In this document: one piece after another, positions 1 through 31,123 of the stretch
How the letters are laid out: every line of letters starts with the position of its first letter
How positions within the stretch are numbered: the first letter of the stretch is position 1
DNA from: an uncultured Gammaproteobacteria bacterium
Lineage (GTDB): Bacteria; Patescibacteriota; Patescibacteriia; UBA1558; CAZAXS01
Length of the DNA: 31,123 nucleotides
Direction of reading: 5' to 3'
NCBI GenBank assembly: GCA_964489205.1
Contig: CAZAXS010000001.1
Coordinates: 1 to 31,123 of the forward strand
Translations under genes and position numbers: made by a program
Notes under the pieces: model-generated
Told to the model about the DNA's origin: nothing
Seen by the model: the letters and a program-made list of their open reading frames with translations, nothing else
The model's database searches: none

Positions 1-792
1 TTTTGCTTTTGCTGAATTACCACCAATTTCTAAATCTTTATTATTAAAATTAAATGAATAAAAACCCGATCTATCAGTTACTGATTGTAAAATATGCTCT
101 TGAGCTGAATTAATCTTTACCGTTATTTCCGCCCCCGGCAAACTTTGTCCGGAAATTATCAATTCTTCACCGTTAGTATAAAAATTCTTGTCCAATTCTA
201 AAGTTGGAGCAATAAAAATACCACCGATATTCGTTGTAGCACCTTTATTTACTTGTAATGAAAAAGTAAAGTTATCAGACTTTCTGTTTTTATTATCAAA
301 ACTATAAAGAGTAAAGAGATATTGTCCTGGTGATAAATCTGACAATGTCGACTTAAACAAACCCTCAGCATCAGATTTAACTTGTGAAACTAATTGGCCG
401 TCTTTTAAAACGGATACGGTACTAGCTGGAAATGACAGACCGGACAAAACAACACTGGCCACCGGATCAATAGTAATACCCAGGCTACTTCCGCCACCGC
501 CACCACCGCTACTACCACCAGTCCCCCCAGAACCACCACTAGAAATTAACGGTGCCTCACTGTTATCATTTTTTGAATCACAGTCAGGGTCAGCAGGATA
601 GTCTATTTTACCATCGGAATCATTATCTAAACCGTCGTAACATTGAGGCCCAGGAATAATATTTACTCGGAAACCCGCCCCTGGAGCACTAATAGAAATC
701 TGAAAAGAAACAAAAAAAACAACAAACAAAAGTATAGTTGTTTTTGCAAACAGAGACGTCTTTCTTAAAAAATTGTTAATAGCAAAAAACAT
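1..792 (-). CDS. Secreted or membrane-anchored Ig-like surface protein, truncated by the window start (264 codons visible)
   Basis: Not in the ORF track; translated by hand from ATG at 792 with no stop before position 1: MFFAINNFLRKTSLFAKTTILLFVVFFVSFQISISAPGAG...QCYDGLDNDSDGKIDYPADPDC...GGSGGTGGSSGGGGGGSS...SGLSFPASTVSVLKDG...SGQSLPGAEITVKINS. It has a hydrophobic N-terminal segment, a Cys-bounded DxDxDG Ca-binding-like motif, a Gly/Ser linker and beta-rich domains. It starts 8 nt after the stop of the 1598-aa gene. Confidence 0.8.
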   Translation of the reverse strand, partial: MFFAINNFLRKTSLFAKTTILLFVVFFVSFQISISAPGAGFRVNIIPGPQCYDGLDNDSDGKIDYPADPDCDSKNDNSEAPLISSGGSGGTGGSSGGGGGGSSLGITIDPVASVVLSGLSFPASTVSVLKDGQLVSQVKSDAEGLFKSTLSDLSPGQYLFTLYSFDNKNRKSDNFTFSLQVNKGATTNIGGIFIAPTLELDKNFYTNGEELIISGQSLPGAEITVKINSAQEHILQSVTDRSGFYSFNFNNKDLEIGGNSAKAK

Positions 793-800
793 TTTAACTT

Positions 801-3800
801 TTAATTAGCGGTTATAGTTATGGTTATATTTAAAGAATAATTACTAGTTGGTTGTTGCGATGGAATTGACTGACTTAAACCAATATTTGTCAAATCCCAA
901 TAACAGCCGATAGCAGCCGATGAATTAGTACTAGCCAAAGTAATTGAATCTACGCTTCCTTCAATGTAAGATGCCTCACTACCAACGGATAATCCGTTAT
1001 TATTACAACCGTTTTTTGGAGTTACATTTGCTAATTGTGGACGGACAGTTAATTGACCACCAAAATTATCTCCATCAGGACCGTCTGAAGCTCCGGACTG
1101 ATTATCATTAAAATCATAACTTCCTGCTGCACTCGTCCAAAGACTGTTTGTGCCGGAAGTTGGCGCTACTGACAATGTCCATAAATTATTCCCCGAGTCA
1201 TTGCTTATTCTAATTTTTTGACTAGAGGCACCAAGAGAACCTGAAGTTGTTTGCCAGACGAATGAAAACGGAACCGTGCTCATCGAAACCGATGGAGTAG
1301 ATACGCTAATGCCCGTATCATCAACAATATCAACAGCCAAAGACCCGCCGCTTAAAGTTGTTTCACCAAAAGATATCGGGAAAGAACCGGAAACCGTTCC
1401 TGAAGAAACCTGAACATCGCTGGTTTGCGAAATTCTAAAAGACACAGTATCGCCCGCATTTGCGTTAGCCAAAATACTAACCACAACGTAAGCACAAACT
1501 TCATCTGTTCCCACGGGCATGGTCCCGGTGATAGTTGCACTTTCGGAAGAAAAACTAGCGCTACTACCAAACTCCGTTTCATTGCCATTATAATTACAAG
1601 TTGGACCATCCTCATACAACAACCTGACGTTTGTTAATGAAGCATTAGCATTAATAGTACCGGTCTCAGTAATTTTTATTGATGTTATATTAGCCGCTCC
1701 TGAACTTCTTTCAAAAACAAAAGCTCCGCCTAAATAAGCATCGGCCGATGGATAACTATATGTAGCAGTTTGCGATCCGTTACCGCTTACTGTTAAAACA
1801 GAATTATCAGGCGTTCTCCAAGCCACATAACGATAGTTATTTGTTCCTGAGGTGTTAACTTCTGCTCCCGTTCCCACCGAGAAACCATTTGATGTGAAAG
1901 CAGTAACAGCACCAGCTATACCAGCCACATTAATAAATGGTATGGAGTTAGCGGTTGACATACTAGAATGCCGGAAAACACCACGAGTCGCACCAGTTTG
2001 TTTAACCCATAAATTATCAGCTTGGAAACCAACGGTAGACACATCTTTTGCTGAACCACTACCGCTATAAGTACCGACAGCAAAATTAGTTCCAGACTTA
2101 AATCCAAAATACCAATAAATATTAGCTGCTGTATTAACGTTAGCTGATGTTCCTATTTGAAATCCATTAGTACTTATAGTCTGTATATTATTAGAGGTGT
2201 CAGCTGTAGCAGCGAAAAAACTGGATGAATCACCACTATGAGAAGAAGTTCTAAAGGTACCACCAGTTGCACCACTACGTTTTACAGTTAACATATCCGC
2301 TTGGAAAGGAAGTCCGGTTATATTAACGTTATCAATTCCATTGCCGTAATAAGCACCGATATAAAAATCTGAAGAACCGCTGTTTGTTTCCGGTTTCCAA
2401 GCATTACCATAAGCCGTCCAATAATAGGTAACACCACTGGAATTTGTGGTTGCGCTTGTACCCACAACAAAACCGTCTTGGTTTAGGGTGGTTATAGCGC
2501 CAGTTAAGTTAGCCGTTGCCGAATCTAAATAAGCACTAGAATCACCAGCCATCATTCTGGTACGAAATACACCCGCTTGAGCTGTATCACCTTTTATAAT
2601 TACCAGATCAGGAACAAAGCCTAGATCGTCAATTGTTTTGGTAATACCAGTACCTGTATACGAACCGCGAGAAATTTGGAATGTACCACTGGAAGACGGC
2701 GTTTTTGAAGCGCCACCAAAAGCAGCGTAAAAATAGGTAACACCCGAACTATTAACGGTTGCGTTTGTACCCACACCAAAACCATCACTATTTAGTTCCG
2801 TAACACCACCCACTACATTAGCCGTATCGGTAAAATAACTGGAATTATTACCATACGATTCGGTTACGTTATAAACACCAGAAACAGCTGTGGTAGCGGT
2901 AGAGTTTTTTGTTAAAACGAAATTAGGTAAAAAACCAACACCGGTTACATTTTTAGCTGTACCCGATCCACTATAAGAACCAACGTTAATTGCTCCAGCG
3001 GTATTTTTAAAAGCAACATAGTAATAAACAGTAGCTGAGGTGTTATTAGTAGCACCAACAGTAAAGCCATCACTATTAAGACTGGTGTACAAAGCACCAG
3101 TTGTATCTTGGTTGGTGTTCATGAAGTACTGACCAACATTAGTTGTCATGGCTGAAGATCGCCAATTAGCCGCGACAGCTGTGGCTGACTTAACCATAAC
3201 CATATCTGGCTGGAAACCAGTGGTAATAGCTCTTGGTGAAGTACCATTACCCACATAACTACCAACACAAAAATTACCACTAGCACTACAGTTAGAACCA
3301 GAAAAAGCTATCCAAGTAAAACGATCATTTGCAACATTTCCATTAGTACCAATAGCCGTAAAGCCATCTTTATCTAACATGATTGTAGCAGAGGTATCGG
3401 CTGTTGCTGGACCAAGATAAGCAGTGTTTAGATTAGGCATAGCTGTGGTTTTAAAAACCGCACCCGCTCCTCCAGTAGAATTAGATTTTAAAATGATCAT
3501 CTGTGGTGAAAAACCAAGACCGGTTATCTGTTTAGCACCACCATTACCAACGAAATAACCAGTTTGAATGTTAAAGGAGGATGATCCGACGGTTGTATTA
3601 GCTCTCCAAGCCACATAACGATAGTTATTTGTTCCTGAGGTGTTAACTTCTGCTCCCGTTCCCACCGAGAAACCATTTGATGTGAAAGCAGTAACAGCAC
3701 CAGCTATACCAGCCACATTAATAAATGGTATGGAGTTAGCGGTTGACATACTAGAATGCCGGAAAACACCACGAGTCGCACCAGTTTGTTTAACCCATAA

Positions 3801-5597
3801 ATTATCAGCTTGGAAACCAACGGTAGACACATCTTTTGCTGAACCACTACCGCTATAAGTACCGACAGCAAAATTAGTTCCAGACTTAAATCCAAAATAC
3901 CAATAAATATTAGCTGCTGTATTAACGTTAGCTGATGTTCCTATTTGAAATCCATTAGTACTTATAGTCTGTATATTATTAGAGGTGTCAGCTGTAGCAG
4001 CGAAAAAACTGGATGAATCACCACTATGAGAAGAAGTTCTAAAGGTACCACCAGTTGCACCACTACGTTTTACAGTTAACATATCCGCTTGGAAAGGAAG
4101 TCCGGTTATATTAACGTTATCAATTCCATTGCCGTAATAAGCACCGATATAAAAATCTGAAGAACCGCTGTTTGTTTCCGGTTTCCAAGCATTACCATAA
4201 GCCGTCCAATAATAGGTAACACCACTGGAATTTGTGGTTGCGCTTGTACCCACAACAAAACCGTCTTGGTTTAGGGTGGTTATAGCGCCAGTTAAGTTAG
4301 CCGTTGCCGAATCTAAATAAGCACTAGAATCACCAGCCATCATTCTGGTACGAAATACACCCGCTTGAGCTGTATCACCTTTTATAATTACCAGATCAGG
4401 AACAAAGCCTAGATCGTCAATTGTTTTGGTAATACCAGTACCTGTATACGAACCGCGAGAAATTTGGAATGTACCACTGGAAGACGGCGTTTTTGAAGCG
4501 CCACCAAAAGCAGCGTAAAAATAGGTAACACCCGAACTATTAACGGTTGCGTTTGTACCCACACCAAAACCATCACTATTTAGTTCCGTAACACCACCCA
4601 CTACATTAGCCGTATCGGTAAAATAACTGGAATTATTACCATACGATTCGGTTACGTTATAAACACCAGAAACAGCTGTGGTAGCGGTAGAGTTTTTTGT
4701 TAAAACGAAATTAGGTAAAAAACCAACACCGGTTACATTTTTAGCTGTACCCGATCCACTATAAGAACCAACGTTAATTGCTCCAGCGGTATTTTTAAAA
4801 GCAACATAGTAATAAACAGTAGCTGAGGTGTTATTAGTAGCACCAACAGTAAAGCCATCACTATTAAGACTGGTGTACAAAGCACCAGTTGTATCTTGGT
4901 TGGTGTTCATGAAGTACTGACCAACATTAGTTGTCATGGCTGAAGATCGCCAATTAGCCGCGACAGCTGTGGCTGACTTAACCATAACCATATCTGGCTG
5001 GAAACCAGTGGTAATAGCTCTTGGTGAAGTACCATTACCCACATAACTACCAACACAAAAATTACCACTAGCACTACAGTTAGAACCAGAAAAAGCTATC
5101 CAAGTAAAACGATCATTTGCAACATTTCCATTAGTACCAATAGCCGTAAAGCCATCTTTATCTAACATGATTGTAGCAGAGGTATCGGCTGTTGCTGGAC
5201 CAAGATAAGCAGTGTTTAGATTAGGCATAGCTGTGGTTTTAAAAACCGCACCCGCTCCTCCAGTAGAATTAGATTTTAAAATGATCATCTGTGGTGAAAA
5301 ACCAAGACCGGTTATCTGTTTAGCACCACCATTACCAACGAAATAACCAGTTTGAATGTTAAAGGAGGATGCTTGTGCCTTACCACTTCCACTACCGAAT
5401 AAACTTTTAATTCCTTTATCAATTACATTTTTGTCTTTCAAAGACTTATACATGACGTCAACCACATTAGCATCTTTTATATGCGAAACTAATTTTTCTA
5501 GCAAAACTTTTGTTGGTAGGTTAGAAAATAAGATTAAACCTATCAGCAAAAACCCGCAAAAACGAAATAGATTTTTATTTTTGCGCCACATATTCAT
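801..5597 (-). CDS. Large surface protein or putative adhesin (1598 aa): long leader, 12 beta-rich ~100-aa repeats (2 x 6), a beta-sandwich domain and a C-terminal WxL-like domain
   Basis: The repeats follow GxYxGxG..I/VT.lGFxP/AD.v.vK ... DGFxVGT ... YY/W.AF. The C-terminal ~175 aa align by eye with the 7762-8463 protein (GxLxVDIVD, SMSxVPFSF, WT[LM]S[VI], DFND, GQ[LM]T, EGxxDSITL, W[DT]L, SQxIP, YxxNxTxTIT). Confidence 0.85.
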   Translation of the reverse strand: MNMWRKNKNLFRFCGFLLIGLILFSNLPTKVLLEKLVSHIKDANVVDVMYKSLKDKNVIDKGIKSLFGSGSGKAQASSFNIQTGYFVGNGGAKQITGLGFSPQMIILKSNSTGGAGAVFKTTAMPNLNTAYLGPATADTSATIMLDKDGFTAIGTNGNVANDRFTWIAFSGSNCSASGNFCVGSYVGNGTSPRAITTGFQPDMVMVKSATAVAANWRSSAMTTNVGQYFMNTNQDTTGALYTSLNSDGFTVGATNNTSATVYYYVAFKNTAGAINVGSYSGSGTAKNVTGVGFLPNFVLTKNSTATTAVSGVYNVTESYGNNSSYFTDTANVVGGVTELNSDGFGVGTNATVNSSGVTYFYAAFGGASKTPSSSGTFQISRGSYTGTGITKTIDDLGFVPDLVIIKGDTAQAGVFRTRMMAGDSSAYLDSATANLTGAITTLNQDGFVVGTSATTNSSGVTYYWTAYGNAWKPETNSGSSDFYIGAYYGNGIDNVNITGLPFQADMLTVKRSGATGGTFRTSSHSGDSSSFFAATADTSNNIQTISTNGFQIGTSANVNTAANIYWYFGFKSGTNFAVGTYSGSGSAKDVSTVGFQADNLWVKQTGATRGVFRHSSMSTANSIPFINVAGIAGAVTAFTSNGFSVGTGAEVNTSGTNNYRYVAWRANTTVGSSSFNIQTGYFVGNGGAKQITGLGFSPQMIILKSNSTGGAGAVFKTTAMPNLNTAYLGPATADTSATIMLDKDGFTAIGTNGNVANDRFTWIAFSGSNCSASGNFCVGSYVGNGTSPRAITTGFQPDMVMVKSATAVAANWRSSAMTTNVGQYFMNTNQDTTGALYTSLNSDGFTVGATNNTSATVYYYVAFKNTAGAINVGSYSGSGTAKNVTGVGFLPNFVLTKNSTATTAVSGVYNVTESYGNNSSYFTDTANVVGGVTELNSDGFGVGTNATVNSSGVTYFYAAFGGASKTPSSSGTFQISRGSYTGTGITKTIDDLGFVPDLVIIKGDTAQAGVFRTRMMAGDSSAYLDSATANLTGAITTLNQDGFVVGTSATTNSSGVTYYWTAYGNAWKPETNSGSSDFYIGAYYGNGIDNVNITGLPFQADMLTVKRSGATGGTFRTSSHSGDSSSFFAATADTSNNIQTISTNGFQIGTSANVNTAANIYWYFGFKSGTNFAVGTYSGSGSAKDVSTVGFQADNLWVKQTGATRGVFRHSSMSTANSIPFINVAGIAGAVTAFTSNGFSVGTGAEVNTSGTNNYRYVAWRTPDNSVLTVSGNGSQTATYSYPSADAYLGGAFVFERSSGAANITSIKITETGTINANASLTNVRLLYEDGPTCNYNGNETEFGSSASFSSESATITGTMPVGTDEVCAYVVVSILANANAGDTVSFRISQTSDVQVSSGTVSGSFPISFGETTLSGGSLAVDIVDDTGISVSTPSVSMSTVPFSFVWQTTSGSLGASSQKIRISNDSGNNLWTLSVAPTSGTNSLWTSAAGSYDFNDNQSGASDGPDGDNFGGQLTVRPQLANVTPKNGCNNNGLSVGSEASYIEGSVDSITLASTNSSAAIGCYWDLTNIGLSQSIPSQQPTSNYSLNITITITAN
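1815..3583. repeat. Copy 2 of a 1769-bp direct repeat inside the large surface gene
   Basis: Matches 3603-5371 at offset 1788. No mismatch found by eye. The two copies are separated by a unique 19-bp junction (3584-3602). Confidence 0.95.
3603..5371. repeat. Copy 1 of the 1769-bp direct repeat inside the large surface gene
   Basis: Matches 1815-3583. The encoded ~590-aa module appears twice in the translation. Confidence 0.95.
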
Positions 5598-6573
5598 ATG
5601 CTATTTTAGACAACTCAGACATTATCTTTTTTGCATCATCAACACTTCCCTCAGGCTTAACTTTTATCATAACCGTTATTAAACAAGGTCGATTGGGAAC
5701 GTAAAAAATTCCTGAATCCAAAAAAACTGATTCATTATACTCCTCGCCTATTTTATGAGAAAAAATTATATCCTCTGGCAAACCAGCGCCTAATAAATGA
5801 TTAAAGTTAGTTTGTGTTAGCCACCTCAACAACATTTGAGAATTTTCTCGACTTAAATAACTGGAAGTATAAAGGGCACGAAATATACGTGAATATTCTT
5901 TGGCAGTGATGTTATAATCCTTATTAAATAAGTCTTCCATGCCTAAGGCTTCAAAAATTTTTGTATAATCATCGCTTGACAAATTACGTACCAATATTTT
6001 ATGAGCCGTATTATCGGAGCTAATTAATGTCTCTTTTATTAACTCTTCAATTGTTAATCTGGTTCCAGGGGTTTTTCGATAGAGCTCGCCAAAACGAGAA
6101 TCTTGATCCTCAGCAAAAAGAACCAATTCATTATTTAATTTCCATTCATCATTCTCAATTTTTTTCATTACCGCAAAAACTGTTGGCATTTTGCTTAAAC
6201 TTGCCGGCCAAAAACGTTTGTCTTGATTAATTGAAACGTTGGCTCCGGTGTTTAAAAATTCAAAATAGACACCGATTTCATGACCCTCGGCTTCATATTT
6301 TTCAACCAACTCTTTCATTCCGTCTCTAACTGGATTTATAGTACTAAAAAAATGTTTTGATTCAATAAAATTTCGGGAAAAATCAACCAAGCTATATTTT
6401 TCCGCCTCGTGAAATTGTTTACTTATTTGTGAATGTTTGTACCACAAATAAACAAAAACTATGTTGCAAAAAAACAAAACAATAATCAAAAAAATATAAA
6501 TTATTTGTGAACTGATAATTGTAAAGTTTTTATCAGCGCTTGGTTGATAATTACCACTTGTCTTTGCTGACAT
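5575..6573 (-). CDS. Membrane-anchored class A beta-lactamase-like serine hydrolase (Beta-lactamase2/PBP-like family)
   Basis: SxxK (ASLSK), SDN (SSDNTA) and KTG-like (HKIG) motifs in the correct order, plus an N-terminal TM helix. Overlaps the next gene by 23 nt. Actual beta-lactamase activity is not demonstrated. Confidence 0.85.
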   Translation of the reverse strand: MSAKTSGNYQPSADKNFTIISSQIIYIFLIIVLFFCNIVFVYLWYKHSQISKQFHEAEKYSLVDFSRNFIESKHFFSTINPVRDGMKELVEKYEAEGHEIGVYFEFLNTGANVSINQDKRFWPASLSKMPTVFAVMKKIENDEWKLNNELVLFAEDQDSRFGELYRKTPGTRLTIEELIKETLISSDNTAHKILVRNLSSDDYTKIFEALGMEDLFNKDYNITAKEYSRIFRALYTSSYLSRENSQMLLRWLTQTNFNHLLGAGLPEDIIFSHKIGEEYNESVFLDSGIFYVPNRPCLITVMIKVKPEGSVDDAKKIMSELSKIAYEYVAQK

Positions 6574-6603
6574 AGTTTTAAAACTACATTAAATTGATCT
6601 TGT

Positions 6604-7749
6604 CTATTTAGACGACGGTGTTTTTAATTTTTGCCCTGAACGCAGTGTATATGGAGCTTTAATTTTATTAACTTTTGCTAAAAGCTTCCAAGAAACACCA
6701 TATTTATCAGCGATTGTTTTTAAATCATCACCACTTTTAACTTGAATTTCTGACCAGGTCGTTTCAATTAATTGATTTCTTTTTTTGTTCTTGTAAACAA
6801 CTAACAACAATAACCCTAACAAAACTACAATTAACACCTCTATTATTAACGCCGGTATTGTTGGTAAAACAATAAAATTAGCTGACTTTTGGGACAAACT
6901 AATTTTTTGTTGCTCTGAAACATTTTGACCAATTTCAGCCTTTTGATCGTCTTGATAATCAACTGTTAATTCCGAATGATAAACACCACCCCAAAAAGGT
7001 TTTTTAACTTCAAAATTCCACTCAGCCACCTCACCTCTTAAAACTGGAAAAACACCACCTTGTTCCGCGTGTTTAAAACCAAATAAATTTTTTGTTACAA
7101 CCTTAATATCGGCATCTATTGATACATTGCCCAAATTTTTAACCGCTGGTTTTATGTTAATAGATCCATCGCTTTGCCTTTCAACATCCAACGAGCTAAT
7201 TTCTAACTTTTTAACTATTTCTCCTGGTATGGTAATTGCCACCCGCAAACCAGTTCTAAAACTTAGATTAACACCAGCTTGATCTTGGTCAGAATCTTTT
7301 TTTTCCTGAATAACAATACAACCATTATGTTCACCAACAGAAGCGTTTTTAGGAACGTTTATATTAAAATCCACAATCTCGTTTGCACCAGGATTTAAAG
7401 AAACCTCTGAGTCAGCTAATTCAATCCACTCACCGACATCCGTTTTACTTTCAACCATTTGTCGACAAGCAAATGAACCGCCCGACGACACAACCGAATC
7501 AACCGCATAAACTTGTAAAGTTTTTCTTTCCGACGAATTATTTACTAATAAAACACCTTCCTCTTGTTTTTGACCTGGTTCAAGAGTATGAATAAAAATA
7601 GACTCCGTTCTAGAATTATCTTCTCGCGGATAAGCCGGACGACCACCAATACCACCATATTCAATAGCAAAAACAACCATGGAATTTACAGCAAAAAATG
7701 TTGAAGCGATTGCCAACAAAAATAGAAAACGGAGTTTTTTTATTAACAT
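6604..7749 (-). CDS. DUF916/DUF3324-like (WxL-interacting-protein-like) surface protein with a C-terminal TM helix and LysM domain
   Basis: Signal peptide ending VVFA. N-domain F..TLEPGQ....V.LVNNS......VYAVD...W I.L....V.L.PG....V.F.I.VP.NA..G.H.G.IV is typical of DUF916. A second beta domain (VKNLGNV..DA) follows, then a TM helix (IIEVLIVVLLGLLLLVVY) and a LysM (VKSGDDLKTIADKYGVSWKLLAKVNKIKAPYTLRSGQKLKTP). Confidence 0.8.
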   Translation of the reverse strand: MLIKKLRFLFLLAIASTFFAVNSMVVFAIEYGGIGGRPAYPREDNSRTESIFIHTLEPGQKQEEGVLLVNNSSERKTLQVYAVDSVVSSGGSFACRQMVESKTDVGEWIELADSEVSLNPGANEIVDFNINVPKNASVGEHNGCIVIQEKKDSDQDQAGVNLSFRTGLRVAITIPGEIVKKLEISSLDVERQSDGSINIKPAVKNLGNVSIDADIKVVTKNLFGFKHAEQGGVFPVLRGEVAEWNFEVKKPFWGGVYHSELTVDYQDDQKAEIGQNVSEQQKISLSQKSANFIVLPTIPALIIEVLIVVLLGLLLLVVYKNKKRNQLIETTWSEIQVKSGDDLKTIADKYGVSWKLLAKVNKIKAPYTLRSGQKLKTPSSK

Positions 7750-7761
7750 AAACTAAAAATA

Positions 7762-8463
7762 CTAAGAAGCAGTGATTGTTAAAGTTAGATTGATTTTATA
7801 ATCATTAGCTGCTGGCTGTTCTCCAGGAATTTTTTGAGAAACAGAAACATTTCTTAGCGTCCAATCGCCAATATCATCCGAACCAGCGGCAGCGTTTAAT
7901 AAAGTAATACTATCGGTTGTTCCTTCAACAAAAGAAGCGGACGAACCTTTGCTAATATTTGTTGTATTACAAGTAGTACAAGTACCTTTGGCAAGTGTCG
8001 CGCCAGAAGCATCAATCGTCATTTGACCTTTGTACGAGTCAGCGTCAGCACCATCACCACAACCAGCGGTTGTACTATCATTAAAATCAAAATTTAAAGC
8101 ACCGCTTGTCCACGATGCAGTTGGAGCTGAGCCCGCAATCGACATTGTCCAACCATTATCAGCAGCGTCAGGGTTTTTTACATAAATTTGTTGAGTAGCA
8201 CTACCAAAAGCTCCACTTGATGTTTGACAGTCAAAACTAAAAGGAACAGCCGACATGGTAAAAGACGGCGTTGCCACAGAAACATAAGAACCATCAACAA
8301 TATCAACCGATAAAGTTCCTGGATTAATTGCCTGAGTTAACTCACTGGTTGAAGCGGCGTAAACATAAGCACTTCCACCTAAAAGACTCAATACAGTTAA
8401 AACTGCAAGAGGTATTTTGACTAACTTATTCTTAGTCAAACCATATAAAATTGGTTTATTCAT
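7762..8463 (-). CDS. Small secreted WxL-like protein (possible pilin or surface subunit)
   Basis: Start moved from GTG 8490 to ATG 8463. Signal peptide ends AYVYA. Shows the WxL-like pattern GTLSV...P.F...V.N....GWTMSI...SQKIP..Y...LTLTIT. Homologous to the C-terminus of the 1598-aa protein and located directly upstream of the DUF916-like gene. Confidence 0.75.
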   Translation of the reverse strand: MNKPILYGLTKNKLVKIPLAVLTVLSLLGGSAYVYAASTSELTQAINPGTLSVDIVDGSYVSVATPSFTMSAVPFSFDCQTSSGAFGSATQQIYVKNPDAADNGWTMSIAGSAPTASWTSGALNFDFNDSTTAGCGDGADADSYKGQMTIDASGATLAKGTCTTCNTTNISKGSSASFVEGTTDSITLLNAAAGSDDIGDWTLRNVSVSQKIPGEQPAANDYKINLTLTITAS

Positions 8464-8505
8464 ATTTATTTTTTTATTAAGAAATGGCACTAATTAGCCA
8501 ATATA

Positions 8506-8534
8506 ATTATAACACAAAAATACTTATCTATTAA
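8506..8534 (-). promoter_or_regulatory. Putative sigma70 promoter of the WxL-like operon
   Basis: Minus strand reads TTAATA-17 nt-TATAAT with an extended -10 (TGtTATAAT), about 40 nt before the ATG at 8463. Confidence 0.55.
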
Positions 8535-8622
8535 AACTAGGTTATACACAGAACGGGTCGGGGCTTATTATTTCAGCTCTTTGAAAAATTTATAATAATT
8601 TTATACTTTTTATTAATACGGA

Positions 8623-8696
8623 ATAATAGGGTATATCACCTTCCTTGCCGAATTTACCCAAAGAGGAGTAGATAGGTTCGAGCCCCATTTGTTATT
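8623..8696 (+). pseudogene. Possible degenerate tRNA-like relic
   Basis: T-arm-like ATAGG-TTCGAGC-CCCAT (one mismatch) and acceptor-like pairing ATAATAG/TTGTTAT. No proper D-arm, no clean anticodon arm and no CCA. Confidence 0.25.
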
Positions 8697-8804
8697 ATTT
8701 CTATAAATTAAAAAATACCAACGTAATGTTGATATTCTTTAATTGGCTCTCTCAGCTATAACAATATTATAACCTTGCTAAAACTACTTAATTCTAAAGA
8801 GTTA

Positions 8805-9206
8805 TTAACTCAATAGATCAAAACCCTTCTTAATCCTTTCTGGCAAACTTTGATGCCAAAAATCATAATTATCAAGTTGGTCTAAGGTTGTCCAAGCAAA
8901 AGCTATGTGCTCATCACTCAAAGTCACGTCTTTTGTTTTAACAGAAGCCAAAAAGGTTACCGCATAACAAGCTCGATCGTCTTCTATCCAGCTATCAGCA
9001 TCAATTAATTTATCTATAGAGTAGTCTGTAATACCTACTTCCTCTAAGATTTCACGATCTAGCGCCTGTTTCCAATTTTCACCCAGACTAATCTTGCCAC
9101 CGGGCAATAGCCAGCGACCTTTACGGTGCTGAAGAATCAATACTTCATGATCTTAATTAACCAGGACTACGTTCAGGCTAATTCGCAACAATTCATAATT
9201 TGACAT
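8805..9206 (-). pseudogene. NUDIX hydrolase interrupted by one in-frame TAA
   Basis: Nudix box GGKISLGENWKQALDREILEEVG. The frame extends upstream to ATG 9206 (MSNYELLRISLNVVLVN*DHEVLILQHRKG), giving the usual N-terminal beta-strands, with TAA at 9153-9155. Confidence 0.75.
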
Positions 9207-9211
9207 AAAAT

Positions 9212-9925
9212 TTATGCTGACCACTTATCCGGGAGACTTCCGCCGGCTGTTTCGTAAGTATATTTAAGAAGTTTGGTCAATGATTTCATTTTATCTTGAT
9301 TTTTTAATGTCTGAGAATAATTCAAAATTAATTTAGCAAACTTTTTATCTTTTTTGGATATTTTAGATATAACTTCTCGTGGTTGAGTCAGGGTAAGATT
9401 TTTTATTTTACAGAATAATTCTAAGCAATTGTCTATTATCAATTGTGTGTCTAGCATAAATGCCACATTGTTGTTTTGTTCTAAATCGCGCTTAGCTTCT
9501 CCAAAAAAGTCGTCTAGTGAATATAGATGCATTAACACTTCTCGTCTATTATATTTAATTTTTGAAGTTAAGACTCTTAAAGCTTGGGCTTTAAGTCTAT
9601 TAATTATTGTAGATTTTTCCAAAAGAGTGGTGCTATTATAAATCATACTAGCAACAGGTCGTCGTAGTTTATTCTTTTCGTTTTCTAAATACTTTTTAAT
9701 ATCGTTAACTGAGTCAAACAACACATCAATTCTTTTATTTTGATAAATAAAATTTTCTCGATAGTGGATTGGTTTATTTTTTGTAATAATGTAAAAATCT
9801 ATATCGGAATTTCCGTCCTCAAGCCCACGCGAAGCTGAACCAAAAGCTAGAAAAACTAGATTATTTTGGTCAGCTTGATAACGAGAAATTAGGTAGTTGT
9901 AAATTTTTTTGGTCTGTTTATTCAT
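9212..9925 (-). CDS. DNA polymerase beta-superfamily nucleotidyltransferase with a helical C-terminal domain (KNTase-like architecture)
   Basis: FGSASRG..SDIDF motif and a third acidic strand (IDVLF). Start moved to ATG 9925 (MNKQTKK). Substrate unknown. Confidence 0.75.
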   Translation of the reverse strand: MNKQTKKIYNYLISRYQADQNNLVFLAFGSASRGLEDGNSDIDFYIITKNKPIHYRENFIYQNKRIDVLFDSVNDIKKYLENEKNKLRRPVASMIYNSTTLLEKSTIINRLKAQALRVLTSKIKYNRREVLMHLYSLDDFFGEAKRDLEQNNNVAFMLDTQLIIDNCLELFCKIKNLTLTQPREVISKISKKDKKFAKLILNYSQTLKNQDKMKSLTKLLKYTYETAGGSLPDKWSA

Positions 9926-9986
9926 AAAAAAATATTTTTCATATTTAATATAATAACAGAATGTGGATATCAAGACTACAAAATCT

Positions 9987-10052
9987 ACAAATTAAAATAA
10001 AATCACCAATAATTAAATTGATGATCTTATTATGGCTCGGGAAGAGGGGCTC
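9987..10052 (-). repeat. Duplicate of the tRNA-Asn 3' end (20 nt including CCA) plus 46 nt of trailer
   Basis: 66/66 match to 10183-10248 at offset 196. Confidence 0.95.
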
Positions 10053-10168
10053 TTCTTCACCCGTCGCTTCGCGTCCCGCAAAGCAGGACAAGCTCCGCTC
10101 CTCCTTCAGAACCTGGGTCATAAATAACATGAAACTATTCATATTATTTATGTACCCTTCGAGCCCCT
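10045..10168. other. Highly structured ~125-nt segment between the tRNA-Asn 3' end and its duplicate
   Basis: Closing 8-bp inverted repeat AGGGGCTC (10045-10052)/GAGCCCCT (10161-10168), a ~19-bp AT-rich hairpin at 10115-10157, and a small GC hairpin GTCCCGC-AAA-GCAGGAC at about 10073-10089. Confidence 0.7.
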
Positions 10169-10228
10169 TTAATTGTTTTTTAACAAATTAAAATAAAATC
10201 ACCAATAATTAAATTGATGATCTTATTA

Positions 10229-10303
10229 TGGCTCGGGAAGAGGGGCTCGAACCCACGACCCGCTGATTAACAGTCAGCTGCTCTACCACTGAGCTATTCC
10301 CGA
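10229..10303 (-). tRNA. trnN: tRNA-Asn (GTT)
   Basis: TCGGGAA-TAGCTCAGTGGTAGAGC-A-GCTGA-CTGTTAA-TCAGC-GGGTC-GTGGG-TTCGAGC-CCCTC-TTCCCGA-G-CCA. Full cloverleaf with encoded CCA. Confidence 0.97.
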
Positions 10304-10326
10304 ACGCCATATTTAATTTTTAAAAA

Positions 10327-10542
10327 CTATTTACCGCAACCAGATTTATAATATTTTTCTCTTTTCCTACATTTTATTCTGTCACCCACCTTCTCGATAA
10401 ATATAATTTTCCATGGACGATAACCTTTTATTGAAAAAACCCTACCAAAATTACGGTCTCTTAGTCTCAGATTCACATCTTTTGACATTCCAACATATAT
10501 TCTACCGTCTAAAGAACTTATTATTGCATAAACATTGTACAT
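10327..10542 (-). CDS. Minimal GIY-YIG endonuclease (SLX1-like/YhbQ-like small family), probably degenerate
   Basis: YNVYAI...IYVG...RL..RNxG...RPWK....E...REKYYKSGCGK*. The usual HN is RN. The TAG at 10327-10329 is followed in frame by FLK, matching GKKFLK of the intact copy at 14866. Read-through would give 82 aa ending at 10294, inside the tRNA. Confidence 0.8.
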   Translation of the reverse strand: MYNVYAIISSLDGRIYVGMSKDVNLRLRDRNFGRVFSIKGYRPWKIIFIEKVGDRIKCRKREKYYKSGCGK

Positions 10543-10578
10543 ATTTTACTACAAATATTATGCCCCGCTGTTTTTTTA

Positions 10579-10642
10579 AGCTACTCCCTGCCTTCCGTCA
10601 GGCAGGTACCACTGAGCTATTCCCGAACGCCCTATTTAATTT
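10579..10642 (-). repeat. Duplicate of the tRNA-Asn 5' part with a 20-bp palindrome inserted at the D-loop/D-stem junction
   Basis: 10607-10642 matches 10284-10319 (35/36) and 10579-10586 matches 10276-10283 (7/8). The insert CCTGCCTGACGGAAGGCAGG (minus strand, 10587-10606) lies between them. Confidence 0.9.
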
Positions 10643-10677
10643 ATTAGGTATTTAAATATAGTTAGCAATAATCACTG

Positions 10678-10708
10678 CACACCAGAGGCGAGTCCGCCTT
10701 TGACAGAT
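10678..10708. repeat. Degenerate copy of a GC-rich double-hairpin (REP-like) motif in the tRNA-Asn leader
   Basis: cacacc-AGA-ggcgag-t-ccgcc-TTT-gacaga. Shares CCAGAGGCG and spacing with 15120-15149 and 21056-21086. Confidence 0.6.
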
Positions 10709-10757
10709 TAACTAATTTATATATAACAAGAACGTAAACCTAATAAATAGCACGAAT

Positions 10758-10786
10758 AATATACAGTCTATAACAAAATGTGTCAA
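10758..10786 (-). promoter_or_regulatory. Putative sigma70 promoter for the tRNA-Asn/GIY-YIG transcript
   Basis: Minus strand reads TTGACA-17 nt-TATATT. Confidence 0.65.
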
Positions 10787-10889
10787 TAATTATTTTTGTC
10801 AATAAAATTAAGCTTTTTACAATAATTTCTTGAATTTTTTTAGATATAATACTAAAATAGTCTTCATTCAAGATCATTTTGAGGTAAAC

Positions 10890-11111
10890 ATGGAAAGCGA
10901 TGAAAGAGAAATGAAAATCGTACCTTATGAAGAATACATGCGCCTACAAACGGAAATAATATTAAGTCAAGATAATATTAAAAAAGCCACAGAATTTTTT
11001 GGTCATCCTCCTACCAGAAATGAGGCAGCGTGTTATTACATTTGTAGTGGACAGGCAATACAATTTTCAAAAAAATATAAAATATTAGAAAAGCCCTCGG
11101 AAAAAAACTGA
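10890..11111 (+). CDS. Hypothetical protein (73 aa)
   Basis: GAGG RBS 5 nt before ATG 10890 (ORF track starts at TTG 10830). A hairpin AGCCCTCGG/CTGAGGGCT spans the stop. No family recognised. Confidence 0.55.
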   Translation: MESDEREMKIVPYEEYMRLQTEIILSQDNIKKATEFFGHPPTRNEAACYYICSGQAIQFSKKYKILEKPSEKN

Positions 11112-11128
11112 GGGCTCCTTATTACATG

Positions 11129-11137
11129 TGCTATAAT
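11129..11137 (+). promoter_or_regulatory. Extended -10 element upstream of the 37-aa ORF
   Basis: TGcTATAAT consensus, ending 26 nt before ATG 11164. Confidence 0.5.
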
Positions 11138-11163
11138 ATATTCGCTAATAAATTTAATATTTT

Positions 11164-11277
11164 ATGACTATATTTTTCGCTATCGTTTCTTTAGCTGCCG
11201 TTTTCTTTCTTATGGCAACTGTTGATACCCTGAAAAAAATAAATACCAACATAGAAAAAATTGTTGGTAAGAAATAA
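11164..11277 (+). CDS. Small single-pass membrane protein (37 aa), not in the ORF track
   Basis: MTIFFAIVSLAAVFFLMATVDTLKKINTNIEKIVGKK*: a hydrophobic helix plus a basic tail, flanked by an extended -10 and a terminator. Confidence 0.5.
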   Translation: MTIFFAIVSLAAVFFLMATVDTLKKINTNIEKIVGKK

Positions 11278-11311
11278 AAAAAGACCCTAGCATGACGCAG
11301 GGTCTTTTTTT
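11276..11311. terminator. Bidirectional intrinsic terminator between the small ORF and rpoD
   Basis: AAAAAAGACCCT...AGGGTCTTTTTTT with A/T runs on both sides, between convergent genes. Confidence 0.75.
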
Positions 11312-11314
11312 ATT

Positions 11315-12685
11315 TTAGTAATCTTCTAGTTTTCTTCGACTTGGATGATTTTGAATTTTTTCTAATGCCTTAGCTTCAATTTGTCTAATACGTTCACGAG
11401 TAACACCGAACTCCTGACCCACCTCTTCTAAGGTATGAGTAACGCCGTCGGTCAAACCATAACGCATTTCTAATATTTTTTGTTCACGCGGGGAAAGTTC
11501 AGCAATGATTTCAGTAACATGATCTCTTAATAACTGCATAGCCGCTAATTTATCAGCGGAGATTGTTTTTTCATCTTCAATAAAATCACCAAGGGTACTA
11601 TCTTCATCATCTTCGCCCACAGATGTTTCCAGAGATACAGTTTCTTGAGATATTTTCATAATATGCAAAACCTTATCCAATTCTTCACCCATTTCGGCTG
11701 CAATTTCCTCGGCCAAAGGTTCACGTCCTAAGTCTTGTATTAAGCGACGTTCAACTTGTTGGAAACGATTAATGGTTTCTACCATATGCACAGGAATACG
11801 AATAGTACGAGACTGGTCGGCTAATGACCGAGTGATCGCCTGTCGAATCCACCAAGTAGCATATGTAGAAAATTTAAAACCTTTACGGTAATCAAATTTA
11901 TCAACCGCTCTAAACAAACCGATATTCCCTTCTTGTATTAAATCTAACAAAGTCAAAGAACGGCCGGTAAACTTTTTAGCGATACTAACCACCAAACGTA
12001 AATTCGCTTCAACTAATTTTTTTCTAGCTTCCATGTCACCACGTTCTTTACGTTTAGCCAATTGAATTTCCTCATCGTTACTTAACAATGCAACTTTACC
12101 GATTTCTCGCAAATACATTTGAATTGAATCTTGTGATATATCGGTTAAGTCAATATTACCAAAAGTCGGTTCTTTTTTTCTATTAACACCCGTCTTACTA
12201 ACAACTTTACTTTTTACTTCAGCAACAACCGGATTCAACAAAGAAACCTCACCTAAAATCCCAATTTCCCTTTGAACAATTTGTAAACCCAAAATGTCCA
12301 AAGTATCTAGAAAACTTTCAAATAAATCCATACACTCTTCAACGTCACGAAAAACATACATGACTTCTTCCTCTGTCACAAAACCACGAGATTGAGCTTT
12401 AGCAACTAAAGCATCAACTTGTTCTTGAGTTGGAATAAAAATAGGTTCATCTAGTTGCGGTTGAACCACTGGCTTGGGTGTTGGATTTTTTTTAACATTT
12501 TTAACAACTGGTTTTACAACTTTTTTTATCTTTACAACTTTTTTTTCTTTTTTAGCAACAATCTTTTTTTTGGTTACTATTTTATTTTTAGCTTTTACTT
12601 TGGCTAAAGATTTTTTATTAGTTTTCGTATCTTTAGTGGTTTTTGCTTTTGATTTTACAGCAGTTTTTTTCTTTAGAGCTGACAT
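11315..12685 (-). CDS. rpoD: Primary RNA polymerase sigma factor (sigma70) with a long Lys-rich N-terminal extension
   Basis: Region 1.2 [11 protein letters not shown], region 2 [12 protein letters not shown] / [10 protein letters not shown] / [13 protein letters not shown], region 3 RTIRIPVHM, region 4 [20 protein letters not shown]. Confidence 0.97.
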
Positions 12686-12836
12686 AGTTAATAAAATATA
12701 TTAATTATATATTTTACGAGCAAGGGACTTTATTAGTCACCCCCTCGTCTTCTTTTGTTACAAAAATATTTAGAACTTATCCAAATATATGTTCAAAGAA
12801 GATTAATTTTATTTAAAAAAATAAAACTAGATCTGT

Positions 12837-14612
12837 TTATGACATTTCTGCCATCAACCGATCAAGCTCAATACTTTCTGCCACTAAAGAAGTAATCTGT
12901 TCCTGGTTACCAGAAGATTCAGCGGTGCGCAACAAATTTATAATTTCTAATTTACGTTGCTTAATACCTCTGCTGGTGAGTAATTTTGCCAGGCGCTCAC
13001 CTTCTTGTTGGAGTTCACCGGGAGTCAAAGACTGGTAGTCCGTTTCGTACAAAAGCGAACAGCTTTCTTTTAACTCATTCAACTCTTTGGAAAGTTGTTG
13101 ATTATTAACCGATGTAGTATTTAAACCGTTATGAGCATACAACATTTTAACATTTTCGTAAAGATCCTTATATTCACCTTTTGGAAGCCAGCGCTCATCT
13201 AAAAACTTTATACGCTTAAAATCAAATTTTGTGTCATTTAACAGAATAGCCAATAAACTTTCCACCGCTTTTATCGTTTGTGATAACTCAGGATTGTACT
13301 TTCTTTCGTCTTCTTTGTTTAAATTAACAGAACTCGTTATCGTTTTTTGCATATTCCTGTTAACTAACTCACTTAAAGCAGTTTCTGTCGTTCCTAAATG
13401 AACCGCATAAAAACGTAAATAATGATCGCGTTCAACCGGATCGTTTAAATAACTTAATAAATCAACTAATTTTTGGGCTGCTAATTTCTTTTGTTCTAAT
13501 TTATTTAAATCAAATTTAGATAAAATTAATTCAGCCGAATAATCCATGTACGACTTTGCATCTTTGATCGCTTCACGCCACGCGCTTGGATTATTTCTTG
13601 CTAATTCATCCGGATCCTTACCTTCAGGAATAACCACCACCTTAACATTCATTCCCGCTTGCCAGAGCAACTCAATACCTCGCAAATTAGCTTTTTGACC
13701 AGCTGAATCAGCGTCAAAAGCAACCATTACATTGTTGGTATATCTTTTTATTAATTGGACTTGTTGAGGAGTTAAAGCCGTTCCACAAACAGCTGCCACA
13801 TTTTTTGTCCCCGCTTGCCAAACACCCACAGCATCCATATACCCTTCAACTAAAATCACATAATCCAATCTTTTTATCTCGCTTCGACATGCATTTAAGC
13901 GATACAAAACTTCGCTTTTATTATACAAAGGGGTTTGCGGACTGTTTAAATATTTTGGAGAATTTTCTTGCGCTTTTAAAATTCGTCCACCAAAACCGAC
14001 CACACTTCCATGAATATCGGAAATAGGAAACATGATACGACCACGAAAACGATCTATTCCCCGACCATCACTAGCGACCGTTGCTAAACCAATTTGCTGA
14101 AGCTCACGTAAACTATAACCTTTCATTAATAATTTTTTTATTAATCCATCCCAACCTTCCGGCGCCCAACCGATTTTAAATTCTTTAATAGTCTCTTCAG
14201 TTAAACCTCTTCCTTTTAAATAATCCCTGGCTTCACGTCCGCCTGTCAAAGACAACTGTTCCTGCCAAAAATCAGACGCCATATTCATAGCTTCTGACAT
14301 TTTACCAATAATACCCGAAGCTTCTTTATTATAAGACGTTAATTTAATTCCGGCTCGATCGGCTAGCTTAGTTAATGACTCAACAAAAGTTAAATTTTCA
14401 ATTTTTTCTAAAAATTTAATAACATCTCCACCTTCGCCACAACCAAAACAACGCCACATTTGACGATCAGCAGAGACCATAAACGACGGAGTCTTTTCTT
14501 GATGAAAAGGACAGCGCCCTTTAAAATTACTCCCCGAAGGTGTGAGGGTTACATACTCTTTAATAAAAGAGACTATGTCAATTTTTTGTTTAATTAAATC
14601 AACATCATTCAT
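12837..14612 (-). CDS. dnaG: DNA primase
   Basis: CHC2 zinc finger CPFHQEKTPSF...CFGC, DRFRGRIMFPI, PKYLNSP, Toprim VEGYMD and FDADSAG. Upstream of rpoD as in the conserved dnaG-rpoD order. Confidence 0.97.
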   Translation of the reverse strand: MNDVDLIKQKIDIVSFIKEYVTLTPSGSNFKGRCPFHQEKTPSFMVSADRQMWRCFGCGEGGDVIKFLEKIENLTFVESLTKLADRAGIKLTSYNKEASGIIGKMSEAMNMASDFWQEQLSLTGGREARDYLKGRGLTEETIKEFKIGWAPEGWDGLIKKLLMKGYSLRELQQIGLATVASDGRGIDRFRGRIMFPISDIHGSVVGFGGRILKAQENSPKYLNSPQTPLYNKSEVLYRLNACRSEIKRLDYVILVEGYMDAVGVWQAGTKNVAAVCGTALTPQQVQLIKRYTNNVMVAFDADSAGQKANLRGIELLWQAGMNVKVVVIPEGKDPDELARNNPSAWREAIKDAKSYMDYSAELILSKFDLNKLEQKKLAAQKLVDLLSYLNDPVERDHYLRFYAVHLGTTETALSELVNRNMQKTITSSVNLNKEDERKYNPELSQTIKAVESLLAILLNDTKFDFKRIKFLDERWLPKGEYKDLYENVKMLYAHNGLNTTSVNNQQLSKELNELKESCSLLYETDYQSLTPGELQQEGERLAKLLTSRGIKQRKLEIINLLRTAESSGNQEQITSLVAESIELDRLMAEMS

Positions 14613-14685
14613 AGCGCCAGCTTATCACTATCTTACAAATTGAGCAAAAATAAGCAATATTAAAAGATAATACATGTTAAGGATA

Positions 14686-14713
14686 TTGATATTTTTAAAC
14701 AATCTGCTAAACT
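14686..14713 (+). promoter_or_regulatory. Putative sigma70 promoter for tRNA-Ser
   Basis: TTGATA-16 nt-TAAACT with an extended -10 TG. Confidence 0.55.
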
Positions 14714-14739
14714 AGCCAGCGGATTAGTGTTTAGCTGGT

Positions 14740-14829
14740 GGAGAGGTCGCATAGTGGCCTAGTGCGCTCGCTTGGAAAGCGAGTAAGGTGTAAAAGCCTT
14801 CGGGAGTTCGAATCTCCCCTCTTCCGCCA
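14740..14829 (+). tRNA. trnS: tRNA-Ser (GGA)
   Basis: GGAGAGG-TC-GCATAGTGGCCTAGTGC-G-CTCGC-TTGGAAA-GCGAG-long variable arm (AAGG..CCTT)-GGGAG-TTCGAAT-CTCCC-CTCTTCC-G-CCA. Confidence 0.96.
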
Positions 14830-14865
14830 GCTAAACATTAATAAAAAAACAGGGCATATATTTTT

Positions 14866-15117
14866 ATGCCTTATTTTGTCTATATTTTAAAAAGTTTAAA
14901 AAATAACAAACTCTATACTGGGTCAACATCCAAAAATCCCAAAGAGCGCTTACAAGAACATAATTGCGGACACAATAAATGGACAAAAGCTAATGGTCCA
15001 TTTGTGCTAATTTATTATGAAAGATTTGCATGTTCAACCTGCGCTAGAATAAGAGAAAATTTTCTTAAAAGCGGAATAGGAAAAAAGTTCTTAAAATTAC
15101 TATTAAGTTTACAATAG
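14866..15117 (+). CDS. Minimal GIY-YIG endonuclease (SLX1-like/YhbQ-like small family), intact, 83 aa
   Basis: YFVYILKS...LYTGST...ERLQEHNCG...TK..GPF.LIYYE.F...A..RE.FLKSG.G; the Tyr, Arg, His-Asn and Glu positions of the family are retained. Confidence 0.9.
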   Translation: MPYFVYILKSLKNNKLYTGSTSKNPKERLQEHNCGHNKWTKANGPFVLIYYERFACSTCARIRENFLKSGIGKKFLKLLLSLQ

Positions 15118-15119
15118 TT

Positions 15120-15149
15120 TCCGCCAGAGGCGGGTCAACCCCTGGTTGA
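15120..15149. repeat. GC-rich double-hairpin (REP-like) motif inserted in the T-loop of the duplicated tRNA-Ser 3' end
   Basis: TCCGCC-AGA-GGCGGG-T-CAACC-CCT-GGTTGA, preceded by AGTT and followed by CGAATCTCCC, which are the two halves of the tRNA's AGTT|CGAATCTCCC. Confidence 0.8.
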
Positions 15150-15247
15150 CGAATCTCCCCTCTTCCGCCAGCTAAACATTAATAAAAAAACAGGGCTTAT
15201 ATTTCTATGCCTTATTTTGTCTATATTTTAAAAAGTTTAAAAAATAA
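15150..15247 (+). repeat. Duplicate of the tRNA-Ser 3' end, trailer and first ~13 codons of the GIY-YIG gene
   Basis: 96/98 match to 14809-14906 at offset 341. Confidence 0.95.
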
Positions 15248-15274
15248 ACCACCAAGTCTGACTTGGTGGTTTTT
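15246..15274. terminator. Bidirectional intrinsic terminator
   Basis: AAACCACCAAGT-CTG-ACTTGGTGGTTT followed by a T run, between convergent units. Confidence 0.75.
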
Positions 15275-15281
15275 ATATTGT

Positions 15282-16160
15282 TTAATTAAATGTACGTTTT
15301 TGGCGTTTTCTCCCCCGTGGAAGTCTAAAATCGCCATTTATATCGGTTGTCATCGGATTAACATATTTAACCTGAAATTTATATAACCTTTTATAGTCCA
15401 AAAATTCATGTTTTGAACTTAAACCGGTTTTATTTATATATTCTATATCAAATAAATATTCATCCGTTGTTAAATTAGTTATAGGAACTAAAGGATTTAT
15501 GCCTAATTCAGATATTTTTTTAAATACTGTATCAGGCGCCTCAAGAATAACATCAAGGAATTCACCGTTTTGTATTTGTTTAGCCAAATCGGCAATATCG
15601 GTGTTTCTTCCCACTGATGTGTATGTTAGTTTTTTATCATACAAACCTTCTAACAAATATTTTTCCTTTGCCGAAAGTTCAGAACGTCTGTATGAAAATA
15701 ATAATATCCGATCGCTTGTAGGTTTAAAACCGAGCGATGGATTCATGACAAATTTTTTTTGAAAAAACAAAAAAAATTCCTTTTTAACTCCAACAAAACG
15801 TTGAAATTTTATGAAGTTACGATTTTTATAACCATCATAGGTAACATCGCAGGCACTTTGATCGTCTGTATTTTCAAAAAGGGAGACCAACGGATAAACA
15901 CCGTTTTCAACCAACCCTTCTAATAATTTAATCGGTAGATTTGCAACCACCTCAGTTGGTTTATAATCATTAATTATTTTAATTAATTGATTTAACTGAA
16001 GATTGTCGTGTTCTACAGTTCTATAGCGTATGTTTTCACCATGCATTTGCTCTAAGACTTTTAATTGCTTAGGCAATGCTCCGTGTCTACAAATCCAAAG
16101 TACCTTTGGTCTGAATACGCTAATATTTACGCACGAAGTTTTAACTTGCGCGTTAATCAT
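15282..16160 (-). CDS. Hypothetical protein with two diverged tandem alpha/beta domains
   Basis: GGAG RBS. The halves align by eye: KVLWICRH..L..Q..vL...hG / RILLFSYRR.L...E..lL..ly, EVVANLP..ll..l.e.GV.PLV / DVILEAP..vf..i.e.GI.PLV, and F..F.R / F.dY.R. Basic C-terminal tail. Confidence 0.7.
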   Translation of the reverse strand: MINAQVKTSCVNISVFRPKVLWICRHGALPKQLKVLEQMHGENIRYRTVEHDNLQLNQLIKIINDYKPTEVVANLPIKLLEGLVENGVYPLVSLFENTDDQSACDVTYDGYKNRNFIKFQRFVGVKKEFFLFFQKKFVMNPSLGFKPTSDRILLFSYRRSELSAKEKYLLEGLYDKKLTYTSVGRNTDIADLAKQIQNGEFLDVILEAPDTVFKKISELGINPLVPITNLTTDEYLFDIEYINKTGLSSKHEFLDYKRLYKFQVKYVNPMTTDINGDFRLPRGRKRQKRTFN

Positions 16161-16314
16161 TTACAACACTCCAAGGTGTTGATTTTGTTAATCATAAGAT
16201 TTCTCCTTGATTTTTTTTGTTAATTGTCAATGTACGCCGATATGCGCCATTGTTTCTGTATTGAACCACACGCCTTGTGTAGCCCAATGTAAAATATCAT
16301 ATTATATAAATAAG

Positions 16315-16346
16315 TAAACCCCTTATCATCATAGATAAGGGGTTTA
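16315..16346. terminator. Intrinsic terminator-like hairpin
   Basis: Perfect 13-bp stem TAAACCCCTTATC/GATAAGGGGTTTA just after the stop of 16353-16547. Confidence 0.65.
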
Positions 16347-16352
16347 AAGATA

Positions 16353-16547
16353 TTAATAAGAAACCGAATTCCTACCTCCCCGATAACAACCATTAGTTGC
16401 GGGGGTTTTTCTTTTCAGCCTAACCTTTTTTGGTTGTGCCTGATAAGTTTTTACTCTTGGAAGAAAAAAACTCTTTCTTGCCTGAGAAGCAAATAATTGA
16501 ATCGAACCGGAACCAAGTGGATAAGGAAGTGAGAATGAAATAATCAT
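16353..16547 (-). CDS. Possible small basic hypothetical protein (64 aa)
   Basis: AGAGG RBS-like site 5 nt before the ATG and a hairpin right after the stop. No family recognised. Confidence 0.35.
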   Translation of the reverse strand: MIISFSLPYPLGSGSIQLFASQARKSFFLPRVKTYQAQPKKVRLKRKTPATNGCYRGGRNSVSY

Positions 16548-16652
16548 TTTAACCTCTTTGGATTTAGTTTGATAATCGTGAATTAAAGAACGGTAACCAA
16601 AGCATAGTACAATTTGTAATTATTAAAATCAAGTGTTTTAATATACCTAATT

Positions 16653-17669
16653 ATGAATTTATCAGCTTTATCGGCGTTACTAGCCGAACAACCAAAATAC
16701 CGCTTAAACCAAATTAATCAAGCACTTTATCGTGATCTAATAGAAGACTGGGATGCAATCACCGAGTTACCAAAAGAACTTAGACAACAACTAAAAGAAA
16801 AATGTCCTTTAAATATCAACGCTGAGCTATTTGAGTCAAGTGATAAAAATACAATCAAAAGTCTAGTCACCCTTAACGACCAACGGCAAATTGAAACAGT
16901 CTTAATGAAACACGCCGGCGGGAGAAATACCGTTTGTGTCTCATGTATGGTTGGCTGTCCTATGGGTTGTACTTTTTGTGCTACCGGGGAAATGAAACTT
17001 GCTAGAAAATTAACTAGTAACGAGATTATAGAACAAGTATTGTTTTGGTCGCGCTATCTAAAAAAAGATAATAAGCGTGTTAGCGGTGTTGTTTTTATGG
17101 GCATGGGCGAACCATTGCTCTATTACGAAACAACTATGGAAGCCGTAAAAACACTGAATGATCAAAAATTATTTAACATTGGTGCGCGTCATATTTCTAT
17201 TTCTACTTGTGGCGTTCTTTCTGGCATCAATAAACTTGCCGACTCTGGACTACCTATTAATTTAGCCATTTCTCTACACGCCTCAAATGACGCTATCAGA
17301 CAAAAACTAATGCCCATTGCCAACAGCCAAACAATAAACGAACTACTATCAACCGTTGACGATTATATTAAAAAAACCAATCGAAAAGTAATGTTCGAAT
17401 ATTTAATGATTGAAAATATTAATGATCTCGAAGAACATGCTTATGAACTTGTTAAACTTCTTCAAGGCAAGCTTTGCTTTGTAAATCTTATCCAATATAA
17501 TCCTACTGGTGTTTACACACCCTCTTCGCAAACTAGAATTAAATATTTTAAAGATATACTCCAAAAAAACGGTGTAAGCACGACGATACGTTTTCGTTTT
17601 GGACAAGACATCGAAGGAGCCTGTGGTCAACTTGCAAACAAACGAATACAAAAAAATGGTTCCGTATAA
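16653..17669 (+). CDS. rlmN: 23S rRNA (adenine2503-C2)-methyltransferase, radical SAM
   Basis: IETVLM, CVSCMVGCPMGCTFCATG (CxxxCxxC), VFMGMGEPL, LAISLHAS, VNLIQYNP, DIEGACGQL. Confidence 0.95.
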   Translation: MNLSALSALLAEQPKYRLNQINQALYRDLIEDWDAITELPKELRQQLKEKCPLNINAELFESSDKNTIKSLVTLNDQRQIETVLMKHAGGRNTVCVSCMVGCPMGCTFCATGEMKLARKLTSNEIIEQVLFWSRYLKKDNKRVSGVVFMGMGEPLLYYETTMEAVKTLNDQKLFNIGARHISISTCGVLSGINKLADSGLPINLAISLHASNDAIRQKLMPIANSQTINELLSTVDDYIKKTNRKVMFEYLMIENINDLEEHAYELVKLLQGKLCFVNLIQYNPTGVYTPSSQTRIKYFKDILQKNGVSTTIRFRFGQDIEGACGQLANKRIQKNGSV

Positions 17670-17685
17670 ATTTCACGGAACCATT
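17655..17685. terminator. Hairpin between the convergent rlmN and SIMPL genes
   Basis: 11-bp stem AATGGTTCCGT/ACGGAACCATT overlapping the rlmN stop. Confidence 0.6.
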
Positions 17686-17707
17686 AGTTGGTGATTATTT
17701 TTGAAAA

Positions 17708-18463
17708 TTACTTTTTAACTTTGTAAACCAAAGTAACATCAACTCTAACCTCGTTCTCACCACTTGCAATTTGAGGTGATTTTACAGAATCGCCATAGCC
17801 ACCCATACCCTCAGCTCTAGCAGAATAATATACACTTGGTTGATCTTCGTAATAATTCTCGTAAACATTAACTAGTTGTTCTAACTCGATACCAGTTAAG
17901 TCAACCATTTGTTTAGCCTTTTCTTTGGCTGCACTAACTGCTTTTTCCCGAGCTTGGGCTTTTAGATTCTCTGGATCATCGATAGTAAATGATATGCCCC
18001 CAATTTGGTTAGCTCCTAACTCTGCACCCGACGCAATCACTTCGCCAATCTTATTTAAATCACGAATTTTAACCTGTAATTCTTGATAAGCTTCATAGCC
18101 GTCAATTTTTGGTGCTTGGTTTGGTGGATAAGAATAAACCGGATTAACATTAAAAGAATTACTCTTTACGTCATTTTCAGCAATTCCTTTTTGCTTTAAC
18201 ATTTCAATAATTTTATTCATTGTTTCTGAATTTTTTGAAACAACTTTTGCCGCATCCGACTCCTTTGGTGTTTTAACCGCCAAAGATATTAAAGCGATAT
18301 CAGGCTTAGCTTTAATTTTACCCGTGCCCATAAAAGACGCCTCTGGGTTATAGGTCATTCTATTTGCATTGACTACCGCGACAACACTAACAGCGATTAA
18401 CCCACACGCTAGCACAAAAGACAAGATCTTGCCCAGCGGATACTTAACTTGAATTTGATCCAT
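17708..18463 (-). CDS. SIMPL domain protein (DUF541, YggE/BP26-like)
   Basis: N-terminal TM helix, then G.GKIKAKPD.A.ISL.V, Y.A...L.VKIRDL.KIG.VI...GANQI.GISF.I, R.KAV.AAK.KA, GE..V...V.LVY. Confidence 0.9.
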   Translation of the reverse strand: MDQIQVKYPLGKILSFVLACGLIAVSVVAVVNANRMTYNPEASFMGTGKIKAKPDIALISLAVKTPKESDAAKVVSKNSETMNKIIEMLKQKGIAENDVKSNSFNVNPVYSYPPNQAPKIDGYEAYQELQVKIRDLNKIGEVIASGAELGANQIGGISFTIDDPENLKAQAREKAVSAAKEKAKQMVDLTGIELEQLVNVYENYYEDQPSVYYSARAEGMGGYGDSVKSPQIASGENEVRVDVTLVYKVKK

Positions 18464-18607
18464 AATTTTTATATTAATTATTAATTAAAGTTGACTTATT
18501 AAAGTCGTTAATTAACTATACGAAAAAACTAAAGAATAGTAACATCATCTAAATTATATCAAAATATTGTTAAAACAATCTATTATAACAATCCTTATAA
18601 AATACAT

Positions 18608-20089
18608 TTATTTATATTTTAATTTATTATTGGTTATCACTCTTTCTTTATTTATATAAGCCTTGTACTCGTCGGTTTGACGCCATTTCTCCCAAATAAT
18701 CGTTGGGTGGACGGTTTTTCCACTAAAAATTATACTTTTATAAATCGCTTCCACCGGATAACCACCATAAACATAGGAATTTACCAAAGTCGGCCAATTT
18801 TTAGCAGAAACTGGAATGGCCCCGCCAAATTTAACAGTTAATTTTGTTTTTAACTCTTTAGCTTTAGTGGCTTCAATTTTTGAGTCTTTTCTAGGTTGGC
18901 CATAAGCAAATATTGTATTAGCTGTTGCTGGAGCAGTATTTTGATTGGAAGCAAGGCTCACATTTAGTCTACCCGAGCCAAGCGGATTAAAACCATTTCT
19001 AACTTCAACGCCATCAATATACCCATCACCATCAGTATCGGGTAAATTTGGATTAGTTCCATATTTTTTTTCATCATCATCACTTAAACCATCACCATCT
19101 CTATCAACTACAAACTTAGTTTCATCCTCGACCACTATTAAATTATGACTCGGAAGAGTTCTAAACCTAAACTCAGGCGTTGTGATTTTTTTCTTAAAGA
19201 CATCCGTCAATTCAACCTTATAAAAATAATCTTTATCCGCCTCTAGGTTACTCAAACCAACAACTACGCTCGCGCTTCTTGGTGATGGCAAATTATAGGT
19301 CCATTTATACTTTCCCGTTTGTTCACCAACAACCACTTTTCCTTGAACCGGCCTTTTTGCCAAAATTCTCAAATTTACTTTAGTTTGATTTTTATCATCT
19401 AAACCAATTTCGGGCGTCATCTCGATCACCTCTAAATCTGATATCTTACCATCATTTTGACTGATAGTAGAAAAACGATAATAAGTTGAATATTGTTCAT
19501 TGCCTTTTTTATCTTTGGCAATTATTTGAAAAATATATTCTGTTCCGGACGTTAGCTTGTCGATAAAAACATCAAATATTTTTTTATTACCACTATCACA
19601 AACTTTTCTTTTTAAATTATCATAAGACAAACCAATAGCAATACAGCCACTCGCCTCTTCGTTTGTTTGCCAAACTATTTGCGCATGATTACCAGTAACA
19701 TAACCGGAACTAACGTTAGTTATTGTTGGCGGATCAGCATCATTCTCATCAGCTGTTTCAATTTGATATATACTCGATTTAGCGCTAACACCGTTAACAT
19801 CAAAAACTTCTAACTGAAAGTAATATTTTTTCTTTGGAATCACACCAGCTATAGTTGTCTCATGAACCTTAGTTAGAGTTTTGTCAGTAATCGACGATTC
19901 AAAACTTTTACTAATACCATATTTTATGGTACCAACCGACTCAACATTAGTCTTCCAATATACAACAAAATAATCGTTACGGATCGCGACCTTAACCATG
20001 GTTATTTGAATTGGCTCGTTTGCTTTAACCAACCAAGGCAACAAACACAACGATATCAAAGCAACAATAATTAATAACTTTTTTAACAT
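18608..20089 (-). CDS. Secreted protein with three fibronectin type III-like domains and a Ca-binding DxDGDG repeat
   Basis: Start moved to ATG 20089 (MLKKLLIIVALISLCLLPWLVKA signal peptide). FN3-like WKTN...YG...H...I.G..P...YYFQ, WQTNE...L.SG..Y.FQ and L.NLE.D..YFY; DRDGDGLSDDDE..GT.P...DTDGDGY.DG.EV. Confidence 0.8.
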   Translation of the reverse strand: MLKKLLIIVALISLCLLPWLVKANEPIQITMVKVAIRNDYFVVYWKTNVESVGTIKYGISKSFESSITDKTLTKVHETTIAGVIPKKKYYFQLEVFDVNGVSAKSSIYQIETADENDADPPTITNVSSGYVTGNHAQIVWQTNEEASGCIAIGLSYDNLKRKVCDSGNKKIFDVFIDKLTSGTEYIFQIIAKDKKGNEQYSTYYRFSTISQNDGKISDLEVIEMTPEIGLDDKNQTKVNLRILAKRPVQGKVVVGEQTGKYKWTYNLPSPRSASVVVGLSNLEADKDYFYKVELTDVFKKKITTPEFRFRTLPSHNLIVVEDETKFVVDRDGDGLSDDDEKKYGTNPNLPDTDGDGYIDGVEVRNGFNPLGSGRLNVSLASNQNTAPATANTIFAYGQPRKDSKIEATKAKELKTKLTVKFGGAIPVSAKNWPTLVNSYVYGGYPVEAIYKSIIFSGKTVHPTIIWEKWRQTDEYKAYINKERVITNNKLKYK

Positions 20090-20156
20090 AAGTATATTAT
20101 ACACCAAAAAATAAAAACCTTGGCTGTTTTTGACAACCAAGGTGAATACGGGAATT

Positions 20157-20651
20157 TTAAAACAACCGACTTTGTTTATAAATTTTCCAAGGCAGCGCCC
20201 TGATAAATATTTCTCTACCCCACCAAAAATAGAAGTTTTTGGTAGAAGATTTTGTTGATTCACTATTGAACCAAATCTCCCCTACCAAAGAATCATCTCC
20301 TCTGTACTCTTCAAGGTTAACTTTAATGTTAGCCTCATAAAAAAGATTACTTAAATCGCGAACACACCGCTTACGATGTGGCGGAGCGGCAATAACATAA
20401 AGCTTGTTTATGTTTTTTTCCCGGCACCATCTCACAACTTGGTAGGAAAAATTGAGAGTTGAATCAGATGAGTCCCTTTCTTCCTCACACACCAACACTC
20501 TCGGTGACGAGAAGTTAAACTTAATCCAACGCTGACAAATTATGTGCTCTATGTTATGAGTAGCACTTAATTCAAGTGCGGATTCGGCTAATCTCAAATT
20601 GGAGTTCAGCCAATTTGGACTGCCGAACGAAAAGACCACTAGACCTGTCAT
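20157..20651 (-). CDS. Hypothetical protein, weakly YdcF/DUF218-like
   Basis: AAGGAG RBS. The pattern E..S.ST......I.KLYVIAAPPH..R resembles the DUF218 ST...V.v....H..R motif. Recognised by eye only. Confidence 0.5.
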   Translation of the reverse strand: MTGLVVFSFGSPNWLNSNLRLAESALELSATHNIEHIICQRWIKFNFSSPRVLVCEEERDSSDSTLNFSYQVVRWCREKNINKLYVIAAPPHRKRCVRDLSNLFYEANIKVNLEEYRGDDSLVGEIWFNSESTKSSTKNFYFWWGREIFIRALPWKIYKQSRLF

Positions 20652-20929
20652 TTATGACTCCTTTTTGATGAACAATATTAAACTCTAATTAACATAATAA
20701 TTGCCTTAAGTCAACTAATATGCCTTTACTTTATTATTAAACTTGCCCAAACTTTATACTTATTAAGTTCTAAGATTATTTATAGATAAACAAAAAAAAC
20801 ATAGTTATCTATGCTCTGTGTTTAATTAATCTGTAATTTATAAATTCTAGTCAAGCGCTCTGGATCATCTAACATGTTGCACGTCCAGTCCCACACCATT
20901 GAATGACCATTTACTTAAAAACTTTAAAG

Positions 20930-21005
20930 TGGTGCGTCCAGTAGGAATCGAACCTACGACCATTTGCTTAAAAGGCAACTGCTCTACCGACTGAGCTATG
21001 GACGC
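20930..21005 (-). tRNA. trnK: tRNA-Lys (TTT)
   Basis: GCGTCCA-TAGCTCAGTCGGTAGAGC-A-GTTGC-CTTTTAA-GCAAA-TGGTC-GTAGG-TTCGATT-CCTAC-TGGACGC-A-CCA. Confidence 0.97.
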
Positions 21006-21055
21006 GAATAGATTAAATTATTGTAAATGTTTGAATGACTAATGATAACCAACTG

Positions 21056-21086
21056 TCCGCCAGAGGCGTGTCAACTTCTAGTTAAA
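21056..21086. repeat. Degenerate copy of the double-hairpin motif in the tRNA-Lys leader
   Basis: TCCGCC-AGA-GGCGTG-T-CAACT-TCT-AGTTAA, colinear with 15120-15149. Confidence 0.7.
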
Positions 21087-21121
21087 GCTATGGAACCGCG
21101 TAAATAGAAACAACGGATAAA

Positions 21122-21150
21122 AATATACAAGATAATAGCAAACAAGTCAA
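21122..21150 (-). promoter_or_regulatory. Putative sigma70 promoter for tRNA-Lys
   Basis: Minus strand reads TTGACT-17 nt-TATATT, the same layout as the tRNA-Asn promoter. Confidence 0.6.
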
Positions 21151-21249
21151 GGTGAAAAAACTGTGTAATAAAGTGTGCAATAAAGGTTAATAAAAAATCA
21201 CTGTTTAGCCTTTTTAAATATCGTTTAAATTGGTAGAATAGCCATAATT

Positions 21250-22644
21250 ATGACTACTAAAAATAATAATCAATTTCGTCTACCACCACAGAACATTGAG
21301 GCCGAAATGTCGGTTTTAGGCGGAATTATGATTGATAAAGACGCGATCATTAAAATTGCCGATAAAATAAGGCCCAACGATTTCTACAAAGATGCGCATG
21401 CAAAAATTTTTGAGGCCATGTTGGAGTTATATGAAAATCGCCAACCAATTGATGGTTTATCCCTAAGTAATCGTTTAACAGAAAAAAAACAACTAGAAAT
21501 GATTGGTGGACAAAGTTACATAGCCAGCTTAACAACTGCCACGCCAACCGCTAGCCATATTTTGAGTTACGCCGATATTATAAAGAAAAAATCTATTCTT
21601 CGTCGCCTACTTGAAGCTTCCTCAACGATTGCCGAATTAAGCTTTCAGGAAGAAAAGGATGCGGAAGATCTAGTTGATGAAGCCGAACAAAAACTTTTTT
21701 CTATTTCTCAAAATGTCTTTGTTAGAAACTTTACTCCTTTAAAAGATATTCTTGGTGAGGCTTTTGACCGTATCGACGAATTACATAAAGAACGAGGAAA
21801 GTTACGTGGCCTTCCAACTGGTTTTCACGATTTAGACAACTTACTCGCCGGCCTACAAAGATCCGATTTAATAATTCTAGCCGCCCGTCCATCTGTTGGT
21901 AAAACCTCGCTCGCCCTTGATATTGCCAGAAACTGCGCCATCAAAACCAAACAACCAGTTGGTATTTTTAGCTTGGAAATGAGTAAAGAACAGCTAGTTG
22001 ATCGTATGCTTTGCGCTGAAGCGGGTGTTGATTTATGGAAGTTAAGAACTGGTAATTTATCACAAAGCGAAAGCGATGATGACTTCCCTAAAATTGGTCA
22101 TGCCATGGGCGTACTTTCTGAAGCGCCAATTTTTATTGACGACACCGCTGGCGCCAATATTGTTGAAATTCGCACTAAAGCACGTCGATTAAAAATGGAA
22201 CACGGCTTAGGTTTAATAGTTATTGATTACCTACAATTAATGGACGGCAAATCAAAAGGTGAAAATCGTGTTTTGGAAGTTGCAGAAATTACTCGTTCTT
22301 TAAAGGCCTTGGCTCGTGAGCTAGATGTCCCAGTGGTTGCACTGTCACAGTTGTCTCGTGCCGTTGAACTTAGTAAACCAGCTATTCCAAAATTAGCCCA
22401 TTTGCGTGAATCCGGTTCTATTGAGCAGGACGCCGACGTAGTTTTGTTTATCTATAGAAAATCAGCCGATAGAAATTATCAACCCGAAGAAATTCCTCCG
22501 GAACAAAGATATATTGGGGAAATTCACGTTGCCAAACATCGTAACGGACCAACCGGTGTGGTAAGACTATTCTTTAATGAACAACGAGCATCATATCAAA
22601 ACCTAGAAAAAAATATTGATGAGCCAGCCTATTTTGGTGAATAA
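21250..22644 (+). CDS. dnaB: Replicative DNA helicase
   Basis: PPQNIEAE, Walker A AARPSVGKT, FSLEMS, IVIDYLQLM, LSQLSR, LRESGSIEQDAD, KHRNGPTG. No intein. Confidence 0.97.
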   Translation: MTTKNNNQFRLPPQNIEAEMSVLGGIMIDKDAIIKIADKIRPNDFYKDAHAKIFEAMLELYENRQPIDGLSLSNRLTEKKQLEMIGGQSYIASLTTATPTASHILSYADIIKKKSILRRLLEASSTIAELSFQEEKDAEDLVDEAEQKLFSISQNVFVRNFTPLKDILGEAFDRIDELHKERGKLRGLPTGFHDLDNLLAGLQRSDLIILAARPSVGKTSLALDIARNCAIKTKQPVGIFSLEMSKEQLVDRMLCAEAGVDLWKLRTGNLSQSESDDDFPKIGHAMGVLSEAPIFIDDTAGANIVEIRTKARRLKMEHGLGLIVIDYLQLMDGKSKGENRVLEVAEITRSLKALARELDVPVVALSQLSRAVELSKPAIPKLAHLRESGSIEQDADVVLFIYRKSADRNYQPEEIPPEQRYIGEIHVAKHRNGPTGVVRLFFNEQRASYQNLEKNIDEPAYFGE

Positions 22645-22714
22645 CCAGACTTTTCAAAACCACTTATAATGTCTATACTATAAATCTTAAACTTAAATAT
22701 ATTATTCTCTTTTT

Positions 22715-23011
22715 ATGTCAATTTTAAGCAAATTAAATCAAATCAAAGATCTAAGAAATCAAGCAAAAACATTGCAAAATCAATTAAAAGAAGAACAAGT
22801 AACTACCTCTGCCAACGGTGTTACTATAACCATGGATGGTAACCAGGATATTCTTTCTATTAACATTGATGAGAGTTTGTTAACGCCTGATAAAAAAAAT
22901 AAACTAGAAAGTGCCATCAAAGACGCTTACGAAGACGCTTTGAAAAAAATTAGAAAAGTTTTAGTTACAAAAATGCAAGCCAGCGGTATTAAACTTCCGG
23001 GCATGGAATAA
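22715..23011 (+). CDS. ybaB: Nucleoid-associated protein, YbaB/EbfC family
   Basis: A..LQ..L......S..GV.ITMDG.Q.I.SI.ID..LL......LE..I..A..DA; directly upstream of recR as usual. Confidence 0.9.
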   Translation: MSILSKLNQIKDLRNQAKTLQNQLKEEQVTTSANGVTITMDGNQDILSINIDESLLTPDKKNKLESAIKDAYEDALKKIRKVLVTKMQASGIKLPGME

Positions 23012-23013
23012 AT

Positions 23014-23607
23014 ATGTTGCCACAAGGCATTCGATCACTAATTGAGTATTTTAAATTACTTCCCGGCGTCGGACCAAAAACTGCTGAACGCTATGCTTTT
23101 TCTTTGTTAAAAATTCCCAATGCTCAATTACAAAATTTTGGCACTGCGATCATAAATTTAAAAAACAGCGTCACCACCTGTCAAATTTGCGGTCTAGTTT
23201 CTGAAAAAAGTCCTTGCAGAATTTGTTCCAACTCTCAACGTGATCAAAAAATAATATGTGTGGTAGCCGACAGCGCCGATGTTACCGCTATGGAAAAAAC
23301 TGAAGAATATAATGGAGTCTACCACATTCTTGATGGTTTAATTGATCATTTAGAAAATATAGGTCCAGAGCAATTAAGAATTAAACAACTATTTGAAAGA
23401 GTAAAAACCGACCAACCAACCGAAGTCATCTTAGCTCTAAATGCAACCATTGAGGGTGAAACTACTAATTTTTATTTATCAAATAACTTGAAACAATTCG
23501 GTATAACGGTAACAAAACTAGCTCGTGGCATTCCTGTTGGCGCTGACATCGAATATACGGACAGCACTACTCTTTCTAGCGCCCTAAAAAATAGAACTAA
23601 CACATAA
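23014..23607 (+). CDS. recR: Recombination mediator RecR
   Basis: HhH LPGVGPKTAER, zinc finger CQICG...C.IC, Toprim ICVV, EVILALNATIEGETT, LARGIPVG.DIEY.D. Confidence 0.97.
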   Translation: MLPQGIRSLIEYFKLLPGVGPKTAERYAFSLLKIPNAQLQNFGTAIINLKNSVTTCQICGLVSEKSPCRICSNSQRDQKIICVVADSADVTAMEKTEEYNGVYHILDGLIDHLENIGPEQLRIKQLFERVKTDQPTEVILALNATIEGETTNFYLSNNLKQFGITVTKLARGIPVGADIEYTDSTTLSSALKNRTNT

Positions 23608-23640
23608 AAAAGACCGTCACCCAATATGAGACGGTCTTAA
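23606..23640. terminator. Terminator hairpin between recR and the convergent gene
   Basis: Stem AAGACCGTC/GACGGTCTT with an A run on the left side. Confidence 0.65.
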
Positions 23641-23643
23641 CAT

Positions 23644-24495
23644 TTATATCAAATCTTTAACATTGATATAGTTTTTATAGTTAATGGAATAAACTTTTAA
23701 AAAATCTTCGGCCGGTAAATTATCAACCACTGTTTCTAAAATCGCCCCTCTAAGAACAAATTTAGAAATTAAAAGCCAATTAATATTGTTCTTGTCCAGC
23801 AATTCTCTCAACTCACGTTGATCACTATCGCTGATTACATAAATTGGCCTGTTATTTGCCAATTCAATAACTCTTTCGACCGTTTCTCTTACTAAAATCC
23901 AGTCGTTATTAAAGAGAGTCTGATAAGCATCAACATAGACTCCCTCCAAATAAACACCTTGGAATTCGCCGGTCGTTTCAGGCTTCCAAGATTTCACCAA
24001 ATTAATAATCTGGTCATCATCGCCAAAAAATCCCAAATTATTCGCCTCAATAAACCAGTCCTGTTTAAACATAGGGTTGCTTAATTTATGGTCCATGCCG
24101 TGAAGCAAACTTCTTATTTTTCTCTCTCTATCAAGAATCTTAGTATAGCGAAAAGAAATTTCACTGCCTTTGGATTGACTTTTTAGTCCTTCATATACAG
24201 ACGGTAAAGACTTTAATTCTAAAATTTTTATCTGACCAACTCTTGACTGTTTTACAAGCCAAGAGTATATTTCAGATTCTTTTTTTAGCGGTCCTGGGTC
24301 AGAAAAAACAACGACAACCTTATCATCGGAAATTAACTTTCCGATTTTTTCTATGCTATTTTCGACCAAGCCTTTGTCTAACAAGACCAGGTCCGGACCA
24401 ACTTGGGCCAGAAAATCAGGTAATACATATTTAATAAATCGTGATATCGATTGTACCAACTGATCACCTCCGTCAGTTATAACTTTTATATCCAT
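23644..24495 (-). CDS. Hypothetical protein; C-terminal half possibly a degenerate HAD-like fold
   Basis: GGAG RBS. VYLEGVYVD (compare xDxDGVLxD), PIYVISD and VVDN lie in HAD motif I/II/IV order, but the catalytic Asp is absent. Confidence 0.6.
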   Translation of the reverse strand: MDIKVITDGGDQLVQSISRFIKYVLPDFLAQVGPDLVLLDKGLVENSIEKIGKLISDDKVVVVFSDPGPLKKESEIYSWLVKQSRVGQIKILELKSLPSVYEGLKSQSKGSEISFRYTKILDRERKIRSLLHGMDHKLSNPMFKQDWFIEANNLGFFGDDDQIINLVKSWKPETTGEFQGVYLEGVYVDAYQTLFNNDWILVRETVERVIELANNRPIYVISDSDQRELRELLDKNNINWLLISKFVLRGAILETVVDNLPAEDFLKVYSINYKNYINVKDLI

Positions 24496-24600
24496 TTTTT
24501 CTCCAACTTTATTATTTAAATGTACATTAATTATGATTTATTACATTTATTAATCTATTTGTCAATAAGTAACTGTCAAATATCATTGACTTTTTACGTC

Positions 24601-24628
24601 AAAAAATCCCCCATTTTTTTGGGGGAAA
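24601..24628 (-). terminator. Intrinsic terminator after rplU
   Basis: Stem TCCCCCA/TGGGGGA followed on the minus strand by a T run. Confidence 0.6.
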
Positions 24629-24631
24629 TTC

Positions 24632-24934
24632 TTATAATGATTTTATTTTTACCTCGGTGAAAGGTTGTCTATGACCATAAACCTTGTCGTAACGAACCTT
24701 TGGTTTATATTTCTGAACCCTTATTTTTTTAGCCTTACCTTGTTTAACAATTTCGGCCTTAGCTTTTACTTCTAAAACTGGTTTACCAATTTCCACCTTG
24801 TCACCGTCAGCGACTAACAAAGTTTCCATTTCAACCTCTTGTTGTGGCTCAGCTGACAAGCGCTCAACCTTCAAACTCATTCCTTCATGCACCAAATATT
24901 GCTTGCCACCGGTGCGAATTATTGCCAATTTCAT
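24632..24934 (-). CDS. rplU: 50S ribosomal protein L21
   Basis: AIIRTGGKQY.V..G..LKVE, KI.V.KYKPK..Y....GHRQPFT.VKI. Confidence 0.97.
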   Translation of the reverse strand: MKLAIIRTGGKQYLVHEGMSLKVERLSAEPQQEVEMETLLVADGDKVEIGKPVLEVKAKAEIVKQGKAKKIRVQKYKPKVRYDKVYGHRQPFTEVKIKSL

Positions 24935-24971
24935 AGAATTTACTTAAAAAATATAGATTTACACTGGAAAG

Positions 24972-24999
24972 ATTCTAACAAATTAACGATATTTGTCAA
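24972..24999 (-). promoter_or_regulatory. Putative sigma70 promoter for rplU
   Basis: Minus strand reads TTGACA-16 nt-TAGAAT with an extended -10 TG. Confidence 0.65.
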
Positions 25000-25015
25000 G
25001 TCCAAAACAAGACGA

Positions 25016-26137
25016 TTAATAGTTAAAATCACCAACCACTTCTGGCTCAACCCTCAATTTTACCCCAAATTCTCGATTTACATCATTAATAACTGCGCAG
25101 GCCAATTCATATACATCCTTGGCTGTCGCCCTGCCTGTAAAATTACTAATAACACCAGCATGAGTTTCTAATATTTTCGCCCCACCATTAATTTTACCCT
25201 TATAGCCCAAAGATTCAATTAACAAGCCATATGGTATTTTATATCCCTGAGCCACACAAAAACTGGCTTTCATTTTTAACAAATAATCAGCTTTGTCTGC
25301 TAGTCCTCTATTTTTTAATTTTTCTACTATTTGATTATAAGCATTTTCCTCAACAACTTCAGCGTTAAAAAAACTACCACAACTTCCACGCTCTGGAACA
25401 TCAGGAAAAGGAAACTTTTTATCTCTAATTTCAATTAATGCCTGACGAATAGTTTTTAAATCGGGCTTTATTATGCCATGATCGGCAAAATATTTTTGAA
25501 CATCACCGTAATTCGAATTAACTGAAGCGGATTTTTTTAAACGAAAACTAACATCAGTTATTATATATTTATCTTTATCAAGCTCCGGGATGTTGAAACG
25601 ACTTTGTCTGTAACCAAAATTTAAATCTTTTGACAAAAATTCTTTCTCTATTTGTGAATTTATTTCAACCACCGCTACCGCCACAACCGTTTCTGAAACC
25701 TCTTGTCCGTAGCAACCAATGTTTTGTACCACCGACGCCCCAACTGAACCAGGCACTCGCGACATATTTTCAATTCCGTATAAATTATTATCAATCGCAA
25801 AACTAACAAAAGCGTCCCAATTTTCACCGGCACCAATTTTATAATCAACATAATCATCAGTTTCAACAATCTTTTTATAACCTTTAATATTGTTTTTTAT
25901 TACTAAACCAGAAAAACCTTTATCGGAAAATAAGATATTACACCCTTCGCCTATTACTTTTATTTCAAGTTTTTGTTTTAAAGCGTATTTTAGAATTTGT
26001 TTTAACTCTTCAACCGAAGTAGTTTCAACATAATATTCAGACGGACCACCAACAAACATGCTTGTGTGTTTGGCCATTGATTCACTTTTTATAATTTTTT
26101 TTATAACTGGAAAATTATCTTCACTTATATTATTCAT
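25016..26137 (-). CDS. murB: UDP-N-acetylenolpyruvoylglucosamine reductase
   Basis: HT...VGGP, IGEG.N.LFSD, GAG..WD, GIENM..VPGSVGA...QNIG.YG, FGYRQS.F, GSCGSFF, HA..I.N, L..E. Confidence 0.93.
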   Translation of the reverse strand: MNNISEDNFPVIKKIIKSESMAKHTSMFVGGPSEYYVETTSVEELKQILKYALKQKLEIKVIGEGCNILFSDKGFSGLVIKNNIKGYKKIVETDDYVDYKIGAGENWDAFVSFAIDNNLYGIENMSRVPGSVGASVVQNIGCYGQEVSETVVAVAVVEINSQIEKEFLSKDLNFGYRQSRFNIPELDKDKYIITDVSFRLKKSASVNSNYGDVQKYFADHGIIKPDLKTIRQALIEIRDKKFPFPDVPERGSCGSFFNAEVVEENAYNQIVEKLKNRGLADKADYLLKMKASFCVAQGYKIPYGLLIESLGYKGKINGGAKILETHAGVISNFTGRATAKDVYELACAVINDVNREFGVKLRVEPEVVGDFNY

Positions 26138-26143
26138 AAATGC

Positions 26144-26602
26144 TTACTTAGCCAAAAAAACCCGATCACCAATTTTAAAATTATTAGCTTGATAAGCATT
26201 AACTTCCAAAACCATATTAACACCTGCTGGCGAACGAACAATAGCCGGCAATTGACCCACTTCGGGAGCGGGTACGACTTTTTCAATTCCAATAATCTTA
26301 TTATCGTCAATCCAAATAATGTCTAACGGTATCAACATGCCTTTCATCCAAAACTCTTTGACTCCACTTTCTGGAAATATAAATAACATACCGCAGTTTT
26401 GACACAAAGCTTTGCGTCCAGATAATCCCGCTTGCCACTGCGGCGGTGTTGTTGCTAGTTCAACCTGAATTTTTTCATTTCTAATATATAAATAATTATC
26501 GTTGGTTGGTGAAAAAAACTTCAATAATTCCAATGAGAAAAACAAAATAGCCACCGCGCTTAAAGTGATGATAATAATAAATACTTTATGTAGCTTTTTC
26601 AT
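26144..26602 (-). CDS. DUF192 family protein
   Basis: N-terminal TM helix; VELA.T....GLSGR..L....GMLFIF.....FWMK.M..PLDIIWI, VLEVNA, .GD.V. Confidence 0.9.
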   Translation of the reverse strand: MKKLHKVFIIIITLSAVAILFFSLELLKFFSPTNDNYLYIRNEKIQVELATTPPQWQAGLSGRKALCQNCGMLFIFPESGVKEFWMKGMLIPLDIIWIDDNKIIGIEKVVPAPEVGQLPAIVRSPAGVNMVLEVNAYQANNFKIGDRVFLAK

Positions 26603-27620
26603 ACTTTTTTATTAAATAAACAACCATGATAATGGTTACTAGCGATAGAGTTATAAATAGTAACATTTTACCTACCGTTCCCAATATTAAAGCCAATGAA
26701 CCAGCAATAATGGCAATTAAATATAAAGTTACTGCAACTTTTTTTGTAGAAAAACCAGCGTCAACTAAACGAAAATGTAAATGTTTACGATCGGCGTGAG
26801 AAAATGGTGACTGCTTTTTTATCATTCTTTGGATAATAACCAAAATAACATCAACTATAGGCACCGCCATTACTACTAATGCGGTTGCAATTTTCGCACC
26901 AGAAATAATTGATAAGACTCCTAACCAAAAACCTAAAATAGTTGAACCGCTCTCTCCTAAAAAAATTTTTGCTGGCGAAAAATTCCATAATAGAAAACCT
27001 AAGCAAGCGCCAACAAAAATTAATATTAATTCCGGTGTAATTGATTGTGGTCTGTCCCAAACTAAACTAACAAAAAATAAATAAACCGCGCCGATAACCG
27101 TAATACCGGTTGCTAATCCATCAATTCCGTCGAGCAACTTTGTGGTATAGGTCATGCCTAATAACCAAACAAATACCAAACTAACCGATAACCAAGTTGC
27201 TGGTAAATAAAAAATTCCACCCAAAGGATTGGTAACGTACTCTATTCTTAATCCAGAAAAAATCATAATAATAACTGCCAAAAAACTAACCGATATTTGT
27301 TGCCACGGCTTTAAACTAAGCTTATCGTCAATAATTCCACCGAATAATAAAACCAGGCTTGCAAAAAATAACGCACTCAGTAGTCTGCCTTCGGTAGCCG
27401 ATAACGTCCAATCAAAAACGTAACGATTAATAAAAAAACTTATACTTAAACTTAAAAACAAAACCAACCCGCCCATTAATGGAATTGGTTGTTTGTGTAA
27501 CTTACGTTTTGCGTCTGGCTGATCAACAATATTAAAACGTTTGGCCAGTCTTATAACAAACGGGCTAATCATAACCGCCAAAACAATGCTAATAATAAAA
27601 GTTGGTAGAAACATTGTCAT
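26586..27620 (-). CDS. Polyprenyl-phosphate HexNAc-1-phosphate transferase (WecA/TagO-like, MraY superfamily)
   Basis: Multi-TM protein; D.P..RKLH..PIPLMGG, G.IDD, DGIDGL, NF.PAKIFLG..GS, ADRKHLH.RL. Confidence 0.88.
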   Translation of the reverse strand: MTMFLPTFIISIVLAVMISPFVIRLAKRFNIVDQPDAKRKLHKQPIPLMGGLVLFLSLSISFFINRYVFDWTLSATEGRLLSALFFASLVLLFGGIIDDKLSLKPWQQISVSFLAVIIMIFSGLRIEYVTNPLGGIFYLPATWLSVSLVFVWLLGMTYTTKLLDGIDGLATGITVIGAVYLFFVSLVWDRPQSITPELILIFVGACLGFLLWNFSPAKIFLGESGSTILGFWLGVLSIISGAKIATALVVMAVPIVDVILVIIQRMIKKQSPFSHADRKHLHFRLVDAGFSTKKVAVTLYLIAIIAGSLALILGTVGKMLLFITLSLVTIIMVVYLIKKYEKAT

Positions 27621-27624
27621 AGCT

Positions 27625-28023
27625 TTAGTTTAGTCCATCTAGATATGTTTGTGCAATTAAAATAGCCGCTCCTCGATCGTCATTATCACTAGTGGAGCTT
27701 CTTTTGGCCTGTTTTGTAGTCCAACGCTCATCAACGGTTACTATTTTTATATTAAACCATTTTTTTAACTCCTCAACTAACTCGATTGTTTTTTGCGTTC
27801 GAATAGTTTTATTGCCAGCTAGATTATACGGCATACCAACAACCAAACATTCAACGTCATACTCAGCAATTAACCTAGTCAACTCTTGTTTTAATAATTC
27901 GGTTGCTACTGTTTTTAAACCAACCGCTGTTTTGGTCGCTAAATGACCTAATGCTAGCCCATTTTTAGCATCTCCTAAATCAATCCCGATAATAAATTTA
28001 TTGCCAATATTGTTCACTGACAT
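27625..28023 (-). CDS. ruvX: YqgF/RuvX RNase H-fold nuclease
   Basis: IIGIDLG...GLALG, LVVGMP, VDERWTT..A, D..AA.LI.Q.YL. The exact start is uncertain (26-nt overlap with map). Confidence 0.9.
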   Translation of the reverse strand: MSVNNIGNKFIIGIDLGDAKNGLALGHLATKTAVGLKTVATELLKQELTRLIAEYDVECLVVGMPYNLAGNKTIRTQKTIELVEELKKWFNIKIVTVDERWTTKQAKRSSTSDNDDRGAAILIAQTYLDGLN

Positions 28024-28780
28024 ATGGAGTTAAAATTTCGTAACCGGTTTTTGTTATAACCGCGGTTTGTTCATAGTGAGCTGACCAACTACCATCGACA
28101 GTTAATATATCCCAGTTGTTGCTGGCGATTTTTATATCAGGCGCACCTAAACTAAACATTGGTTCGATTGCTATTACAGTCCCTTCGGGCAAAACAACAC
28201 CGGTATTTTTTCGTCCATAATTTGTTATAGGCGGAAATTCGTGAACACCACGTCCCACACCATGACCAGTTAATCCATCAACGACCGATAAATCATATTT
28301 TGTTGCTGTCACTTCTATTGCATTACCAATATCACCCGTTCTAACACCAGCCATTAATTTAGCTAAGCCCTCATTTAAAGCTTCACGCGTCCCCCGTAAC
28401 AATCTTTTAACATCTTCATTAATGTTACCAACTGGAATGGTAACTGCCATGTCTGTACACAAGCCCTTGTGCCAAACACCAACATCTATACCAACAATAT
28501 CACCAGTTTTTAAAATATTTTTATTTGGAATACCATGAACAATGCCATCGTTTACACTAATACAGGTAGCAGCCGGATAAGGGGGTTTTCCGTAACCCAA
28601 AAACGAAGGTTTTACCTTGTGTTCGTCCATTAATTTTTTGGCTAAATTCTCTAAACTTAAAGTACTAATACCTGGTTTAACCGCTTTAGCCAATTCGTCA
28701 ATAATCAAAGCTAAAATTTTCCCGCCTTGTCGTAAAAATTCAATTTCTTGTTCTGTTTTAATATCCACTTTTTGATTCAT
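27998..28780 (-). CDS. map: Methionine aminopeptidase type I
   Basis: SVND.IVHGIP, GDIV.ID.G, D.A, GHGVG..HE.P, IEPM, SAHYEQT. Confidence 0.96.
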   Translation of the reverse strand: MNQKVDIKTEQEIEFLRQGGKILALIIDELAKAVKPGISTLSLENLAKKLMDEHKVKPSFLGYGKPPYPAATCISVNDGIVHGIPNKNILKTGDIVGIDVGVWHKGLCTDMAVTIPVGNINEDVKRLLRGTREALNEGLAKLMAGVRTGDIGNAIEVTATKYDLSVVDGLTGHGVGRGVHEFPPITNYGRKNTGVVLPEGTVIAIEPMFSLGAPDIKIASNNWDILTVDGSWSAHYEQTAVITKTGYEILTPYVSEQYWQ

Positions 28781-28795
28781 AAATTTTGCAATAAA

Positions 28796-29431
28796 CTATC
28801 TTAAAGCTAAAGTTGTTACTACTTTTTCAAACGCCTCTTCAATTGGTCCGGACGTATCAACTACCCGATGAACATCTTTATCTTGGTAAAACTTTCTAAG
28901 ATCTTTAGAAAGCTCGTGGTACAAAGATAAGCGTTGTTTTATGGCTTCTGGTTTGTCATCGTCACGTTGAAATAACAATCCCTCACAATGATCACACTGA
29001 CCGTTATTTTTAGGTGGATTTGACTCAGCATTATAAACCCAACCACACTTACCACAACTCCACCTAGCACTTAAACGTTTAACGGCTGTTTCGTCATTAA
29101 TTGATAGCTCCAAAGCTACATCAATATTTACTATTGAATCAAGAAACTGAGCCTGATACAAACGTCGTGGATAGCCATCCAAAATAAAACCTTGTAATGG
29201 TGTTTCGCCGTATATATGTGACTTAATTAATTCATTAGTAATATCATCATTAATAAGTTGCCCACTTTTTAAAATCGAACCGATTTCTTGGCCTAAATTA
29301 CTACCCGAATTAACTTCCTTGCGTAATAGCTCTCCCATAGATAAATGTGGGATACCAAAACGTTCCTTAATTAGTTGTCCTTGCGTGCCCTTACCAGATC
29401 CCTGAGGCCCAAATAAAACGATTCTTAACAT
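28796..29431 (-). CDS. adk: Adenylate kinase with a Zn-binding LID
   Basis: GPQGSGKGTQ, HLSMG.LLR, GFILDGYPR, C..CG..Y...C..C, QR.DD..E....RL..Y. Confidence 0.96.
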   Translation of the reverse strand: MLRIVLFGPQGSGKGTQGQLIKERFGIPHLSMGELLRKEVNSGSNLGQEIGSILKSGQLINDDITNELIKSHIYGETPLQGFILDGYPRRLYQAQFLDSIVNIDVALELSINDETAVKRLSARWSCGKCGWVYNAESNPPKNNGQCDHCEGLLFQRDDDKPEAIKQRLSLYHELSKDLRKFYQDKDVHRVVDTSGPIEEAFEKVVTTLALR

Positions 29432-29502
29432 GTTTATATATGATTAATAATTAGATATCACCAACGAATAATAACGTTTTTTAAAGCTAATCGCAAGCAA
29501 AA

Positions 29503-29543
29503 AAATAAGAGGGTCGCCCTAATAAAGCAACACCCTCTTATTT
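29503..29543 (-). terminator. Terminator-like hairpin between secY and adk
   Basis: 12-bp stem AAATAAGAGGGT/ACCCTCTTATTT with a T run on the minus strand. Confidence 0.55.
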
Positions 29544-29558
29544 AATAAAAACCTAGAT

Positions 29559-30827
29559 TTACAACTTATCGTAATCACGCATCGTTAATTGGGAGTCTAT
29601 CTTTCTCATAGTTTCAATAACAACAGAAACAACGATCAACAAACTAGAGCCACCAACAACCATATTTGCACTACCGGTGAAATATTGCACCACAAGCGGT
29701 AGAATTGCGATTAAACCTAAGAAAAGCGCGCCAGCTAACAAAATTCGGTTAACTATAACTTGCAAATATTCAGTGGTGTGACTACCCGGTCGAATACCTG
29801 GGATAAAACCACCTTGCTTTTGCAAATTTTCAGCAATTTGTTCTGGATGAAAAACGATGTAGGTATAAAAATATGTAAAAGCCACTACTAGGATAAAATA
29901 TATAGTTCCGTAAATTGCCTGATCTTGAAAAGCTTGAATAACAAATTTTGCGGCGCTAACTAGAGCTGGAGACTGTGCTCCGACAAAAAACTGAGCAATT
30001 GTTTGTGGAAAAATTATCAAAGAAATGGCAAAAATGATAGGGATCATTCCGGCCATATTAACTTTTAATGGTAAATGACTATTAACACCGCCGTACATTC
30101 TTCCGCCACGCATTTGACGTGCGTATTGAACTGGAATTAAGCGCTGTCCTTCAGTCATTACTACTACCCCTAAAATAGTAACTAAACCTAACACAACATA
30201 AACTAATATTTGTAGTATCTGACTAGTATCAAAAGTTAAAGCCATTTGTTGCACGGTTTCTGGAAGAGAAGCGACGATGCCGGCAAATATCAACAACGAA
30301 ATACCGTTACCAACATTTTTCTCGGTGATTAACTCGCCTAACCAAATTAAGAAGATACTTCCAGCTACAATTGTCAAAATTGTAGTTAACCAAGTTATCA
30401 AACTTAAATCACCGATTAAGCCTGTTTGTCGTTGCAACAAAACAATAAATGCATAACCTTGCATCGCAGCAAAAGGAACGGTTAGATACCTAGTCCATTG
30501 ATTTATTTTCTTTTGACCATCTGGTTCTTTAGAAAGTTGCTCCATTGAAGGCACGATCATGGTTAATAACTGCAAAATAATTGAAGCAGTAATGTAAGGA
30601 CCAACACCAAGCATCACAATTGAAAAGTTTTCTAAACCACCACCAGAAAATAAGTTCAACAAACCTAAAACTTGGTTTCGTGCAAACAATTGGCGCAAAC
30701 CCTCCACATCAACCCCAGGAATAGGAATGTGAGCTACTATTCTAAAAATTACTAGCATTGCCAATACAAACAAAATGCTATTGCGTAAATCTTTAGAATG
30801 CCACATTTGGACAAGTTTTTGCCACAT
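29559..30827 (-). CDS. secY: Preprotein translocase subunit SecY
   Basis: IPIPG.D, GVGPYITASII.QLL, WLGELITE..VGNGISLLIFAGI, FIPGIRPG, GGSSLLIVV.V. Confidence 0.97.
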   Translation of the reverse strand: MWQKLVQMWHSKDLRNSILFVLAMLVIFRIVAHIPIPGVDVEGLRQLFARNQVLGLLNLFSGGGLENFSIVMLGVGPYITASIILQLLTMIVPSMEQLSKEPDGQKKINQWTRYLTVPFAAMQGYAFIVLLQRQTGLIGDLSLITWLTTILTIVAGSIFLIWLGELITEKNVGNGISLLIFAGIVASLPETVQQMALTFDTSQILQILVYVVLGLVTILGVVVMTEGQRLIPVQYARQMRGGRMYGGVNSHLPLKVNMAGMIPIIFAISLIIFPQTIAQFFVGAQSPALVSAAKFVIQAFQDQAIYGTIYFILVVAFTYFYTYIVFHPEQIAENLQKQGGFIPGIRPGSHTTEYLQVIVNRILLAGALFLGLIAILPLVVQYFTGSANMVVGGSSLLIVVSVVIETMRKIDSQLTMRDYDKL

Positions 30828-30831
30828 ATAA

Positions 30832-31123
30832 TTATTTTTTAATAACTTCTTTTACTTTTTTAACTGAACCCTGTTCAATACTACCACCAGCAGAAACAAT
30901 AGCACTGCGAGCAGCTAAAGTGTATGAATCAAGTTTTACAGTTAATTTCTTCGTAATCTTGGAATCAGCTAAAAGTTTAACACCACGACCATTACCATTA
31001 ATTAAACCTAACTTTTTCAAAGCACGAATGTTAACAATCTCACCCTCTTTAAAATACTTTTCCAAAGTTGAAGTTTTAATAATTTCGTACTTTGGTGTCT
31101 GACTGTTAAAACCTTTATTCTTA
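30832..31123 (-). CDS. rplO: 50S ribosomal protein L15, truncated by the window end
   Basis: The frame stays open to the window edge: KNKGFNSQTPKYEIIKTSTLEKYF...GVKLLA..KITKKLTV....T.AA..AI..AGG. Upstream of secY as in the spc operon. Confidence 0.92.
   Translation of the reverse strand, partial: KNKGFNSQTPKYEIIKTSTLEKYFKEGEIVNIRALKKLGLINGNGRGVKLLADSKITKKLTVKLDSYTLAARSAIVSAGGSIEQGSVKKVKEVIKK

What the first reader, a model, noticed from the sequence alone, without database searches (positions are those of the whole stretch)
9987..15274. Candidate tRNA-targeted mini-element system: minimal GIY-YIG nuclease, tRNA-fragment duplication and a palindrome inserted in a tRNA loop, seen at two different tRNAs
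Seen: at tRNA-Asn a 323-bp unit and at tRNA-Ser a 341-bp unit each contain a ~250-bp GIY-YIG gene and a near-perfect duplicate of part of the adjacent tRNA with its flank. In both duplicates a short GC-rich palindrome interrupts a tRNA loop, while the full tRNA stays clean. The two nucleases are clearly diverged, target different tRNAs and sit on opposite sides (5' vs 3'), so this looks like two independent events with the same logic. Known: integrative elements usually duplicate tRNA ends with a tyrosine integrase, GIY-YIG domains act as homing or structure-specific nucleases, and REP palindromes are linked to HUH (RAYT) transposases. No integrase, transposase or intron is visible here. Inference: these are very small selfish units in which the nuclease cuts at a tRNA gene or palindrome and repair duplicates the target. 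The palindrome could be the recognition signal or could mask the target site. I do not know of a published description of this arrangement but cannot exclude one.
Basis: partly seen in the sequence, partly recalled or inferred. Interest (0 to 1): 0.85.

Follow-up and report, generated by a model that had tools for sequence, protein, structure and literature searches.

The report
Nuclease-hairpin cassettes lodged in tRNA genes
Two tiny nuclease genes in this ultra-small bacterium each sit between a working tRNA gene and a broken, hairpin-interrupted copy of it. They belong to a genome-wide, apparently selfish DNA system that remodels over half of its tRNA loci and has no published description as such.

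Summary
At tRNA-Asn (323-bp period) and tRNA-Ser (341-bp period), a single-domain GIY-YIG gene lies between the intact tRNA and a partial tRNA copy. A GC-rich palindrome interrupts the D-loop (Asn) or T-loop (Ser) of that copy.

The pattern is systemic:
- All 4 small GIY-YIG genes of this 532-kb Patescibacteria genome abut tRNAs.
- At least 12 of 23 tRNAs carry such partial copies.
- In 35 of 40 related genomes the nuclease recurs, with 42 of 58 genes within 150 bp of a tRNA and 46 of 47 co-oriented.
- Genomes without the nuclease have neither the hairpins nor partial tRNA copies (0/44 against 14/55 tRNAs).
- Hairpin families track nuclease clades. Hairpin number correlates with GIY-YIG number (rho 0.62) but not with HUH transposases (rho 0.06).
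- Near-identical and congeneric assemblies show filled and empty alleles.

Best reading: a selfish nuclease-hairpin pair that works like the Ssn/SRM systems and is lodged in tRNA genes through partial duplication, as SegB-driven amplification shows is possible. No step of the mechanism is demonstrated.

This scan has flagged the same layout on other DNA (252 notes, at least 226 genomes). I found no paper that describes it.

The parts
10758..10786 (-). Promoter-like site (11 of 12 consensus matches) upstream of the whole Asn unit: partial copy, nuclease gene, tRNA-Asn
   Evidence: This is a consensus match only.
10607..10642 (-). Partial copy of tRNA-Asn: 16 nt of upstream flank plus tRNA nt 1-20
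   Evidence: 35/36 identical to 10284-10319
10587..10606 (.). 20-nt GC-rich palindrome (family CCTGCC-N8-GGCAGG) inserted at the 3' edge of the D-loop of the partial copy. Homology to the tRNA resumes at 10579-10586.
   Evidence: The family has 6 clear copies in the genome, all within 300 bp of a tRNA.
10327..10542 (-). GIY-YIG nuclease gene, 71 aa, probably decaying: premature TAG, conserved His replaced by Arg and Thr by Ile
   Evidence: Its nearest relative also lies at a tRNA-Asn, in genome G006.
10229..10303 (-). Intact tRNA-Asn(gtt)
   Evidence: Rfam tRNA, 68.5 bits
10053..10182 (-). 130-nt structured insert of the Asn 3' module. It contains an anti-T-loop segment (10158-10168), an AT-rich hairpin and GC-rich hairpins.
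   Evidence: The ssDNA fold with the adjoining fragment is -30.9 kcal/mol, z -6.1, closed by pairing of the anti-T-loop segment with the duplicated T-stem.
9987..10052 (-). Second copy of the tRNA-Asn 3' end (20 nt) plus 46-nt trailer. The 196-bp unit it closes is missing from a 100%-identical independent contig.
   Evidence: L015
14740..14825 (+). Intact tRNA-Ser(gga)
14866..15117 (+). GIY-YIG nuclease gene, 83 aa, with all conserved catalytic residues present
   Evidence: AlphaFold2 pLDDT is 95.5. The fold is nearest to UPF0213 and Slx1.
15120..15149 (+). 30-nt double hairpin inserted between TT and CGAAT of the T-loop of the partial tRNA-Ser copy, 2 nt after the nuclease stop codon
15150..15247 (+). 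Partial second unit: last 17 nt of tRNA-Ser, 40-nt spacer and first 41 nt of the nuclease ORF
   Evidence: 96/98 identical. Reproduced in L013 and L014.
15246..15272 (.). Bidirectional terminator-like hairpin (family CCAAGTC-N-GACTTGG) that cuts off the second unit
21046..21100 (-). Outside the given span: decayed 5' copy of tRNA-Lys (intact gene at 20930-21005) carrying a decayed double hairpin in its D-loop
   Evidence: read by eye

Best explanation
The stretch holds two copies of a miniature selfish cassette that lives in tRNA genes.

Each cassette has two parts:
- A bare, single-domain GIY-YIG nuclease of the UPF0213/Slx1-like branch.
- A GC-rich hairpin family specific to that nuclease clade: a 20-nt palindrome with the Asn copy and a 30-nt double hairpin with the Ser copy.

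I infer that the pair works like the published Ssn nuclease/hairpin-repeat pairs. The nuclease would act on its hairpin in single-stranded DNA rather than reading a long duplex site.

Hairpins, and cassettes bounded by them, end up at loop-coding positions: the D-loop, anticodon loop and T-loop. tRNA genes offer these positions in conserved form.

An interrupted tRNA gene would be lethal. Only events that leave an intact tRNA beside the interrupted piece would therefore survive. This gives the layout seen here: an intact tRNA, the nuclease gene, and a partial, hairpin-bearing tRNA copy with its flank.

Break-induced recombination between short homologies is a plausible source of the duplication. 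SegB has been shown to drive such amplification in phage tRNA clusters.

Afterwards nuclease genes decay (the Asn copy). Nuclease-less modules persist at most tRNAs. Modules are lost again by recombination between their direct repeats.

Shown here: the anatomy, the association with tRNAs, the co-occurrence across genomes, the clade-hairpin pairing, purifying selection and allele turnover.

Inferred: the nuclease's substrate, how insertion happens and how the duplication arises.
For: 1. Association with tRNAs. All 4 small GIY-YIG genes in this genome lie within about 160 bp of one of its 23 tRNAs. Of 58 GIY-YIG ORFs in this genome and its relatives, 42 lie within 150 bp of a tRNA, and 46 of 47 are co-oriented with it. 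They involve 15 amino-acid types. One lies next to RNase P RNA.

2. Partial tRNA copies. At least 12 of the 23 tRNAs have them, against 3 of 1840 control pieces. The breaks fall in the D-loop, anticodon loop or T-loop and carry hairpins.

3. The same layout and the same insertion points occur in other families of the order, including a tandem array of (5' fragment + double hairpin + nuclease) x2 (L008).

4. Linkage at genome level.
- All 6 nuclease-less relatives have 0-1 copies of the TCCGCC-N3-GGCGG hairpin. All 14 genomes with at least 10 copies have the nuclease (Spearman 0.62).
- Partial tRNA copies number 0/44 tRNAs in three nuclease-less genomes against 14/55 in three nuclease-rich ones. 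This includes 0/16 against 4/14 within one genus.

5. Hairpin family follows nuclease clade on the tree: type A 9 changes against 14.2 in shuffles, type B 2 against 3.9, with 0 of 500 shuffles as low in each case.

6. The protein. It is one domain with a confident model. Its nearest relatives are UPF0213 (E 1e-12) and Slx1 (1e-6), while I-TevI is only at 0.0085. Catalytic residues are conserved. dN/dS is 0.145 between congeners.

7. Turnover.
- A 196-bp module is absent from a 100%-identical contig.
- Congeners G035 and G006 differ by whole modules around identical tRNAs.
- Strain variants differ mainly inside the pseudo-tRNA and hairpin parts.

8. Precedents: Ssn cuts ssDNA beside hairpin repeats that flank its own gene (PMC11893778). 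SegB recognises the T-arm motif of tRNA genes and drives tandem amplification of a tRNA-plus-truncated-segB unit.
Against: - No activity, substrate or insertion event has been observed, and reads could not be examined.
- The published SRM consensus of Ssn systems does not match these hairpins: 1 hit in the genome, which is chance level.
- Membership in the Ssn clade (CDD cd10448) could not be tested. The nearest solved relatives are UPF0213 proteins.
- A GIY-YIG enzyme cannot join DNA, so insertion needs host functions that remain unidentified.
- Nuclease clades are partly tied to one tRNA type across bacterial families (27 label changes against 32.5 in shuffles). The genes are also under purifying selection. 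Both facts fit a long-resident, possibly useful gene as well.
- Flank sequence is duplicated together with the tRNA piece. This fits local duplication better than an element arriving from elsewhere.
- The single 'empty' contig has about 3x coverage and could be an assembler collapse.
- Kin genomes are not independent, so the p-values overstate the support.
- An earlier check within this scan priced the stronger claim, that the cassette lands in tRNA genes because its own enzyme cuts them, at 14 in 100.
Confidence: 0.58

Rival explanations
1. Classical homing endonuclease. The GIY-YIG protein recognises and cuts the duplex tRNA gene (D-arm or T-arm), as phage T4 SegB does. Double-strand-break repair copies the nuclease gene in. 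The hairpins are unrelated passengers, or they disable the leftover target.
For: - SegB recognises an 11-bp T-arm motif and sits among tRNA genes. It drives tandem tRNA-plus-nuclease amplification with a truncated nuclease copy, much like the Ser locus.
- Nuclease clades are partly specific to a tRNA type.
- The breaks lie in the conserved D- and T-loop sequences.
Against: - The proteins are 71-95 aa and a single domain, whereas Seg and I-TevI enzymes need a separate DNA-binding domain.
- By sequence and fold they are far closer to UPF0213 and Slx1 than to I-TevI.
- The intact tRNA in the same genome keeps the supposed target.
- Hairpin families co-vary with nuclease clades and hairpin counts follow nuclease counts. 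Unrelated passengers would not explain either.
Confidence: 0.15
2. Domesticated host function. The small nuclease is a long-resident gene co-transcribed with tRNAs. It might restrict incoming single-stranded DNA that bears hairpins, or police hairpin invasion of tRNA genes. The partial tRNA copies would be by-products of the damage it causes or repairs.
For: - dN/dS is 0.145 and the catalytic residues are conserved.
- 46 of 47 genes are co-oriented with the tRNA, and the genes on the 5' side mostly end 0-30 nt before it.
- The same clade sits at the same tRNA type in different bacterial families, for example at Asn, Met, Pro and Ser(gga).
- SsnA modulates natural transformation in Neisseria.
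Against: - Copy number runs from 0 to 17 per genome, and 6 of 40 relatives have none.
- The Asn copy is decaying.
- Modules differ between strains and congeners.
- Pseudo-tRNA parts evolve faster than their surroundings.
- The hairpins also sit in-frame inside conserved genes in relatives, which is parasite-like behaviour.
Confidence: 0.17
3. REP-like palindromes mobilised by a HUH (Y1, RAYT or IS200-like) transposase. The GIY-YIG genes would be bystanders.
For: - The genome encodes two Y1-transposase-like ORFs with HUH motifs, on contigs C24 and C74.
- REP/RAYT systems are the textbook hairpin-plus-enzyme pair.
Against: - Across 40 relatives, Y1 presence is unrelated to hairpin number (Spearman 0.06, Fisher p = 1).
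- 6 of the 14 hairpin-rich genomes have no Y1 match, and 3 hairpin-free genomes have one.
- The Y1 ORFs are not next to the hairpins or the tRNAs.
Confidence: 0.05
4. An assembly artefact, or remnants of integrase-type elements whose attachment sites lie in tRNA genes.
For: - The genome is a 74-contig metagenome bin, and one contig ends in an Illumina adapter palindrome.
- tRNA-end duplications are typical of integrated elements.
Against: - The Ser repeat is reproduced in two independent assemblies.
- The same layout recurs in dozens of genomes, complete ones included.
- There is no integrase within the units.
- The repeats include non-tRNA flank and part of the ORF.
- The units are only 196-341 bp long.
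Confidence: 0.03

Closest known systems
Ssn family of site-specific single-stranded DNA nucleases with their hairpin repeats (SsnA/NTS of Neisseria meningitidis; Chenal et al. 2025, PMC11893778)
   Same: - A bare GIY-YIG protein of about 90 aa with no extra domain.
- Its gene is flanked by GC-rich hairpin repeats.
- The repeats far outnumber the gene.
- Nuclease and hairpin variants are paired.
- The authors themselves note an IS-like hairpin-gene-hairpin layout.
   Different: - These hairpins do not fit the published SRM consensus.
- The paper never mentions tRNA.
- Here the gene is lodged in or beside tRNA genes, with partial tRNA duplication and hairpins at loop positions.
- Clade membership (cd10448) is untested, and the nearest solved relatives are UPF0213 proteins.
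Phage T4/T6 SegB, a free-standing GIY-YIG homing endonuclease in the tRNA gene cluster (PMC2330249, PMC13096335)
   Same: - A GIY-YIG gene sits among tRNA genes.
- Its target includes the conserved T-arm motif.
- Nuclease-dependent tandem amplification produces a tRNA-plus-nuclease unit with a truncated nuclease copy, which resembles the 341-bp Ser unit.
   Different: - SegB is a multi-domain enzyme with a 27-bp duplex site. These proteins are the catalytic domain alone, and I-TevI-type enzymes are only distant matches.
- SegB is not associated with hairpin repeats.
- The hosts here are cellular genomes, not phages.
Mobile endonuclease ORFs and GC-rich double-hairpin elements of fungal mitochondria (Allomyces atp6, Glomus). 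The Allomyces details are recalled from my own knowledge. PMC3787672 came up in the literature search and I read only its abstract.
   Same: - An endonuclease ORF inserted at the end of an essential gene brings or leaves a duplicate of the displaced gene part.
- Small GC-rich double hairpins spread in an AT-rich genome and lie near such ORFs.
   Different: - The system is organellar and the target genes encode proteins.
- No homology of the hairpins is implied.
- The link between hairpin and nuclease is not established there either.
REP/BIME palindromes with RAYT transposases, and Rickettsia palindromic elements
   Same: - Short GC-rich palindromes multiply in a genome.
- In relatives, the 30-nt double hairpin sits in-frame inside conserved protein genes, as Rickettsia palindromic elements do.
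   Different: The partner enzyme is not a HUH transposase: Y1 genes do not correlate with the hairpins. No enzyme is known for Rickettsia palindromic elements.

Membership tests
GIY-YIG nuclease superfamily | GIY-YIG catalytic domain with conserved Tyr, Tyr-x-Gly, Arg, His and Glu residues and a beta-beta-alpha-alpha-beta-alpha fold | tested here: met
   - Pfam PF01541 matches at E 6e-16 and 1e-11.
- Y6, G19, R28, H32, T40, E52, E64 and K68 are invariant in a 20-sequence alignment.
- The AlphaFold2 model has pLDDT 95.5 with the expected order of elements.
- The Asn copy lacks the His and Thr and is truncated.
Ssn nucleases (CDD cd10448) | Single-domain protein of about 90-100 aa with no accessory domain | tested here: met
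   The proteins are 71-95 aa, and the whole chain is one confident domain.
Ssn nucleases (CDD cd10448) | Placement in the cd10448 clade of the superfamily tree | not testable with these tools
   No CDD search and no Ssn reference sequence was available. The profile search of the PDB gives UPF0213 proteins as the best hits (1e-12), then Slx1.
Ssn nucleases (CDD cd10448) | Gene flanked by hairpin repeats that fit the published SRM consensus | tested here: not met
   The SRM pattern gives 1 hit in the genome against 0.2 in shuffles, and that hit is not at a nuclease gene. Other GC-rich hairpins do flank the genes.
Ssn nucleases (CDD cd10448) | Cleavage of single-stranded DNA only, next to the hairpin | not testable with these tools
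   This needs biochemistry.
Free-standing GIY-YIG homing endonucleases (Seg, I-TevI type) | Catalytic domain joined to a separate DNA-binding domain that reads a long duplex site | tested here: not met
   There is no sequence beyond the catalytic domain. I-TevI matches at E 0.0085 and TM about 0.5, against UPF0213 at 1e-12 and Slx1 at TM 0.64-0.72.
Free-standing GIY-YIG homing endonucleases (Seg, I-TevI type) | Presence or absence of the nuclease gene at one locus among close relatives | tested here: inconclusive
   Nuclease-less modules vary between close genomes. The nuclease genes themselves were present in every close variant available.
tRNA-targeting integrative elements | A tyrosine or serine integrase in the element, with direct repeats limited to the tRNA part | tested here: not met
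   There is no integrase in or near the units. The repeats include 16-81 nt of non-tRNA sequence.
REP/RAYT systems | Palindromes associated with a HUH Y1 transposase | tested here: not met
   Y1-like ORFs exist in the genome, but across 40 genomes they are unrelated to hairpin number.

The most novel reading that the evidence does not exclude
These are a previously undescribed class of mobile element. A bare GIY-YIG single-strand nuclease and its cognate hairpin would enter loop-coding positions of folded single-stranded DNA without target duplication. tRNA genes would be the preferred landing sites, kept alive by partial duplication. The hairpins alone would spread as non-autonomous copies, even in-frame into protein genes. 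Each nuclease clade would co-evolve with its own hairpin.
Probability: 0.27. Interest if true: 0.85.

Novelty: new variant of a known kind. Interest (0 to 1): 0.7.

Why it matters
- If the reading holds, a large share of tRNA loci in ultra-small (CPR/Patescibacteria) bacteria are shaped by a tiny nuclease-hairpin parasite that no paper describes in this form.
- It would extend the newly found Ssn-type nucleases to a lifestyle inside essential RNA genes.
- It would offer a natural library of paired nucleases and hairpin sites for single-stranded-DNA tools.
- It would explain pseudo-tRNA fragments in these genomes, and perhaps the contigs here that end at or near tRNAs.
- It would give a cellular counterpart to SegB-driven tRNA amplification in phages.
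- The genome-level contrasts found here (no nuclease, no hairpins, no partial tRNA copies) make the causal link directly testable.

Tried and rejected
- Exact-pattern scan of metagenome contigs for other alleles of the Asn trailer: no match.
- Exact look-ups for the contig C38 nuclease and for a neighbour gene on C56: not on record.
- Rfam: nothing beyond the tRNAs. A weak match to the Bacteroides sRNA BTnc005 (26 bits against a threshold of 175) is driven by the terminator and an A-rich stretch, so I dropped it.
- A genome-wide scan for GC-rich windows was too noisy, because many contigs have GC-rich coding sequence.
- The published SRM motif does not match.
- The supplement of the Ssn paper is not held, so I had no Ssn sequences for a direct comparison.
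- The idea that the modules are host RNA elements under selection: their pseudo-tRNA and hairpin parts carry most of the substitutions between strains that are otherwise 98-99% identical.

Full report
**What is there**

The window is contig C1 of a 532-kb, 74-contig, 35% GC genome that is about 82% complete. The named homologues of the nuclease come from Patescibacteria (CPR): Paceibacterota and Nomurabacteria.

ARAGORN finds tRNA-Asn at 10229-10303 (-), tRNA-Ser at 14740-14825 (+) and tRNA-Lys at 20930-21005 (-).

Three direct repeats lie in the flagged span:
- 10284-10319 = 10607-10642, 35/36 identical, period 323.
- 14809-14906 = 15150-15247, 96/98 identical, period 341.
- 9987-10052 = 10183-10248, 66/66 identical, period 196.

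Each repeat joins one end of the tRNA (17-20 nt) to non-tRNA flank of 16, 81 and 46 nt. In the Ser case the flank includes the first 41 nt of the nuclease ORF.

The two ORFs, 10327-10542 (-) and 14866-15117 (+), are GIY-YIG domains. BLASTP cannot align them.

- In the Asn 5' copy, a 20-nt palindrome (10587-10606) follows D-loop GGTA, and tRNA homology then resumes for 8 nt.
- In the Ser 3' copy, a 30-nt double hairpin (15120-15149) splits the T-loop between TT and CGAAT, 2 nt after the stop codon.
- The Asn 3' module (10053-10182 plus the repeat) folds as single-stranded DNA at -30.9 kcal/mol, z -6.1. An 8-bp helix between an anti-T-loop segment and the duplicated T-stem closes it.

The Ser locus is reproduced in two independent assemblies.

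**It is a genome-wide system**

The genome has four small GIY-YIG genes plus one match inside a 445-aa open frame, which I take to be uvrC but did not check. All four lie beside tRNAs: Asn, Ser(gga), His and Val(gac).

BLAST and a 14-mer census find partial tRNA copies next to at least 12 of the 23 tRNAs, against 3 of 1840 control pieces. Most have no nuclease gene.

One, downstream of tRNA-Arg(tct) on C10, is a nearly whole pseudo-tRNA. It carries hairpins at two D-loop positions, in the anticodon loop and in the T-loop.

Three hairpin families occur only within about 450 bp of tRNAs in this genome:
- The 20-nt palindrome CCTGCC-N8-GGCAGG.
- A longer CCCGCCCG...CGGGCGGG hairpin.
- The 30-nt double hairpin.

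A fourth family, CCAAGTC-N-GACTTGG, is also found elsewhere and doubles as a terminator.

Four 3' modules (Asn, Glu, Arg-gcg, Ser-tga) begin with a 10-12-nt inverted copy of their own tRNA's T-loop and T-stem.

**Relatives**

Only genomes of the same order were available. In 35 of the 41 genomes searched (this genome plus 40 relatives) the nuclease is present, with 1-17 matches each.

- Of 58 GIY-YIG ORFs in 55 loci, 42 lie within 150 bp of a tRNA, where about 3% would be expected.
- 46 of 47 are co-oriented with the tRNA.
- 32 lie on the 5' side, mostly 0-30 nt from the tRNA, and 15 on the 3' side.
- One abuts RNase P RNA.

The same partial copies, the same hairpin families and the same insertion points recur: GTT|GG in the D-loop and GGTT|C in the T-loop. 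This includes a tandem array of two complete units before tRNA-Ser (L008).

**Are the three components linked?**

- The TCCGCC-N3-GGCGG hairpin occurs 0-31 times per genome, against 0-2 for the reversed control pattern.
- All six nuclease-less relatives have 0-1 copies. All 14 genomes with at least 10 copies have the nuclease.
- Counts correlate at Spearman 0.62.
- Three nuclease-less genomes show 0/14, 0/14 and 0/16 tRNAs with partial copies. Three nuclease-rich genomes show 5/13, 5/28 and 4/14. The wrong-side control gave 0.
- G011 (0/16) and G031 (4/14) belong to one genus.

These genomes are kin, so the p-values (0.002 and 0.0002) overstate the support. The pattern is nonetheless clean.

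The obvious rival partner is a HUH Y1 transposase, and two such ORFs exist in this genome. Across the relatives, however, Y1 presence is unrelated to hairpin number (rho 0.06). Six hairpin-rich genomes lack it.

**Which is the nuclease's partner, hairpin or tRNA duplex?**

The protein is one compact domain (pLDDT 95.5).

- A family profile hits UPF0213 proteins at 1e-12, Slx1 at 1e-6 and I-TevI only at 0.0085.
- Foldseek agrees: UPF0213 and Slx1 at TM 0.57-0.72, I-TevI at about 0.5.
- Nothing is left over to read a long duplex site as SegB does with its 27-bp site.

On the protein tree, hairpin families cluster by nuclease clade:
- The double hairpin goes with the Ser/Pro clade.
- The 20-nt palindrome goes with the Asn clade.
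- GTC-N-GAC hairpins go with the His clade, though this last case is only suggestive (53 of 500 shuffles were as low).

This is the pattern published for Ssn nucleases and their hairpin repeats. Those enzymes cut single-stranded DNA beside the hairpin.

The published SRM consensus does not match here, and that paper does not mention tRNA. I therefore say the system works like an Ssn pair, and I do not file it as a member.

**Selfish or useful?**

For function:
- Catalytic residues are conserved.
- dN/dS is 0.145 between congeners.
- tRNA type is partly conserved within clades (27 changes against 32.5 in shuffles).

For parasitism:
- The distribution is patchy, from 0 to 17 copies.
- The Asn copy has a premature TAG and has lost the conserved His and Thr.
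- Whole modules differ between G035 and G006 around identical tRNAs.
- A 100%-identical contig lacks the 196-bp Asn 3' unit. It has only about 3x coverage, so assembler collapse is not excluded.
- Substitutions between strains that are otherwise 98-99% identical concentrate in the pseudo-tRNA and hairpin parts, while the tRNAs and the nuclease ORF are identical.
- In relatives the 30-nt double hairpin sits in-frame inside recG, asnB, xth-like and lytR-family genes.

**Mechanism (inference)**

Hairpins lie at loop positions of tRNA-derived sequence and sometimes inside the loop of another hairpin (L003). This suggests insertion into apical loops of folded single-stranded DNA.

An interrupted tRNA would be lethal, so only events that keep an intact copy would survive. 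SegB shows that a GIY-YIG cut in a tRNA cluster can yield tandem tRNA-plus-truncated-nuclease units through recombination at microhomology. The Ser locus looks like such a product.

How hairpins are joined in is unknown, because GIY-YIG enzymes do not ligate. I put 0.58 on the selfish nuclease-hairpin cassette reading. I put much less on any single step.

**Earlier notes of this scan**

The scan holds 252 notes on the same layout in at least 226 genomes. A later check there priced the stronger claim, that the cassette's own enzyme cuts tRNA genes, at 14 in 100. Those notes gave me the Ssn and SegB leads. I checked both in the papers and tested the leads on this genome.

**Not done**

CDD classification could not be run.

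Noticed in passing
L091:652-2826, L096:1-1653, L086:1330-2136, L082:43-1689 (relatives G031, G025, G023, G013): The 30-nt double hairpin lies in-frame inside conserved protein genes: recG (within the DEAD helicase domain), asparagine synthase, an Exo_endo_phos nuclease and a LytR-family gene. It adds about 10 residues such as SA-x-GG. This resembles Rickettsia palindromic elements.
   Followed up: partly
G000 contig C53:3409-3453: A 45-nt perfect palindrome made of Illumina TruSeq adapter sequence sits at the very end of the contig, just after tRNA-Arg(tcg). It is an assembly artefact.
   Followed up: no
L068:1198-1806 (G031 contig C8): One GIY-YIG gene of this family ends directly at an RNase P RNA gene (Rfam RF00010, 167 bits) instead of a tRNA.
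   Followed up: no
G000 C24:2893-3435 (L101:594-1136) and C74:1270-1515 (L102:371-616): Two HUH (Y1, IS200/RAYT-like) transposase-like ORFs. Neither is next to the hairpins. Across relatives they are unrelated to hairpin counts.
   Followed up: yes
window 14851-14872, with similar motifs before 10542 and on C10 near 1186-1215: A conserved motif (AAACAG-GGGCATA, then an AT-rich run) precedes three of the four nuclease ORFs. In the Ser copy it can pair with the start-codon region, which may control translation.
   Followed up: no
G000 C10 below about 704, compared with L069 and L070: Independent assemblies of the His/Arg locus diverge completely from C10, and then from each other, beyond the His 3' fragment. 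This suggests structural variation or a chimeric join.
   Followed up: no
window 20880-20930 and 21046-21100: tRNA-Lys also has decayed 5' and 3' partial copies with a decayed double hairpin, so all three tRNAs of the window carry modules.
   Followed up: partly
G000 C13:6250-6640: The 3' module of tRNA-Arg(gcg) is a tandem duplication of a unit of about 199 bp (tRNA 3' end, trailer and GC-rich segment). A short T-loop-like filler sits at the junction.
   Followed up: no

What the first reader, a model, noticed from the sequence alone, without database searches (positions are those of the whole stretch)
10276..10642. tRNA-Asn 5' half duplicated upstream with a 20-bp palindrome inserted precisely after D-loop GGTA
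Seen (minus strand): the upstream copy reads ...GGCGTTCGGGAATAGCTCAGTGGTA|CCTGCCTGACGGAAGGCAGG|GAGTAGCT, while the tRNA reads ...GGTA|GAGCAGCT. Homology resumes after the insert, so it is a clean insertion without an obvious target duplication. The GIY-YIG gene lies between this broken copy and the intact tRNA, downstream of a TTGACA-17-TATATT promoter, so it is probably co-transcribed with the tRNA (inference).
Basis: seen in the sequence. Interest (0 to 1): 0.7.

Follow-up and report, generated by a model that had tools for sequence, protein, structure and literature searches.

The report
Nuclease gene cassette splitting tRNA genes
The broken tRNA-Asn copy with its palindrome is one scar of a widespread system in which small nuclease genes sit beside tRNA genes, leave dead copies of the tRNA ends around the live gene, and tiny palindromes settle in those dead copies.

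Summary
On the minus strand, 36 nt (16-nt leader plus tRNA-Asn 1-20) are repeated upstream. A 20-nt hairpin follows GGTA with no target bases gained or lost, and 7 of the next 8 nt match the tRNA again.

It is not a local accident. In this genome 12 of 23 tRNA genes carry such polar self-fragments. All 6 copies of the palindrome lie beside tRNAs, and all 4 small GIY-YIG ORFs lie between a tRNA and its fragment. In relatives, 28 of 32 small GIY-YIG domains lie within 300 nt of a tRNA. Two relatives without these genes have no fragments (0/36, 0/37); two with them have many (18/39, 13/31). The layout recurs in a Bacteroidetes and a WWE3 MAG.

Best reading (0.55): a tRNA-linked, free-standing GIY-YIG (UPF0213-type) cassette, comparable to phage T4 SegB. 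Break repair duplicates parts of the target, and GC-rich mini-palindromes occupy the dead fragments. The mechanism is inferred, and expression is untested. My six literature searches found no description.

The parts
10758..10786 (-). Promoter-like site TTGACA-17-TATATT upstream of the whole array
   Evidence: 11 of 12 matches, the best in 9800-11400. The number of such sites is not above shuffles (10 vs 7.8 +/- 2.8). Function untested.
10678..10709 (-). Older, degenerate double-hairpin insert (H1 type) followed by CAGTG. Possibly a still older D-arm remnant of tRNA-Asn.
   Evidence: aligns with 10 other H1 copies, and its second hairpin resembles the one at the tRNA-Lys pseudo-copy. Similarity of the flanking tRNA pieces is weak, so this is inference.
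10607..10642 (-). Displaced 5' piece: 16-nt leader plus tRNA-Asn positions 1-20
   Evidence: repeat D2: 36 nt, 97% identical to 10284-10319.
10587..10606 (-). 20-nt palindromic insert (H2), a decayed copy of CCTGCCTGCCGGCAGGCAGG, sited after GGTA at the D-loop/D-stem boundary
   Evidence: 2 mismatches to the pattern.: -12.4 kcal/mol, z -5.6; a related strain has the canonical form here.
10579..10586 (-). Resumed tRNA homology: GAGTAGCT against GAGCAGCT, the D-stem 3' strand and the start of the anticodon stem
   Evidence: The same resumption is seen in G003, G006 and G007.
10327..10542 (-). Small GIY-YIG ORF, 71 aa, UPF0213-like, probably decaying
   Evidence: PF01541, E 1.1e-11; a profile of 10 relatives hits PDB UPF0213 proteins at E 4e-14; it differs from 9 relatives at 3 of 8 near-invariant columns (R30, I38, C58) and lacks their C-terminal tail.
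10304..10319 (-). Leader of the intact gene, the second copy of the 16-nt leader
   Evidence: repeat D2.
10229..10303 (-). Intact tRNA-Asn(GTT) with encoded CCA
   Evidence: 68.5 bits, full length. It is the only tRNA-Asn that ARAGORN found in the genome.
10183..10248 (-). First copy of the 66-nt repeat: the last 20 nt of the tRNA plus 46 nt of trailer
   Evidence: repeat D1, 100% identical.
10053..10182 (-). 130-nt GC-rich structured insert (Y) between the two 66-nt copies. It starts with an inverted T-arm fragment (10158-10168).
   Evidence: antisense match to tRNA positions 53-63; together with the 3' piece it folds at -63.3 kcal/mol, z -7.3, 0/200 shuffles. One of its hairpins resembles one in the insert at tRNA-Glu on contig C3.
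9987..10052 (-). Displaced 3' piece: tRNA-Asn positions 56-75 plus the 46-nt trailer
   Evidence: repeat D1, 100% identical.
14740..15247 (+). Second instance in the window. In order: tRNA-Ser(GGA) 14740-14825; GIY-YIG ORF about 14866-15114; H1 double hairpin 15120-15149; a 98-nt repeat (15150-15247 = 14809-14906) of the tRNA 3' end, the trailer and the first codons of the ORF.
   Evidence: 98 nt, 98% identical.
20930..21105 (-). Third instance in the window: tRNA-Lys 20930-21005 with an upstream degenerate 5' piece (about 21086-21094), followed by an H1 double hairpin (21056-21085) and resumed D-loop sequence

Best explanation
The finding is the left-hand scar of a gene cassette that sits in and around the tRNA-Asn gene.

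Layout. The locus holds one live tRNA-Asn gene and two dead pieces of the same gene. One is a 5' piece upstream: leader, positions 1-20, and 8 more nt after the palindrome. The other is a 3' piece downstream: the last 20 nt plus trailer. A small GIY-YIG nuclease ORF of the UPF0213 type lies between the 5' piece and the live gene.

The palindrome. I read the 20-nt palindrome as a separate, tiny GC-rich palindromic element. It entered the dead 5' piece precisely at the D-loop/D-stem boundary, a site that is hit repeatedly.

The system. About half of the tRNA genes of this genome and of GIY-YIG-bearing relatives show the same features. These are a small GIY-YIG gene on the tRNA's strand within about 100 nt; 5' pieces always upstream and 3' pieces always downstream; and mini-hairpins inserted without gain or loss of target bases at a few tRNA positions (12/13, 21/22, the anticodon loop, T-loop 55/56).

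Inferred mechanism. The nuclease makes breaks in tRNA genes. Recombinational repair copies the cassette and duplicates parts of the target, as in homing of free-standing endonuclease genes and in SegB-driven amplification of tRNA segments in T-even phages. A live tRNA is always retained because it is essential. The dead pieces stay identical to the live gene through continuing gene conversion or re-creation. They tolerate palindromes that would kill a live tRNA. The palindromes could spread between different tRNA loci through the D-arm and T-arm sequences those loci share.

Shown versus inferred. Shown: the anatomy, the genome-wide and cross-genome association, the empty syntenic sites, purifying selection on the ORF, and partner switching. 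Inferred: nuclease activity and its target, the order of events, and how the palindromes move.
For: Anatomy.

Genome-wide in G000:
- 12 of 23 tRNAs have same-strand self-fragments of at least 11 nt within 2.5 kb.
- Within 1 kb there are 19 such matches in 40,118 bp (474 per Mb) against 102 elsewhere (8.4 per Mb).
- All 8 fragments that start at position 1 lie upstream, and all 8 that reach the 3' end lie downstream.
- Inserts are precise. One example is tRNA-Ala(GGC) 50-56, a 32-nt insert, then 57-77. In tRNA-Arg(TCT) the outer copy is 1-12, then the inner unit, then 13-75.
- Of 5 PF01541 hits, all 4 small ORFs lie between a tRNA and its fragment; the fifth lies in a 445-aa ORF.
- All 6 H2 copies are within 284 nt of a tRNA.

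Relatives of the same order:
- 35 of 41 genomes carry 1-17 small GIY-YIG genes.
- 28 of 32 domains in 30 loci are within 300 nt of a tRNA, and 30 of 31 are on its strand.
- Self-fragments: 0/36 in G010 and 0/37 in G011, which have no such GIY-YIG. 18/39 in G003 and 13/31 in G031. G011 and G031 belong to one genus.
- GC-rich perfect hairpins near tRNAs number 1 and 2 against 32 and 26.
- H2 occurs in 24 of 35 GIY-bearing genomes and in 0 of 6 GIY-less ones.

Empty sites: the order dnaG-rpoD-tRNA-Asn is syntenic. The rpoD-tRNA gap is 3 nt in G010 and about 90 nt in G019, but 1,011 nt in G000.

Same break point: the 5' piece ends at about position 28-29 in G000, G003, G006 and G007. An insert sits at 21/22 in all four, and G007's is a different palindrome.

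Selection and mobility:
- GIY-YIG of G000 against G006: pN 0.244, pS 0.686.
- On the tree the tRNA partner changes 26 times (minimum possible 14, shuffled mean 31.8).
- Two G031 paralogues, one downstream of tRNA-Ala and one downstream of tRNA-Ile (upstream of tRNA-Phe), share 83% over 251 nt. Their homology starts right after the CCA.

Cross-phylum: the same layout (pseudo-copy with H2, then GIY-YIG, then live tRNA) occurs in a Bacteroidetes MAG (L037), a WWE3 MAG (L064) and L105.

Precedent:
- T4 SegB is a GIY-YIG endonuclease in a tRNA cluster. It recognises the T-arm motif, cuts near CCA, and prefers a tRNA-Asn gene (PMC2330249: abstract and section 16 read).
- SegB also drives amplification of a tRNA+segB unit (PMC13096335: passages read).
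Against: - No nuclease activity, cleavage site or transfer event has been observed. Everything about mechanism is inferred from layout and co-occurrence.
- These proteins are 70-100 aa, catalytic domain only, without the DNA-binding domain that gives SegB or I-TevI their specificity. Their nearest solved relatives are UPF0213 proteins of unknown function and SLX1, a structure-specific nuclease.
- The live tRNA has the same sequence as the dead pieces, so it is unclear why it would escape cutting.
- Leader and trailer are duplicated too, which simple homing does not predict.
- The G000 and G006 copies are old (synonymous sites near saturation) and syntenic. That fits long vertical retention better than frequent invasion.
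- 11 of 35 GIY-bearing genomes have no H2. Across other phyla most H2 copies are near neither a tRNA (17 of 127 within 600 nt) nor a GIY-YIG hit (7 of 120 loci). The palindrome is therefore not bound to the cassette.
- The contrast between affected and clean genomes rests on 4 relatives plus G000, and kin are not independent.
- The window's own ORF looks impaired.
Confidence: 0.55

Rival explanations
1. The arrangement is a functional RNA design rather than a scar. The outer 5' and 3' pieces, the complementary leader and trailer and the hairpins are co-transcribed with the live tRNA. They fold into a nested tRNA-like scaffold that guides processing, regulates the tRNA or the GIY-YIG mRNA, or yields a decoy RNA.
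For: - Leader and trailer of the inner tRNA are complementary in G003 (a 14-nt plus a 6-nt inverted repeat) and at tRNA-Asp of G000.
- The outer pieces stay identical to the genome's own live tRNA in G000 and G006, although the adjacent ORF is saturated at synonymous sites.
- The insert plus the 3' piece folds at z -7.3.
- H1 stems covary: 9 of 12 pairs show compensatory changes, and 0 of 500 shuffles reach the observed score.
- No terminator-like site lies between the promoter-like site and the tRNA.
Against: - Relatives with the same tRNAs lack the whole arrangement (0/36 and 0/37), so it is dispensable.
- The extent of the outer pieces varies from locus to locus. Many lack the middle of the tRNA and carry small indels.
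- Covariation is equally expected for DNA hairpins of a mobile element.
- No RNA data exist.
Confidence: 0.15
2. The hairpins are REP- or PATE-like elements moved in trans by a Y1 (IS200/IS605 or RAYT-type) transposase. This enzyme inserts precisely without target duplication. The GIY-YIG genes are bystanders.
For: - Insertions are precise and lack target duplication.
- H1 is a pair of inverted 15-nt palindromic units, like a small BIME.
- G000 has a Y1_Tnp ORF with an HUH motif on C24 and a second one at a contig end on C74.
Against: - Y1_Tnp does not track the pattern. G003 and G031, both rich in hairpins and fragments, have no hit, while the clean G010 has one.
- H2 is found only in GIY-bearing genomes of the 41 searched.
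- The Y1 ORF on C24 is not flanked by GC-rich palindromes.
- This model does not explain the duplicated tRNA ends.
Confidence: 0.1
3. The repeats are att-site duplications left by integrase-borne islands or prophages that integrated into tRNA genes and were later almost wholly deleted.
For: Direct repeats of a tRNA 3' end flanking inserted DNA are the classic mark of tyrosine-integrase elements (established knowledge, recalled). The 66-nt perfect repeat fits this.
Against: - 5' ends are duplicated upstream as often as 3' ends downstream (8 and 8).
- The DNA between repeats is only about 130-290 nt.
- Break points lie at several internal tRNA positions.
- About half of all tRNAs in genomes of about 1 Mb are affected.
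- I did not search for integrase genes at these loci. ORF lists and Pfam scans near tRNA-Asn show none.
Confidence: 0.05
4. The interrupted outer copies are real intron-containing or split tRNA genes, like the multi-intron and split tRNAs of some archaea, and the inserts are spliced out.
For: Inserts lie at loop or stem-boundary positions similar to the non-canonical archaeal intron sites (recalled). The outer tRNA-Arg(TCT) copy would be a complete tRNA if all its inserts were removed.
Against: - No splicing endonuclease (PF01974) and no RtcB above the cut-off in G000, which is 82% complete.
- Most outer copies lack the anticodon arm.
- In this genome, wherever the tRNA was identified, an intact copy of it lies next to the interrupted copy.
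- One 'intron' would contain the whole live tRNA.
Confidence: 0.03

Closest known systems
Phage T4/T6 SegB, a free-standing GIY-YIG homing endonuclease in the tRNA gene cluster
   Same: Both are GIY-YIG genes lying among tRNA genes on the same strand. SegB recognises the conserved T-arm motif, cuts near the CCA end and prefers a tRNA-Asn gene (PMC2330249; abstract and section 16 read). It also drives recombination-dependent amplification of a unit made of a tRNA plus a truncated segB (PMC13096335; passages read). Here, some cassettes begin right after CCA, and repeats contain tRNA ends plus ORF starts.
   Different: The genes here lie in cellular chromosomes of CPR and Bacteroidetes MAGs, not in phages. 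The proteins are 70-100 aa, catalytic domain only, and closest to UPF0213 and SLX1. NCBIfam's group I intron endonuclease model is hit only far below its cut-off. Dead target fragments and mini-palindromes accompany them. Activity has not been tested.
Mobile endonuclease ORFs that carry a copy of part of their target gene and displace the resident part, for example the GIY-YIG ORF at atp6 of Allomyces mitochondria
   Same: A live gene is rebuilt next to the endonuclease ORF, and the original end of the gene is left behind as an untranslated fragment.
   Different: The target there is a protein gene in a mitochondrion. Here both ends of an RNA gene are displaced.
GC-rich palindromic and hairpin elements of mitochondria: yeast GC clusters, Allomyces double-hairpin elements, sponge repetitive hairpin-forming elements, and the Neurospora palindromes flanking tRNA genes
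   Same: They are short GC-rich hairpins in AT-rich genomes, occur in many copies, and sit in intergenic DNA and the variable parts of RNA genes. Double hairpins form by tandem units, and they merge and nest. Sources: PMC4478555 and PMC2800124 (passages read). The Neurospora and Allomyces papers were seen only as entries in a reference list.
   Different: H1 and H2 are bacterial and 20-32 nt long. In this order they are concentrated in tRNA-derived pseudo-sequence at fixed tRNA positions. H2 has the same 20-nt sequence in many phyla.
Bacterial REP/BIME elements with RAYT, and IS200/IS605-derived PATEs
   Same: They are small extragenic palindromes, insert precisely without target duplication, and have units in alternating orientation.
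   Different: The Y1 transposase does not co-occur with the hairpins in the genomes tested. The hairpins here lie inside tRNA-derived sequence.
Short uncharacterised insertion sequences in rRNA genes of CPR bacteria
   Same: That paper reports many short insertions (under 200 bp) that are neither group I nor group II introns. Most lie at the top or base of stem-loops, and a few encode GIY-YIG proteins (PMC11270868; passages read).
   Different: That paper concerns rRNA genes and does not mention tRNA (0 occurrences). There the interrupted gene is the working copy. Here the interrupted copy is a dead duplicate beside an intact gene.

Membership tests
GIY-YIG superfamily, UPF0213 (YhbQ-like, catalytic domain only) branch | Significant match to the GIY-YIG catalytic domain profile | tested here: met
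   PF01541, E 1.1e-11, 45.3 bits against a cut-off of 22.6, covering residues 1-67 of 71.
GIY-YIG superfamily, UPF0213 (YhbQ-like, catalytic domain only) branch | Closest solved relatives are UPF0213 proteins; size about 70-110 aa with no extra domain | tested here: met
   a profile of 10 members hits 1ywl and 1zg2 (UPF0213) at E 4e-14, then SLX1 at 1e-5 to 3e-4 and I-TevI at 7e-4. ORFs are 71-100 aa.
GIY-YIG superfamily, UPF0213 (YhbQ-like, catalytic domain only) branch | Conserved catalytic residues intact (Tyr, Tyr, Arg, His, Glu) | tested here: inconclusive
   Y16, G18, R26, E50, R61 and E62 are invariant and present. The near-invariant His (column of residue 30) is Arg in the window's protein alone, and T38 and A58 are also changed. 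The catalytic role of that His is recalled from I-TevI and was not tested.
Free-standing homing endonuclease gene (SegB-like) | The endonuclease cuts the allele that lacks the gene, at a defined site in or beside the neighbouring gene | not testable with these tools
   This needs a cleavage assay. Indirect evidence only: recurrent break points at tRNA positions 12/13, 21/22, about 29, 55/56 and after CCA.
Free-standing homing endonuclease gene (SegB-like) | Patchy presence at a conserved site, with empty sites in relatives | tested here: met
   rpoD-tRNA-Asn is syntenic. It is empty in G010 and G019 and filled in G000 and G006. 6 of 41 genomes lack the gene altogether.
Free-standing homing endonuclease gene (SegB-like) | Evidence of movement between sites or genomes | tested here: inconclusive
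   Partner tRNA changes 26 times on the tree, and close paralogues sit at different tRNAs in G031. But the G000 and G006 copies are old and syntenic. No transfer event was seen in the contigs laid.
REP/BIME with RAYT, or IS200/IS605 PATE | A Y1 (HUH) transposase gene co-occurs with its palindromes and is flanked by them | tested here: not met
   G003 and G031, both hairpin-rich, have none, while the clean G010 has one; the C24 ORF has no flanking GC-rich palindromes.
Archaeal-type tRNA introns or split tRNAs | Splicing endonuclease and ligase present, and exons that make a complete tRNA | tested here: not met
   no PF01974, and no RtcB over the cut-off (genome 82% complete). Most outer copies lack the anticodon arm.
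Integrase-mediated island in a tRNA gene | An att repeat of the tRNA 3' part only, with an integrase gene inside the element | tested here: not met
   5' repeats are as common as 3' repeats. Inserts are 130-290 nt. No integrase appears among the ORFs and Pfam hits around tRNA-Asn. No genome-wide integrase search was run.
Mitochondrial-type mobile GC-rich hairpin elements | A multi-copy hairpin family with conserved structure, variable stems and nesting | tested here: met
   H1 is 90.9% paired, and 9 of 12 pairs show compensatory change. H2 is nested inside H2, one base off centre, in several genomes. Membership in any named mitochondrial family is not claimed.

The most novel reading that the evidence does not exclude
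UPF0213-type GIY-YIG proteins, a widespread family with no known function, are nucleases that target tRNA genes and are guided by structure or by the conserved tRNA arms. Together with mini-palindromes they form a cross-phylum selfish, or partly domesticated, system that builds nested 'tRNA-in-tRNA' loci. The nuclease keeps breaking tRNA genes. Dead end-pieces serve as homology arms and are kept identical to the live gene by ongoing gene conversion. The palindromes act like minimal introns that disable pseudo-targets and spread through the shared D-arm and T-arm sequence.
Probability: 0.3. Interest if true: 0.85.

Novelty: new variant of a known kind. Interest (0 to 1): 0.7.

Why it matters
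If the reading holds, it would matter in four ways.

- It would give a first biological role to UPF0213 (YhbQ-like) GIY-YIG proteins. These are common in bacteria and have solved structures, but the two PDB entries matched here are titled only as hypothetical proteins, and I recall no assigned function.
- It would show that the smallest bacterial genomes carry an active or recently active system that remodels essential tRNA loci, in CPR bacteria and at least some Bacteroidetes.
- It would provide a bacterial counterpart to two things. One is the disrupted and nested tRNA genes known from archaea. The other is the mobile GC-rich hairpins known from mitochondria.
- It has practical consequences. 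These repeats break assemblies at tRNA loci: contigs of the public runs end at the repeats. The dead pieces can also mislead tRNA and att-site annotation.

It is directly testable with one purified protein and a few DNA substrates.

Tried and rejected
- **Assembly artefact:** rejected. Contigs from runs of three studies bridge the 5' piece/palindrome junction.
- **Known RNA family for the inserts:** Rfam at E up to 1 over 9000-12000 gave only the tRNA above its gathering score.
- **Expression:** no RNA holder was listed among 23 runs, so co-transcription could not be tested.
- **Presence/absence variants:**
  - The laid contigs showed no joint that removes the GIY-YIG cassette or the palindrome.
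  - One low-depth contig of a related strain skips 10636-10741. I treat this as a hint only.
- **Splicing machinery:** PF01974 is absent and RtcB is not over its cut-off.
- **Y1 transposase as the mover of the hairpins:** not supported.
- **Palindrome bound to GIY-YIG everywhere:** rejected. Only 7 of 120 loci from many phyla have a GIY-YIG hit, and only 17 of 127 copies are near a tRNA.
- **Simple tandem duplication:** rejected for tRNA-Asn.
  - The sequence after the second 66-nt copy differs from that after the first.
  - There is no second GIY-YIG upstream of the 5' piece.
- **Strict pairing of GIY-YIG lineage with one tRNA:** rejected (26 changes on the tree).
- **Literature searches** that found no description of tRNA-linked UPF0213 genes, nested tRNA genes in bacteria, or the palindrome:
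  - (keyword sets);
  - (the exact 20-nt string, 0 papers).
  - Subscription papers and supplements were not searchable.
- **Not run:** structure prediction, complex prediction and the large protein searches. Family membership was already clear.
Full report
**1. What is at the site**

The window is contig C1 of a 532-kb, 74-contig, 35% GC genome (G000, 82% complete). It carries bacterial rpoD and dnaG next to the finding.

Reading the minus strand from 10786 down to 9987, the order is as follows.

- A promoter-like TTGACA-17-TATATT at 10786-10758.
- A degenerate double hairpin at 10709-10678.
- A 36-nt copy of the tRNA-Asn leader (16 nt) plus tRNA positions 1-20, at 10642-10607. It matches 35 of 36 positions of 10319-10284.
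- A 20-nt hairpin at 10606-10587.
- GAGTAGCT at 10586-10579, against GAGCAGCT in the tRNA.
- A 71-aa GIY-YIG ORF at 10542-10327.
- The intact tRNA-Asn at 10303-10229.
- Its trailer.
- A 130-nt GC-rich insert at 10182-10053.
- A perfect second copy of the last 20 nt of the tRNA plus 46 nt of trailer (10052-9987 = 10248-10183).

With the 20 nt removed, 27 of 28 tRNA positions match, and no target base is duplicated or lost. The 3' duplication was missed.

Contigs of public runs from three studies bridge the junction. A related strain carries the canonical perfect palindrome at the same place, so the window's copy has decayed at two positions.

**2. The same thing happens all over this genome**

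Self-fragments:

- ARAGORN finds 23 tRNAs. Twelve have same-strand copies of at least 11 nt of themselves within 2.5 kb.
- Within 1 kb such matches are 57 times denser than elsewhere: 19 in 40,118 bp against 102 in the rest.
- They are strictly polar. All 8 pieces that start at position 1 are upstream, and all 8 that reach the 3' end are downstream.

Chaining the pieces shows that the outer copies are tRNA sequence interrupted by precise inserts at a few positions.

- A 30-32-nt double hairpin (H1) sits at 12/13 or in the T-loop at 55/56.
- The 20-nt palindrome (H2) or a palindrome of about 35 nt (H3) sits at 21/22, in the anticodon loop or beside the T-arm.
- At tRNA-Arg(TCT) the outer copy is complete. 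It runs 1-12, then a unit that holds the intact tRNA and is bounded by H1-like hairpins, then 13-75 with four more inserts.

H1 is a structured family. Over 11 copies, 90.9% of cells pair and 9 of 12 pairs show compensatory changes. No shuffle out of 500 reaches the observed score, and slid controls pair at only 21-48%.

All 6 copies of H2 with up to 2 mismatches lie within 284 nt of a tRNA. tRNA genes with 300-nt flanks make up about 3% of the genome.

PF01541 has 5 hits. One lies in a 445-aa ORF that I take to be UvrC-like from its size, without testing. The 4 small ORFs all lie between a tRNA (Asn, Ser-GGA, His, Val-GAC) and a displaced piece of it. They share a short motif upstream of the start codon.

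Two further instances lie in this window, at tRNA-Ser(GGA) and at tRNA-Lys. At tRNA-Ser(GGA) a 98-nt repeat includes the first codons of the ORF.

**3. Relatives**

Forty genomes of the same order, all from other families, were searched.

The tRNA-Asn locus:

| Genome | Outer 5' copy and insert | Between pieces | 3' side |
|---|---|---|---|
| G003 | 1-21, H2, 22-28 | Short unit with complementary leader and trailer, holding the intact gene | Outer 42-75 |
| G006 | Interrupted, with H2 nested in H2 after GGTTA | GIY-YIG ORF 61% identical to the window's, then the intact gene | A 3' piece |
| G007 | Same layout, but a different palindrome at 21/22 | GIY-YIG ORF, then the intact gene | Contig ends at the intact gene |
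| G002 | No 5' piece seen | No GIY-YIG ORF beside this tRNA | H2 before a 3' piece |

G027 and G040 show tRNA-Pro nested in the anticodon loop of an outer tRNA-Pro.

Synteny and empty sites: dnaG-rpoD-tRNA-Asn is syntenic in G000, G006 and G010. In G010 the tRNA starts 3 nt after rpoD, and in G019 about 90 nt after. In G000 the gap is 1,011 nt. These are empty sites.

Association of small GIY-YIG genes with tRNAs:

- They occur in 35 of 41 genomes, 1 to 17 per genome.
- In 30 loci, 28 of 32 domains lie within 300 nt of a tRNA and 21 within 100 nt. 30 of 31 are on the tRNA's strand, and many tRNA types are involved.

Four relatives examined in depth:

| Genome | Small GIY-YIG genes | tRNAs with self-fragments | GC-rich perfect hairpins near tRNAs | Y1 transposase hits |
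|---|---|---|---|---|
| G010 | 0 | 0 of 36 | 1 | 1 |
| G011 | 0 | 0 of 37 | 2 | 0 |
| G003 | 9 | 18 of 39 | 32 | 0 |
| G031 | 17 | 13 of 31 | 26 | 0 |

- G011 and G031 share a genus and have nearly the same GC content.
- H2 occurs in 24 of the 35 GIY-bearing genomes and in none of the 6 without. In those relatives, 16 of 26 H2 copies lie within 300 nt of a tRNA.
- The Y1 transposase does not follow the pattern.
- These contrasts rest on few, related genomes.

**4. Beyond the order**

The exact H2 pattern occurs in at least 120 loci of species-representative genomes from many phyla.

- Most copies are not near a tRNA (17 of 127 within 600 nt), and only 7 of 120 loci have a GIY-YIG hit.
- Where a small GIY-YIG ORF is present (6 loci), it is 0-32 nt from a tRNA.
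- Three loci show the full layout of pseudo-copy with H2, then ORF, then live tRNA. They are a Bacteroidetes MAG (L037), a WWE3 MAG (L064) and L105.

H2 is therefore a widespread mini-palindrome with a life of its own. It nests in itself one base off centre in several genomes. The cassette layout is not confined to one lineage.

**5. The protein**

- It is a GIY-YIG catalytic domain with nothing else.
- A profile of 10 members hits the two solved UPF0213 proteins at E 4e-14, then SLX1, then I-TevI.
- Between G000 and G006 it is under purifying selection (pN 0.244, pS 0.686). The synonymous sites are near saturation, so the pair is old.
- Its 61% identity compares with 64% for RpoD and 36% for DnaG.
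- The window's copy alone differs at 3 of 8 near-invariant columns, including a His that I recall as catalytic in I-TevI. It also lacks the C-terminal tail, so it may be decaying.
- On a tree of 45 proteins the neighbouring tRNA type is more clustered than chance but changes often: 26 changes, minimum 14, shuffled mean 31.8.
- Two G031 paralogues, one downstream of tRNA-Ala and one downstream of tRNA-Ile (upstream of tRNA-Phe), share 83% over 251 nt. Their homology begins right after the CCA.

**6. Mechanism**

The closest tested precedent is SegB of T-even phages.

- It is a GIY-YIG endonuclease encoded among tRNA genes. It recognises the T-arm motif, cuts near CCA and prefers a tRNA-Asn gene (PMC2330249).
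- It drives recombination-dependent amplification of a tRNA+segB unit (PMC13096335).

I therefore read the locus as a tRNA-linked free-standing endonuclease cassette.

- Breaks in the tRNA gene are repaired by recombination that copies the cassette and duplicates parts of the target.
- One live tRNA must survive. The displaced pieces are dead.
- The pieces match their own genome's live tRNA in both G000 and G006, although those two tRNAs differ and the ORFs are old. This implies continuing gene conversion, or repeated re-creation at the same break points.
- Palindromes appear in the pieces because a live tRNA cannot tolerate them. They may pass between different tRNA loci through the shared D-arm and T-arm sequence.

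All of this section is inference.

Open problems:

- Why is the live gene spared?
- Why are leader and trailer duplicated?
- How does a domain-only protein find its site? The SLX1 kinship suggests structure-specific cutting.
- How do the palindromes move?

**7. Rivals**

- A functional nested RNA scaffold remains possible (0.15). In its favour are the complementary leaders and trailers, the strong predicted fold of the 130-nt insert with the 3' piece (z -7.3) and the concerted evolution. Against it, relatives do without the arrangement.
- The Y1-transposase, integrase-remnant, intron and artefact readings are each contradicted by at least one test.

**8. Novelty**

Six searches of the paper library found no description of tRNA-linked UPF0213 genes, of nested or end-duplicated tRNA genes in bacteria, or of the palindrome.

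The nearest paper describes short unexplained insertions at stem-loops of CPR rRNA genes and does not mention tRNA (PMC11270868). Subscription journals and supplements were not visible to me.

I rate it a new variant of a known kind.

Noticed in passing
Loci L013-L132 (genome contigs); also G000 C3:1607, C10:1584: The perfect 20-bp palindrome CCTGCCTGCCGGCAGGCAGG and its close variants occur in at least 120 loci of genomes from many phyla. These include Bacteroidota isolates, Planctomycetota, Omnitrophota, Nitrospirota, Chloroflexota, Proteobacteria and CPR. It is often nested in another copy one base off centre. It is often flanked by short degenerate tandem or inverted repeats. About 2 hits would be expected by chance in that collection by my own rough estimate. 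The exact string is in 0 papers of the library.
   Followed up: partly
G000 contig C20:6800-7000 (locus L288): A perfect H1-type double hairpin lies far from any detected tRNA. It is embedded in purine-rich degenerate repeats of the GGAATTAGGG / GGGGTTAGG kind. Very similar repeats flank H2 in an unrelated Ferruginibacter MAG (L036). Origin unknown.
   Followed up: no
G000 contigs C24:2890-3432 and C74:1267-1515: Two IS200/RAYT-like Y1 transposase ORFs with HUH motifs. The one on C74 is cut by the contig end and is preceded by two short hairpins. Their presence across relatives does not follow the hairpin load.
   Followed up: partly
G000 contig C56:200-520 (locus L286): The intact tRNA-Asp is flanked by inverted repeats of about 35 nt. 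These resemble the motif upstream of the GIY-YIG start codons, as if an ORF-less derivative of a cassette had kept both ends.
   Followed up: no
G000 contig C53:3396-3453: The contig ends, right after tRNA-Arg(TCG), in a palindromic stretch that I recognise from memory as Illumina adapter sequence. It is probably assembly contamination.
   Followed up: no
window 10830-11111 (+): A 93-aa ORF without a Pfam match lies on the opposite strand, between rpoD and the promoter-like site. It falls inside the roughly 1 kb that the syntenic loci of G010 and G019 lack.
   Followed up: no
window 8805-9973 (-): Downstream of the displaced 3' piece lie a nucleotidyltransferase-fold ORF (Polbeta/NTP_transf_2) and a NUDIX ORF. 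No link to the finding was seen.
   Followed up: no
L010 (G033:C14), downstream of tRNA-Asn: Three tandem copies of a unit of about 55 nt, each holding a short copy of the tRNA-Asn 3' end, followed by a GIY-YIG ORF. This is a tandem-array form of the same phenomenon.
   Followed up: no
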